Below, in pieces: positions 1 to 64,000 of a DNA stretch of 64,000 nt. Origin of the DNA: an uncultured Clostridia bacterium (GTDB lineage: Bacteria > Bacillota > Clostridia > TANB77 > CAG-508). Under the pieces are notes generated by a model. That model was not told where the DNA came from, did not search any database, and was given only the letters and a program-made list of their open reading frames with translations. The stretch spans positions 10,350 to 74,349 of the forward strand of contig CALXXJ010000001.1 of assembly GCA_944392665.1 (NCBI GenBank), given 5' to 3'. A program made the position numbers and the translations under genes. Each line of letters begins with the position of its first letter. Position 1 is the first letter of the stretch.

Positions 1-9
1 TAAATCTCT

Positions 10-37
10 ATTACAAAATAGTTACATTTTTGTTACA
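10..37 (-). promoter_or_regulatory. Three TTACA (TGTAA on minus) direct repeats at 11-bp spacing; OmpR/WalR-type box candidate for a gene beyond the window edge
   Basis: attaca 10-15, gttaca 21-26, gttaca 32-37; matches TGTWAH-N5-TGTWAH on minus. Confidence 0.4.
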
Positions 38-129
38 TATTACCATTTCACCATTTTTATAAACTTTCAATACAGTTATGAATGAACTTAATAACATTTT
101 TGAAGTTATACTAAAAACTCCGCTATTTT

Positions 130-1437
130 TTAATTTACAATGATATATTCTTGTTCAGCTCCTTGGCATTGTAATTTTATCATTTTATTTTCTAAGTTTT
201 CCTCTGTTTTATAATGTGCTAATATATAATTTTTTGTATGCCCTTGCCATACACCATCTTTTTCTTCTTCAAAAAGAACTTCTACTTCTTTTCCTATATA
301 TTGTTGATTATATGTTTTTTCATTCTTATTAGATAATTCTATTAATCTTTTACTTCTTTCTTCTTTTTTATTACCATCTATTTGATTTGGCATAACTGCT
401 GCTTTGGTTCCTTTTCTTGGTGAATATTTGAATACATGCATTTTATAAAATTTTATTTCTTCTAAAAAAGCATATGTTTTTTCAAATTCTTCTTCACTTT
501 CTCCTGGAAATCCTACAATAATATCTGTTGTTAATATGGCATCCTCAAATGTTTTTCTTAATAACTTTGTTATATCTTTAAATTCCTCTGTAGTATATCT
601 TCGATTCATTCTTTTTAATGTTTCGTCATAACCACTTTGTAATGATAAATGAAATTGATGACATATTTTAGATAATTTTTCTAATCTACTTACAAATTCT
701 TCGGTTATTAATAAAGGCTCTATAGATCCTAGCCTAATTCTTTCAATTCCTTCTATCCCATTCATTTCTTCTAATAAATCGATTAATCGGTATTCCTGTT
801 TAAAGTCTTTTCCATATGATGCTATATGAATTCCTGTGATAACCACTTCTTTTATGCCTTCTTTTGCAATTTTTTGAATTTCAGATAAGATATGTTCTGG
901 TTTTCTACTTCTTACTCTTCCTCGTGCATATGGAATAATACAATAAGAACAAAAACGGTCACAACCATCTTGAATTTTGATAACAGCTCTTGTCTTTTCT
1001 GTAAATGTGATATCCCCAAATTCCACAAATTCCTTTTGGTTCATGACATCTTCTGTTTGTACTTCTGGAATTGTTTGTTTTTCTGTATTTTTGCTTTTTA
1101 TGTATTTTTCAATATGCTCTACAATATCTTTTTTCTCATTATTTCCTAATACTAAATTAATTTCTTCTATTTTTTCTAATTCTTCTTTTGCTACTTGTGC
1201 ATAACAACCACAAGCAACAACAATTGCTTTTTTATTTAATTCTTTTACTCTTCTTAACATTTGCCTAGATTTTCTATCTGACATATTGGTTACTGTGCAA
1301 GTGTTAACAATATAGATATCTGCCTCTTTGGTATGGTCTACAACTTCATACCCTTTTTCTATAAATTGTTGTGTCATGGCATTTGTTTCATACTGATTTA
1401 CTTTACACCCCAATGTGATAAATGCTACTGTTTTCAT
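130..1437 (-). CDS. mtaB: tRNA threonylcarbamoyladenosine methylthiotransferase (radical SAM)
   Basis: TLGCKVNQYE N-terminus, NTCTVT, CDRFCSYCIIPYARG CxxxCxxC motif, C-terminal TRAM-like region. Confidence 0.92.
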   Translation of the reverse strand: MKTVAFITLGCKVNQYETNAMTQQFIEKGYEVVDHTKEADIYIVNTCTVTNMSDRKSRQMLRRVKELNKKAIVVACGCYAQVAKEELEKIEEINLVLGNNEKKDIVEHIEKYIKSKNTEKQTIPEVQTEDVMNQKEFVEFGDITFTEKTRAVIKIQDGCDRFCSYCIIPYARGRVRSRKPEHILSEIQKIAKEGIKEVVITGIHIASYGKDFKQEYRLIDLLEEMNGIEGIERIRLGSIEPLLITEEFVSRLEKLSKICHQFHLSLQSGYDETLKRMNRRYTTEEFKDITKLLRKTFEDAILTTDIIVGFPGESEEEFEKTYAFLEEIKFYKMHVFKYSPRKGTKAAVMPNQIDGNKKEERSKRLIELSNKNEKTYNQQYIGKEVEVLFEEEKDGVWQGHTKNYILAHYKTEENLENKMIKLQCQGAEQEYIIVN

Positions 1438-1484
1438 TTTTCATTACGTTCCTTTCTCCATGTTTCATGCTGATTGAAAAAGAA

Positions 1485-1503
1485 TGAAATGATTATCATT
1501 ATT
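1485..1503. promoter_or_regulatory. Fur-box-like palindrome upstream of mtaB
   Basis: Minus strand AATAATGATAATCATTTCA matches 15 of 19 positions of GATAATGATAATCATTATC. Confidence 0.35.
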
Positions 1504-1615
1504 TTTCAACTTTTCTCCTTGTTTATTGTTAAAACTCCTTACTATTATCCCATATTTTTGCCTTATTTTCAAGCCAATTTGTACTTGTTGCTATTTTATG
1601 TTAGAATGTGTCTTT

Positions 1616-1656
1616 CAAAAAACAAAAAATCCAACTTTTATCAAGCTGGATTTTTT
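1616..1656 (-). terminator. Rho-independent terminator downstream of the mreB-like gene
   Basis: aaaaaatccaact...agctggatttttt hairpin with a U-tract on the minus strand. Confidence 0.65.
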
Positions 1657-1735
1657 GGATTTTAAACTCTATTTTTAACACTCTATTTTATTTCTATCTT
1701 ACTATATCTTTGAAATTTATTGGAATTTTCATCTT

Positions 1736-2746
1736 TTAATTTCTTGTTTTTCCTTCTAGCACATCTAAATTATCTAGTGCTTTTCCTGTTCCTAGTGCCA
1801 CACATGATACTGTATCTTGTGCAATCATGACATTAATTCCTGTTTTTTCTTGTAACAATTTATCTAGTCCATCAACTAAGCATCCTCCACCTGTCATATA
1901 AATTCCTTTATCACTAATGTCTGCTGACAATTCTGGTGGTGTTCTTTCTAATACAGAATGAACCGCATCAACAATCATCATTGCTGGTTCAATTAATGCT
2001 TCTAACATTTCACTAGAATGAACAGTTAACGTTTTTGGAAGTCCTGTTACCAAATCTCTTCCTCTAATGTCCATTTCTGTATCTTGTATTTTAGGATATA
2101 CACAACCAATGTTTACTTTTAAATCTTCAGCAGTTCTTTCACCTATCATGATATTATGTTTTTTCTTAATATATTTTACAATATATTCATCAAATTTATC
2201 TCCAGCAACTTTCAAAGAAGTATTCACAACTGAACCTCCTAATGATATAACAGCAATATCTGTTGTTCCTCCTCCAATATCTACTACCATATTTCCACAT
2301 GGTTTTGATATATCAATTCCTGCTCCAATGGCTGCTGCAATTGGTTCTTCAATTAGATATACTTTTCTTGCACCTGCTTGTGTTGCCGCATCTATAACCG
2401 CTTTTTTCTCTACCTCTGTTACTTGTGAAGGGATACAAATCATAATTCTTGGTGCAAATATAAATTTACCACAAACTTTATTAATAAAATGTTTTAACAT
2501 TTTTTCTGTGACTGTGTAGTCTGATATAACACCATCTCTTAATGGTCTTGTTGCAACAATATTTCCTGGTGTTCTACCTAACATTCTTCTAGCTTCTTGT
2601 CCAACTGCCAACACTTCTCCTGTAATATTATCCACAGCAACAACAGAAGGTTCTCTTAATACAATTCCCTTCCCTTTTACATATACAATGACTGTTGCGG
2701 TTCCTAAATCAATTCCTACATCCTGTCCAAAACCAAATTTAAACAT
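1736..2746 (-). CDS. mreB: MreB/Mbl family actin-like rod-shape protein
   Basis: GIDLGTAT, EPSVVA, IEEPIAAAIGAG, VDIGGGTTD, TGGG motifs. Confidence 0.92.
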   Translation of the reverse strand: MFKFGFGQDVGIDLGTATVIVYVKGKGIVLREPSVVAVDNITGEVLAVGQEARRMLGRTPGNIVATRPLRDGVISDYTVTEKMLKHFINKVCGKFIFAPRIMICIPSQVTEVEKKAVIDAATQAGARKVYLIEEPIAAAIGAGIDISKPCGNMVVDIGGGTTDIAVISLGGSVVNTSLKVAGDKFDEYIVKYIKKKHNIMIGERTAEDLKVNIGCVYPKIQDTEMDIRGRDLVTGLPKTLTVHSSEMLEALIEPAMMIVDAVHSVLERTPPELSADISDKGIYMTGGGCLVDGLDKLLQEKTGINVMIAQDTVSCVALGTGKALDNLDVLEGKTRN

Positions 2747-2806
2747 TTGCTTATCTTCCCTTCTATATATATATCGAAATCTATGATTTCATCATATGTT
2801 TTTCTT

Positions 2807-2852
2807 GTTACAATTTCGTTACAATTATATTACAATATCATTATTTTTTCAA
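2807..2852 (-). promoter_or_regulatory. SigmaA-type promoter of the mreB-like gene, overlapped by a triple TGTAA(C/T) repeat
   Basis: TTGAAA (2852-2847), 17 bp, TATAAT (2829-2824); TGTAAT/TGTAAC/TGTAAC at 2834, 2823, 2812 with an 11-bp period. Confidence 0.65.
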
Positions 2853-2948
2853 CCATTTTTTGTAAAAAAGATTTCTTTATTGCATATCATTGATTATAAT
2901 TCAAATTATATTTATAAACTTTATTGAACAGTGAATATTTCTAATTTA

Positions 2949-3560
2949 TTAAAAAATCTTTAAAATGTCCCAAACAGAAACGTCCCCAATTGGACATTTT
3001 AAAATGTCATATACCTTATGTATTGGTAATCCAAGAGCGGATGTATAATTTCCTTCTATTTTTTCTACATGTATACAAAATTCATTTTGAATTCCATATG
3101 CTGCTGCCTTATCCATGGCATTTCCTGTATCTAACCATTTTTCAATTTCTTCATCTGATATATCTTTTAAATATACTTTTACTGTATCATATGTTTTATA
3201 TTCTTTTATTTTACCATCTTGTTCTATGATAACACTTAATCCTGTTATAATCTTATGTACTTTGTCACCTGTAATTAATTCTTTTATCATTTCTTTTGCA
3301 TGATTTCTATTTTTTGGTTTTCCATATATTTTTCCATTTTTGGTAACAATCGTATCAGAACCTATAACAATTCTGTCGCCTTCAGTTCTATCATAGACAT
3401 TTTTTGCTTTTGCATATGCAATTTCGGTTACTTGGTCTTCTACTGATAATGCTTCATTTAACGTTTCTTCTTGATTGCTTACCATGATTTCAAATTTAGG
3501 TACTATTAATGATAATAATTCTTTTCTTCTCGGTGATTGAGATGCTAATATAATTCTCAT
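2949..3560 (-). CDS. maf: Maf family nucleoside triphosphate pyrophosphatase; C-terminal tail encoded by a mini-repeat
   Basis: IILASQSPRRKELL, GSDTIV, GKPK, MDKAAAYGIQ, EGNYTSALGLP. Confidence 0.9.
   Translation of the reverse strand: MRIILASQSPRRKELLSLIVPKFEIMVSNQEETLNEALSVEDQVTEIAYAKAKNVYDRTEGDRIVIGSDTIVTKNGKIYGKPKNRNHAKEMIKELITGDKVHKIITGLSVIIEQDGKIKEYKTYDTVKVYLKDISDEEIEKWLDTGNAMDKAAAYGIQNEFCIHVEKIEGNYTSALGLPIHKVYDILKCPIGDVSVWDILKIF
2962..3000. repeat. GGGGACGTTTCT mini-element copy with AAAATGTCC/GGACATTTT terminal inverted repeats, inside the maf 3' end
   Basis: aaaatgtcccaaacagaaacgtccccaattggacatttt. Confidence 0.8.
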
Positions 3561-3640
3561 GTTTTCCTCCCTTAATCAATTTCTTTTTCTATTTCATATT
3601 TGATATACATTAAAATTCATATTGTTTCCCATATAATAAG

Positions 3641-3697
3641 AACCTGACCCGACATAGCAATCAAAGATTGCAGTCGGGTACCCCAGAACCTTGTTGT
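3641..3697. repeat. Structured intergenic element (AATC-AAA-GATT hairpin followed by AACCTTGTTGT), related to 51342-51429
   Basis: cccgac-ata-gcaatc-aaa-gattgc-a-gtcggg hairpin at 3648-3678. Confidence 0.5.
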
Positions 3698-3708
3698 CTA
3701 AGACAATA

Positions 3709-3745
3709 AAAATGTCCCAAACAGAAACGTCCCCAATGGGACATT
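3709..3745. repeat. GGGGACGTTTCT mini-element copy abutting the slt stop codon
   Basis: aaaatgtcccaaacagaaacgtccccaatgggacatt. Confidence 0.8.
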
Positions 3746-4313
3746 ATCCATATAACTCATTATATATACGATAGTCTATCAATATTTTTCTTACATAATT
3801 ATTCGTTTCTTTATATGGTATGTTTTCGATATCTGAGCCATCTGCTTGTATAATTTGCTTTTCTATCCAATTATTCACAGTTCCAATACCTGCATTATAT
3901 GCTGCTAGTGCTACTTCTATATTTCCATATTGTGCTAATAGTGTTGACAGATATTTCGTTCCAATATTGATGTTATTATCAATATCTAGTATTTCTTCTT
4001 CTATATTTTCTGTATCAATATCTATATTATTCTTTTTTGCAACATCAATAGCTGTGTCTTCTACAATTTGCATTAGCCCAATGGCATCTTTATTGGAAAC
4101 TGCTCTACTATCAAAATTACTTTCTGCTTTTATAACTGCATATATTAAATTTTCTTCTACATCATATTCTTCCGCATAGACTGATATAATTTCACTATAT
4201 GTTTTAGGGTATAATATTTTTAACAATTTATCTTTAAACAGAACAAGTAGTATGGTTACTATGAGTACCACAATGACCGTACATATCATGATTTTATATT
4301 TGCTTTTTATCAA
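3744..4313 (-). CDS. Lytic transglycosylase (SLT domain) with N-terminal membrane anchor
   Basis: AVIKAESNF catalytic Glu, GLMQ, ALAAYNAG. Start trimmed to TTG at 4313 after an AAGGAGAG RBS; the ORF-track extension to 4502 is probably spurious. Confidence 0.85.
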   Translation of the reverse strand: MIKSKYKIMICTVIVVLIVTILLVLFKDKLLKILYPKTYSEIISVYAEEYDVEENLIYAVIKAESNFDSRAVSNKDAIGLMQIVEDTAIDVAKKNNIDIDTENIEEEILDIDNNINIGTKYLSTLLAQYGNIEVALAAYNAGIGTVNNWIEKQIIQADGSDIENIPYKETNNYVRKILIDYRIYNELYG

Positions 4314-4488
4314 AAATTTTCTCTCCTTTTCAATCTTAAACTCCCTAATATTTTCCCTATCATTTATATTTTTTTGGTAAAGGATGAAGATTATTATTTT
4401 TGAATTTATCGACGAATGTGACGTGAAGTAGACATACAAATTCTTAGTTTTAAATAAATGAGGAAGCACAATACAGCGAGAGGCTCGT

Positions 4489-7191
4489 TTATTTACAATC
4501 ATACCAATTTTTTGCTTCTGATATTTCTGCTACAAGTGGTATCTTTAATTGTATAGCAGACTCCATCTCTCTTTTCATAATATCTTTTACTTCTTCTTTT
4601 TCATTTTCTGGCGCTTCAATCATCATTTCGTCATGTACTTGTAAAATAATTTTAGCTTCTAATCCTCTTTTTTTCAATTCTTTGTTCACATTAATCATCG
4701 CTATTTTCATAATGTCAGCTGCTGTTCCTTGAATTGGCGTATTCATCGCTACTCTATTTCCAAATTGTCTTACCATATAGTTTTTTGAACTCAATTCTGG
4801 AACATATCTTCTTCTATGGAATAAAGTTTCGACATATCCTTTTTCTTTTGCCTTTTCAATAATATTCTCCATAAATTCTTTTATTCCTTCATACTCTGTT
4901 AAATATTCATCTATATATTGTTTTGCCTTTTTTCTAGAAATTCCTAGTTGTTCTGCTAATCCAAAATCACTAATTCCATAAACAATCCCAAAGTTTACAG
5001 CCTTTGCATTACTTCTTTGTTCTTTGGTTACTTCATCTATTGGTGTTTTAAAAACTTTTGAAGCTGCCTGTTTATGAATATCTTCATTATGATTAAAAGC
5101 ATCTATCATGTGTTTATCTTCTGAAATATGTGCTAATACTCTTAACTCTATTTGAGAATAATCTGCATCAATATATACTTTTCCCTCTTCTGGTTTAAAT
5201 ACCTTTCTTACTCTTTTTCCTAATTCAAACCTTGTAGGGATATTTTGTAGATTTGGTTCTGTTGAACTGATTCTTCCCGTCGCTGTTATGGTTTGATGGA
5301 AAAAGGAATGAATTCTTTTGGTTTTTGGATTAATAAATGGTTTTAGTCCTTCTACATATGTAGAATTTAGTTTCATTAATTGTCTATATTCTAATATCTT
5401 TCCAATAATCGGATCTTCTCTTTTTAGTTTTTCTAAAACATCTACATCTGTAGAATATCCATTTTTTGTCTTCTTAATAACTGGTAATTGCATTTTTTCA
5501 AAAAGAATTTCTCCTAATTGTTTTGTAGAATTAATATTAAATTCTTCGCCTGCCATTTCATGAATTACTTTTGTTAAAACTTCAATTTGTGAAGTTAATT
5601 CTTCTCCAAACGCACTTAATTCTTGTTCATCTACATACATTCCATTCCATTGCATACTAGATAACACTTTTACTGTTGGCATATCAATATTAGTATATAA
5701 GTCAAAGCTATTGGTTTCTTTTAATTTTTGTAAAATGATTGTGTTTATTTTTTCAATGACATATACATACAAATTATACTTTTCTGAAGCTTTTTTATCA
5801 TTTTGCACATTATTTTCTTCAAATAGTGTCATTTGTTTTTGATTATCTTCTTCCCCTGTATATTCTTCTATATCCAATTCTAAATATTGCATTGCTAAAT
5901 TTTTAAGGTCTAATTTATTATTTGTTGGATTTAAAATATAGGCTCCGATAGATATATCATTTTCAATTCCATCCAAAGTAATGCCTGCTTGTTTTAATAA
6001 AATATATATTTTTGTTAAATTAATACTTGTCTTTTTTATTTCTGCATCTTCCAATATTTCTTTTAACTTGACGATTTCTTCTTGTTCTAGCTTTATATAA
6101 TATGCTTCTTGGGTTTGTGTATTATATAAACTCATTCCCGTTATTTTTTCTTTTATGATATTCTCTGGTGATTCATCTGCCTCTGTTTGCAAATAAAATG
6201 TCATATTTTTTTGTGTTTTTACGATATCAATAACCTCTTCTATTGATTTTTCAATCATTTTAAATTCTATTTTATAGGTTTCTTCTTGACTATTATTTTT
6301 TTCACCTGTTAAATGAAATCTTTCAATATATCGATTAAAATTTAATTCTTTAAATAATTTTAATACTTCTTCCTTATCCCATTCTTCTACTTTAAATTGT
6401 TCTAATGTATCTTCGATTGGAACTTCTAGATTGATAGTTCCCAATGTTTTAGATAATTCTGCTAATTCTTTATTATCTTTAATCTTTTCTCTTTGTTTTC
6501 CTTTTAAATCATCTTCATCTTTTTCTATTTTGTCATATAGATTGTCAATCGAACCATATTTTTGAATCAAAGATAATGCTGTTTTTTCTCCAATTCCTGG
6601 AACACCTGGTATATTGTCTGAGCTATCTCCTTGCAAACCTTTTACTTCTATCAATTGTTTTGGTTCTAGTCCATAGGTTTCTATAATTTTATTTCTATCA
6701 AATAAATCTGTTTCTGTCTTTCCTCCTTTTGTTCTAGGAATTCGAATCGTTACATTATCTGTTGCTAATTGAAAGGTATCTCTATCTCCTGATAATATCG
6801 TAACATGAAGTCCTTGCTTTTCTCCATATCTAGAAAGTGTCCCTAAAACATCATCTGCTTCATATCCTTCTTTTTCGACAATATCGATATTCATAGCTCT
6901 TAATATTTCTTTAATTAAAGGCATTTGTTCTGCCAATTCTTCTGGCATTCCTTTTCGGTTAGCTTTATATCCTTCATATAGTTTATGTCTTGCTGTTGGT
7001 GCTTTTAAGTCAAATGCCACTGCCATATATTTGGGATTCGTATCTTCTATTAATTTAAACAAAATTGCTAAAAAACCATATACCGCATTGGTATATTTTC
7101 CATCTTTTGTTGTTAACATTTTACTTCCCATAATTCCATAAAATGCTCGATTCATGATACTATTTCCATCTATTAAAACAAAATTATCCAT
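4489..7191 (-). CDS. polA: DNA polymerase I
   Basis: 5'-3' exonuclease (LIDGNS, GYEADD, GDSSDNIPGVPGIGEKTA) and polymerase motifs DYSQIELR, KAVNFGIVYG, QVHDE. Confidence 0.97.
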   Translation of the reverse strand: MDNFVLIDGNSIMNRAFYGIMGSKMLTTKDGKYTNAVYGFLAILFKLIEDTNPKYMAVAFDLKAPTARHKLYEGYKANRKGMPEELAEQMPLIKEILRAMNIDIVEKEGYEADDVLGTLSRYGEKQGLHVTILSGDRDTFQLATDNVTIRIPRTKGGKTETDLFDRNKIIETYGLEPKQLIEVKGLQGDSSDNIPGVPGIGEKTALSLIQKYGSIDNLYDKIEKDEDDLKGKQREKIKDNKELAELSKTLGTINLEVPIEDTLEQFKVEEWDKEEVLKLFKELNFNRYIERFHLTGEKNNSQEETYKIEFKMIEKSIEEVIDIVKTQKNMTFYLQTEADESPENIIKEKITGMSLYNTQTQEAYYIKLEQEEIVKLKEILEDAEIKKTSINLTKIYILLKQAGITLDGIENDISIGAYILNPTNNKLDLKNLAMQYLELDIEEYTGEEDNQKQMTLFEENNVQNDKKASEKYNLYVYVIEKINTIILQKLKETNSFDLYTNIDMPTVKVLSSMQWNGMYVDEQELSAFGEELTSQIEVLTKVIHEMAGEEFNINSTKQLGEILFEKMQLPVIKKTKNGYSTDVDVLEKLKREDPIIGKILEYRQLMKLNSTYVEGLKPFINPKTKRIHSFFHQTITATGRISSTEPNLQNIPTRFELGKRVRKVFKPEEGKVYIDADYSQIELRVLAHISEDKHMIDAFNHNEDIHKQAASKVFKTPIDEVTKEQRSNAKAVNFGIVYGISDFGLAEQLGISRKKAKQYIDEYLTEYEGIKEFMENIIEKAKEKGYVETLFHRRRYVPELSSKNYMVRQFGNRVAMNTPIQGTAADIMKIAMINVNKELKKRGLEAKIILQVHDEMMIEAPENEKEEVKDIMKREMESAIQLKIPLVAEISEAKNWYDCK

Positions 7192-7256
7192 TTATTACCT
7201 CGTATAATGAACATATAAACATTATACGAACTCCTTTCTTTAAAATTTTTTCTTTT

Positions 7257-8309
7257 TTAAAGCTCCATCTCTTCAGATGCTTCTTTCACTTTTTCTTGTT
7301 CTTTTCCTTTTCCTAAACAATATAAAGCATTTAGAAACTCATTGTCTGATTCTTTCATCTTATCTAAACTAATGCATAAAAAACTATCCATTCCATTTCC
7401 AATTCCTGTTTCAATTTTGATATTTTCAAATTGTTCAGATAATCTTAAAAAATTTCTAAGAAATTTATCTGTCAGATTAGTTTGTATTCTATCATTCTCT
7501 TCTTGTGTTTCTGCATGTACAAAATGTCCATATCTTCCTACTAAGAAATCTGGTACTTTTACAGCTGTTATTCCTTCTTTTTCTAACATTCCCATAAAAA
7601 CAGTTAAAGCAGATATAGCACTTGGTGTTACATTTCTATATTTTTTTACCCCTTTATTAGCTCTATTTAAAATTTTTTTCATTTTTTCATTATATTCTTC
7701 ATCTGAACAAGGTTCCATTTTTTGTAAAGCATATATGTAAGCTATTTTTTCTCCCGATTTATTTAGTGAAACTCCATATCTTATCCATGGTAAATTATAG
7801 ATGTGTTTTCCATCTGTAAAAGATAAATGCATGATATAAGGTGTTTCAAACCCATAGTCATCTTCTTCTCTTTCTGCTAAAAGTATATTTCCTTCATAAT
7901 GTCCTAAAGGGGTTACCTCATCATATTGATGAAATGTATCATCTAAAATGAAATTTGTATATCTATTAATAAATTTTTCTGGATTCAAATAATCACTCAT
8001 AGTTGCATTTTTCCATACATGAAATAGAAAATATTTCTCGTTATGTCTTTGGTCCATTTTAGTTGATTTTATATTTGTATTTCTTATTACATCTAAATAT
8101 CTTTCTAATACTTTCTCAAAAACATCCACATTATTAATCACTAAATTAGGTATATATTCTGCATTTGATTTTGGAATAATTGTTACTGTTTTTCCATCTC
8201 TAATTACCGTTGCCTTTCTTTCTTCTGGTGCTATATTTTTTTCTTTTTTGCTAAGCCCCAATCTTTTTTGAAAACTAACTATAATTTTTTCTACCAATTC
8301 ATTTTTCAT
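7257..8309 (-). CDS. Hypothetical protein (~350 aa)
   Basis: Long ORF; likely ATG at 8309 after an AAGAAAGGA RBS; no family confidently recognised. Confidence 0.7.
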   Translation of the reverse strand: MKNELVEKIIVSFQKRLGLSKKEKNIAPEERKATVIRDGKTVTIIPKSNAEYIPNLVINNVDVFEKVLERYLDVIRNTNIKSTKMDQRHNEKYFLFHVWKNATMSDYLNPEKFINRYTNFILDDTFHQYDEVTPLGHYEGNILLAEREEDDYGFETPYIMHLSFTDGKHIYNLPWIRYGVSLNKSGEKIAYIYALQKMEPCSDEEYNEKMKKILNRANKGVKKYRNVTPSAISALTVFMGMLEKEGITAVKVPDFLVGRYGHFVHAETQEENDRIQTNLTDKFLRNFLRLSEQFENIKIETGIGNGMDSFLCISLDKMKESDNEFLNALYCLGKGKEQEKVKEASEEMEL

Positions 8310-8325
8310 ATTTTTTCCTTTCTTT

Positions 8326-8360
8326 AATGTCCTATTAGGGACGTTTCTGTTTAGGACATT
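8326..8360. repeat. GGGACGTTTCT mini-element copy, opposite orientation
   Basis: aatgtcctattagggacgtttctgtttaggacatt. Confidence 0.75.
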
Positions 8361-8392
8361 TTTATGTTGACTTATTGTAAGATTTTTACTCT

Positions 8393-18681: not shown

Positions 18682-18987
18682 TTATTTAAATGATTCTGCT
18701 AGTGTTGTATTAGCTGTTTCTGTATCTTCATATCCAGTAACAACATTTTTCTTTAAAAATTCTACATATTGATTAATTAAATCATAATAATTTTGGAAAT
18801 AATCTGATGCAAATGAATTGATTGCCTCAATTGTAGCTGTAGCTGCTTCTCCTTTCCATACATTTTCCAAATTTGTAATTGCAGTTTGTGCTTCTTTTAA
18901 ATTTGTTTGTAAATCGTCATTTAATTCTGATAATTTGTTTGCTATTTCTAATACTTGTGCTGTATCAATTTTTATTAAATCTGCCAT
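18682..18987 (-). CDS. WXG100 family protein
   Basis: 101 aa, WKG, C-terminal GYEDTE (YxxxD/E-type signal). Confidence 0.85.
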   Translation of the reverse strand: MADLIKIDTAQVLEIANKLSELNDDLQTNLKEAQTAITNLENVWKGEAATATIEAINSFASDYFQNYYDLINQYVEFLKKNVVTGYEDTETANTTLAESFK

Positions 18988-19038
18988 TAAAAATCATTCC
19001 TTTCTTTTAAATTTATATTTTTACTTTTTCTCTATGTA

Positions 19039-19341
19039 TTATTCACTTAAATTTGCTACTTGTGAAATATTATCTGATCTTCTATCATCATAATTTTGTG
19101 CTTGTGAATTTAAAGTATCACTTGATGATCTTAACTTTTCTACCATTTGATTTAATTTTGTTGATAAATTGTTAATTTTTTCTACATATGCTAAATTGTC
19201 GTCTCCTTGCCATGCTTCTCCCATTGTTCCAGCTTGTTGTAACAAGCTTTTGTAAATTTGTTCAAATGAATCTGCATATTCATTAATTTTTGTTGCCGCA
19301 TCTTTTAATTGTTGTGGCTCAACTGTTATAGATTTTCCCAT
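19039..19341 (-). CDS. WXG100 family protein (EsxA-like)
   Basis: 100 aa, ITVEPQQLKDAA, WQG. Confidence 0.88.
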   Translation of the reverse strand: MGKSITVEPQQLKDAATKINEYADSFEQIYKSLLQQAGTMGEAWQGDDNLAYVEKINNLSTKLNQMVEKLRSSSDTLNSQAQNYDDRRSDNISQVANLSE

Positions 19342-19379
19342 ATTTTTTACTCCTCTCTTTTCCGTTAAATTTTACATAA

Positions 19380-19631
19380 TTATATTATCATAATTTTACA
19401 ACCATTGTCAATATTTTCCTCAAATACATGTGCATTTTTGTCATATTCTTTTCCAGTAGAGAAATCACATAAGATGACCTCTCTACCTTTTCTATATTTA
19501 TTATCTGCCAAGTCACTGATTGCACTTGCTAATAATTCTGCTACTTCTGAAATTTTACTTTCTAATGGAATATATGCATCATAGGTAAGATTGGCTGATG
19601 GAACATATACTTCAACTAATACTTTATTCAT
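19380..19631 (-). CDS. esaB: EsaB/YukD ubiquitin-like T7SS protein
   Basis: 83 aa, VEVYVP..YDAYIP, IDNGCKIMII, immediately after essC. Confidence 0.75.
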   Translation of the reverse strand: MNKVLVEVYVPSANLTYDAYIPLESKISEVAELLASAISDLADNKYRKGREVILCDFSTGKEYDKNAHVFEENIDNGCKIMII

Positions 19632-22600
19632 CTAATTGCTCCTCCTCCGTATTTAGTATTTTTATGATTTTTGCATTTCCTTTATCTATTGCAATTGCAA
19701 AATTAAGATCTGTTATATCTTTCTTTAATTCACCTTTGTTATTAGAAACCCTAAATGTATATTGATTTGCAAAACCTCTTCCTATCCACATACCATCTTC
19801 TACTTTTACATGTTCTTTATACCATTTTTTGGCTGTCATAATACTAACTTTCTTTACTTCATCAAAAATAATAAAATGTACGTTATAATTTTTTGAACCT
19901 TTTTCTAGTGCTAATTCTAATTTTTCGACTCTTACAGAATCTTTATTATCCAATAATGTTCTAACAGAATTTATGATAAATACCTTTTTATTAAATTCTT
20001 TGCAATTTCTGTTTTCTTCTATAGCAGTCTTATATTCATTATTTCTTTCTAATATTAATTGATATAATTCATCTATCATTTCTTCTGCTTGCTTTCTTCC
20101 TGTTATGTGTTTGATATCTCCATTCAAATCTTGAATTTCATTATCTTCATCAATAACAGCCAATTCCAAATTTTTGTACTGCTCTTGTATAAGATTAGCA
20201 AAATCTTTTGCAAATTGTAAATAGCTTTTATCTTCTGACAAAATTAAATGAATATAATGTTCTTCCAATTTGTAATAACTCATATTTAATGTGTTTTTTT
20301 CCATTCCAATTGGTATATTTAATTTTTCTGTTATATATGGTTTTAAAATTTCTGTTGTTATCTTTTTAGGTAGTACAGCTATTTTATTTGCTTTATATCC
20401 ACTATATTTGTCTGCTATTTTCTTACTTTCTTCTCTAACAAATTTATATGGATTATTATCCTTTACTAATCTTGCTGTCTGGAATTCATAAATATTTTTA
20501 TCAACTTTAATTAATCCTCTACCTTCAAAATGTTGTGGTAAAAGTCCTCCTGTTTTTCCTAAAATCATGGTATAATTTGCTTCATCATTAAATTGTAGAG
20601 CAATGGTTTGCCCGAAATTTTGAATCATTTTATATTTTATTGCATTTGTTCCTGTAGCTGTAATTACAAAATAGATTCCATATTTTGTTCCCTCTCTTGT
20701 TAAATAATTTAAAGCATCTTCTTTATCTGGATAAATTTCTGTAAAAGTAGCATAATTATTGATTGCTACAATAATATTTGGTACACTTTTTCCACTTTCC
20801 TCAATAAATGTTGTATAAGTTCCACCAAAATCAGAAAATTTCTTTTTTCTATTTTCTAATTCTTTGTATAATGTCTTCATTAAATTGGTTACTTTTTCTG
20901 CATCATATGACAAAATAACATCTCCAATATGTGGTGCTTTTTCAAATGCTTTTAAAGTTTCTGCTTCAAAATCTAATATATATATATTTACTTCTTCTGG
21001 TGTATGTTGTTTAATAATTGAATAAATCATTGTTGTTAATAGCATTGCTTTTCCACTACCTTGTGAACCATATATTAATGTATTTCCTTTTTGTGAAATT
21101 GGAATTCTTAAATAATTTTGTTTTTGATGTACTGGGTCATCATATTCCCCTATAATTGGTTTTATATTATATTTTTCCTCTGTTGTGAAATATTTATCTT
21201 CTACCTCTTGCAATAATATATCTTCTCTAATTGGTGGTAACCAAATTGGTTTTGCTTTTATATGTTCTTTGGATGCAATATCGCTTAAATATTGGGTAAT
21301 AGCATCCAATTGTTTTGGTGCTTTTCCAGAATAATTTCTATTTTTATTCAATTTTACTTCTTTTAATACTCTAGCATTATTATCAATTACAACTACACTA
21401 TCATCTTTTTCTTTCACATATTTATCTTGTGGGTAATATGGTGCACCAGACCAAGCAGATTGTCCTAATTCAAACAATTCATTATATCCTACTTGTAAAT
21501 AAAATCTTCCTGTTTCTTTAAGCATTGCCGCATCTGGTCGTTTCAACATATCCATACTATCAGCTTTTTCTTGAACTTTTAGACAAATTCTAAATTTAGA
21601 ATTACTCCAAATTTGGTCATCAACTACTCCGTTTGGTTTCTGGGTTGCCAAGATTAAATGGATTCCTAAACTTCTTCCTATTCTTGCTGTACTAACCAAT
21701 TCTTTCATAAATTCAGGCTGCTGATTTTTTAATTCTGCAAACTCATCTGAAATGATAAATAAATGTGGTAGAGGTTCTGTTACTTGATTTTCTCTATATA
21801 ATCTTTGATATTTGTAAATATCAATATTACTAACACCTATTTTCTTACTTGTTGCATCAAATATAGCTTGTCTTCTCTTCAATTCACTATTAATAGAAAT
21901 TAATGCTCTATTAATAGAAGCACCATCTAAATTTGTAATTATTCCAGCCACATGTGGTAAATGCTCAAATGATTTTGCCATTCCTCCACCTTTATAATCT
22001 ATTAATATAAAGGCAACTTCGTTTGGATGATAGTTTACAGCTAATGATAATATATATGTAATAATAAATTCAGATTTACCACTTCCAGTCATTCCAGCTA
22101 CTAATCCATGAGGTCCGTGAAATTTTTCATGTAAATCTAATTTGAATAATTCTCCATATGTATCAATTCCAATTGGTGTTGCCAAACTTTTTGTAGGGTC
22201 ATTTTCTTCCCAGCGATTAATTACATTTAAATGTTCTATTTTTCCTACTTGGAACATTTGCAAAAAGTTTATCATGTTTGGTAATTTAAATCCACTTTCC
22301 AACGTATTTAATGGAATGTTAGCTAATTTTTTACTTAGTTTATTTGGATCTGCTGTTAAATATATATCTGGCTTAAATGGTATATAATTTCCTGATATAT
22401 CGTTTTTATCATATATTTTGGCTTCTTTTTCATGTACCTCTACAACTGCTGAACATTCTTTAGGTAGTTCTTGTAAGTCTTTTACAAAGTTGATGACACT
22501 AATATTTAAATTTTTCTTTTTACTATATATTTGATTAAGCATTTCAGACTTTAATGCTAAATCTTTATCTAGTGCAAATATAACATAATAAGGTAAAATT

Positions 22601-24216
22601 TCTTCTTTTTCTGAATCATTCATTTGTATACGATTCATAATTTCGGTATCCAAGTAATAAGATATTTCTTTTACTTCTTCTAAATTTGTAGCTATAAATC
22701 TAAATTTTTTATCATTGCTGAATGTGTGTGGTAACCATTTTACAAATTGAAAATCATCTTTTTCTTTTTGATTATATAAAAATATCATTTTAACTTCATC
22801 ATAACTATATAATGCTGCTAATTGGAAAATTAAGCCTTTTGCTAGTTCTATAACCTGTTTTCTATCCCCAATCACACCAGAAATATATTCTTCAAACAAA
22901 GATATCGTAATTGGTACATTGTCTAGAATCTTTGGTTTTTCACATATTTCATACATATTTTCTAATAATCGATCTTCTTTAAGTGAAAATTTACGTTCAA
23001 CATATTTTATTTCAGCATCTAATGGCAAATTTCCTATTCCTAATCTAAGTTTTAGAAAATCATTTTGCCATAAACCTCTTTCCCATAAAGTTCTTCTTTT
23101 CTTTAAAATTCTATCCTCACATTCATCTATTGTTGCAAAATTTTCTTTTAAAATCCTCTTCTGTTTTTCTTCTTCTTCTTTGATTTCATTTTCTATATCT
23201 GTTAAATATTGCGTATATTTTGTTAGTCGCAGTTTTTCTATTTTTTTTCGCATTCTTCTTTCATATAATCTTGTCATTAATGGCCATAATAAAGTTCCTA
23301 AGAGCATACTAACTGACATAACAATTGATGGCATATATGATTGAAAATTTTTAGAATTTACTGCATTATTAATAGTAAATGCAGCTGTTGTTAAAGAAGC
23401 TAATCCCATCGTAACAGATGGACCTATCGTCAATGCCATTGGTAATCGTTGATTATCTGCATTTTCTGGAGGTTCATCTATTTTAAACATAGCAGTTTTT
23501 ATATCTCTTTTAAATCTAGGTGAACGATAAAAATATTCCTTTTTTATATCTTCTTCATCAAAATCATCCTCTTCATCATCCATATCATTTTTTTCTTTGA
23601 AAGGTAACACTTCAGGTTCCCTTTCAAAGATTCCATCCTTGATTGTTACTAAATTATCTGGATTATTAATCATAACAAAATCATAAAATACAATAATCTT
23701 TAATCCCATAATATAGATGACATCACCAAATTCTAAATCTTTTGCTTTTTCTTTTCTTCCATTAATAAAAACACCATTTGTACTTTGATTATCTTTAATA
23801 ATCCAATATTTATTTCTATAGATTAATATAGCATGTGAAGAAGATACAAAATTGTTTTTAAAGCAAATTTCATTTGTCTCATTTCTACCAATTGATATTT
23901 CAATATCTTTATCTATTTTTAATTTTGTATATGTTTGTCTATCTTCTGTTAATTTTTCTGTAAATATAGAGGCAAATTCTTCTCCAATTTTAACGGTATA
24001 CATATCATTTTCTTTTAGTTCTACTTCTCTTATTTTTTCTTTATTTTCATTTAGTATTTGTGCTTTTCTATTGGATGTCATTATCCATTTATTGTCGAGT
24101 CCTTCAATACTGATGAGTTGTTTTTTTTCCTCTACCTCAATCCAAAATTGTCCTTCTATTTTTTCTGGTAACGTTAAAGTATTTATTATATCTTTATATA
24201 TTAATGTTACTATCAT
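19624..24216 (-). CDS. essC: T7SS FtsK/SpoIIIE ATPase EssC/YukB with N-terminal FHA domain
   Basis: FHA motifs, two TM helices, GPHGLVAGMTGSGKSE, IISDEFAELK, GRSLGIHLILATQKP, second Walker A GSQGSGK, degenerate third domain. Confidence 0.95.
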   Translation of the reverse strand: MIVTLIYKDIINTLTLPEKIEGQFWIEVEEKKQLISIEGLDNKWIMTSNRKAQILNENKEKIREVELKENDMYTVKIGEEFASIFTEKLTEDRQTYTKLKIDKDIEISIGRNETNEICFKNNFVSSSHAILIYRNKYWIIKDNQSTNGVFINGRKEKAKDLEFGDVIYIMGLKIIVFYDFVMINNPDNLVTIKDGIFEREPEVLPFKEKNDMDDEEDDFDEEDIKKEYFYRSPRFKRDIKTAMFKIDEPPENADNQRLPMALTIGPSVTMGLASLTTAAFTINNAVNSKNFQSYMPSIVMSVSMLLGTLLWPLMTRLYERRMRKKIEKLRLTKYTQYLTDIENEIKEEEEKQKRILKENFATIDECEDRILKKRRTLWERGLWQNDFLKLRLGIGNLPLDAEIKYVERKFSLKEDRLLENMYEICEKPKILDNVPITISLFEEYISGVIGDRKQVIELAKGLIFQLAALYSYDEVKMIFLYNQKEKDDFQFVKWLPHTFSNDKKFRFIATNLEEVKEISYYLDTEIMNRIQMNDSEKEEILPYYVIFALDKDLALKSEMLNQIYSKKKNLNISVINFVKDLQELPKECSAVVEVHEKEAKIYDKNDISGNYIPFKPDIYLTADPNKLSKKLANIPLNTLESGFKLPNMINFLQMFQVGKIEHLNVINRWEENDPTKSLATPIGIDTYGELFKLDLHEKFHGPHGLVAGMTGSGKSEFIITYILSLAVNYHPNEVAFILIDYKGGGMAKSFEHLPHVAGIITNLDGASINRALISINSELKRRQAIFDATSKKIGVSNIDIYKYQRLYRENQVTEPLPHLFIISDEFAELKNQQPEFMKELVSTARIGRSLGIHLILATQKPNGVVDDQIWSNSKFRICLKVQEKADSMDMLKRPDAAMLKETGRFYLQVGYNELFELGQSAWSGAPYYPQDKYVKEKDDSVVVIDNNARVLKEVKLNKNRNYSGKAPKQLDAITQYLSDIASKEHIKAKPIWLPPIREDILLQEVEDKYFTTEEKYNIKPIIGEYDDPVHQKQNYLRIPISQKGNTLIYGSQGSGKAMLLTTMIYSIIKQHTPEEVNIYILDFEAETLKAFEKAPHIGDVILSYDAEKVTNLMKTLYKELENRKKKFSDFGGTYTTFIEESGKSVPNIIVAINNYATFTEIYPDKEDALNYLTREGTKYGIYFVITATGTNAIKYKMIQNFGQTIALQFNDEANYTMILGKTGGLLPQHFEGRGLIKVDKNIYEFQTARLVKDNNPYKFVREESKKIADKYSGYKANKIAVLPKKITTEILKPYITEKLNIPIGMEKNTLNMSYYKLEEHYIHLILSEDKSYLQFAKDFANLIQEQYKNLELAVIDEDNEIQDLNGDIKHITGRKQAEEMIDELYQLILERNNEYKTAIEENRNCKEFNKKVFIINSVRTLLDNKDSVRVEKLELALEKGSKNYNVHFIIFDEVKKVSIMTAKKWYKEHVKVEDGMWIGRGFANQYTFRVSNNKGELKKDITDLNFAIAIDKGNAKIIKILNTEEEQLDE

Positions 24217-24225
24217 TTTTTCCTC

Positions 24226-26796
24226 CTATCGTTCAATCATATGATCTAATATATATACTGCATCTAATGAATTTAGTGCTCCATCACTATTGACATCTCC
24301 TCTCAACATTCGTTCTTCTGTCAACTCTGCATTGCTCATATACCACTTTAGTATCATATCTGAATCTGCACTGGTAATTTTTCCATCTGCATTAACATCA
24401 CCTTTTATGTATACAGTAACAGGATAACTCGTCTGTATATTCGTTCCTTCAATTGTCACAGTAATATTTGTAGTTCCAGAACTTACTGCCACAAAATATC
24501 CATCTTGAGCAATTCTTCCTGCTGATGGATTACTACTTGACCATTTTAAACCAGATATTTGTGCATTGGCAGGATTCACATTTGCTGAAAAATAATAAGA
24601 ACTGCCTTTTCGTACATATCTCGCTTTATTACCCATTGTAATTGAAGTTGGAGATATCACTGTTGGAGCTTGTGGTGTTTGTGGTGTTGATTGCGCTGAT
24701 TGTGTTGTTCCTGTAGTTGTTGATGTTGTTGGCTTTTCATTGGTTGTCTCTTTGTTTGTCGTTGTTGTATTTTTCTTTTGTTGTTCTTCTTCGTCGTCTT
24801 CTTCTTTTCCTAAACTTACTAATAATTCGATAACAGAATTTTTATTTACTTCTTCTCCTTCTGGTGTCATTTGGCTTATGATATTTCCTTGTTCTACATC
24901 ATCACTATTTTGTTCTGTCACATTTACTTGTAATCCTAGTTCAGCTAATTTTTGTGTTGCTTCTTCTATATTCATTCCTACGACATTTATCATTGTTACT
25001 TTTTCTTTTGATACTGCTACCTTTATCGTAATACTACTTCCTTTGGATACTTCTTGATTTTCTTCTATTGATTGTTCTAAGACTTTTCCCACTTGAGTTT
25101 CATCATCAACTTCTACATATTCATATTGCACTTCTAATCCCAATTCATTAATTTTTTGTGTTGCTTCTTCACTTGTTAATCCAACTAATTGTACCATTTT
25201 TACATATTCTATTTGTGCTACTTCTTCTGATTTATTTAATTGTGAAATACCTACAATCCCTAATGCAAGTATAATAATTGCTATAAAAACAATTATTTTA
25301 ATTCTATGTTTTTTTAATTTTATCCAGATTGGATTTTTTATTTTTTCTTCTTTTTTTACATTTTCTTTTTCTTTATTACTTTTTACTTTTTTCTTTTGGT
25401 TTTCTTGTTCCTCTTTATTCTGTTTTATTTTCTTCTCTTTTTTATTTTTCTTTTTATCTTGTTTTGCATTTTCCTTTTGTTCTGCTACTGGTTCTTGTTC
25501 TATTGCTTCTTCATTTTTTGTAGCCTTTCCTGTTTGTTCTACTGTTTCTTCTGTTTTTAAGTTTTCTTCTGATTGTTCTCCTATTTCTAGAACTTTCTCC
25601 TGCTCAACTGGTTCTATAATATTTTCTATTTTCTCTGTTACTGATTCTTTCTTATTTTGTTCTTCTATTTCTTGAAGTATCTGTTCAGTTTCTTTTGGAT
25701 TTTCAAGACCGATTCCTACTGTCATATCTAATGCTTCTTTTGGTTGTGTATCTTCAAATACACTTAATGTTCCACTATGGCTATCTGATTTTGTATTTTC
25801 CAAAAATATTTTATTCATTTGTTTCTCATTAAAATCAAACAATATTCTTAGTTTCTTTATTTTATTATATTCTTCTTGTAACGCTTCTTTTAGTTCTGTT
25901 GCATTTGCATACCTATCTTTTGGATAATAACTACATGCTTTTAATATAATTTCTGCAATTTCTCTTGGCGCATTCTTAGGGCTTTTTAATTTTTCTCCTG
26001 ATATTCTTTTATATAAAGCTTCTTCTCTTGCATCCACCGTAATTTTTTCTGGGTAATCTGGAAGGAATGGCAATCTATTATAGTTGAAATATCTATATAA
26101 CATAATTCCTAGAGAATAAATATCAACTGTTTTATTTCCTTTTTCATTTTTGTATAACTCTGGTGCCATATAGTTTTCTGTTCCTTTCTTAGACATGTTG
26201 GATACAGTGCTTTCAATATGTTTCGCTATTCCAAAATCGCCTACTTTATACACACCTTTGCCATTCACAAAAATATTATCTGGTTTTATATCTCTATGAA
26301 TGACATCTTTTGCTTCGCAATCTTCTAATGCTGTTGCTACATCAATTGCCATTTTTAACATTTCTTTATCTGTGATATTTTTTTCAAGTACATAGGCATC
26401 TATATTTTTTAATAGTTCCATTTTAATATTAATTATCCAACCAATTTCATTTTTCTTCTTGATAATTTCATAATCTTCTATAGTAACTATATTTTCACTA
26501 TCTTTAAATATAGACATAAATTTTACTTCTTCTACCCATTTTTGCACAGATTTTTCAAAGTAACTTGTGATATCACCTTGTGTCATTCCCTCTGTCTTTA
26601 ATGTCTGGATTTCTGCTTTTGTTTGCGGTATTTCTATTTGTTTGATTGCTGAATAAGTAGAAATTCCAAATTCCTCTTTTTTAGCTTTATATACCTTTCC
26701 ATAAGAACCTTCCCCTATTAATTCTACTTCTTTCCATGTATCATTAAAAAATGTATGCTTTTCCTGTATCTGTTGTTTCTTTTTCTTTCCTAACAT
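24226..26796 (-). CDS. Transmembrane Ser/Thr kinase with 2 PASTA, Ig-like (Big_2) and dockerin domains
   Basis: GEGSYG, HRDIKPDN, DFG, YMAPE; VGLT/VGMN PASTA repeats; WSSSNPS Ig motif; GDVNADGKITSAD...GDVNSDGALNSLD. Confidence 0.9.
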   Translation of the reverse strand: MLGKKKKQQIQEKHTFFNDTWKEVELIGEGSYGKVYKAKKEEFGISTYSAIKQIEIPQTKAEIQTLKTEGMTQGDITSYFEKSVQKWVEEVKFMSIFKDSENIVTIEDYEIIKKKNEIGWIINIKMELLKNIDAYVLEKNITDKEMLKMAIDVATALEDCEAKDVIHRDIKPDNIFVNGKGVYKVGDFGIAKHIESTVSNMSKKGTENYMAPELYKNEKGNKTVDIYSLGIMLYRYFNYNRLPFLPDYPEKITVDAREEALYKRISGEKLKSPKNAPREIAEIILKACSYYPKDRYANATELKEALQEEYNKIKKLRILFDFNEKQMNKIFLENTKSDSHSGTLSVFEDTQPKEALDMTVGIGLENPKETEQILQEIEEQNKKESVTEKIENIIEPVEQEKVLEIGEQSEENLKTEETVEQTGKATKNEEAIEQEPVAEQKENAKQDKKKNKKEKKIKQNKEEQENQKKKVKSNKEKENVKKEEKIKNPIWIKLKKHRIKIIVFIAIIILALGIVGISQLNKSEEVAQIEYVKMVQLVGLTSEEATQKINELGLEVQYEYVEVDDETQVGKVLEQSIEENQEVSKGSSITIKVAVSKEKVTMINVVGMNIEEATQKLAELGLQVNVTEQNSDDVEQGNIISQMTPEGEEVNKNSVIELLVSLGKEEDDEEEQQKKNTTTTNKETTNEKPTTSTTTGTTQSAQSTPQTPQAPTVISPTSITMGNKARYVRKGSSYYFSANVNPANAQISGLKWSSSNPSAGRIAQDGYFVAVSSGTTNITVTIEGTNIQTSYPVTVYIKGDVNADGKITSADSDMILKWYMSNAELTEERMLRGDVNSDGALNSLDAVYILDHMIER
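24848..25357. repeat. ~510-bp near-identical direct repeat shared with ~27502-28010 (TM plus PASTA region of kinases 1 and 2)
   Basis: Translations identical over ~165 aa except one residue (GNIISQ vs GIIISQ); boundaries approximate. Confidence 0.85.
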
Positions 26797-26843
26797 CTCT
26801 TTTCCTTTCCTTTACTATATCAACCAACAATTTTCTTTTTATT

Positions 26844-29342
26844 TTATCCATATCTAAGCTTATCCATTAATAATGCTGCATCATTTGCATTGATTGCTCC
26901 ATTTCCATCCATATCTGCTCTATTCTTTAAATCTTCTGTTAGTTCAACATCATACTTATACATATTTAAAATATAATCAGAATCTTGATAACTGATAACC
27001 CCATCATTATTAGCATCACCCTTACCCAATGATGTCGTAACAGTTAATGTGAACGAATCTGTTATATTTGTATTTTTGATTGTTACTGTTATTGTAGTTG
27101 TTCCAGTTGATTTAGCTGTTATTACACCACTTTGATTGATTGTTGCAACACTTGTATTACTACTAGACCAAACTAAAGTCTTATCTGTTACATTTGTTAC
27201 TTTCATTTCTGCTGACGTTTGAGCTGTTCTTGTCTTATTGATATTTATGTATCTTACAATTTTTGCTGATATTCTTCCTGACGGTGTTGCTTGTACTGGC
27301 TGTTCTACTGGTTGTTCCTCTGGTTGTTGTGTTGTCTCCGGTATAATAGTTTGCGTTGATGTTTCCGTTTGTGTTGGCACTGTTTCTACTGATGCCGGCG
27401 TGCTTTGCTCATTTAGTTTATCCTGAGTACTTTTTGAATCCTCTTCCTCTTCTTTCTCTTTTCCTATACTAATTAACAACTCTACTGTTGTACCTATATT
27501 CACTTCTTCTCCTTCTGGAGTCATTTGACTTATGATGATTCCTTGTTCTACATCATCACTATTTTGTTCTGTCACATTTACTTGTAATCCTAGTTCAGCT
27601 AATTTTTGTGTTGCTTCTTCTATATTCATTCCTACGACATTTATCATTGTTACTTTTTCTTTTGATACTGCTACCTTTATCGTAATACTACTTCCTTTGG
27701 ATACTTCTTGATTTTCTTCTATTGATTGTTCTAAGACTTTTCCCACTTGAGTTTCATCATCAACTTCTACATATTCATATTGCACTTCTAATCCCAATTC
27801 ATTAATTTTTTGTGTTGCTTCTTCACTTGTTAATCCAACTAATTGTACCATTTTTACATATTCTATTTGTGCTACTTCTTCTGATTTATTTAATTGTGAA
27901 ATACCTACAATCCCTAATGCAAGTATAATAATTGCTATAAAAACAATTATTTTAATTCTATGTTTTTTTAATTTTATCCAGATTGGATTTTTTATTTTTT
28001 CTTCTTTTTTTGCATTTTCCTTTTGTTCTACTGCTGGTTCTTTTTCTATTGCTTCTTCATTTTTTGTATCCTCTCCTGTTTTTTCTACTGTTTCTTCTGT
28101 TTTTAAGTTTTCTTCTGCTTGTTCTCCTGTTTCTAAATCTTTCTCCTGTTCAACTGGTTTTATAATATTTTCTATTTTCTCTGTTACTGATTCTTTCTTA
28201 TTTTGTTCTTCTATTGCTTGAAGTATTTGTTCAGTTTCTTTTGGATTTTCAAGACCGATTCCTACTGTCATATCTAATGCTTCTTTTTGTTGTGTATCTT
28301 CAAATACACTTAATGTTCCACTATGGCTATCTGATTTTGTATTTTCCAAAAATATTTTATTCATTTGTTTCTCATTAAAATCAAACAATATTCTTGGTTT
28401 CTTTATTTTATTATATTCTTCTCGTAAAGCTTCTTTTAGTTCCGTGGCATTTGCATACCTATCTTTTGGATAATAACCGCATGACTTTAAAATAATTTCA
28501 GCAATTTCTCTAGAAGCATTTTGTGGAACTGGCATTTTTTCACCAGATATTCTTTTATATAAAGCTTCTTCTCTATCCTCCATTGTTATCTCTTCTGGAT
28601 AATTGGGTAAAAATGGTAATCGGTTATAATTGAAATATCTATATAACATAACACCTAGAGAGTAAATATCAACTGTTTTATTTCCTTTTTCATTTTTGTA
28701 TAACTCTGGTGCCATATAGTTTTCTGTTCCTTTTTTAGACATATTTGATACTGTATTGTCAATATGTTTTGCTATTCCAAAATCTCCTACTTTATAAATA
28801 CCTTTACTATTTACGAAAATATTGTCAGGCTTTATATCTCTATGTATGACATTATTTTCTTCGCAATCTTCTAATGCTGTTGCTACATCAATTGCCATTT
28901 TTAATATTTCTCTATCTGTTAGATTATGTTCTAAAATATATAAATCTAGATTTTGCAATAATTCCATTCTGATATTGATTATCCAACCAATCTCTTTCTT
29001 TTTCTTTAAAATTTCATAATCTTCTATATCAACTATATTTTCACTATCTTTAAATATGGACATAAATTTAATTTCATCTATCCATTTTTGTACTGATTTC
29101 TCATAATATCTTGTAATTCCATCTTGTGTCATTCCTTCTGTTTTTAATGTTTGAATTTCTAATTTTGTTTGTGGTATTTCTATTTGTTTAATAGCTGAAT
29201 AAGTTGTAATTCCAAATTCTTCTTTTTTAGCTTTATATACCTTTCCATAAGAACCTTCACCAATTAATTCTACTTCTTTCCATTGTTCATTAAAAAATGT
29301 ATGTTTTTCCTGTATCTGTTGCTTCTTTTTCTTTCCTAACAT
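26844..29342 (-). CDS. Transmembrane Ser/Thr kinase with 2 PASTA, Ig-like and dockerin domains
   Basis: Same kinase motifs; WSSSNTSVATI; GDANNDGVISYQD...ADMDGNGAINAND. Confidence 0.9.
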   Translation of the reverse strand: MLGKKKKQQIQEKHTFFNEQWKEVELIGEGSYGKVYKAKKEEFGITTYSAIKQIEIPQTKLEIQTLKTEGMTQDGITRYYEKSVQKWIDEIKFMSIFKDSENIVDIEDYEILKKKKEIGWIINIRMELLQNLDLYILEHNLTDREILKMAIDVATALEDCEENNVIHRDIKPDNIFVNSKGIYKVGDFGIAKHIDNTVSNMSKKGTENYMAPELYKNEKGNKTVDIYSLGVMLYRYFNYNRLPFLPNYPEEITMEDREEALYKRISGEKMPVPQNASREIAEIILKSCGYYPKDRYANATELKEALREEYNKIKKPRILFDFNEKQMNKIFLENTKSDSHSGTLSVFEDTQQKEALDMTVGIGLENPKETEQILQAIEEQNKKESVTEKIENIIKPVEQEKDLETGEQAEENLKTEETVEKTGEDTKNEEAIEKEPAVEQKENAKKEEKIKNPIWIKLKKHRIKIIVFIAIIILALGIVGISQLNKSEEVAQIEYVKMVQLVGLTSEEATQKINELGLEVQYEYVEVDDETQVGKVLEQSIEENQEVSKGSSITIKVAVSKEKVTMINVVGMNIEEATQKLAELGLQVNVTEQNSDDVEQGIIISQMTPEGEEVNIGTTVELLISIGKEKEEEEDSKSTQDKLNEQSTPASVETVPTQTETSTQTIIPETTQQPEEQPVEQPVQATPSGRISAKIVRYININKTRTAQTSAEMKVTNVTDKTLVWSSSNTSVATINQSGVITAKSTGTTTITVTIKNTNITDSFTLTVTTSLGKGDANNDGVISYQDSDYILNMYKYDVELTEDLKNRADMDGNGAINANDAALLMDKLRYG

Positions 29343-29355
29343 TTTATTTCCCTTT

Positions 29356-37626: not shown

Positions 37627-39599
37627 TATTTCAACAAATTATTAATACTAATCGATATTGACATGTCTAATTCTTTTCTCATATTTTCATAATAGTCTTC
37701 TAATAATTCTCTTTCATCTTGTGGAAGTTCTTCTACATTGATTTCTGCTCCATCTTTGATACGATACCATTTTTCATCAAAATAATATCGACTTGTAACA
37801 ATTCTTTCGTTATTTAAACATATAAAATCTTTTCTAGCAAACATATTGGTTCCTAAACTAAATCCAGCATCTCCATCTATTAAATAAGCAAATGTTGGTT
37901 TTATATCTAATTTACTAACTGGTTTTTCTATTTTTATATTTTCAATTCCTGGTATTTTCATTCCACAAGCCACTCTGATATAATTTAATTTTATGTCTGT
38001 ATCTGTTAAATTTGAATCTGTTTGTTTTAAAAAGTCTAGCATATCTTCATTATACATATCTAATCCATTATGGTCTCCAAATAAAAGAATGACCGTATCA
38101 TCATATAAATCTGCTTCTTTTAGTTTATCTATAAATATTCCAAAAGCATAATCTGCATAATTTACAGATTCCAAATAATTTCCTAACAAAGTTTCTTTAT
38201 ATTTTCCAACATTGATATTCACTTTACTTATATCTTTTAATCCTTCTAGGTAAAATGGTGTGTGTGAAGAAGCTGAGACAATATAAGAAAAGAATGGTGT
38301 ATCATAATTTTTTAATTTTTCTACTGCCTGTTTATATAATAATTCATCTGATAAATACCCTGCGATATTTTCTGATGTATCTGCAAAAGAATCTTTTAAT
38401 TCAATATTTTCTACTCCATAAGATTTATACACATTTCCTCTATTCCAAAAAAATCCATAATTTCCATGCATATAAGAAGTGGTATATCCTTCATTTTCAA
38501 ACATTGTAAATATATTATCATATGTATTTGTATAATATCGACTATAAGACATTCCATTTTCCATAGGATATAAAGATGTTGTAGCTGAAAATTCTGAATC
38601 CGCTGTTGAAGAGTAACTTTGCATAAACATATTAGATATTTCTATGTTTTCATTGATAAATTTATTTAAGTTTGGCGTAATTTCTTTTCCATTAATTTCT
38701 TTATTGATAACAAAGTTTTGAATCGATTCTAATTGCAAAATGATAACATTTTTTCCTCTAACAATTCCTTGTAAATCATAATTTGTTTTTCCATACTTTT
38801 CATCATATTCTTTTTTTAGTTCATCATAATCAGATAAAAGAGCCTCTTTTGTTGTATATTTTGCTTGTTTCTTTATATTGATTGTATTTTCTATATCTGA
38901 TATATGATATCCATATATTGTACTTTTCTTTATTTGTGTATCTTTATTATATGGATCTTCTTTTGCTCTTACTATGTAGACATTATCCATTTGAAAAAAT
39001 ATAATCGTTACAAAAATACCTATAACTACTTTTGCAATTTTATATTTCATCTGTAATTTCTTCTTTTTTTGTATTTCAAATATTTTCGTAATTAGAAGTA
39101 TGCCTATAACCAATATATCTATAAAATAGAAAATGTGTTTTGCCTGTACTAACATCGGCAATGTACTCATAATTTCTTCACCATATTGAAGGTTCATAAT
39201 TTGTGCAACAGACAATACAGAACTAGAATATGTATGATATAAGTTATCTGCTAATAATAATATACTTACAAATATATCTACAACAATTGTAGTTATAATT
39301 CTTCCTCTATTTGGTAAAAACATACATATCATCCAAATCATTGTAGATATGAATGCAATTGTGCCTAATATAACTATCCCATCATCTAGCGTTTCTTGAA
39401 CAGTTATAGTATTTACATAAAAAAAGATTGTCTTTAAAAACATAAAAATTCCTATTACAATTGGAAATCCTATAGAGTTAAAAAATTTATTTGCTATTTC
39501 TTTTATTTTATCTTTATTTATTTTTTCCTCACTTGCGTTTTCTTTTTTCTTCACCTTTTCTTCTTTCACTTTATTGTTTTTTATTTTATCTTTTTCCAT
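37626..39599 (-). CDS. LTA synthase family (LtaS-like) phosphoglycerol transferase
   Basis: ~5 TM helices then sulfatase-like domain: NVIILQLES, STADSEF, SSHTPF, NYADYAFG, FGDH. Confidence 0.85.
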   Translation of the reverse strand: MEKDKIKNNKVKEEKVKKKENASEEKINKDKIKEIANKFFNSIGFPIVIGIFMFLKTIFFYVNTITVQETLDDGIVILGTIAFISTMIWMICMFLPNRGRIITTIVVDIFVSILLLADNLYHTYSSSVLSVAQIMNLQYGEEIMSTLPMLVQAKHIFYFIDILVIGILLITKIFEIQKKKKLQMKYKIAKVVIGIFVTIIFFQMDNVYIVRAKEDPYNKDTQIKKSTIYGYHISDIENTINIKKQAKYTTKEALLSDYDELKKEYDEKYGKTNYDLQGIVRGKNVIILQLESIQNFVINKEINGKEITPNLNKFINENIEISNMFMQSYSSTADSEFSATTSLYPMENGMSYSRYYTNTYDNIFTMFENEGYTTSYMHGNYGFFWNRGNVYKSYGVENIELKDSFADTSENIAGYLSDELLYKQAVEKLKNYDTPFFSYIVSASSHTPFYLEGLKDISKVNINVGKYKETLLGNYLESVNYADYAFGIFIDKLKEADLYDDTVILLFGDHNGLDMYNEDMLDFLKQTDSNLTDTDIKLNYIRVACGMKIPGIENIKIEKPVSKLDIKPTFAYLIDGDAGFSLGTNMFARKDFICLNNERIVTSRYYFDEKWYRIKDGAEINVEELPQDERELLEDYYENMRKELDMSISISINNLLK

Positions 39600-39617
39600 T
39601 TTTTATCTTCCTTTGTT

Positions 39618-40109
39618 TTATTCTTTTATATTATCTATAAAGTTTTCTATAATTTCTAACATTTTTTTGTTATTTTCTACATATGGTTTTGGCTCAAAAT
39701 CTTGCACTTTTTTTATTGCCTCTTCTAATTCTTCCACAGTTTGTAGTCCAATAATGTTTCCACCTTGATTAAACTTTTCTACAATTTCTGTTTGATGATT
39801 ATTTACATGTTCTCCATATTGATGTAATCTTGGCACTGCAATTACTTTCTTTCCTTTTTCAAGTGAAGTAATGATAGAGCCTACCCCTCCATGTGTGATA
39901 ATAAAATTTGCATTCTGTTCATATGTATCTAATTCTTCTCGTGGCATAAAATCTATAATCTTCATTTTTTCACATTTAGGCTGATACTGGGTGTATCCAG
40001 CTTGTACGATCACTTCTTCTTTAATTATATTTTTACTAATTAGTTTATCAATTTCTTCTAATAATCTTTGAAACGAATTATTTTGAGTTCCTAACATTAC
40101 AAATATCAT
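39618..40109 (-). CDS. pssE: PssE/Cps14G (Alg13-like) glycosyltransferase subunit
   Basis: MIFVMLGTQ..FQRL, IITHGGVGS, PRL..YGEHVNNHQ; ATG overlaps the pssD stop. Confidence 0.85.
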   Translation of the reverse strand: MIFVMLGTQNNSFQRLLEEIDKLISKNIIKEEVIVQAGYTQYQPKCEKMKIIDFMPREELDTYEQNANFIITHGGVGSIITSLEKGKKVIAVPRLHQYGEHVNNHQTEIVEKFNQGGNIIGLQTVEELEEAIKKVQDFEPKPYVENNKKMLEIIENFIDNIKE

Positions 40110-40582
40110 TAATAAATCGAACCTCCATAAACTGCTTTTGGATATATTTTTAGCATTTCTTCCCATTGCACAATAAATAAATCTGCAATCGGATATAATA
40201 ATCTTCCCGTTGCTGTTTTTTTATTGGTATTCGCAAAAGTTTCTATATATATAATCTTACTTCCAAATAGTTTTCCCAATATACACATTGGTCCTGCTGT
40301 ATGTGTTCCTGTTGTTACAATTACTTTTGGTCTTAATTTAAAATAATAATATACTGTTTTAATACATAAGTACAAATATTTGAATATATATGTAAATAAT
40401 TTTGCTCTTGTTCCATAAGGTAAAAAATCTATTTTATCTCCATATGTTTCTTTTAAATGTTCATTGACTTTATCTTTTTCTGTTATAATATGATAATCAT
40501 ATTTTTCAAATAAAGGAGAAAGTTGTAGTAATTCTGTTAAATGCCCTCCTGTACTTGATATAAATAATACTTTTTTCTTCAT
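40109..40582 (-). CDS. pssD: PssD/Cps14F (Alg14-like) enhancer subunit
   Basis: SSTGGHLTEL, TTGTHTA, IYIETFA, FIVQWEEM. Confidence 0.87.
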   Translation of the reverse strand: MKKKVLFISSTGGHLTELLQLSPLFEKYDYHIITEKDKVNEHLKETYGDKIDFLPYGTRAKLFTYIFKYLYLCIKTVYYYFKLRPKVIVTTGTHTAGPMCILGKLFGSKIIYIETFANTNKKTATGRLLYPIADLFIVQWEEMLKIYPKAVYGGSIY

Positions 40583-40707
40583 TTATAAACACCTTTTCAA
40601 TCATTCTATTTCTTATATATTATATCTTTTTTTCAAGTATCTGTCTAGTAAAATAAAGAAAAAGACTTAGATATCAGATTCTCATCTAATATTTAAGCCT
40701 ATTTTTC

Positions 40708-41877
40708 TTATCCAAATATTCCTCTCTTTTTAATTGGTGGTTGTTCATTCATAGTTTTCGCTAATTGAACTAATAATTCTCTCTGTTCTTTTGAAAGTTT
40801 TTTTGGCGTTTGAACATTTACTGTAAATATAAAATCGCCAATTTGATTTGATGTTACAGATTTAAATCCTTTTCCTCTTATAACAAATTTTGTACCCGTT
40901 TGTGTTCCTTCAGGTATTTTATACTTTTCTTTACTTCCATCTACCATTGGTATTTCTAATTCTGCACCTAAAGCTGCCTGTGTAATCGTAATCGGTACAT
41001 CACAATATACATTATTACCTTTTCTTGAATATATACTATGTTTTTTTAATTTAACTGTTATATATAAATCACCTTTTGGTCCACCTTTTTCCCCTGGTTC
41101 TCCTTCACCTCTTAGGACAACCATTTGACCATCATCAATACCTGCTGGTATCTTTACTTTTATTTTTGGTTGTTTTCTAACAGTTCCTTTTCCTCTACAA
41201 TTTTCACAAGGCTCTTTAATAACTTCACCTGTTCCATGACAATTGGTACAAGTTCTTGTCGTTTGCATTTGTCCTAATATGGTATTTTGCACTTGTCTAA
41301 TTTGTCCTGTACCATTACAAGTTGGACATTTTGTGACAGACGTTCCAGGTTTTGCACCAGTTCCATGACAGACAGTACATTCTTCATTTCTTGTGATTGT
41401 AATTTCTTTTTCTACTCCTAAAAATGCTTGTTCAAAAGTAATATCAATATGAAGGTTTAAGTCTGCGCCTTTTCTTGGTCCATTTTGTCTTCTGCTACTA
41501 CTTCTACCACCACCAAAACCTCCTCCAAAAAATGAAGAAAAGATATCTCCTAAATCTCCAAAATCTCCAAATCCATCAAAACCAGAAGATGTATATGAAT
41601 AATATCCATTTTGTCCTCCAAATGGTCCTCCTGCACCATTAAATCCTTGTGGTCCATCTGGTCCAAATTGGTCATACATTTTTCTTTTCTGTGGATCTGA
41701 TAAAGTTTCATAAGCTTCATTGACTTCTTTAAATTTGGCCTCTGCTTCTGCTTTATTATCTGGATTGGCATCTGGATGATATTTTTTTGCTAGTTTTCTA
41801 TATGCTTTTTTTAATTCGTCATCTGTTGCATTTTTATTAACTCCTAACACCTCATAATAATCTCTTTTTCCTGCCAT
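40708..41877 (-). CDS. dnaJ: Chaperone DnaJ
   Basis: J domain with HPD, G/F region, four CxxCxGxG repeats. Confidence 0.97.
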
Positions 41878-42232
41878 TCTTTCACTCTTCTCCTCTTTCT
41901 AATTTTTCTTTTTGCATAATTCTTCGTTCTCTTGCTAAATCGTGATGTTGATAACCTTCCTCACCTACATAATAATGAATCCATCTTTTTTGTTCATCTA
42001 AAACAAACCTTATTTCCTTTTTTGTCTATAAAAAATACTTCACTCATATTTTTCTCCTTCAAGCTTTAAAAGAATCATTAAAGTTTATATTTTGTTTGGA
42101 AATTTTTTATAAATCGAATCAAAAACGAGTATTACTAGGCAAGTAAGAAAAAAATCTTAAGATAATACATTTTGTATATCGAAAGATTTTTTTCGAAACT
42201 TAACGAAGTAAGACGAAGTTTTTCATTCGATT

Positions 42233-44104
<1,872 letters not shown>

Positions 44105-44139
44105 CTAAATTAAATTTATATTTTTTAAATTAATACCTT

Positions 44140-44727
44140 TCATATTTTTTCGTTCTTTTGTAATTCAAGAATGATTTTTCGATTGTTTTCTATTATTTCT
44201 TTTGTTACTTTTTTCATCCACTCTTCTTTTGTCATATTAGATAATTTCCAATTTGATAACTCTTTATATTGCATTTCTTCACCTAACCATTCTGGCTTTT
44301 GGAAAGTATTTGCTATATCTTCACTTGGAAATTCTACTTCTGCTGTTATAAAATCTTGTAAATCATCTTTATATATATCCATTTCAACATTTAGGTTATT
44401 CTCTATTGGAATTACCATTCTTGTTTTTCTTATTATGTTGCTAATTCTATTTTTTATTAGTTCGTTAAAATCTTCTTTCTGAATATAACTTTCTATTTCA
44501 TATGCATTTGCAACAGTAGAATCCTTATGATACGCTATATCTCCTTTGGTTTTTACTGTATAAACATATTGTATATCATCAGATTTTTTATCTTGTATTT
44601 TTCGAATTCTAATTACTGTTTTGGGATCTTTATATATAAATGCTTGTTCTATATCCAATATACTTTCTATTTTCAAATTTTCAGGAAAATATTTTACTGC
44701 ATATTTTCTTTCTATTTCTTGTTTCAT
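44140..44727 (-). CDS. CYTH domain protein
   Basis: EIERKY, RIRK, EIESY, AEVEF, WLGEE motifs. Confidence 0.8.
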   Translation of the reverse strand: MKQEIERKYAVKYFPENLKIESILDIEQAFIYKDPKTVIRIRKIQDKKSDDIQYVYTVKTKGDIAYHKDSTVANAYEIESYIQKEDFNELIKNRISNIIRKTRMVIPIENNLNVEMDIYKDDLQDFITAEVEFPSEDIANTFQKPEWLGEEMQYKELSNWKLSNMTKEEWMKKVTKEIIENNRKIILELQKNEKI

Positions 44728-44742
44728 ATTTGATTTCCTCTT

Positions 44743-45261
44743 TTAATTTGCTACTACTACCATAGAATGTCTAATTACTTTTGTACCAATCTTATATCCT
44801 TTTCTATATTCTTGCACAATTTCCTTTTCACCTTTTGTATCATCTTGTACACTACTTACTGCCTCATGTAATTCTGGATCAAAAGTTTCTCCTACAGTTT
44901 TGATTTCTTCTACACCTTTTGCCCTTAGTGTATCTTGAAATTGTTTTAATACCAATTCAATTCCTTTTTTATATTCTTCATCTTTTGTTTCAACTTTAGC
45001 AGCATTTTCTAAATTATCTAATATTGGAAGCATTACTTCCACAACATCTGATAAAATAGAATTGTATAAACTTTCTCTTTCTTTTGCACTTCTCTTTTTA
45101 AAGTTTTCAAATTCTGCTAAAATTCTTTTATATCTGTCATCTAATTCATCATATTCTGACTTTGGTACAATTTCTTGCTCTTTTTTCACTTTTTTATTTT
45201 CTGCTTTTTCTTCTTGTTTTACATCGTTTTCTAATTCTTCATTATTTTCTTTTTCTGCCAT
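44743..45261 (-). CDS. grpE: Nucleotide exchange factor GrpE
   Basis: AEFENFKKR, LPILDNLE, FDPELHEAV, GYKIGTKVIRHSMVVV. Confidence 0.95.
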   Translation of the reverse strand: MAEKENNEELENDVKQEEKAENKKVKKEQEIVPKSEYDELDDRYKRILAEFENFKKRSAKERESLYNSILSDVVEVMLPILDNLENAAKVETKDEEYKKGIELVLKQFQDTLRAKGVEEIKTVGETFDPELHEAVSSVQDDTKGEKEIVQEYRKGYKIGTKVIRHSMVVVAN

Positions 45262-45321
45262 TTTTTACCACCTTTCTCCAATTTGGAAAATAATCTCTAT
45301 AACAATGATTATTTTTCAAAT

Positions 45322-46326
45322 TTATTCTATTTCTTTTAACTTTTTATTAATATATTTCATAACAGAAATTACTTTTGAATAATCCATTCTTTTAGGTCCA
45401 ATAATACCAATTGTTCCTAAATCTTTTCCATTGACTTTATGTTTAAAAGTAACAACGCTAAAATCTTTTAATTCTTCTTTCTGATTTTCCTCTCCTATAT
45501 ATACATGAATATCATCTGCAATTCCTGAATCTAACATATCTGTTACTAATTCTTTTGTATCTAGTATATTAACAAAGTTTTTAGCAACATCTAAACTATT
45601 AAATTCTGGTAAATCAAATGACTTATTAGCACCTTCTAAATATACATTTTCTTCTTCTAATACTTTTTTAATTTGCTCAATAATTGGCTTAATCACATTG
45701 ATACTATATGTCATTTCATCATACAAATAATCTTCTAAAGGTCTATCAATTGTTTCAATTGGCTGTCCTTTTAATTTTTTATTAAACATATAATTAATGG
45801 TTTCTACTTGTTTTTCTGTCACATCTTCATCAAATTTGATAATGGTTTCTTTTACTAATCCACTATCTGTTAAGATAACTGCCATCATCATTCTAGAGCC
45901 TAATAATACAAATTTAATTTCTTCTATTATTTGACTATTTGCTTTTGGTCCTATAGATACTGTCGTATAATGTGTAACTTCTGATATCGTATTTGCTGCA
46001 ATCTTTGTTAAATCTTCAATTTCATTTACTTTTGTCTCTAATTTATCACTAATATATTTAATTTCCTCTAAACTGATATCGTCCTCTTTTAACAATTCAT
46101 CAACATAATATCGATACCCTTTTTCAGAAGGTATTCTACCACTTGATGTATGAGTTTTATCCAAGTAACCAGCTTTTTCTAAATCTGCCATTTCATTTCG
46201 AATCGTTGCACTACTATAATCTAATCCATGATTTGTAGTTAATGCATTTGAGCTAACCGGTTCTGCTGTATTAATATATTCTTCTACAATTGCTTGTAAT
46301 ACTTTCTTTTTTCTATCATCTAACAA
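45322..46326 (-). CDS. hrcA: Heat-inducible transcription repressor HrcA
   Basis: SSATIRNEMADLE, HTSSGRIPS, GIIGPKRMDY; TTG start after AGAGGTG. Confidence 0.95.
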   Translation of the reverse strand: MLDDRKKKVLQAIVEEYINTAEPVSSNALTTNHGLDYSSATIRNEMADLEKAGYLDKTHTSSGRIPSEKGYRYYVDELLKEDDISLEEIKYISDKLETKVNEIEDLTKIAANTISEVTHYTTVSIGPKANSQIIEEIKFVLLGSRMMMAVILTDSGLVKETIIKFDEDVTEKQVETINYMFNKKLKGQPIETIDRPLEDYLYDEMTYSINVIKPIIEQIKKVLEEENVYLEGANKSFDLPEFNSLDVAKNFVNILDTKELVTDMLDSGIADDIHVYIGEENQKEELKDFSVVTFKHKVNGKDLGTIGIIGPKRMDYSKVISVMKYINKKLKEIE

Positions 46327-46365
46327 TTTTTTCACCTCTTTAGTTTTAATTGTTAGTTTGTTGTT

Positions 46366-46392
46366 TTAGCACTCTTGTTGTTTGTTTGCTAA
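46366..46392. promoter_or_regulatory. CIRCE element (HrcA operator)
   Basis: TTAGCACTC-N9-GTTTGCTAA, 2 mismatches to consensus. Confidence 0.85.
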
Positions 46393-46400
46393 CTTCATAT

Positions 46401-46442
46401 ATATTATACCCCTTTTTAGCACTTGTCAATACATTTTGCTAA
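46401..46442 (-). promoter_or_regulatory. SigmaA promoter of the hrcA operon overlapped by a second degenerate CIRCE
   Basis: TTGACA at 46429-46424, -10 near 46401-46408; TTAGCACTT-N9-TTTTGCTAA at 46416-46442. Confidence 0.65.
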
Positions 46443-46537
46443 AATATTTTGTGAATTTTGTGTGAACAAAAAAACAAAATGAATTTTACGAAATACATTC
46501 ATTTTGTTTTTATTTCTATTTTATATAAAGAGTCAGT

Positions 46538-47893
46538 CTAGATCCGCATTGTTGATTTATATCTACTTCCATTATAGTCAACATAACTTGCTGAATTTAT
46601 ATCCTGCCAGCTACCTCCACGATAAATTCTACTACTAGTAGCATAAGCTCCTAATGTCCATTCACTCACATTTCCTCCTAAATCTCTAATCTGATTAATA
46701 TTATCATTAGCATATGACGCATTGCCTGTAGTTGTATAAGATCCGTGATTATTATTTCCTATTCCTTTAGCCGTTATTTTTTCTTTATCTGTACTTCCAC
46801 TATTTTTTATCCAATTTAACATTGCATCATATTGGCTCAACCAAACCATACTACTTGCTACTGAATTGTTCTTTCCTGTATATTCTTTATGTTTTGCATA
46901 TAATCCATACCACATACTTGTTGTATCATTTCTAGCTGTCACTGGCTTTACATTTGCTTTAGATTGTATGGTTCCTCCACTTCCTTCATCTCTTTCTGTC
47001 GCTGTCGACAAACTTGATTCATACCTACTTATATAAAATCCATCATATTTTGCAACGCTATTAATCATTGTTTTATACTCTTGTTTTAATCCTTCTAATG
47101 TCATGCCAACAGTATTATAATCTTGTGTATTATTATCATATGAAGTTACAATTGCCGGCTCTCTGATTCCTGAATTATCATTGTAAATATTATTTACCGT
47201 TCCAAACGTTTCTCCTATACTTGACTCATATACTTTCCCAACAATTTCACTTGCTGTGCTACTATGTTCTGGATTAGTACATTTAACTTCTCCATTTACG
47301 AATTCCAAATTACAATTTCCACCTGCTGTTCTACATTGTGCCATACTATTTATATTATTTACAGGAACCCATACAAACTCACTTCCATCTGGTCCTCTTA
47401 CAACCAATCCTGTATCTATAATATTTAGTTCTTTGTCAACAGTAAATCCCGCTGGTATTGTAGCTGTATGATTATTTACATCTGTATAATTATTTTTGAA
47501 AGTTTTTTCTACCTCTACCCCTGCAATTACCTTCTCCTTTATTGCCACATTCCCATAAAAATCAACTATAAATTCATAACCATCCATTTCTACAGTTACT
47601 GTTTCTTCGTCTTTTTCCGCGATAGTTCCATCTAAATTTTTTATTTCCTTCTCAAATGCATCTACATCAAAAATTCCAGCACTATCATAGCTTCCGACAT
47701 ATGCTACATTAACTTTTTCTTCAGCTCCTGCTTGGGTTGTTGCTTTTTTTGCTTCACTTGCTCTTCCTAATATTCCGTTATCACCTGTTAATGTTACAAT
47801 TGAAACACCTGCTAAAATGATTAATATAATAATTGTAATAACTAATGCAATTAATGTAATACCATTCTTCCCTTGCCTAGCTTCTTTTTCCAT
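46538..47893 (-). CDS. Type IV pilin-like N-terminus fused to an FGE-sulfatase/CLec-like domain (true stop possibly 46516 after a +1 shift)
   Basis: G|ITLIALVITIIILIILAGV class III signal; FVWVPV, ISRYE, DLGGNVSEW, RGGSW. Confidence 0.75.
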   Translation of the reverse strand: MEKEARQGKNGITLIALVITIIILIILAGVSIVTLTGDNGILGRASEAKKATTQAGAEEKVNVAYVGSYDSAGIFDVDAFEKEIKNLDGTIAEKDEETVTVEMDGYEFIVDFYGNVAIKEKVIAGVEVEKTFKNNYTDVNNHTATIPAGFTVDKELNIIDTGLVVRGPDGSEFVWVPVNNINSMAQCRTAGGNCNLEFVNGEVKCTNPEHSSTASEIVGKVYESSIGETFGTVNNIYNDNSGIREPAIVTSYDNNTQDYNTVGMTLEGLKQEYKTMINSVAKYDGFYISRYESSLSTATERDEGSGGTIQSKANVKPVTARNDTTSMWYGLYAKHKEYTGKNNSVASSMVWLSQYDAMLNWIKNSGSTDKEKITAKGIGNNNHGSYTTTGNASYANDNINQIRDLGGNVSEWTLGAYATSSRIYRGGSWQDINSASYVDYNGSRYKSTMRI

Positions 47894-48018
47894 CTCTGAT
47901 TCTCCTTTCTTTTGTGTCTTGTTAAGTGATTATCTTTTAGTAGTATTGGCATTATTTTCTTTTTTATACAATTACAAATAATCATTTTCCATTATTGGCT
48001 AATTTTCTATAAATATAA

Positions 48019-48858
48019 TTAAAGTAAACTAATATATATGAATATCCCAATTGCTTGTATAATAAATACATTTAACATATTTGAAATTAATAAATTATTT
48101 GTTGTCTCTATCACTCCTAATAAATTATTATCTTCTTCCTTTTTATAATGTTTTTGTGATTCAAAAAATGTAACCAATTCCGGAATACTCGTTATCACAC
48201 CTAATAAAACGCCTAAAATCCATTCTGCAATTCCAAAATGTTCTGATAAATTTTCTAATACATTTCCTAATGCATCTCCTACAAAATATAGTAGAATTCC
48301 TGCTATTAAAATATATCCAACATATATAAATGATTGTTTATTCTTTTGTGTTTCTTTTTGTTCTTTTTCTATTTCTTCAGCCTCTATTTCTTCATAATTT
48401 AAATATCTTTCATGTATTTTTTTGGATATCCAGTAAAAAATAATATACATAACTACTAATATGAATGCTACCATTATATTTAACGTATTTTCCAATTTTA
48501 ATAACATAATTGGAAACATAATTGTTAAGATTACTAATACATTTTGAATGATGATTCCCTTATTCTTAATAGCTTTATAATTTTTATTGATTACTAAAGA
48601 TACACCATATTGAATAAAATTAATGACATTAGAACTTATAATATTATATAAACTTGTTCCCATTAGTCCTTTAAAACTAGATACAGTTACAGTCAGTAAT
48701 TCAGGAATTGAAGTGGCAATCCCTGCAATATTTCCTATTGTTCTTGGTTTTAACTTTAAATTTTCTGCTAATTTTCTTAAAGCTTTGACAAGTATAAATT
48801 TGGAAATCGTAACAATTAAAATAGCATATAACAAAAATTTTCCTATTTCTATCAACAT
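48019..48858 (-). CDS. Na+/Ca2+ exchanger-like membrane protein
   Basis: Two alpha-repeat motifs ATSIPEL and ITSIPEL; polytopic. Confidence 0.7.
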   Translation of the reverse strand: MLIEIGKFLLYAILIVTISKFILVKALRKLAENLKLKPRTIGNIAGIATSIPELLTVTVSSFKGLMGTSLYNIISSNVINFIQYGVSLVINKNYKAIKNKGIIIQNVLVILTIMFPIMLLKLENTLNIMVAFILVVMYIIFYWISKKIHERYLNYEEIEAEEIEKEQKETQKNKQSFIYVGYILIAGILLYFVGDALGNVLENLSEHFGIAEWILGVLLGVITSIPELVTFFESQKHYKKEEDNNLLGVIETTNNLLISNMLNVFIIQAIGIFIYISLL

Positions 48859-48993
48859 TTTTATCTTTTACTCCTTGTTTTACTAACTATTTTCTCCTTT
48901 TTTCATTTATTTATAACAAAAATAATTATTTTTATAAATTAAAAAGACAAAGGAGACAAATATTTAAAATAAACATCTGTCTCCTTTATCTTT

Positions 48994-49461
48994 TTAATTA
49001 AATTCTGACGCTTTCTTCCTATAATGAATAAAATCTTTAGTCATATATACAGGCCGTACTTTCAGCTTTTTTTCCATAAAGCTTTTTGATGGCTTGTTTG
49101 CATGTCTTATGCAAAATTCCAGTTCTTTATACTTGGTATTTTCTGAAATATACTTTGCAAATTGATAAATTGCTTCTTTGCAATAGCCCTTTCTCCGCAC
49201 CTTTGCAGATATAAAATAGGAAACTTCCATTACTTTTTTAGGCTTTTTCTCACCAAGAACCATCCCTACAATTTGATTTTGCTCATCTAGTATTTTAAAA
49301 GCATCATAGTTACAAGAGTCGACACATAATTCCATTAAATCTTGTGCTTCCTCTAAATCTTTACAATAAGCTAACCGAAAAAATTTTTCAACGCTTGCAT
49401 CTTGAGCTATCTCTAAATATGCATTTGCATCATTTAAATTAAATCTTTCCAACCGTATCAT
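48994..49461 (-). CDS. GNAT family (RimJ/RimL-like) acetyltransferase
   Basis: EVSYFI, RRKGYCKEA, N.PS..FM motifs. Confidence 0.7.
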   Translation of the reverse strand: MIRLERFNLNDANAYLEIAQDASVEKFFRLAYCKDLEEAQDLMELCVDSCNYDAFKILDEQNQIVGMVLGEKKPKKVMEVSYFISAKVRRKGYCKEAIYQFAKYISENTKYKELEFCIRHANKPSKSFMEKKLKVRPVYMTKDFIHYRKKASEFN

Positions 49462-49618
49462 ACTTTTCCTCCATTTGGTTTTTATTTTATTTATTATACA
49501 TTAATTTTATGTATACTGTCAAATATATAATTAGATATCTCAGAAATTCAGTTGTTTTTATTGCCATTTATTAAAAAATATTATATAATGGCTTCGTATT
49601 GTAAAGGAGCGTGAATTT

Positions 49619-49882
49619 ATGGAAGAAGTTGAAATTGGACAAGTTTATCGCCATTTTAAAGGAAACTATTATTTTGTTGAAAATGTGGCATATAACTCGG
49701 AAACAAAAGAAAGAATGGTTGTATATAAACCTTTATACCCTAGAGATGATGGACGCTCCTTGTGGGTTAGACCTGAAAAAATGTTTTTGGAAGAAATTCC
49801 AGAAAGACCAGACAATATTACTGGTCAAAAAACAAGATTTGCATTAGTAACAAATTTAGAAAAAGATTATACTAAGAAATAA
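49619..49882 (+). CDS. DUF1653 domain protein
   Basis: YRHFKGNYY, SETKERMVVY, LWVRPEKMF. Confidence 0.88.
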   Translation: MEEVEIGQVYRHFKGNYYFVENVAYNSETKERMVVYKPLYPRDDGRSLWVRPEKMFLEEIPERPDNITGQKTRFALVTNLEKDYTKK

Positions 49883-49884
49883 AA

Positions 49885-49951
49885 TGTCGCATTGACAAAC
49901 GATCTCAATGAGACAAAAAATGTCGCACAGACAAACGAACTTAATGCGACA
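49885..49951. repeat. Two tandem 31-bp TGTC...GACA hairpin units (36-bp period) upstream of serS
   Basis: tgtcgcattgacaaacgatctcaatgagaca and tgtcgcacagacaaacgaacttaatgcgaca. Confidence 0.65.
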
Positions 49952-49985
49952 CCCAAAAGGAAATTTTAGAAAAAGGAGGATTTTT

Positions 49986-51278
49986 ATGATAGATATTAAA
50001 TTTTTAAGAGAACATCCTGATGTTGTAAAAGAAAATATTAAGAAAAAGTTTCAAGATCATAAATTAGTAATGGTTGATGAAGTAATTGAATTAGACAAGA
50101 AGAATAGAGAAGCTCAACTTGTTGGTGATAATTTAAGAGCTGAAAGAAAAACTTTAAGTTCTCAAATCGGAGAATTGATGAAAGCTGGTAAAAAAGAAGA
50201 AGCTGAAAAAATCAAAGCACAAGTTCAAGAAATTAACGCTAAACTTGAAGAAAATGAAAAACTAGAAAATGAATATGCTGAAGAGATAAAAACAAGAATG
50301 ATGAAAATACCAAACATCATGCATGAATCTGTTCCTATTGGAAAAGATGATTCTGAAAATGTAGAAGTTGAAAAATTTGGAGAACCAGTTGTTCCTGATT
50401 ATGAAATACCTTTTCATGGTGAAATATTAGAAAACTTAGGTGGTTTAGATTTAGATAGTGCTAGACGTGTTTCTGGTAATGGATTTTATTATTTAATGGG
50501 TGATGTTGCAAGACTTCATTCTGCTGTTTTAACTTATGCTAGGGATTTTATGATTAATAAAGGATTTACCTATTGCATTCCACCATTTATGATAAGAAGT
50601 GATGTTGTAACTGGTGTTATGAGTTTTGAGGAAATGGATGCCATGATGTATAAAATTGAAGGAGAAGATTTATATCTAATTGGTACTTCTGAACATTCTA
50701 TGATTGGTAAATTTAAAGATCAAATTTTAAGAAAAGAAGACATGCCATATACGATGACTTCATACTCTCCTTGCTTCAGAAAAGAAAAAGGTGCTCATGG
50801 AATAGAAGAACGTGGTGTATATAGAATTCACCAATTCGAAAAACAAGAAATGATTGTTGTTTGTGAACCTGAAGATAGTTGGAATTGGTATGATAAGATG
50901 TGGTCATATACAGTTGAATTCTTTAGAAGTATGAATATTCCAGTAAGAACCTTAGAATGTTGTAGTGGAGATTTAGCTGATTTAAAAGCAAAATCTTGTG
51001 ATGTTGAAGCCTGGTCTCCTAGACAACAAAAATATTTTGAAGTAGGAAGCTGTTCAAATTTAACAGATGCACAAGCAAGACGTTTAGGTATAAGAATTAA
51101 AGGTGAAAAAGGAAATTATTTTGCACATACTTTAAACAATACAGTTGTTGCTCCACCTCGTATGTTAATTTCTATCATGGAAAATAATTATCAACCAGAT
51201 GGTAGTGTGATTGTTCCAGAAGTATTAAGACCATATATGGGTGGACTTGAAAAAATTGAACCTAAGAAGAACAAATAA
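49986..51278 (+). CDS. serS: Serine--tRNA ligase
   Basis: MIDIKFLR, LIGTSEH, CFRKE, RIHQFEKQEM, EVGSCSN, HTLNNT; ATG at 49986 after AGGAGG. Confidence 0.95.
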   Translation: MIDIKFLREHPDVVKENIKKKFQDHKLVMVDEVIELDKKNREAQLVGDNLRAERKTLSSQIGELMKAGKKEEAEKIKAQVQEINAKLEENEKLENEYAEEIKTRMMKIPNIMHESVPIGKDDSENVEVEKFGEPVVPDYEIPFHGEILENLGGLDLDSARRVSGNGFYYLMGDVARLHSAVLTYARDFMINKGFTYCIPPFMIRSDVVTGVMSFEEMDAMMYKIEGEDLYLIGTSEHSMIGKFKDQILRKEDMPYTMTSYSPCFRKEKGAHGIEERGVYRIHQFEKQEMIVVCEPEDSWNWYDKMWSYTVEFFRSMNIPVRTLECCSGDLADLKAKSCDVEAWSPRQQKYFEVGSCSNLTDAQARRLGIRIKGEKGNYFAHTLNNTVVAPPRMLISIMENNYQPDGSVIVPEVLRPYMGGLEKIEPKKNK

Positions 51279-51341
51279 TACTTGAAAAAAGATTTATATT
51301 TTATGTTTTTAATTTTATAATATATATACTATAAGGAAGGC

Positions 51342-51429
51342 GTGCGTTAACGAAATCAAAGATTTCGACGCACAGATGTGAAGACTGCTTCGCAGTACTT
51401 CACGAATATAAGAAGCCTAACCTTGTTGT
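51342..51429. repeat. Two-hairpin structured intergenic element related to 3641-3697
   Basis: gtgcgt-taa-cgaaatc-aaa-gatttcg-acgcac; gtgaag-actgc-ttc-gcagt-a-cttcac; ends aaccttgttgt. Confidence 0.55.
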
Positions 51430-51523
51430 ATACGGAAAAATCCACATAGGGTCAAAATAAAAGCCGATTTTTCCTATACAATAAAAAATTTAATAAATAT
51501 TTTAAAAGGAGAAGAAGAAGAAA

Positions 51524-52879
51524 ATGATGAATAAAAATATAACAATAATTGTTGGCGCTAAATGGGGCGATGAAGGAAAAGGAAAAATAGCTGCAATAGA
51601 AGCACAAAATGCAAAATTAGTTATTAGAGCAACTGGTGGAAGTAATGCTGGACATACTGTTATTTATAAAGAACAAAAATTACCATTACACTTAGTTCCA
51701 GGAGGAATTGCTTATCCTCAAACTACTTGTATTATTGGACCTGGTGTTGTACTTGATTTGGAAGTATTATTTGAAGAAATCGCATTTTTAAAGAAATGTG
51801 GTATTCCAGATATTGAATCAAGATTAAAAATTAGTGGACGTACACATGTTACACTTCCTTATCATAAAGATTTAGATGGTTTATATGAATCTTTAAAGAA
51901 TAAACCTGTCGGAACAACCAAAAGAGGAATTGGGCCAACTTATGCAGATAAAAGTAATCGTATTGGTATCAGAATGTATGACCTACTTCTTCCAGAAGAT
52001 GAATTGATTCATAAAATCGAAGAAGCTACAAAAGTTCATAATCAAGTTTTCAAAGCAAACAATATGGAAAACTGTGTTGTTGATTGTCAAAAATTAGGTA
52101 AACAATATCATGAATATGGAGAAACCTTAAAAAATTATATTACAGATATTGAACCTTTAATTTTCAATAGTATTAAGAATAATGAAAAAATCGTTGTAGA
52201 AGGTGCTCAAGCTTTCCGTTTAGACTTAGATCATGGAGATTACCCAATGGTTACAAGTTCACACCCAGTTGTTTCTGGAACACTTTGTGGAGCAGCTCTA
52301 CCAGCACAAGCTTTAAATGTTGTTATTGGTGTTGATAAAGCATATAATAGTAGAGTTGGTAATGGTCCATTTCCTACCGAATTACCTGCTTCAATTGATG
52401 AAAATGGAAATGTCATAAAAGATACCACTCCTTTAGAAGGTGATATTATTCGTGATTTAGGTCATGAATATGGTACAACAACTGGTCGTCCTCGTAGATG
52501 TGGATGGATGGACTGCCCTATTCTTTGTTCTGCTAAATATACATCTGGTATCGATTATTTATGTTTAAATCATTTAGATACTTTAGGAGAAATTGGTAAA
52601 AAATTAGGATATGTTAAAGTTTGCACAAGTTATATGTATAAGGGTGAAAAAATTCATCATTATCCTGACGATATCATGGTGACAGGTGAAATTCCTGAAC
52701 CAGTTTATGAAACTTTAGAAGGTGGATGGACAATTGATAGTTCTTGTAAAAAATACGAAGATCTTCCAGAACTTGCAAAGAAATTTGTTGAAATTGTAGA
52801 AAAAGCTTCTGGTATTCCTGTTAAATACATAGGAACTGGTCCTGCAAGTGATGATTTAATTGTAAGAGAAGATATTTAA
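51524..52879 (+). CDS. purA: Adenylosuccinate synthetase
   Basis: GAKWGDEGKGK, NAGHT, GTTKRGIGPTY, EGAQ, GTTTGRPRRCGW. Confidence 0.95.
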   Translation: MMNKNITIIVGAKWGDEGKGKIAAIEAQNAKLVIRATGGSNAGHTVIYKEQKLPLHLVPGGIAYPQTTCIIGPGVVLDLEVLFEEIAFLKKCGIPDIESRLKISGRTHVTLPYHKDLDGLYESLKNKPVGTTKRGIGPTYADKSNRIGIRMYDLLLPEDELIHKIEEATKVHNQVFKANNMENCVVDCQKLGKQYHEYGETLKNYITDIEPLIFNSIKNNEKIVVEGAQAFRLDLDHGDYPMVTSSHPVVSGTLCGAALPAQALNVVIGVDKAYNSRVGNGPFPTELPASIDENGNVIKDTTPLEGDIIRDLGHEYGTTTGRPRRCGWMDCPILCSAKYTSGIDYLCLNHLDTLGEIGKKLGYVKVCTSYMYKGEKIHHYPDDIMVTGEIPEPVYETLEGGWTIDSSCKKYEDLPELAKKFVEIVEKASGIPVKYIGTGPASDDLIVREDI

Positions 52880-52885
52880 TTATTG

Positions 52886-52914
52886 CAAGAGAGCTTATGC
52901 TCTCTTGTTTTTTT
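52886..52914 (+). terminator. Rho-independent terminator of purA
   Basis: caagagagc-ttat-gctctcttg followed by a T tract. Confidence 0.85.
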
Positions 52915-53030
52915 GTGGTAGTTTTCCCTATAGAAAATTTGATTTTGCTAATACTCTTTTCTTATTTGAAAAAAACAAAAAAATATGTTAAAATATGAAA
53001 ATATAAATACGAATAAGGAGAATTTTGATT

Positions 53031-53618
53031 ATGAATATAAAAAATCCAAAATTTGAAATATCTGCAGTTGGTCCAAAACAATATCCTAATAATCATTTAC
53101 CTGAAATTGTTTTGGTTGGAAAATCTAATGTCGGAAAATCTAGTTTTGTCAATACGATGATAAACAGAAAAAAACTAGCTAGAACCAGTAGTGAACCTGG
53201 AAAAACCCGTCAAATCAATTTCTATAATATGGATGATATCTTTTATTTTGTAGACTTACCTGGATATGGATATAGCAAAATGTCTAAAAAAGAACAAGAA
53301 CAAGTAGGAAAATTTATAGAACAATATTTATTTCATAGAAAAGAAATTGCATTAATTATCTTTTTGATAGATATACGTCATTCCCCTACTTCTAATGATA
53401 GACTTATGTATAACTATATCATTTCTTCTGGATTACCTTGTTTAATTCTTGCTAATAAAGCAGACAAAATTGCAATTACAAAAGTAGATGATACTGTAAA
53501 AGCATTGCAAAAAGAATTAAATCCTATTGGAGATATTCCTACTTTACCTTTTTCTTCTGAAAGAAAAATTTATAAAGATGATGTTTGGAATTTTATAGAA
53601 CAACATTTAGAAATGTAA
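53031..53618 (+). CDS. engB: Ribosome biogenesis GTPase EngB/YsxC
   Basis: GKSNVGKSS, PGKTRQIN, DLPGYG, NKADK. Confidence 0.93.
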   Translation: MNIKNPKFEISAVGPKQYPNNHLPEIVLVGKSNVGKSSFVNTMINRKKLARTSSEPGKTRQINFYNMDDIFYFVDLPGYGYSKMSKKEQEQVGKFIEQYLFHRKEIALIIFLIDIRHSPTSNDRLMYNYIISSGLPCLILANKADKIAITKVDDTVKALQKELNPIGDIPTLPFSSERKIYKDDVWNFIEQHLEM

Positions 53619-53631
53619 ACATTCCACAAAA

Positions 53632-53660
53632 AATAGGTATCTAGATTTTAGATACCTATT
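53632..53660. terminator. Bidirectional hairpin between convergent engB and DUF951 genes
   Basis: aataggtatcta-gattt-tagatacctatt. Confidence 0.7.
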
Positions 53661-53680
53661 CATTCTTTTAGTAACAACTT

Positions 53681-53869
53681 TTACATTTCATTTCTTTTTT
53701 CTAATTTTGTTATCACTTTTAAAGCTTTTTCTCTTGGAATTGTTACCACATGTCCGCATCCTTCACACTTTAGCTTGAAATCTACTCCTATTCTTGTAAT
53801 TTCCCATAATTTACTTCCACAAGGGTGTACTTTTTTGGTTCTTACAATATCCCCTATTTTATACTCCAT
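53681..53869 (-). CDS. DUF951 domain protein
   Basis: GDIVRTKKVHPCGS..WEITRIGVDFKLKCEGCGH; ATG at 53869 after AGGAG. Confidence 0.9.
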   Translation of the reverse strand: MEYKIGDIVRTKKVHPCGSKLWEITRIGVDFKLKCEGCGHVVTIPREKALKVITKLEKRNEM

Positions 53870-53891
53870 TTTTATCTCCTTCTTTATTAAG

Positions 53892-53919
53892 GAAATTGGG
53901 GACAATTGTCCCCAATTTC
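53892..53919. repeat. Perfect 28-bp palindrome with GGGGAC core
   Basis: gaaattggggacaa|ttgtccccaatttc. Confidence 0.75.
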
Positions 53920-53925
53920 TCCTTT

Positions 53926-55575
53926 TTATTTCTTTGCTACTGCAAATCTTTTTTCTATACTTTCTTTTCCTAATACTTGCATAATTTCGTACATGTCTGG
54001 AGTATTTGTTCTTCCTGTTAATGCTACTCTTAGTACTGTGCTAACATCTCCTACATGTGCTTTATAGGCATCTGGATTTGCTTTATATTCTTTTACTTCT
54101 TTTGCATATCCTAGTTCTCCTGCTAATTCTTTTATTTTATCAAACCATTGTTGCTTATCATCATTTTCATCATAGTATTTTTCCATATACAAATTCAATA
54201 TTTTATCTACATCTTCTTTTTCATTAATAACTTGATATGGATATTCTTGTTCTTTTGCTAAGAATTTGTCATCATACATATATTCTATGTTTTCTTTTAC
54301 ATCTGACCATTTTGCAATATCTTTTCTAGGCTTTTTGTTTCCTCTTTCAATTCCAAATATTTTTAAAGCATAGTCTTTATCTTGTAACATCTCTTCTAAT
54401 TCTTTGTCATATGTTTTTGCCCAGTTAAATGCGTTTTCATATACTTCTTCTGCGGTAAATTTAGAGATAACTGTTTTTCCTACATCTAACAATTTTACCA
54501 TATCAAATAAAGCACCACTAACACTCATCTTGTTTAATTGTAATTCAAATTCATCAATTGATTTATCTTTATTTGCTCTTCTCCAATTTTCAAAATTAGA
54601 ATTGGCAATATTTAATAGATATTCATTCACTGCTTCTTTTGGAATTCCCATTTCATCATAATAAGATACAGCTGCTTCTGGGTCTTTTCTTTTACTTAAT
54701 TTTCTCTTATTTCCATTATCATTTTTCATGATAGGTGCAATATGTGCATATTTAGGAGCTTTAAATCCTAATTCATGGAATAATTGTAAATGTAATGGAA
54801 CTGATGATAACCATTCATCTCCTCTGATAACATGTGTTGTTCTCATTAGATGATCATCTACTGCATGTGCAAAATGATATGTTGGCAATCCATCTGCTTT
54901 TATGATAACAATATCTTGGTCGTTCTCAGGAAAGTCCACATTTCCTTTTATCACATCATGATGTTTAATTTTTCTATCTTCACGTCCAGGTGATTTAAAA
55001 CGAACAATATATTTTTCTCCATTATTTATCTTTTTAATTGCCTCTTCTACTGTTATATTTCTACATTTTGCCCAAACACCATAATATCCTGGTCTGATTT
55101 TGGCTGCTTCTTGTTTTTCTCTCATTTCTTCCAATTCTTCTGGTGTACAGAAACATGGATAAGCTTTTCCTTGCTCAATTAAAAATTTTGCATAACTTTG
55201 ATAAATCTCTTTTCTCATAGATTGTCTATATGGTCCATAATTTCCTTTTCCTTCTGTTTCTGAAATCATTCCCTCATCAGGTTCTATTCCAAATCTATCC
55301 AAAGATTGCACAATATCTGTTATTCCATTTTCTACTTCTCTTTTTTGATCTGTATCTTCAATTCTTAATAAAAATACACCTTCTGTTTGGTTAGCCAATT
55401 TTCTAGCAATCAAAGATTGATATAATCCTCCTATATGTACAAATCCTGTTGGACTTGGTGCAAATCTTGTTACGATAGCTCCTTCTTTTAAATTTCTTTC
55501 TGGATATTTTTCCTCATAATATGTGATGTCCTTTGCTTCTGGAAATATTGCATTTGCTAAATCTTTATAATCCAT
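53926..55575 (-). CDS. gltX: Glutamate--tRNA ligase
   Basis: TRFAPSPTGFVHIG, LRIEDTDQ, THVIRGDEW, KLSKR. Confidence 0.95.
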   Translation of the reverse strand: MDYKDLANAIFPEAKDITYYEEKYPERNLKEGAIVTRFAPSPTGFVHIGGLYQSLIARKLANQTEGVFLLRIEDTDQKREVENGITDIVQSLDRFGIEPDEGMISETEGKGNYGPYRQSMRKEIYQSYAKFLIEQGKAYPCFCTPEELEEMREKQEAAKIRPGYYGVWAKCRNITVEEAIKKINNGEKYIVRFKSPGREDRKIKHHDVIKGNVDFPENDQDIVIIKADGLPTYHFAHAVDDHLMRTTHVIRGDEWLSSVPLHLQLFHELGFKAPKYAHIAPIMKNDNGNKRKLSKRKDPEAAVSYYDEMGIPKEAVNEYLLNIANSNFENWRRANKDKSIDEFELQLNKMSVSGALFDMVKLLDVGKTVISKFTAEEVYENAFNWAKTYDKELEEMLQDKDYALKIFGIERGNKKPRKDIAKWSDVKENIEYMYDDKFLAKEQEYPYQVINEKEDVDKILNLYMEKYYDENDDKQQWFDKIKELAGELGYAKEVKEYKANPDAYKAHVGDVSTVLRVALTGRTNTPDMYEIMQVLGKESIEKRFAVAKK

Positions 55576-55576
55576 C

Positions 55577-55810
55577 TTATCTTTCCTCTCTTTCTATTTT
55601 TATTGTATTTCTTGTTCCTTTACTTACTGTATTATTTTCTTGTTTTGCTTGGTTTAACTCTGTTATCAATCGAAATAAATTCTCGCTAGTAAATTTCGTT
55701 CTTTCTTCTATTGGCATTTCTTTTTTTATCATTCTTTTAATTTCATTTAAAGGTTTATCTCTATTATTTAGAATAATTTTAATTGCTTTATTTCTTTCTT
55801 CTCTTGTCAA
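55577..55810 (-). CDS. Small hypothetical protein
   Basis: 77-aa charged helical ORF, TTG start, tightly coupled to gltX. Confidence 0.5.
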   Translation of the reverse strand: MTREERNKAIKIILNNRDKPLNEIKRMIKKEMPIEERTKFTSENLFRLITELNQAKQENNTVSKGTRNTIKIEREER

Positions 55811-55929
55811 TACAAATCCCTAACCTTTCTAAATCGCTTTATTATAGCTTTCTTTATGTCAAACATTATACTATATTTTTACATATTTCTCAAGTCCTTT
55901 TCTTTACTTTATGAATGCTTTTCTAGAAC

Positions 55930-56808
55930 TTAATCTTTCTGTGTCTTTGATTGTGAATGCATTTTATTTAATACTTTAACCGTTTTAAACATTTTAGAAC
56001 TTCTAAAGTTTTTTATAACATCTGGTATATGGGACATATATATACCTAAAATAATACATAACACACATAAAATTGTTTCTATTAGTGTCATTCCTTGTGG
56101 CAAAAGAACAAATATAGAGCCAATAGTAAATCCAATAATACTGTAAAAAGTTTTAGCATAATAGTTTTCTAATAGCTTTTTCGTTAATTTCATCACAATA
56201 ATACTTCCTAATATTAGTCCAATTCCAAGAGGAATTAATACAGGTAAATATAGATTGGCAACAGATTGTAAATACACAGAATATACACCTAGTAACATTA
56301 AAATAATGGTACTACTAACACCTGGTACAACGATACCAATAGACATAATTGCTCCACACATTACCAAATACATAATATTCATGCCATCTATATTGCTAAC
56401 TATACTCATTCTATTTTCCAATACCACTGTTATAATCCCTATTGCTAATGCTATCAACAAATAGACAACATTTTGGGATTTAAATTTTTCTTTTTCATTT
56501 ACCTCTTTTATTAAAGATGGAATTGTACCTATAATTAATCCAATAAATATAGATTTTGTTTGTATAGGAAATTCATATAACAAGTAATTTAATATATTAC
56601 TAAATAATAAAACACCTATTCCAACACCTAAAGCAATAGGAAATAAAAATTTTATATTATGCCTTATATCTTTAAAAAAATTTAAAACAGAATCTAACAA
56701 TTTTTCATAAATACCAAATATCACACATAATACGCCACTACTGACACCTGGCACAATTGCTCCAGCACCAATAAAAATGCCTTTTACCATATTCAAAAAT
56801 CCATTCAT
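55930..56808 (-). CDS. DUF368 membrane protein (putative undecaprenyl phosphate translocase family)
   Basis: KGIFIGAGAIVPGVSSG and IVVPGVSSTIILMLLG internal repeat. Confidence 0.85.
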   Translation of the reverse strand: MNGFLNMVKGIFIGAGAIVPGVSSGVLCVIFGIYEKLLDSVLNFFKDIRHNIKFLFPIALGVGIGVLLFSNILNYLLYEFPIQTKSIFIGLIIGTIPSLIKEVNEKEKFKSQNVVYLLIALAIGIITVVLENRMSIVSNIDGMNIMYLVMCGAIMSIGIVVPGVSSTIILMLLGVYSVYLQSVANLYLPVLIPLGIGLILGSIIVMKLTKKLLENYYAKTFYSIIGFTIGSIFVLLPQGMTLIETILCVLCIILGIYMSHIPDVIKNFRSSKMFKTVKVLNKMHSQSKTQKD

Positions 56809-56825
56809 AAATATTCTCCTTCTTA

Positions 56826-56852
56826 AACTTTAGGGACAGTCCTAAAAGTTCA
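56826..56852. repeat. Left 27-bp inverted repeat flanking the TA module
   Basis: aactttagggacagtcctaaaagttca, exact reverse complement of 57851-57877. Confidence 0.9.
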
Positions 56853-57067
56853 TTCTAGTCTCCCTTTTATTTTATGAATTTCTTTTTGTTTCATTCATTT
56901 AAAAGATATTTTTTAATTATTAAGTATGTTTATTTAAAAATAATATTATATTCTTGACTATAAATTATGTATCATTTTGAAATTTTTAGATTTTAATTTT
57001 TGAATTCATAAAAATTTTCTGCTTATTAGATTTAGATTCAAACTTAACTTAATTTAATTTTATTTGA

Positions 57068-57386
57068 TTAAAATTTATTCATATAATTTTGCGTACTATG
57101 AAAAATATGTAAAATAAAGACTTGTCCGAGTATCGTAATTTACTGTATATAAAATAATATATTTATCGATTGGAATTCTTCTAATATTTTTATCATAACC
57201 TATTTTTTGATACCTTTCTGGAAAATAGGATAAGCTAGATATTACTTGATAGACTTTTTTATGGAAATTATTAGCTATGGAAGGTTCTTTTAATATTTTA
57301 GATAAATAATAGTAAATCTGGCTTAATTCGTCTTTAAAACTATCAAGCCATTCAATCTTATACTTTCTATTCTCTAGAGAATCCAT
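57068..57386 (-). CDS. RelE/ParE family toxin with an apparent +1 frameshift at CGG 57128
   Basis: YKIEW..FKDEL..IY.Y, FPERY, RRIPIDKYIILY; the canonical VFILHIFH.TQNY tail is in the +1 frame (zero-frame stop at 57096). Confidence 0.8.
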
Positions 57387-57723
57387 ATTTTTTCTCCAAT
57401 TCCTCCATAGCTTCTTCCATTGAAACATAATGTCCTTCTTCAATATCTTTAAATGATTCTTCAATTTTCCTAATAATATCTTTTTGAAACTCCTCAAAAG
57501 TAGCATATTGTTTATCAAAATGTTCTGATACCAATCTATCAATTCTTTCTTCTTCTGTTTCTTCTAATCCTTTTGTTAGCTCTTCATATGCTTCATCACT
57601 TAAAATGACTAAATCATTGGTTCCATTTTTTGTAATATACATTGGTTCTTTTGTTTCATGACATATTTTCGAAATTTCATTGTAATTATTTCTTAAATCT
57701 GCACATGGTCTAATCAATGCCAT
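57367..57723 (-). CDS. Phd/YefM family antitoxin
   Basis: IRPCADLRNNYNEISKIC..EPMYITKNG..DLVILS..YE; overlaps the toxin start. Confidence 0.9.
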   Translation of the reverse strand: MALIRPCADLRNNYNEISKICHETKEPMYITKNGTNDLVILSDEAYEELTKGLEETEEERIDRLVSEHFDKQYATFEEFQKDIIRKIEESFKDIEEGHYVSMEEAMEELEKKYGFSRE

Positions 57724-57850
57724 AAGAGCACCTCCTTATCTCGTATACAAATTATATCATAATTATGATATAATTCAAGCTATATTAACAAATTTTTAAT
57801 TTTATTAAATTTTTAGTCACTATTAGGTTCAAATGCTATTTATAAAATTT

Positions 57851-57877
57851 TGAACTTTTAGGACTGTCCCTAAAGTT
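57851..57877. repeat. Right 27-bp inverted repeat flanking the TA module
   Basis: tgaacttttaggactgtccctaaagtt. Confidence 0.9.
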
Positions 57878-58019
57878 CAATAACTATTTTCTAATGGTCA
57901 TGCACTTTTATTGTTCTCAAACATATAATTTGTTATGCGAGATTTTAATGCACATTGAAATCTATTTTATTGCTTATACATTTAAAATTTTCTTATTTTA
58001 TATATTTGGAGGTGCCTAT

Positions 58020-58733
58020 ATGTTTTCTGCACTTTGTATGTCTGGTATTTTAGGATTTATCGAATTTCTAAAATCTTCTGTGTTTTTAGTTGGATATATT
58101 TCTAGTAGTAATATATTCCCTGAACCGTTGACATCTGAAGAAGAAAAAATGTATTTGATACAAATGAAAAATGGTGATGAGGAAGCCAGAAATATCTTAA
58201 TTGAAAGAAATCTAAGATTGGTTGCCCACATTAGCAAAAAATATTCAACCACGAATGTTGATCAAGATGATTTAATTTCGATTGGTACCATTGGATTAAT
58301 AAAAGGTATTAATAGTTTTAATGTTGATAAAGGTTCTAAACTTTCTACATATGTTTCTAGATGTATTGATAATGAAATTTTAATGCATTTGAGAGCAACT
58401 AAAAAGTTAGGTGCTGAAGTGTATTTAAATGAACCTATTGGAAAAGACAAAGATGATAATGTAATTACCCTACAAGAAATTTTAGAAAATGATGAAAGAA
58501 ATATTGAAGATACAGTTGATATTAAAATGAAAATTAAATTATTATATGAGAAAATGAAATCTATTTTAAAAGATAGAGAAAAAACAATTTTGGAACTTCG
58601 TTTTGGTTTAGGTGGTCACAAGCCAAAAACACAACATGAAATTGCAAGAATGATGGGGATTTCTCGTTCCTATGTTTCTAGAATTGAAACAAAAGCGATT
58701 GGAAAATTGTCAAAAGAATTTAAAAATTTGTAG
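58020..58733 (+). CDS. sigK: Sporulation sigma factor SigK (pro-form, uninterrupted)
   Basis: GYI...FPEPL, LIERNLRLVAHISKKY, DLISIGTIGLIK, TYVSRCIDNEILM, ISRSYVSRIE; ATG 58020 after GGAGGTG. Confidence 0.9.
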   Translation: MFSALCMSGILGFIEFLKSSVFLVGYISSSNIFPEPLTSEEEKMYLIQMKNGDEEARNILIERNLRLVAHISKKYSTTNVDQDDLISIGTIGLIKGINSFNVDKGSKLSTYVSRCIDNEILMHLRATKKLGAEVYLNEPIGKDKDDNVITLQEILENDERNIEDTVDIKMKIKLLYEKMKSILKDREKTILELRFGLGGHKPKTQHEIARMMGISRSYVSRIETKAIGKLSKEFKNL

Positions 58734-58980
58734 ATTTTTCTGTTATTAATTTTACTTTTTACCATTTCATTATCATTTTTTACAAATTTTTATAATTTTT
58801 TTATGTATTTTCTCTCATTTTTTACACAAAATATCTATAAATTGTATAAAAAATTAATTAATATAATGAATAAATCTACTTAATGTTTACAAAAATATAA
58901 ACTTTTTTTGAAAATTTTTACAAGTTTTTTAATTTATTTTTACTTATATGTGCTATTTTCATTGCTTTTTTATTACTTTT

Positions 58981-59073
58981 TTACAAAAATATTACATTTT
59001 TATTACAAAAACTGTTGACATTTGTAATTTTTTATTCTACAATTAACTTGTAGTAGTTAAAAAACTACAAGTT
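58981..59073 (+). promoter_or_regulatory. SigmaA promoter with upstream triple TTACA repeat and downstream 10-9-10 palindrome
   Basis: TTACA at 58981, 58992, 59003; TTGACA 59015, 17 bp, TACAAT 59038; aacttgtagt-N9-actacaagtt 59045-59073. Confidence 0.75.
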
Positions 59074-59121
59074 TTGCTAAAGATTTTTATGATTTACGAT
59101 AGATAAAAGGAGTGATATACA

Positions 59122-59289
59122 ATGGATATGGAAAGGGAAATTTACCCAAAATCGAATTGTTTAGCTTTAACAGTTAGAAAAGAACATAGATTAGTTTGTA
59201 TTAATAGGGCTGCTAGAAAAACAATTAGAGTTTCTTGGAAAACTTTATTATATGCTCTATTCTTAACAGTTGCCAATATTTTTGTTTAG
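59122..59289 (+). CDS. Small 55-aa protein with hydrophobic C-terminus (not in the ORF track)
   Basis: AAGGAGTG RBS; MDMEREIYPKSNCLALTVRKEHRLVCINRAARKTIRVSWKTLLYALFLTVANIFV; own promoter and terminator. Confidence 0.7.
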   Translation: MDMEREIYPKSNCLALTVRKEHRLVCINRAARKTIRVSWKTLLYALFLTVANIFV

Positions 59290-59314
59290 AATTTGAATAT
59301 AATATATATATATC

Positions 59315-59346
59315 AAAAACCTCAGAATTAAATCTGAGGTTTTTTT
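59315..59346. terminator. Bidirectional terminator
   Basis: aaaaacctcaga-attaaa-tctgaggttttttt. Confidence 0.85.
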
Positions 59347-59393
59347 ATGAATTTTATTAGAAATAGTACATCACAAGTTAACCAAATCTCTTC

Positions 59394-60020
59394 TTAAAAT
59401 TGATTCAAAGCAGTAGAAACACTATCAATTCCTGGAAATATTAAATCTCTCAAGTCATCATTGACAACAATTTTCCAATTGTCATCTTTGCTAAGAGTTA
59501 TCTTTTTTAATATTGTTTTAGAACTATTTTCCTCATCAATTGCTTCTTCTAATTTTTGTATTGCTAAATCATTTGAAATAATAGTTCCTTTTTCTTTCTC
59601 TTTTAATATTTCCTTAATCCATGTTGTAATAATATTCGCAAAATTTTTATTTGTCATTTCTACGATTATTGTGGCTTGATTATCTTGAATTTCTACATTT
59701 TCAATATTCCATTTAAGATTTTCAAATAACTTTTTCTCTAAATCGGTCATTTGTGTAGTATTTTGATCTAATAACATTTCATCTAAACTGCTAATTAATT
59801 TCTCGTAATCTATATATTTACTTGCTTCTTCTCTATTTGAATTCTTTAATGCTGTAAATAAACTTTCTATATATTTTTCAGGCTCTGTTTTTGAATTTGT
59901 ATGATTATTTATAAATATAACAATGCAAGTAATTATTAAAATGATAACAATTAATATTCCTATCATTTTGATATTTATTTTTTTCTTTTTGGCATACTTT
60001 CCACTTGAATGTTTTCCCAC
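59394..60020 (-). CDS. Membrane-anchored protein with NTF2-like (DUF4878/DUF5105-like) ectodomain
   Basis: Basic N-terminus, one TM, then PEKYIESLFTALK, WNIENVEIQDNQATIIVEM, WKIV. Confidence 0.6.
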   Translation of the reverse strand: MGKHSSGKYAKKKKINIKMIGILIVIILIITCIVIFINNHTNSKTEPEKYIESLFTALKNSNREEASKYIDYEKLISSLDEMLLDQNTTQMTDLEKKLFENLKWNIENVEIQDNQATIIVEMTNKNFANIITTWIKEILKEKEKGTIISNDLAIQKLEEAIDEENSSKTILKKITLSKDDNWKIVVNDDLRDLIFPGIDSVSTALNQF

Positions 60021-60041
60021 TTTATCCCCCTAATTTAAAAC

Positions 60042-64000: not shown

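Follow-up and report, generated by a model that had tools for sequence, protein, structure and literature searches.

The kinases analyzed here were read from a 64-kb window, the whole stretch of DNA under study, of an uncultured chicken-gut Clostridia bacterium. They belong to an operon in which the genes follow one another in the order PP2C phosphatase, kinase 3, kinase 2, kinase 1, FHA-bearing EssC, an 83-aa ORF and two WXG100 genes; the intergenic gaps of 9–47 nt indicate a tight operon, and the phosphatase gene lies 21 nt upstream of kinase 3. The features on which the argument relies are the following, in the order of transcription, with the supporting matches in brackets.

31951..33030, minus strand: PP2C-family Ser/Thr phosphatase, first gene of the operon (PP2C_2 5.4e-12, PP2C 2.7e-11)
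29356..31929, minus strand: kinase 3, 857 aa, with Pkinase, TM helix, two PASTA domains and a non-dockerin tip (Pfam, catalytic motifs)
29359..29985, minus strand: kinase 3 tip, a beta-rich domain with the conserved pattern WSxWV..LP ... RTLYRYK (alignment of 16 homologues)
26844..29342, minus strand: kinase 2, 832 aa, with Pkinase, TM helix, two PASTA domains, Big_2 and dockerin (Pfam, catalytic motifs)
27066..27239, minus strand: kinase 2 Big_2 Ig-like domain, residues 702–759 (Big_2 1.2e-10)
26847..27023, minus strand: kinase 2 dockerin, 59 aa, KGDANNDGVISYQD...ADMDGNGAINANDAALLMDKLRYG (Dockerin_1 23.1 bits; 2CCL_B and 1OHZ_B ~2.6e-07)
24226..26796, minus strand: kinase 1, 856 aa, with Pkinase, TM helix, two PASTA domains, Big_2 and dockerin (Pfam, catalytic motifs)
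25882..26733, minus strand: kinase 1 catalytic domain, with G-loop 28, AIK 50, HRD 167, DFG 187 and APE 211 (Pkinase 1.1e-37)
25243..25296, minus strand: kinase 1 transmembrane helix IIVFIAIIILALGIVGIS, residues 501–518 (hydrophobic stretch)
24805..25200, minus strand: two extracellular PASTA domains of kinase 1 (PASTA 6.7e-27, two stretches)
24445..24648, minus strand: kinase 1 Big_2 Ig-like domain (Big_2 7.1e-09; AF2 beta sandwich; Foldseek Big_2 match 7QUZ 1.6e-07)
24229..24405, minus strand: kinase 1 dockerin, 59 aa, KGDVNADGKITSAD...GDVNSDGALNSLDAVYILDHMIER (Dockerin_1 35.3 bits; 1OHZ_B 1.1e-06; three predicted helices)
19624..24216, minus strand: EssC-type T7SS ATPase, 1530 aa, with N-terminal FHA and FtsK/SpoIIIE domains (FtsK_SpoIIIE 3.4e-57, FHA 2.6e-13)
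23710..23898, minus strand: EssC FHA domain, residues 107–169 (pThr-binding residues G-R, S-x-x-H and N-G present)
19380..19631, minus strand: 83-aa ORF at the position of the ubiquitin-like T7SS component (position and size)
18682..19341, minus strand: two WXG100 genes, 19039-19341 and 18682-18987 (WXG100 3.8e-13 and 1.8e-07)

All three paralogues retain the catalytic motifs intact (GEGSYG 28, AIK 50, HRDIKPDN 167, DFG 187, APE 211). These motifs, together with a single TM helix, extracellular PASTA domains and an adjacent PP2C gene, place them in the PASTA Hanks-type class (PknB/PrkC), and kinases 1 and 2 are, as read from their sequences, bitopic Hanks-type Ser/Thr kinases with a predicted active domain in the cytoplasm. 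On the cytoplasmic side of both, the kinase domain is followed by a long Lys/Glu-rich disordered segment; in the ectodomain, two PASTA domains come first and are joined by a Thr/Pro/Gln linker to a Big_2 spacer, beyond which the protein ends in a type-I-like dockerin. The original prediction, made for positions 24226-27130 (kinase 1 in full plus the last ~95 codons of kinase 2), had given the order as kinase–PASTA–Big_2–dockerin, and the Pfam domains, an identical set in the two proteins, agree with it. The arrangement of cytoplasmic kinase, disordered juxtamembrane segment, one TM helix, PASTA domains and adjacent PP2C gene is that of PrkC/PrpC of B. subtilis, PknB of M. tuberculosis and IreK of E. 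faecalis. PrkC and Stk1 likewise end in an Ig-like domain. Unlike PrkC, PknB and IreK, the kinases described here carry a dockerin tip, come as three tandem paralogues with swapped tips and are encoded in a secretion operon instead of a housekeeping locus.

A dockerin is made of two ~22-residue segments, each consisting of a Ca-loop (D1, N/D3, D/N5, G6, D12) and a helix, which lie ~33 residues apart. The loops start at residues 800 and 834 in kinase 1 and at residues 776 and 810 in kinase 2, i.e. with a spacing of 34 residues, and D1, G6 and D12 are invariant in both loops of the 22 homologues aligned. The proposed check with the Dockerin_1 HMM (PF00404) puts both modules above the curated Pfam cut-off of 22.9 bits, kinase 1 at 35.3 bits (E-value 1.4e-08) and kinase 2 marginally at 23.1 bits (8.5e-05). 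For each 59-aa module taken alone, the best PDB match, over the full length, is 1OHZ_B (E-values 1.1e-06 and 2.7e-07), the solved type I dockerin of C. thermocellum Xyn10B, and a profile of 22 kinase C-termini retrieves 1OHZ_B at 5.6e-12 as well as many other solved dockerins. In the structure predicted by AF2 for the tip of kinase 1 (pLDDT 94.5), an Ig-like beta sandwich precedes a set of three helices like that of dockerins (residues 103–115, 121–127 and 137–149 of the model). Note that Foldseek, run with this Big_2–dockerin model, returned Ig-like domains only, i.e. matches to the Big_2 half, which dominates the ranking, a dockerin of 59 aa being too small to appear in it. Altogether, the Pfam score, the loop pattern, and the three-helix fold with its PDB likeness identify both modules as dockerins, so that the claim that kinases 1 and 2 end in an Ig-like domain plus a duplicated dockerin stands; the peptides originally quoted for them agree exactly with the translations. 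A chance origin is excluded. The kinase 2 module also matches calmodulin EF-hand pairs, with lower scores, and many non-cellulosomal dockerins have no known partner, so that one might see in the C-terminal module a Ca2+-binding EF-hand-like sensor or a stabilizing cap devoid of a cohesin partner. We consider this quite improbable, given that the top full-length matches of both modules are true dockerins, that the spacing and the three-helix layout are dockerin-like and that cohesins are present in the same genome.

As had been proposed, the two dockerins are unlike each other: their identity is 46%, with differences at positions 10, 11, 17 and 18 of both segments, and a difference in predicted cohesin specificity is therefore plausible. 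This divergence is part of a wider pattern, since the three paralogues are 80–95% identical through the PASTA domains versus ~24–38% in the tips (86–95% and 38.5%, respectively, for kinases 1 and 2). The constant body with divergent tips and the existence of natural chimeras (P0006, P0008 and P0009) both point to a shuffling of tips on a constant signaling body. Among the 120 homologues listed and the three kinases of the window, a complete double-loop dockerin forms the end of 42, and a kinase-3-type tip that of 26. The dockerin of kinase 2 type is 54% identical to that of P0063, though the kinase domains are only 48% identical. As a separate observation, kinase-2-type homologues carry a precomputed PF26918 annotation.

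The tip of kinase 3 was modeled by AF2 with long strands and a pLDDT of 93.2, and matches nothing in the PDB by sequence or by fold. The idea that it might be a hidden cohesin pairing with the dockerins of kinases 1 and 2 was discarded, the confident model not being cohesin-like and having no PDB match.

The original prediction had also coupled the kinases to a secretion system, and this coupling is borne out by their presence in one operon with the PP2C phosphatase and a type VII locus made of the FHA-bearing EssC and WXG100 genes. The 83-aa ORF had no match in a Pfam scan; an ORF of the same size occupies the equivalent position in the related loci L015, L017 and L018. The EssB/YukC pseudokinase that defines the canonical T7SSb (Ess/Yuk) was not found: a PF10140 search of the whole genome, which is 88% complete, gave no match, and the B. 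subtilis control scored above the family cut-off. By gene content, the locus is like subtypes T7SSc, d and e, which possess a kinase, a PPM phosphatase and a pThr-competent FHA domain (Garrett and Palmer 2024, PMC11217815): a membrane Ser/Thr kinase, a PPM phosphatase, an EssC-type ATPase with a pThr-site FHA domain and WXG100 proteins are clustered, in the absence of EssB, and the cluster of ATPase, WXG100, kinase and phosphatase is kept in L015–L019. However, the kinases of T7SSc, d and e have helical ectodomains, compared with PASTA–Big_2–dockerin here, and PASTA and dockerin are absent from the text on these subtypes (PMC11217815). Moreover, the extra components of T7SSc (the vWA protein TscE, TscG) and T7SSe (TseH, I, J and K) were not recognized in the conserved part of the locus, and the flanking ORFs scanned contained no vWA or DUF6382-FHA match. 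A literature search for a dockerin joined with PASTA, a Ser/Thr kinase or type VII secretion found nothing relevant.

The set formed by PP2C, kinase(s), FHA-EssC, small ORF and WXG100 recurs in four divergent metagenomic contexts (L015/16, L017, L018 and L019), and the genes upstream of PP2C vary among loci. The linkage to type VII secretion thus holds in these relatives but is not exclusive, since two contexts that are more distant, L020 and L021, have an FHA-ABC transporter in place of EssC beside the dockerin kinase and PP2C. The latter arrangement, in which the ABC transporter has an N-terminal FHA domain, resembles that of PknF with the FHA-ABC transporter Rv1747 in M. tuberculosis, a member of a different phylum. 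We know of no dockerin or PASTA domain in PknF. In the relative L009, the same locus contains two kinases, neither of them with a dockerin, so that the system can evidently do without this module; a scan of genome contigs found the locus in only two GTDB relatives, one of which lacks dockerins. Close homologues of the operon kinases were detected in none of the 150 other genomes of the family, where the only matches were to ~660-aa kinases at ~35% identity.

These data bear on the possibility that the three proteins are ordinary housekeeping PASTA kinases devoted to growth and division, placed near the T7SS by accident. The association of a PASTA kinase with PP2C is indeed the standard PrkC/PrpC pairing, but a separate housekeeping-like (PrkC-like) PASTA kinase, 27% identical, is encoded on contig C51, the absence of close homologues from the rest of the family is not what a housekeeping role would lead one to expect, and synteny contradicts this explanation, an FHA-bearing exporter being linked in all seven contexts examined; we regard it as highly improbable. 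Given the separate PASTA kinase on C51 and a genome without YukC/EssB, the three operon kinases are therefore dedicated paralogues.

A second possibility is that the kinases serve as structural anchors only, replacing EssB/EsaA as the membrane and wall partners of EssC, with the dockerin fastening the machine at fixed sites to a wall-anchored cohesin and no signal being transmitted. YukC/EssB was not found in the genome, the locus has no other conserved membrane component, the long linkers and the Ig spacer would suit a wall-spanning stalk, and the kinase is bitopic like the EssB pseudokinase, which binds the FHA domains of EssC (PMC11217815). Nevertheless, the intact catalytic motifs, the always-adjacent PP2C and the retained pThr-binding residues of the FHA domain argue for genuine phospho-signaling, and in other loci this kinase–PP2C pair works with an FHA-ABC transporter, so that we deem pure anchoring unlikely.

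Phospho-control of this kind has parallels. In the H1-T6SS of P. aeruginosa (PpkA, PppA, Fha1) and in the T6SS of A. tumefaciens, a Hanks kinase and a PP2C phosphatase toggle FHA-dependent activation (PMC11217815); this threonine phosphorylation pathway shares with our locus a membrane Hanks kinase, PP2C, FHA and a contact-dependent secretion system, but it involves a different secretion system, in Gram-negative bacteria, and neither PASTA nor dockerin. IreK has been reported to activate T7SS transcription (PMC11217815). In Actinobacteria, experiments have shown that a surface sensor acts through a Ser/Thr kinase and a pThr-binding FHA protein to control Esx secretion, in a pathway, Esr, in which FHA outputs fused to EccC also occur (Wang et al. 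2026 preprint, PMC13622651). A surface sensor with a diversifying tip, a Ser/Thr kinase with its phosphatase, FHA-read pThr and type VII control are common to Esr and the present system. However, the Esr sensor is a separate filament of Ig repeats with a beta-propeller tip, associated with MoxR, vWA and transglutaminase proteins, whereas here the kinase itself bears the dockerin tip, and the phylum differs.

The proposed search for cohesins in the genome did identify three single-cohesin surface anchors, held by sortase or by a TM helix, which are candidate partners:

C19:5115-6170: cohesin with LPKTG, beside a sortase gene
C60:1024-1860: cohesin followed by a PEDP linker and held by a TM helix
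C19:552-1847: borderline cohesin, accompanied by Cadherin-like domains and a TM helix

Cohesins are widespread in this small-genome family, being found in 112 of 151 genomes and 47 of 50 genera. The original prediction, however, had framed the dockerins in terms of cellulosomes and neighboring fiber degraders, and this framing finds no support. The five dockerin proteins of the genome (the two kinases, one SH3/Big_2 protein and two repeat proteins) contain no glycoside hydrolase domain, neither a multi-cohesin scaffoldin nor the dockerin-bearing carbohydrate-active enzymes typical of cellulosomes and amylosomes were found, and such cohesins are routine in the family. The simplest partner is therefore a surface cohesin of the cell itself or of a relative, as follows from the single-cohesin anchors of the genome and the family-wide occurrence of cohesins. 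No cohesin gene was detected by Pfam in or beside the seven kinase loci, and kinases and cohesins gave no co-occurrence signal over the 150 family genomes, because most of these have cohesins and lack the kinases. Close parallels are non-cellulosomal cohesin–dockerin surface display, the R. bromii amylosome and the type I dockerin of C. thermocellum (1OHZ), with which the kinase tips share dockerin sequence features and predicted fold and, probably, the kind of partner, a lone cohesin tethered through sortase or by a TM helix; unlike in these systems, the cargo is a membrane-anchored signaling kinase, not a secreted enzyme or an adhesin.

We propose that the dockerins plug the kinase tips into surface cohesins, on the same cell or on neighbors, and thereby gate the control of EssC by Thr phosphorylation, a reading to which, on sequence evidence, we give an even chance. 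In the presence of Ca2+, each dockerin would bind a surface-displayed cohesin, most likely one of the organism's three anchors or an equivalent on neighboring relatives, so that the kinase ectodomain would bridge the membrane and the wall surface. The state of the cohesin link, together with the sensing of wall fragments by the PASTA domains, would set kinase activity; the kinase would then phosphorylate threonines, which may lie in its juxtamembrane segment or belong to a partner protein. By binding the resulting phosphothreonines, the FHA domain of EssC would turn on assembly or firing of the secretion system, and resetting would fall to PP2C. In this scheme, the three tips, which differ from one another, would be alternative inputs to a single output.

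Alternatively, and in line with the original prediction, sensing could occur strictly in trans, with free dockerins engaging cohesins only on other cells (cellulosome or amylosome producers, non-kin relatives) and firing the T7SS at the cell being touched. A contact trigger would be logical for toxins that act at close range, and the likely neighbors within the family commonly bear cohesin anchors, as the above counts indicate. The kinase dockerins also differ at specificity positions from the three other dockerins of the genome, which have Arg-Lys or Gln-Arg at positions 17 and 18, and hence need not fit the cell's own sockets, while the diversification of the sensor tips is akin to the arms-race pattern reported for EsrA. 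Conversely, the producer itself displays three cohesins, so that self-binding would have to be avoided, the cellulosome link is without evidence in a genome that has neither GH-dockerin proteins nor a multi-cohesin scaffoldin, and the conservation of the kinase-2-type dockerin with respect to P0063 looks more like that of a conserved partner than like an arms race. We therefore see trans sensing as a minor possibility. A bolder reading, which we advance with comparable reserve, is that through a dockerin–cohesin handshake a receptor kinase senses cell contact or recognizes kin and, in response, fires the T7SS post-translationally, the different tips reading different sockets on the surfaces of touching cells.

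The triggers of type VII secretion in Firmicutes are largely unknown, and here the presumed trigger proteins bear a module whose class of partner, the cohesin, is known; the candidate partners in the genome number only three, and the interaction lends itself readily to in vitro tests. Binding of the dockerins to surface cohesins, if borne out, would extend cohesin–dockerin biology from enzyme display to signaling, and the locus would offer a concrete and tractable model for the phospho-control of a minimal EssB-less T7SS. Should the handshake reading also hold, the cellulosome connector pair would have its first natural role in transmembrane signaling, and a trigger of T7SS firing in Firmicutes would be named. 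Finally, the exchange of tips on an otherwise constant kinase body points to a modular design of the sensor, which others could mine.

The window (C1:10350-74349) belongs to a genome of 1.78 Mb (77 contigs, 88% complete); the GC content is ~28%. The named genomes closest to it are metagenome assemblies labelled 'uncultured Clostridia bacterium', one of them of chicken source. The three tandem kinases of the window are encoded within a series of minus-strand ORFs running head to tail, with intergenic gaps of 9-47 nt.

Features of the locus, from the first gene in operon order onwards
31951-33030, minus: PP2C phosphatase
29356-31929, minus: kinase 3
29359-29985, minus: kinase 3 tip, an extracellular domain of 209 residues (kinase 3 residues 649-857)
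26844-29342, minus: kinase 2
24226-26796, minus: kinase 1
19624-24216, minus: EssC-type ATPase, 1530 aa, with an N-terminal FHA domain
minus, next in order: 83-aa ORF
minus, next in order: two WXG100 genes
17307-18434, minus: candidate effector, 375 aa
minus, listed last: DUF4176 gene

[quoted passage not shown] Note that in-frame CGG codons are absent from the PP2C, kinase and EssC genes (0 in ~4,400 codons, window 19624-33030).

All three kinases display the G-loop, AIK, HRDIKPDN, DFG and APE motifs and a single TM helix, which places the kinase domain in the cytoplasm and the part from the PASTA domains to the dockerin outside. According to Pfam, kinases 1 and 2 comprise Pkinase, two PASTA domains, Big_2 and Dockerin_1, the PASTA domains being separated from Big_2 by a Thr/Pro/Gln/Glu-rich linker of 50-70 residues. 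Dockerin_1 scores 35.3 bits in kinase 1 and 23.1 bits in kinase 2, above the Pfam cut-off of 22.9, and the best match of each 59-aa C-terminal module is, over its full length, the solved dockerin of C. thermocellum Xyn10B (1OHZ_B, 2CCL_B). The kinase 2 module also matches calmodulin with lower scores, as expected from its Ca loops. A profile built from 22 kinase C-termini retrieved 1OHZ_B at 5.6e-12, together with dozens more solved dockerins. Ca loops lie at the extreme C-terminus in 22/22 kinases, and the alignment of these C-termini shows no variation at D1, G6 and D12 of either loop. In a motif scan, 21 of the 22 gave a pair of loops spaced by 30-34 residues, and the homologue P0075 gave a single one, its second loop being degenerate. 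For the kinase 1 tip, AF2 predicted an Ig-like sandwich and, after it, three helices (pLDDT 94.5); Foldseek searches with this model returned matches to the Big_2 half only. Altogether, the Pfam and solved-dockerin matches, the invariant Ca loops and the AF2 model confirm the dockerins originally predicted at 24226-27130, coordinates included. Note that, among the homologues of kinase 2, the precomputed Pfam label of kinase-2-type tips is PF26918, in place of PF00404.

Kinases 1 and 2 are 86% identical in the kinase domain, 91% in the juxtamembrane segment, 95% in the TM helix plus PASTA domains and 38.5% in the tip; the kinase domain of kinase 3 shares 80-84% identity with its paralogues, but its tip is a different domain. 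Three metagenomic homologues (P0006, P0008 and P0009) are natural chimeras of the paralogues that combine the kinase 1 body with the short linker of kinase 2, the kinase 2 dockerin tip or a kinase-3-type tip, so that tips are swapped on a constant signalling body. These chimeras are evidence of recombination or gene conversion in the tandem array. The kinase 3 tip itself, kept across 16 aligned homologues, bears the motifs WSxWV..LP..V....Y.IE.K.QY at its N-end and YYYYKWSDWS...EVRTRTLYRYK at its C-end, and a central CxxCG is often found in tips of this type. Its confident AF2 model (pLDDT 93.2) features very long beta strands, and the domain has neither a sequence nor a fold match in the PDB, which rules out a hidden cohesin.

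We sorted 123 sequences (the 120 best database homologues and the three kinases of the window) according to their C-terminal tip: 42 end with a complete double-loop dockerin, four with a truncated or degenerate one and 26 with a kinase-3-type tip, the remainder resembling ordinary PASTA kinases. None of the source names of the listed homologues mentions a dockerin. A search of 150 further genomes from this GTDB family, same-genus species included, found no close homologue, only ~660-aa kinases with ~35% identity; within the family, the locus therefore has a sporadic distribution. The link to T7SS put forward in the original prediction holds for part of the relatives: loci L015/16, L017, L018 and L019 combine PP2C, kinases and FHA-EssC, with the small ORF and WXG100 genes behind them where the contig is long enough (that of L019 stops within EssC). 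In two more distant relatives (L020:4147-6471, kinase 37% identical, and L021:9376-11715), what comes after the dockerin-tipped PASTA kinase and PP2C is a fusion of FHA and ABC transporter (~775 aa), in place of EssC. L009, a relative with the same locus, has two kinases, both devoid of dockerin. The kinase architecture, its motifs and this conserved linkage are directly observed: the constant theme is a kinase, a PP2C and an FHA-bearing membrane exporter, to which a dockerin tip is often, though not always, added. Given the FHA-ABC neighbour in L020 and L021, the kinase-PP2C-FHA cassette works with at least two exporter types. A housekeeping role for the kinases is contradicted by this synteny and by the separate PrkC-like PASTA kinase (27% identity) encoded on contig C51 of the same genome.

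The genome search for cohesins called for by the original prediction yielded three proteins, on contigs C19 and C60.

Cohesin proteins of the genome
C19:5115-6170: signal peptide, cohesin and LPKTG motif; adjoins a sortase gene
C60:1024-1860: signal peptide, cohesin, PEDP-repeat linker and TM helix
C19:552-1847: borderline cohesin, Cadherin-like domains and TM helix

The coexistence of full dockerin features and cohesins makes it unlikely that the tips are partnerless Ca-binding caps. The presence of self-cohesins also weighs against contact sensing in trans, whereby the dockerins would engage foreign cohesins, which is a possible reading. Five proteins of the genome carry dockerins: kinases 1 and 2, one SH3/Big_2 protein and two repeat proteins. 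The C19:552-6170 cluster comprises the SH3/Big_2 protein, then the cohesin-Cadherin-like-TM protein, the sortase and the LPKTG cohesin; in the C60:3-1860 cluster, a dockerin repeat protein is directly followed by the cohesin-PEDP-linker-TM protein. Both clusters probably encode cognate display pairs. We compared the dockerins at positions 10/11 and 17/18, the known type I specificity positions. Arg-Lys occupies 17/18 of both segments in two of the three non-kinase dockerins; in the third (C19), the first segment has Gln-Arg and the second loop is irregular. At the same positions, kinase 1 has Leu-Lys/Leu-Asp and kinase 2 Leu-Asn/Met-Asp, and the two are also unlike at 10/11. These differences suggest separate specificities for kinase and non-kinase dockerins, and for those of kinases 1 and 2. 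The kinase 2 dockerin is closer to that of the homologue P0063 (54% identity) than to that of kinase 1 (46%), which points to old and conserved dockerin lineages; P0063 aligns with about a third of kinase 1, at 48% identity.

T7SS subtypes in which membrane kinases come with PPM phosphatases and pThr-competent FHA domains have already been described, phospho-control being suggested and the kinase topology compared with that of EssB (PMC11217815); PASTA and dockerin domains are unmentioned there. In Actinobacteria, a surface sensor whose tip diversifies was shown experimentally to activate a Ser/Thr kinase that phosphorylates a threonine of an FHA protein, leading to control of Esx secretion, post-translational control included (2026 preprint, PMC13622651). 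By analogy with these systems, we infer dockerin-cohesin binding, on the same cell or with a neighbour: a surface cohesin would receive the kinase tip via the dockerin plug, and kinase activity would be set by the state of this link and by PASTA input. Phosphothreonines would then recruit or activate EssC via its FHA domain, which retains the G-R, S-x-x-H and N-G residues, and PP2C would reset the system. No YukC/EssB was found in the genome (88% complete), and it is plausible that the dockerins purely anchor to the wall a machine that lacks EssB; signalling is favoured by the intact kinase, PP2C and FHA features. Our literature search found no paper linking dockerins to PASTA or Hanks kinases, or to T7SS components: the parts are each known already, and their combination is undescribed.

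The cellulosome scaffoldins of fibre degraders, originally proposed as partners, do not fit the repertoire of this genome, where none of the five dockerin proteins contains a glycoside hydrolase domain and the cohesins are small and single-module. Single-cohesin proteins of ~230-350 aa are present in 112 of the 151 genomes of this gut Clostridia family (1-1.9-Mb genomes) and in 47 of its 50 genera. This is a surface-display system, not a cellulosome, and cohesin-dockerin display outside cellulosomes seems to be a trait of the whole family.
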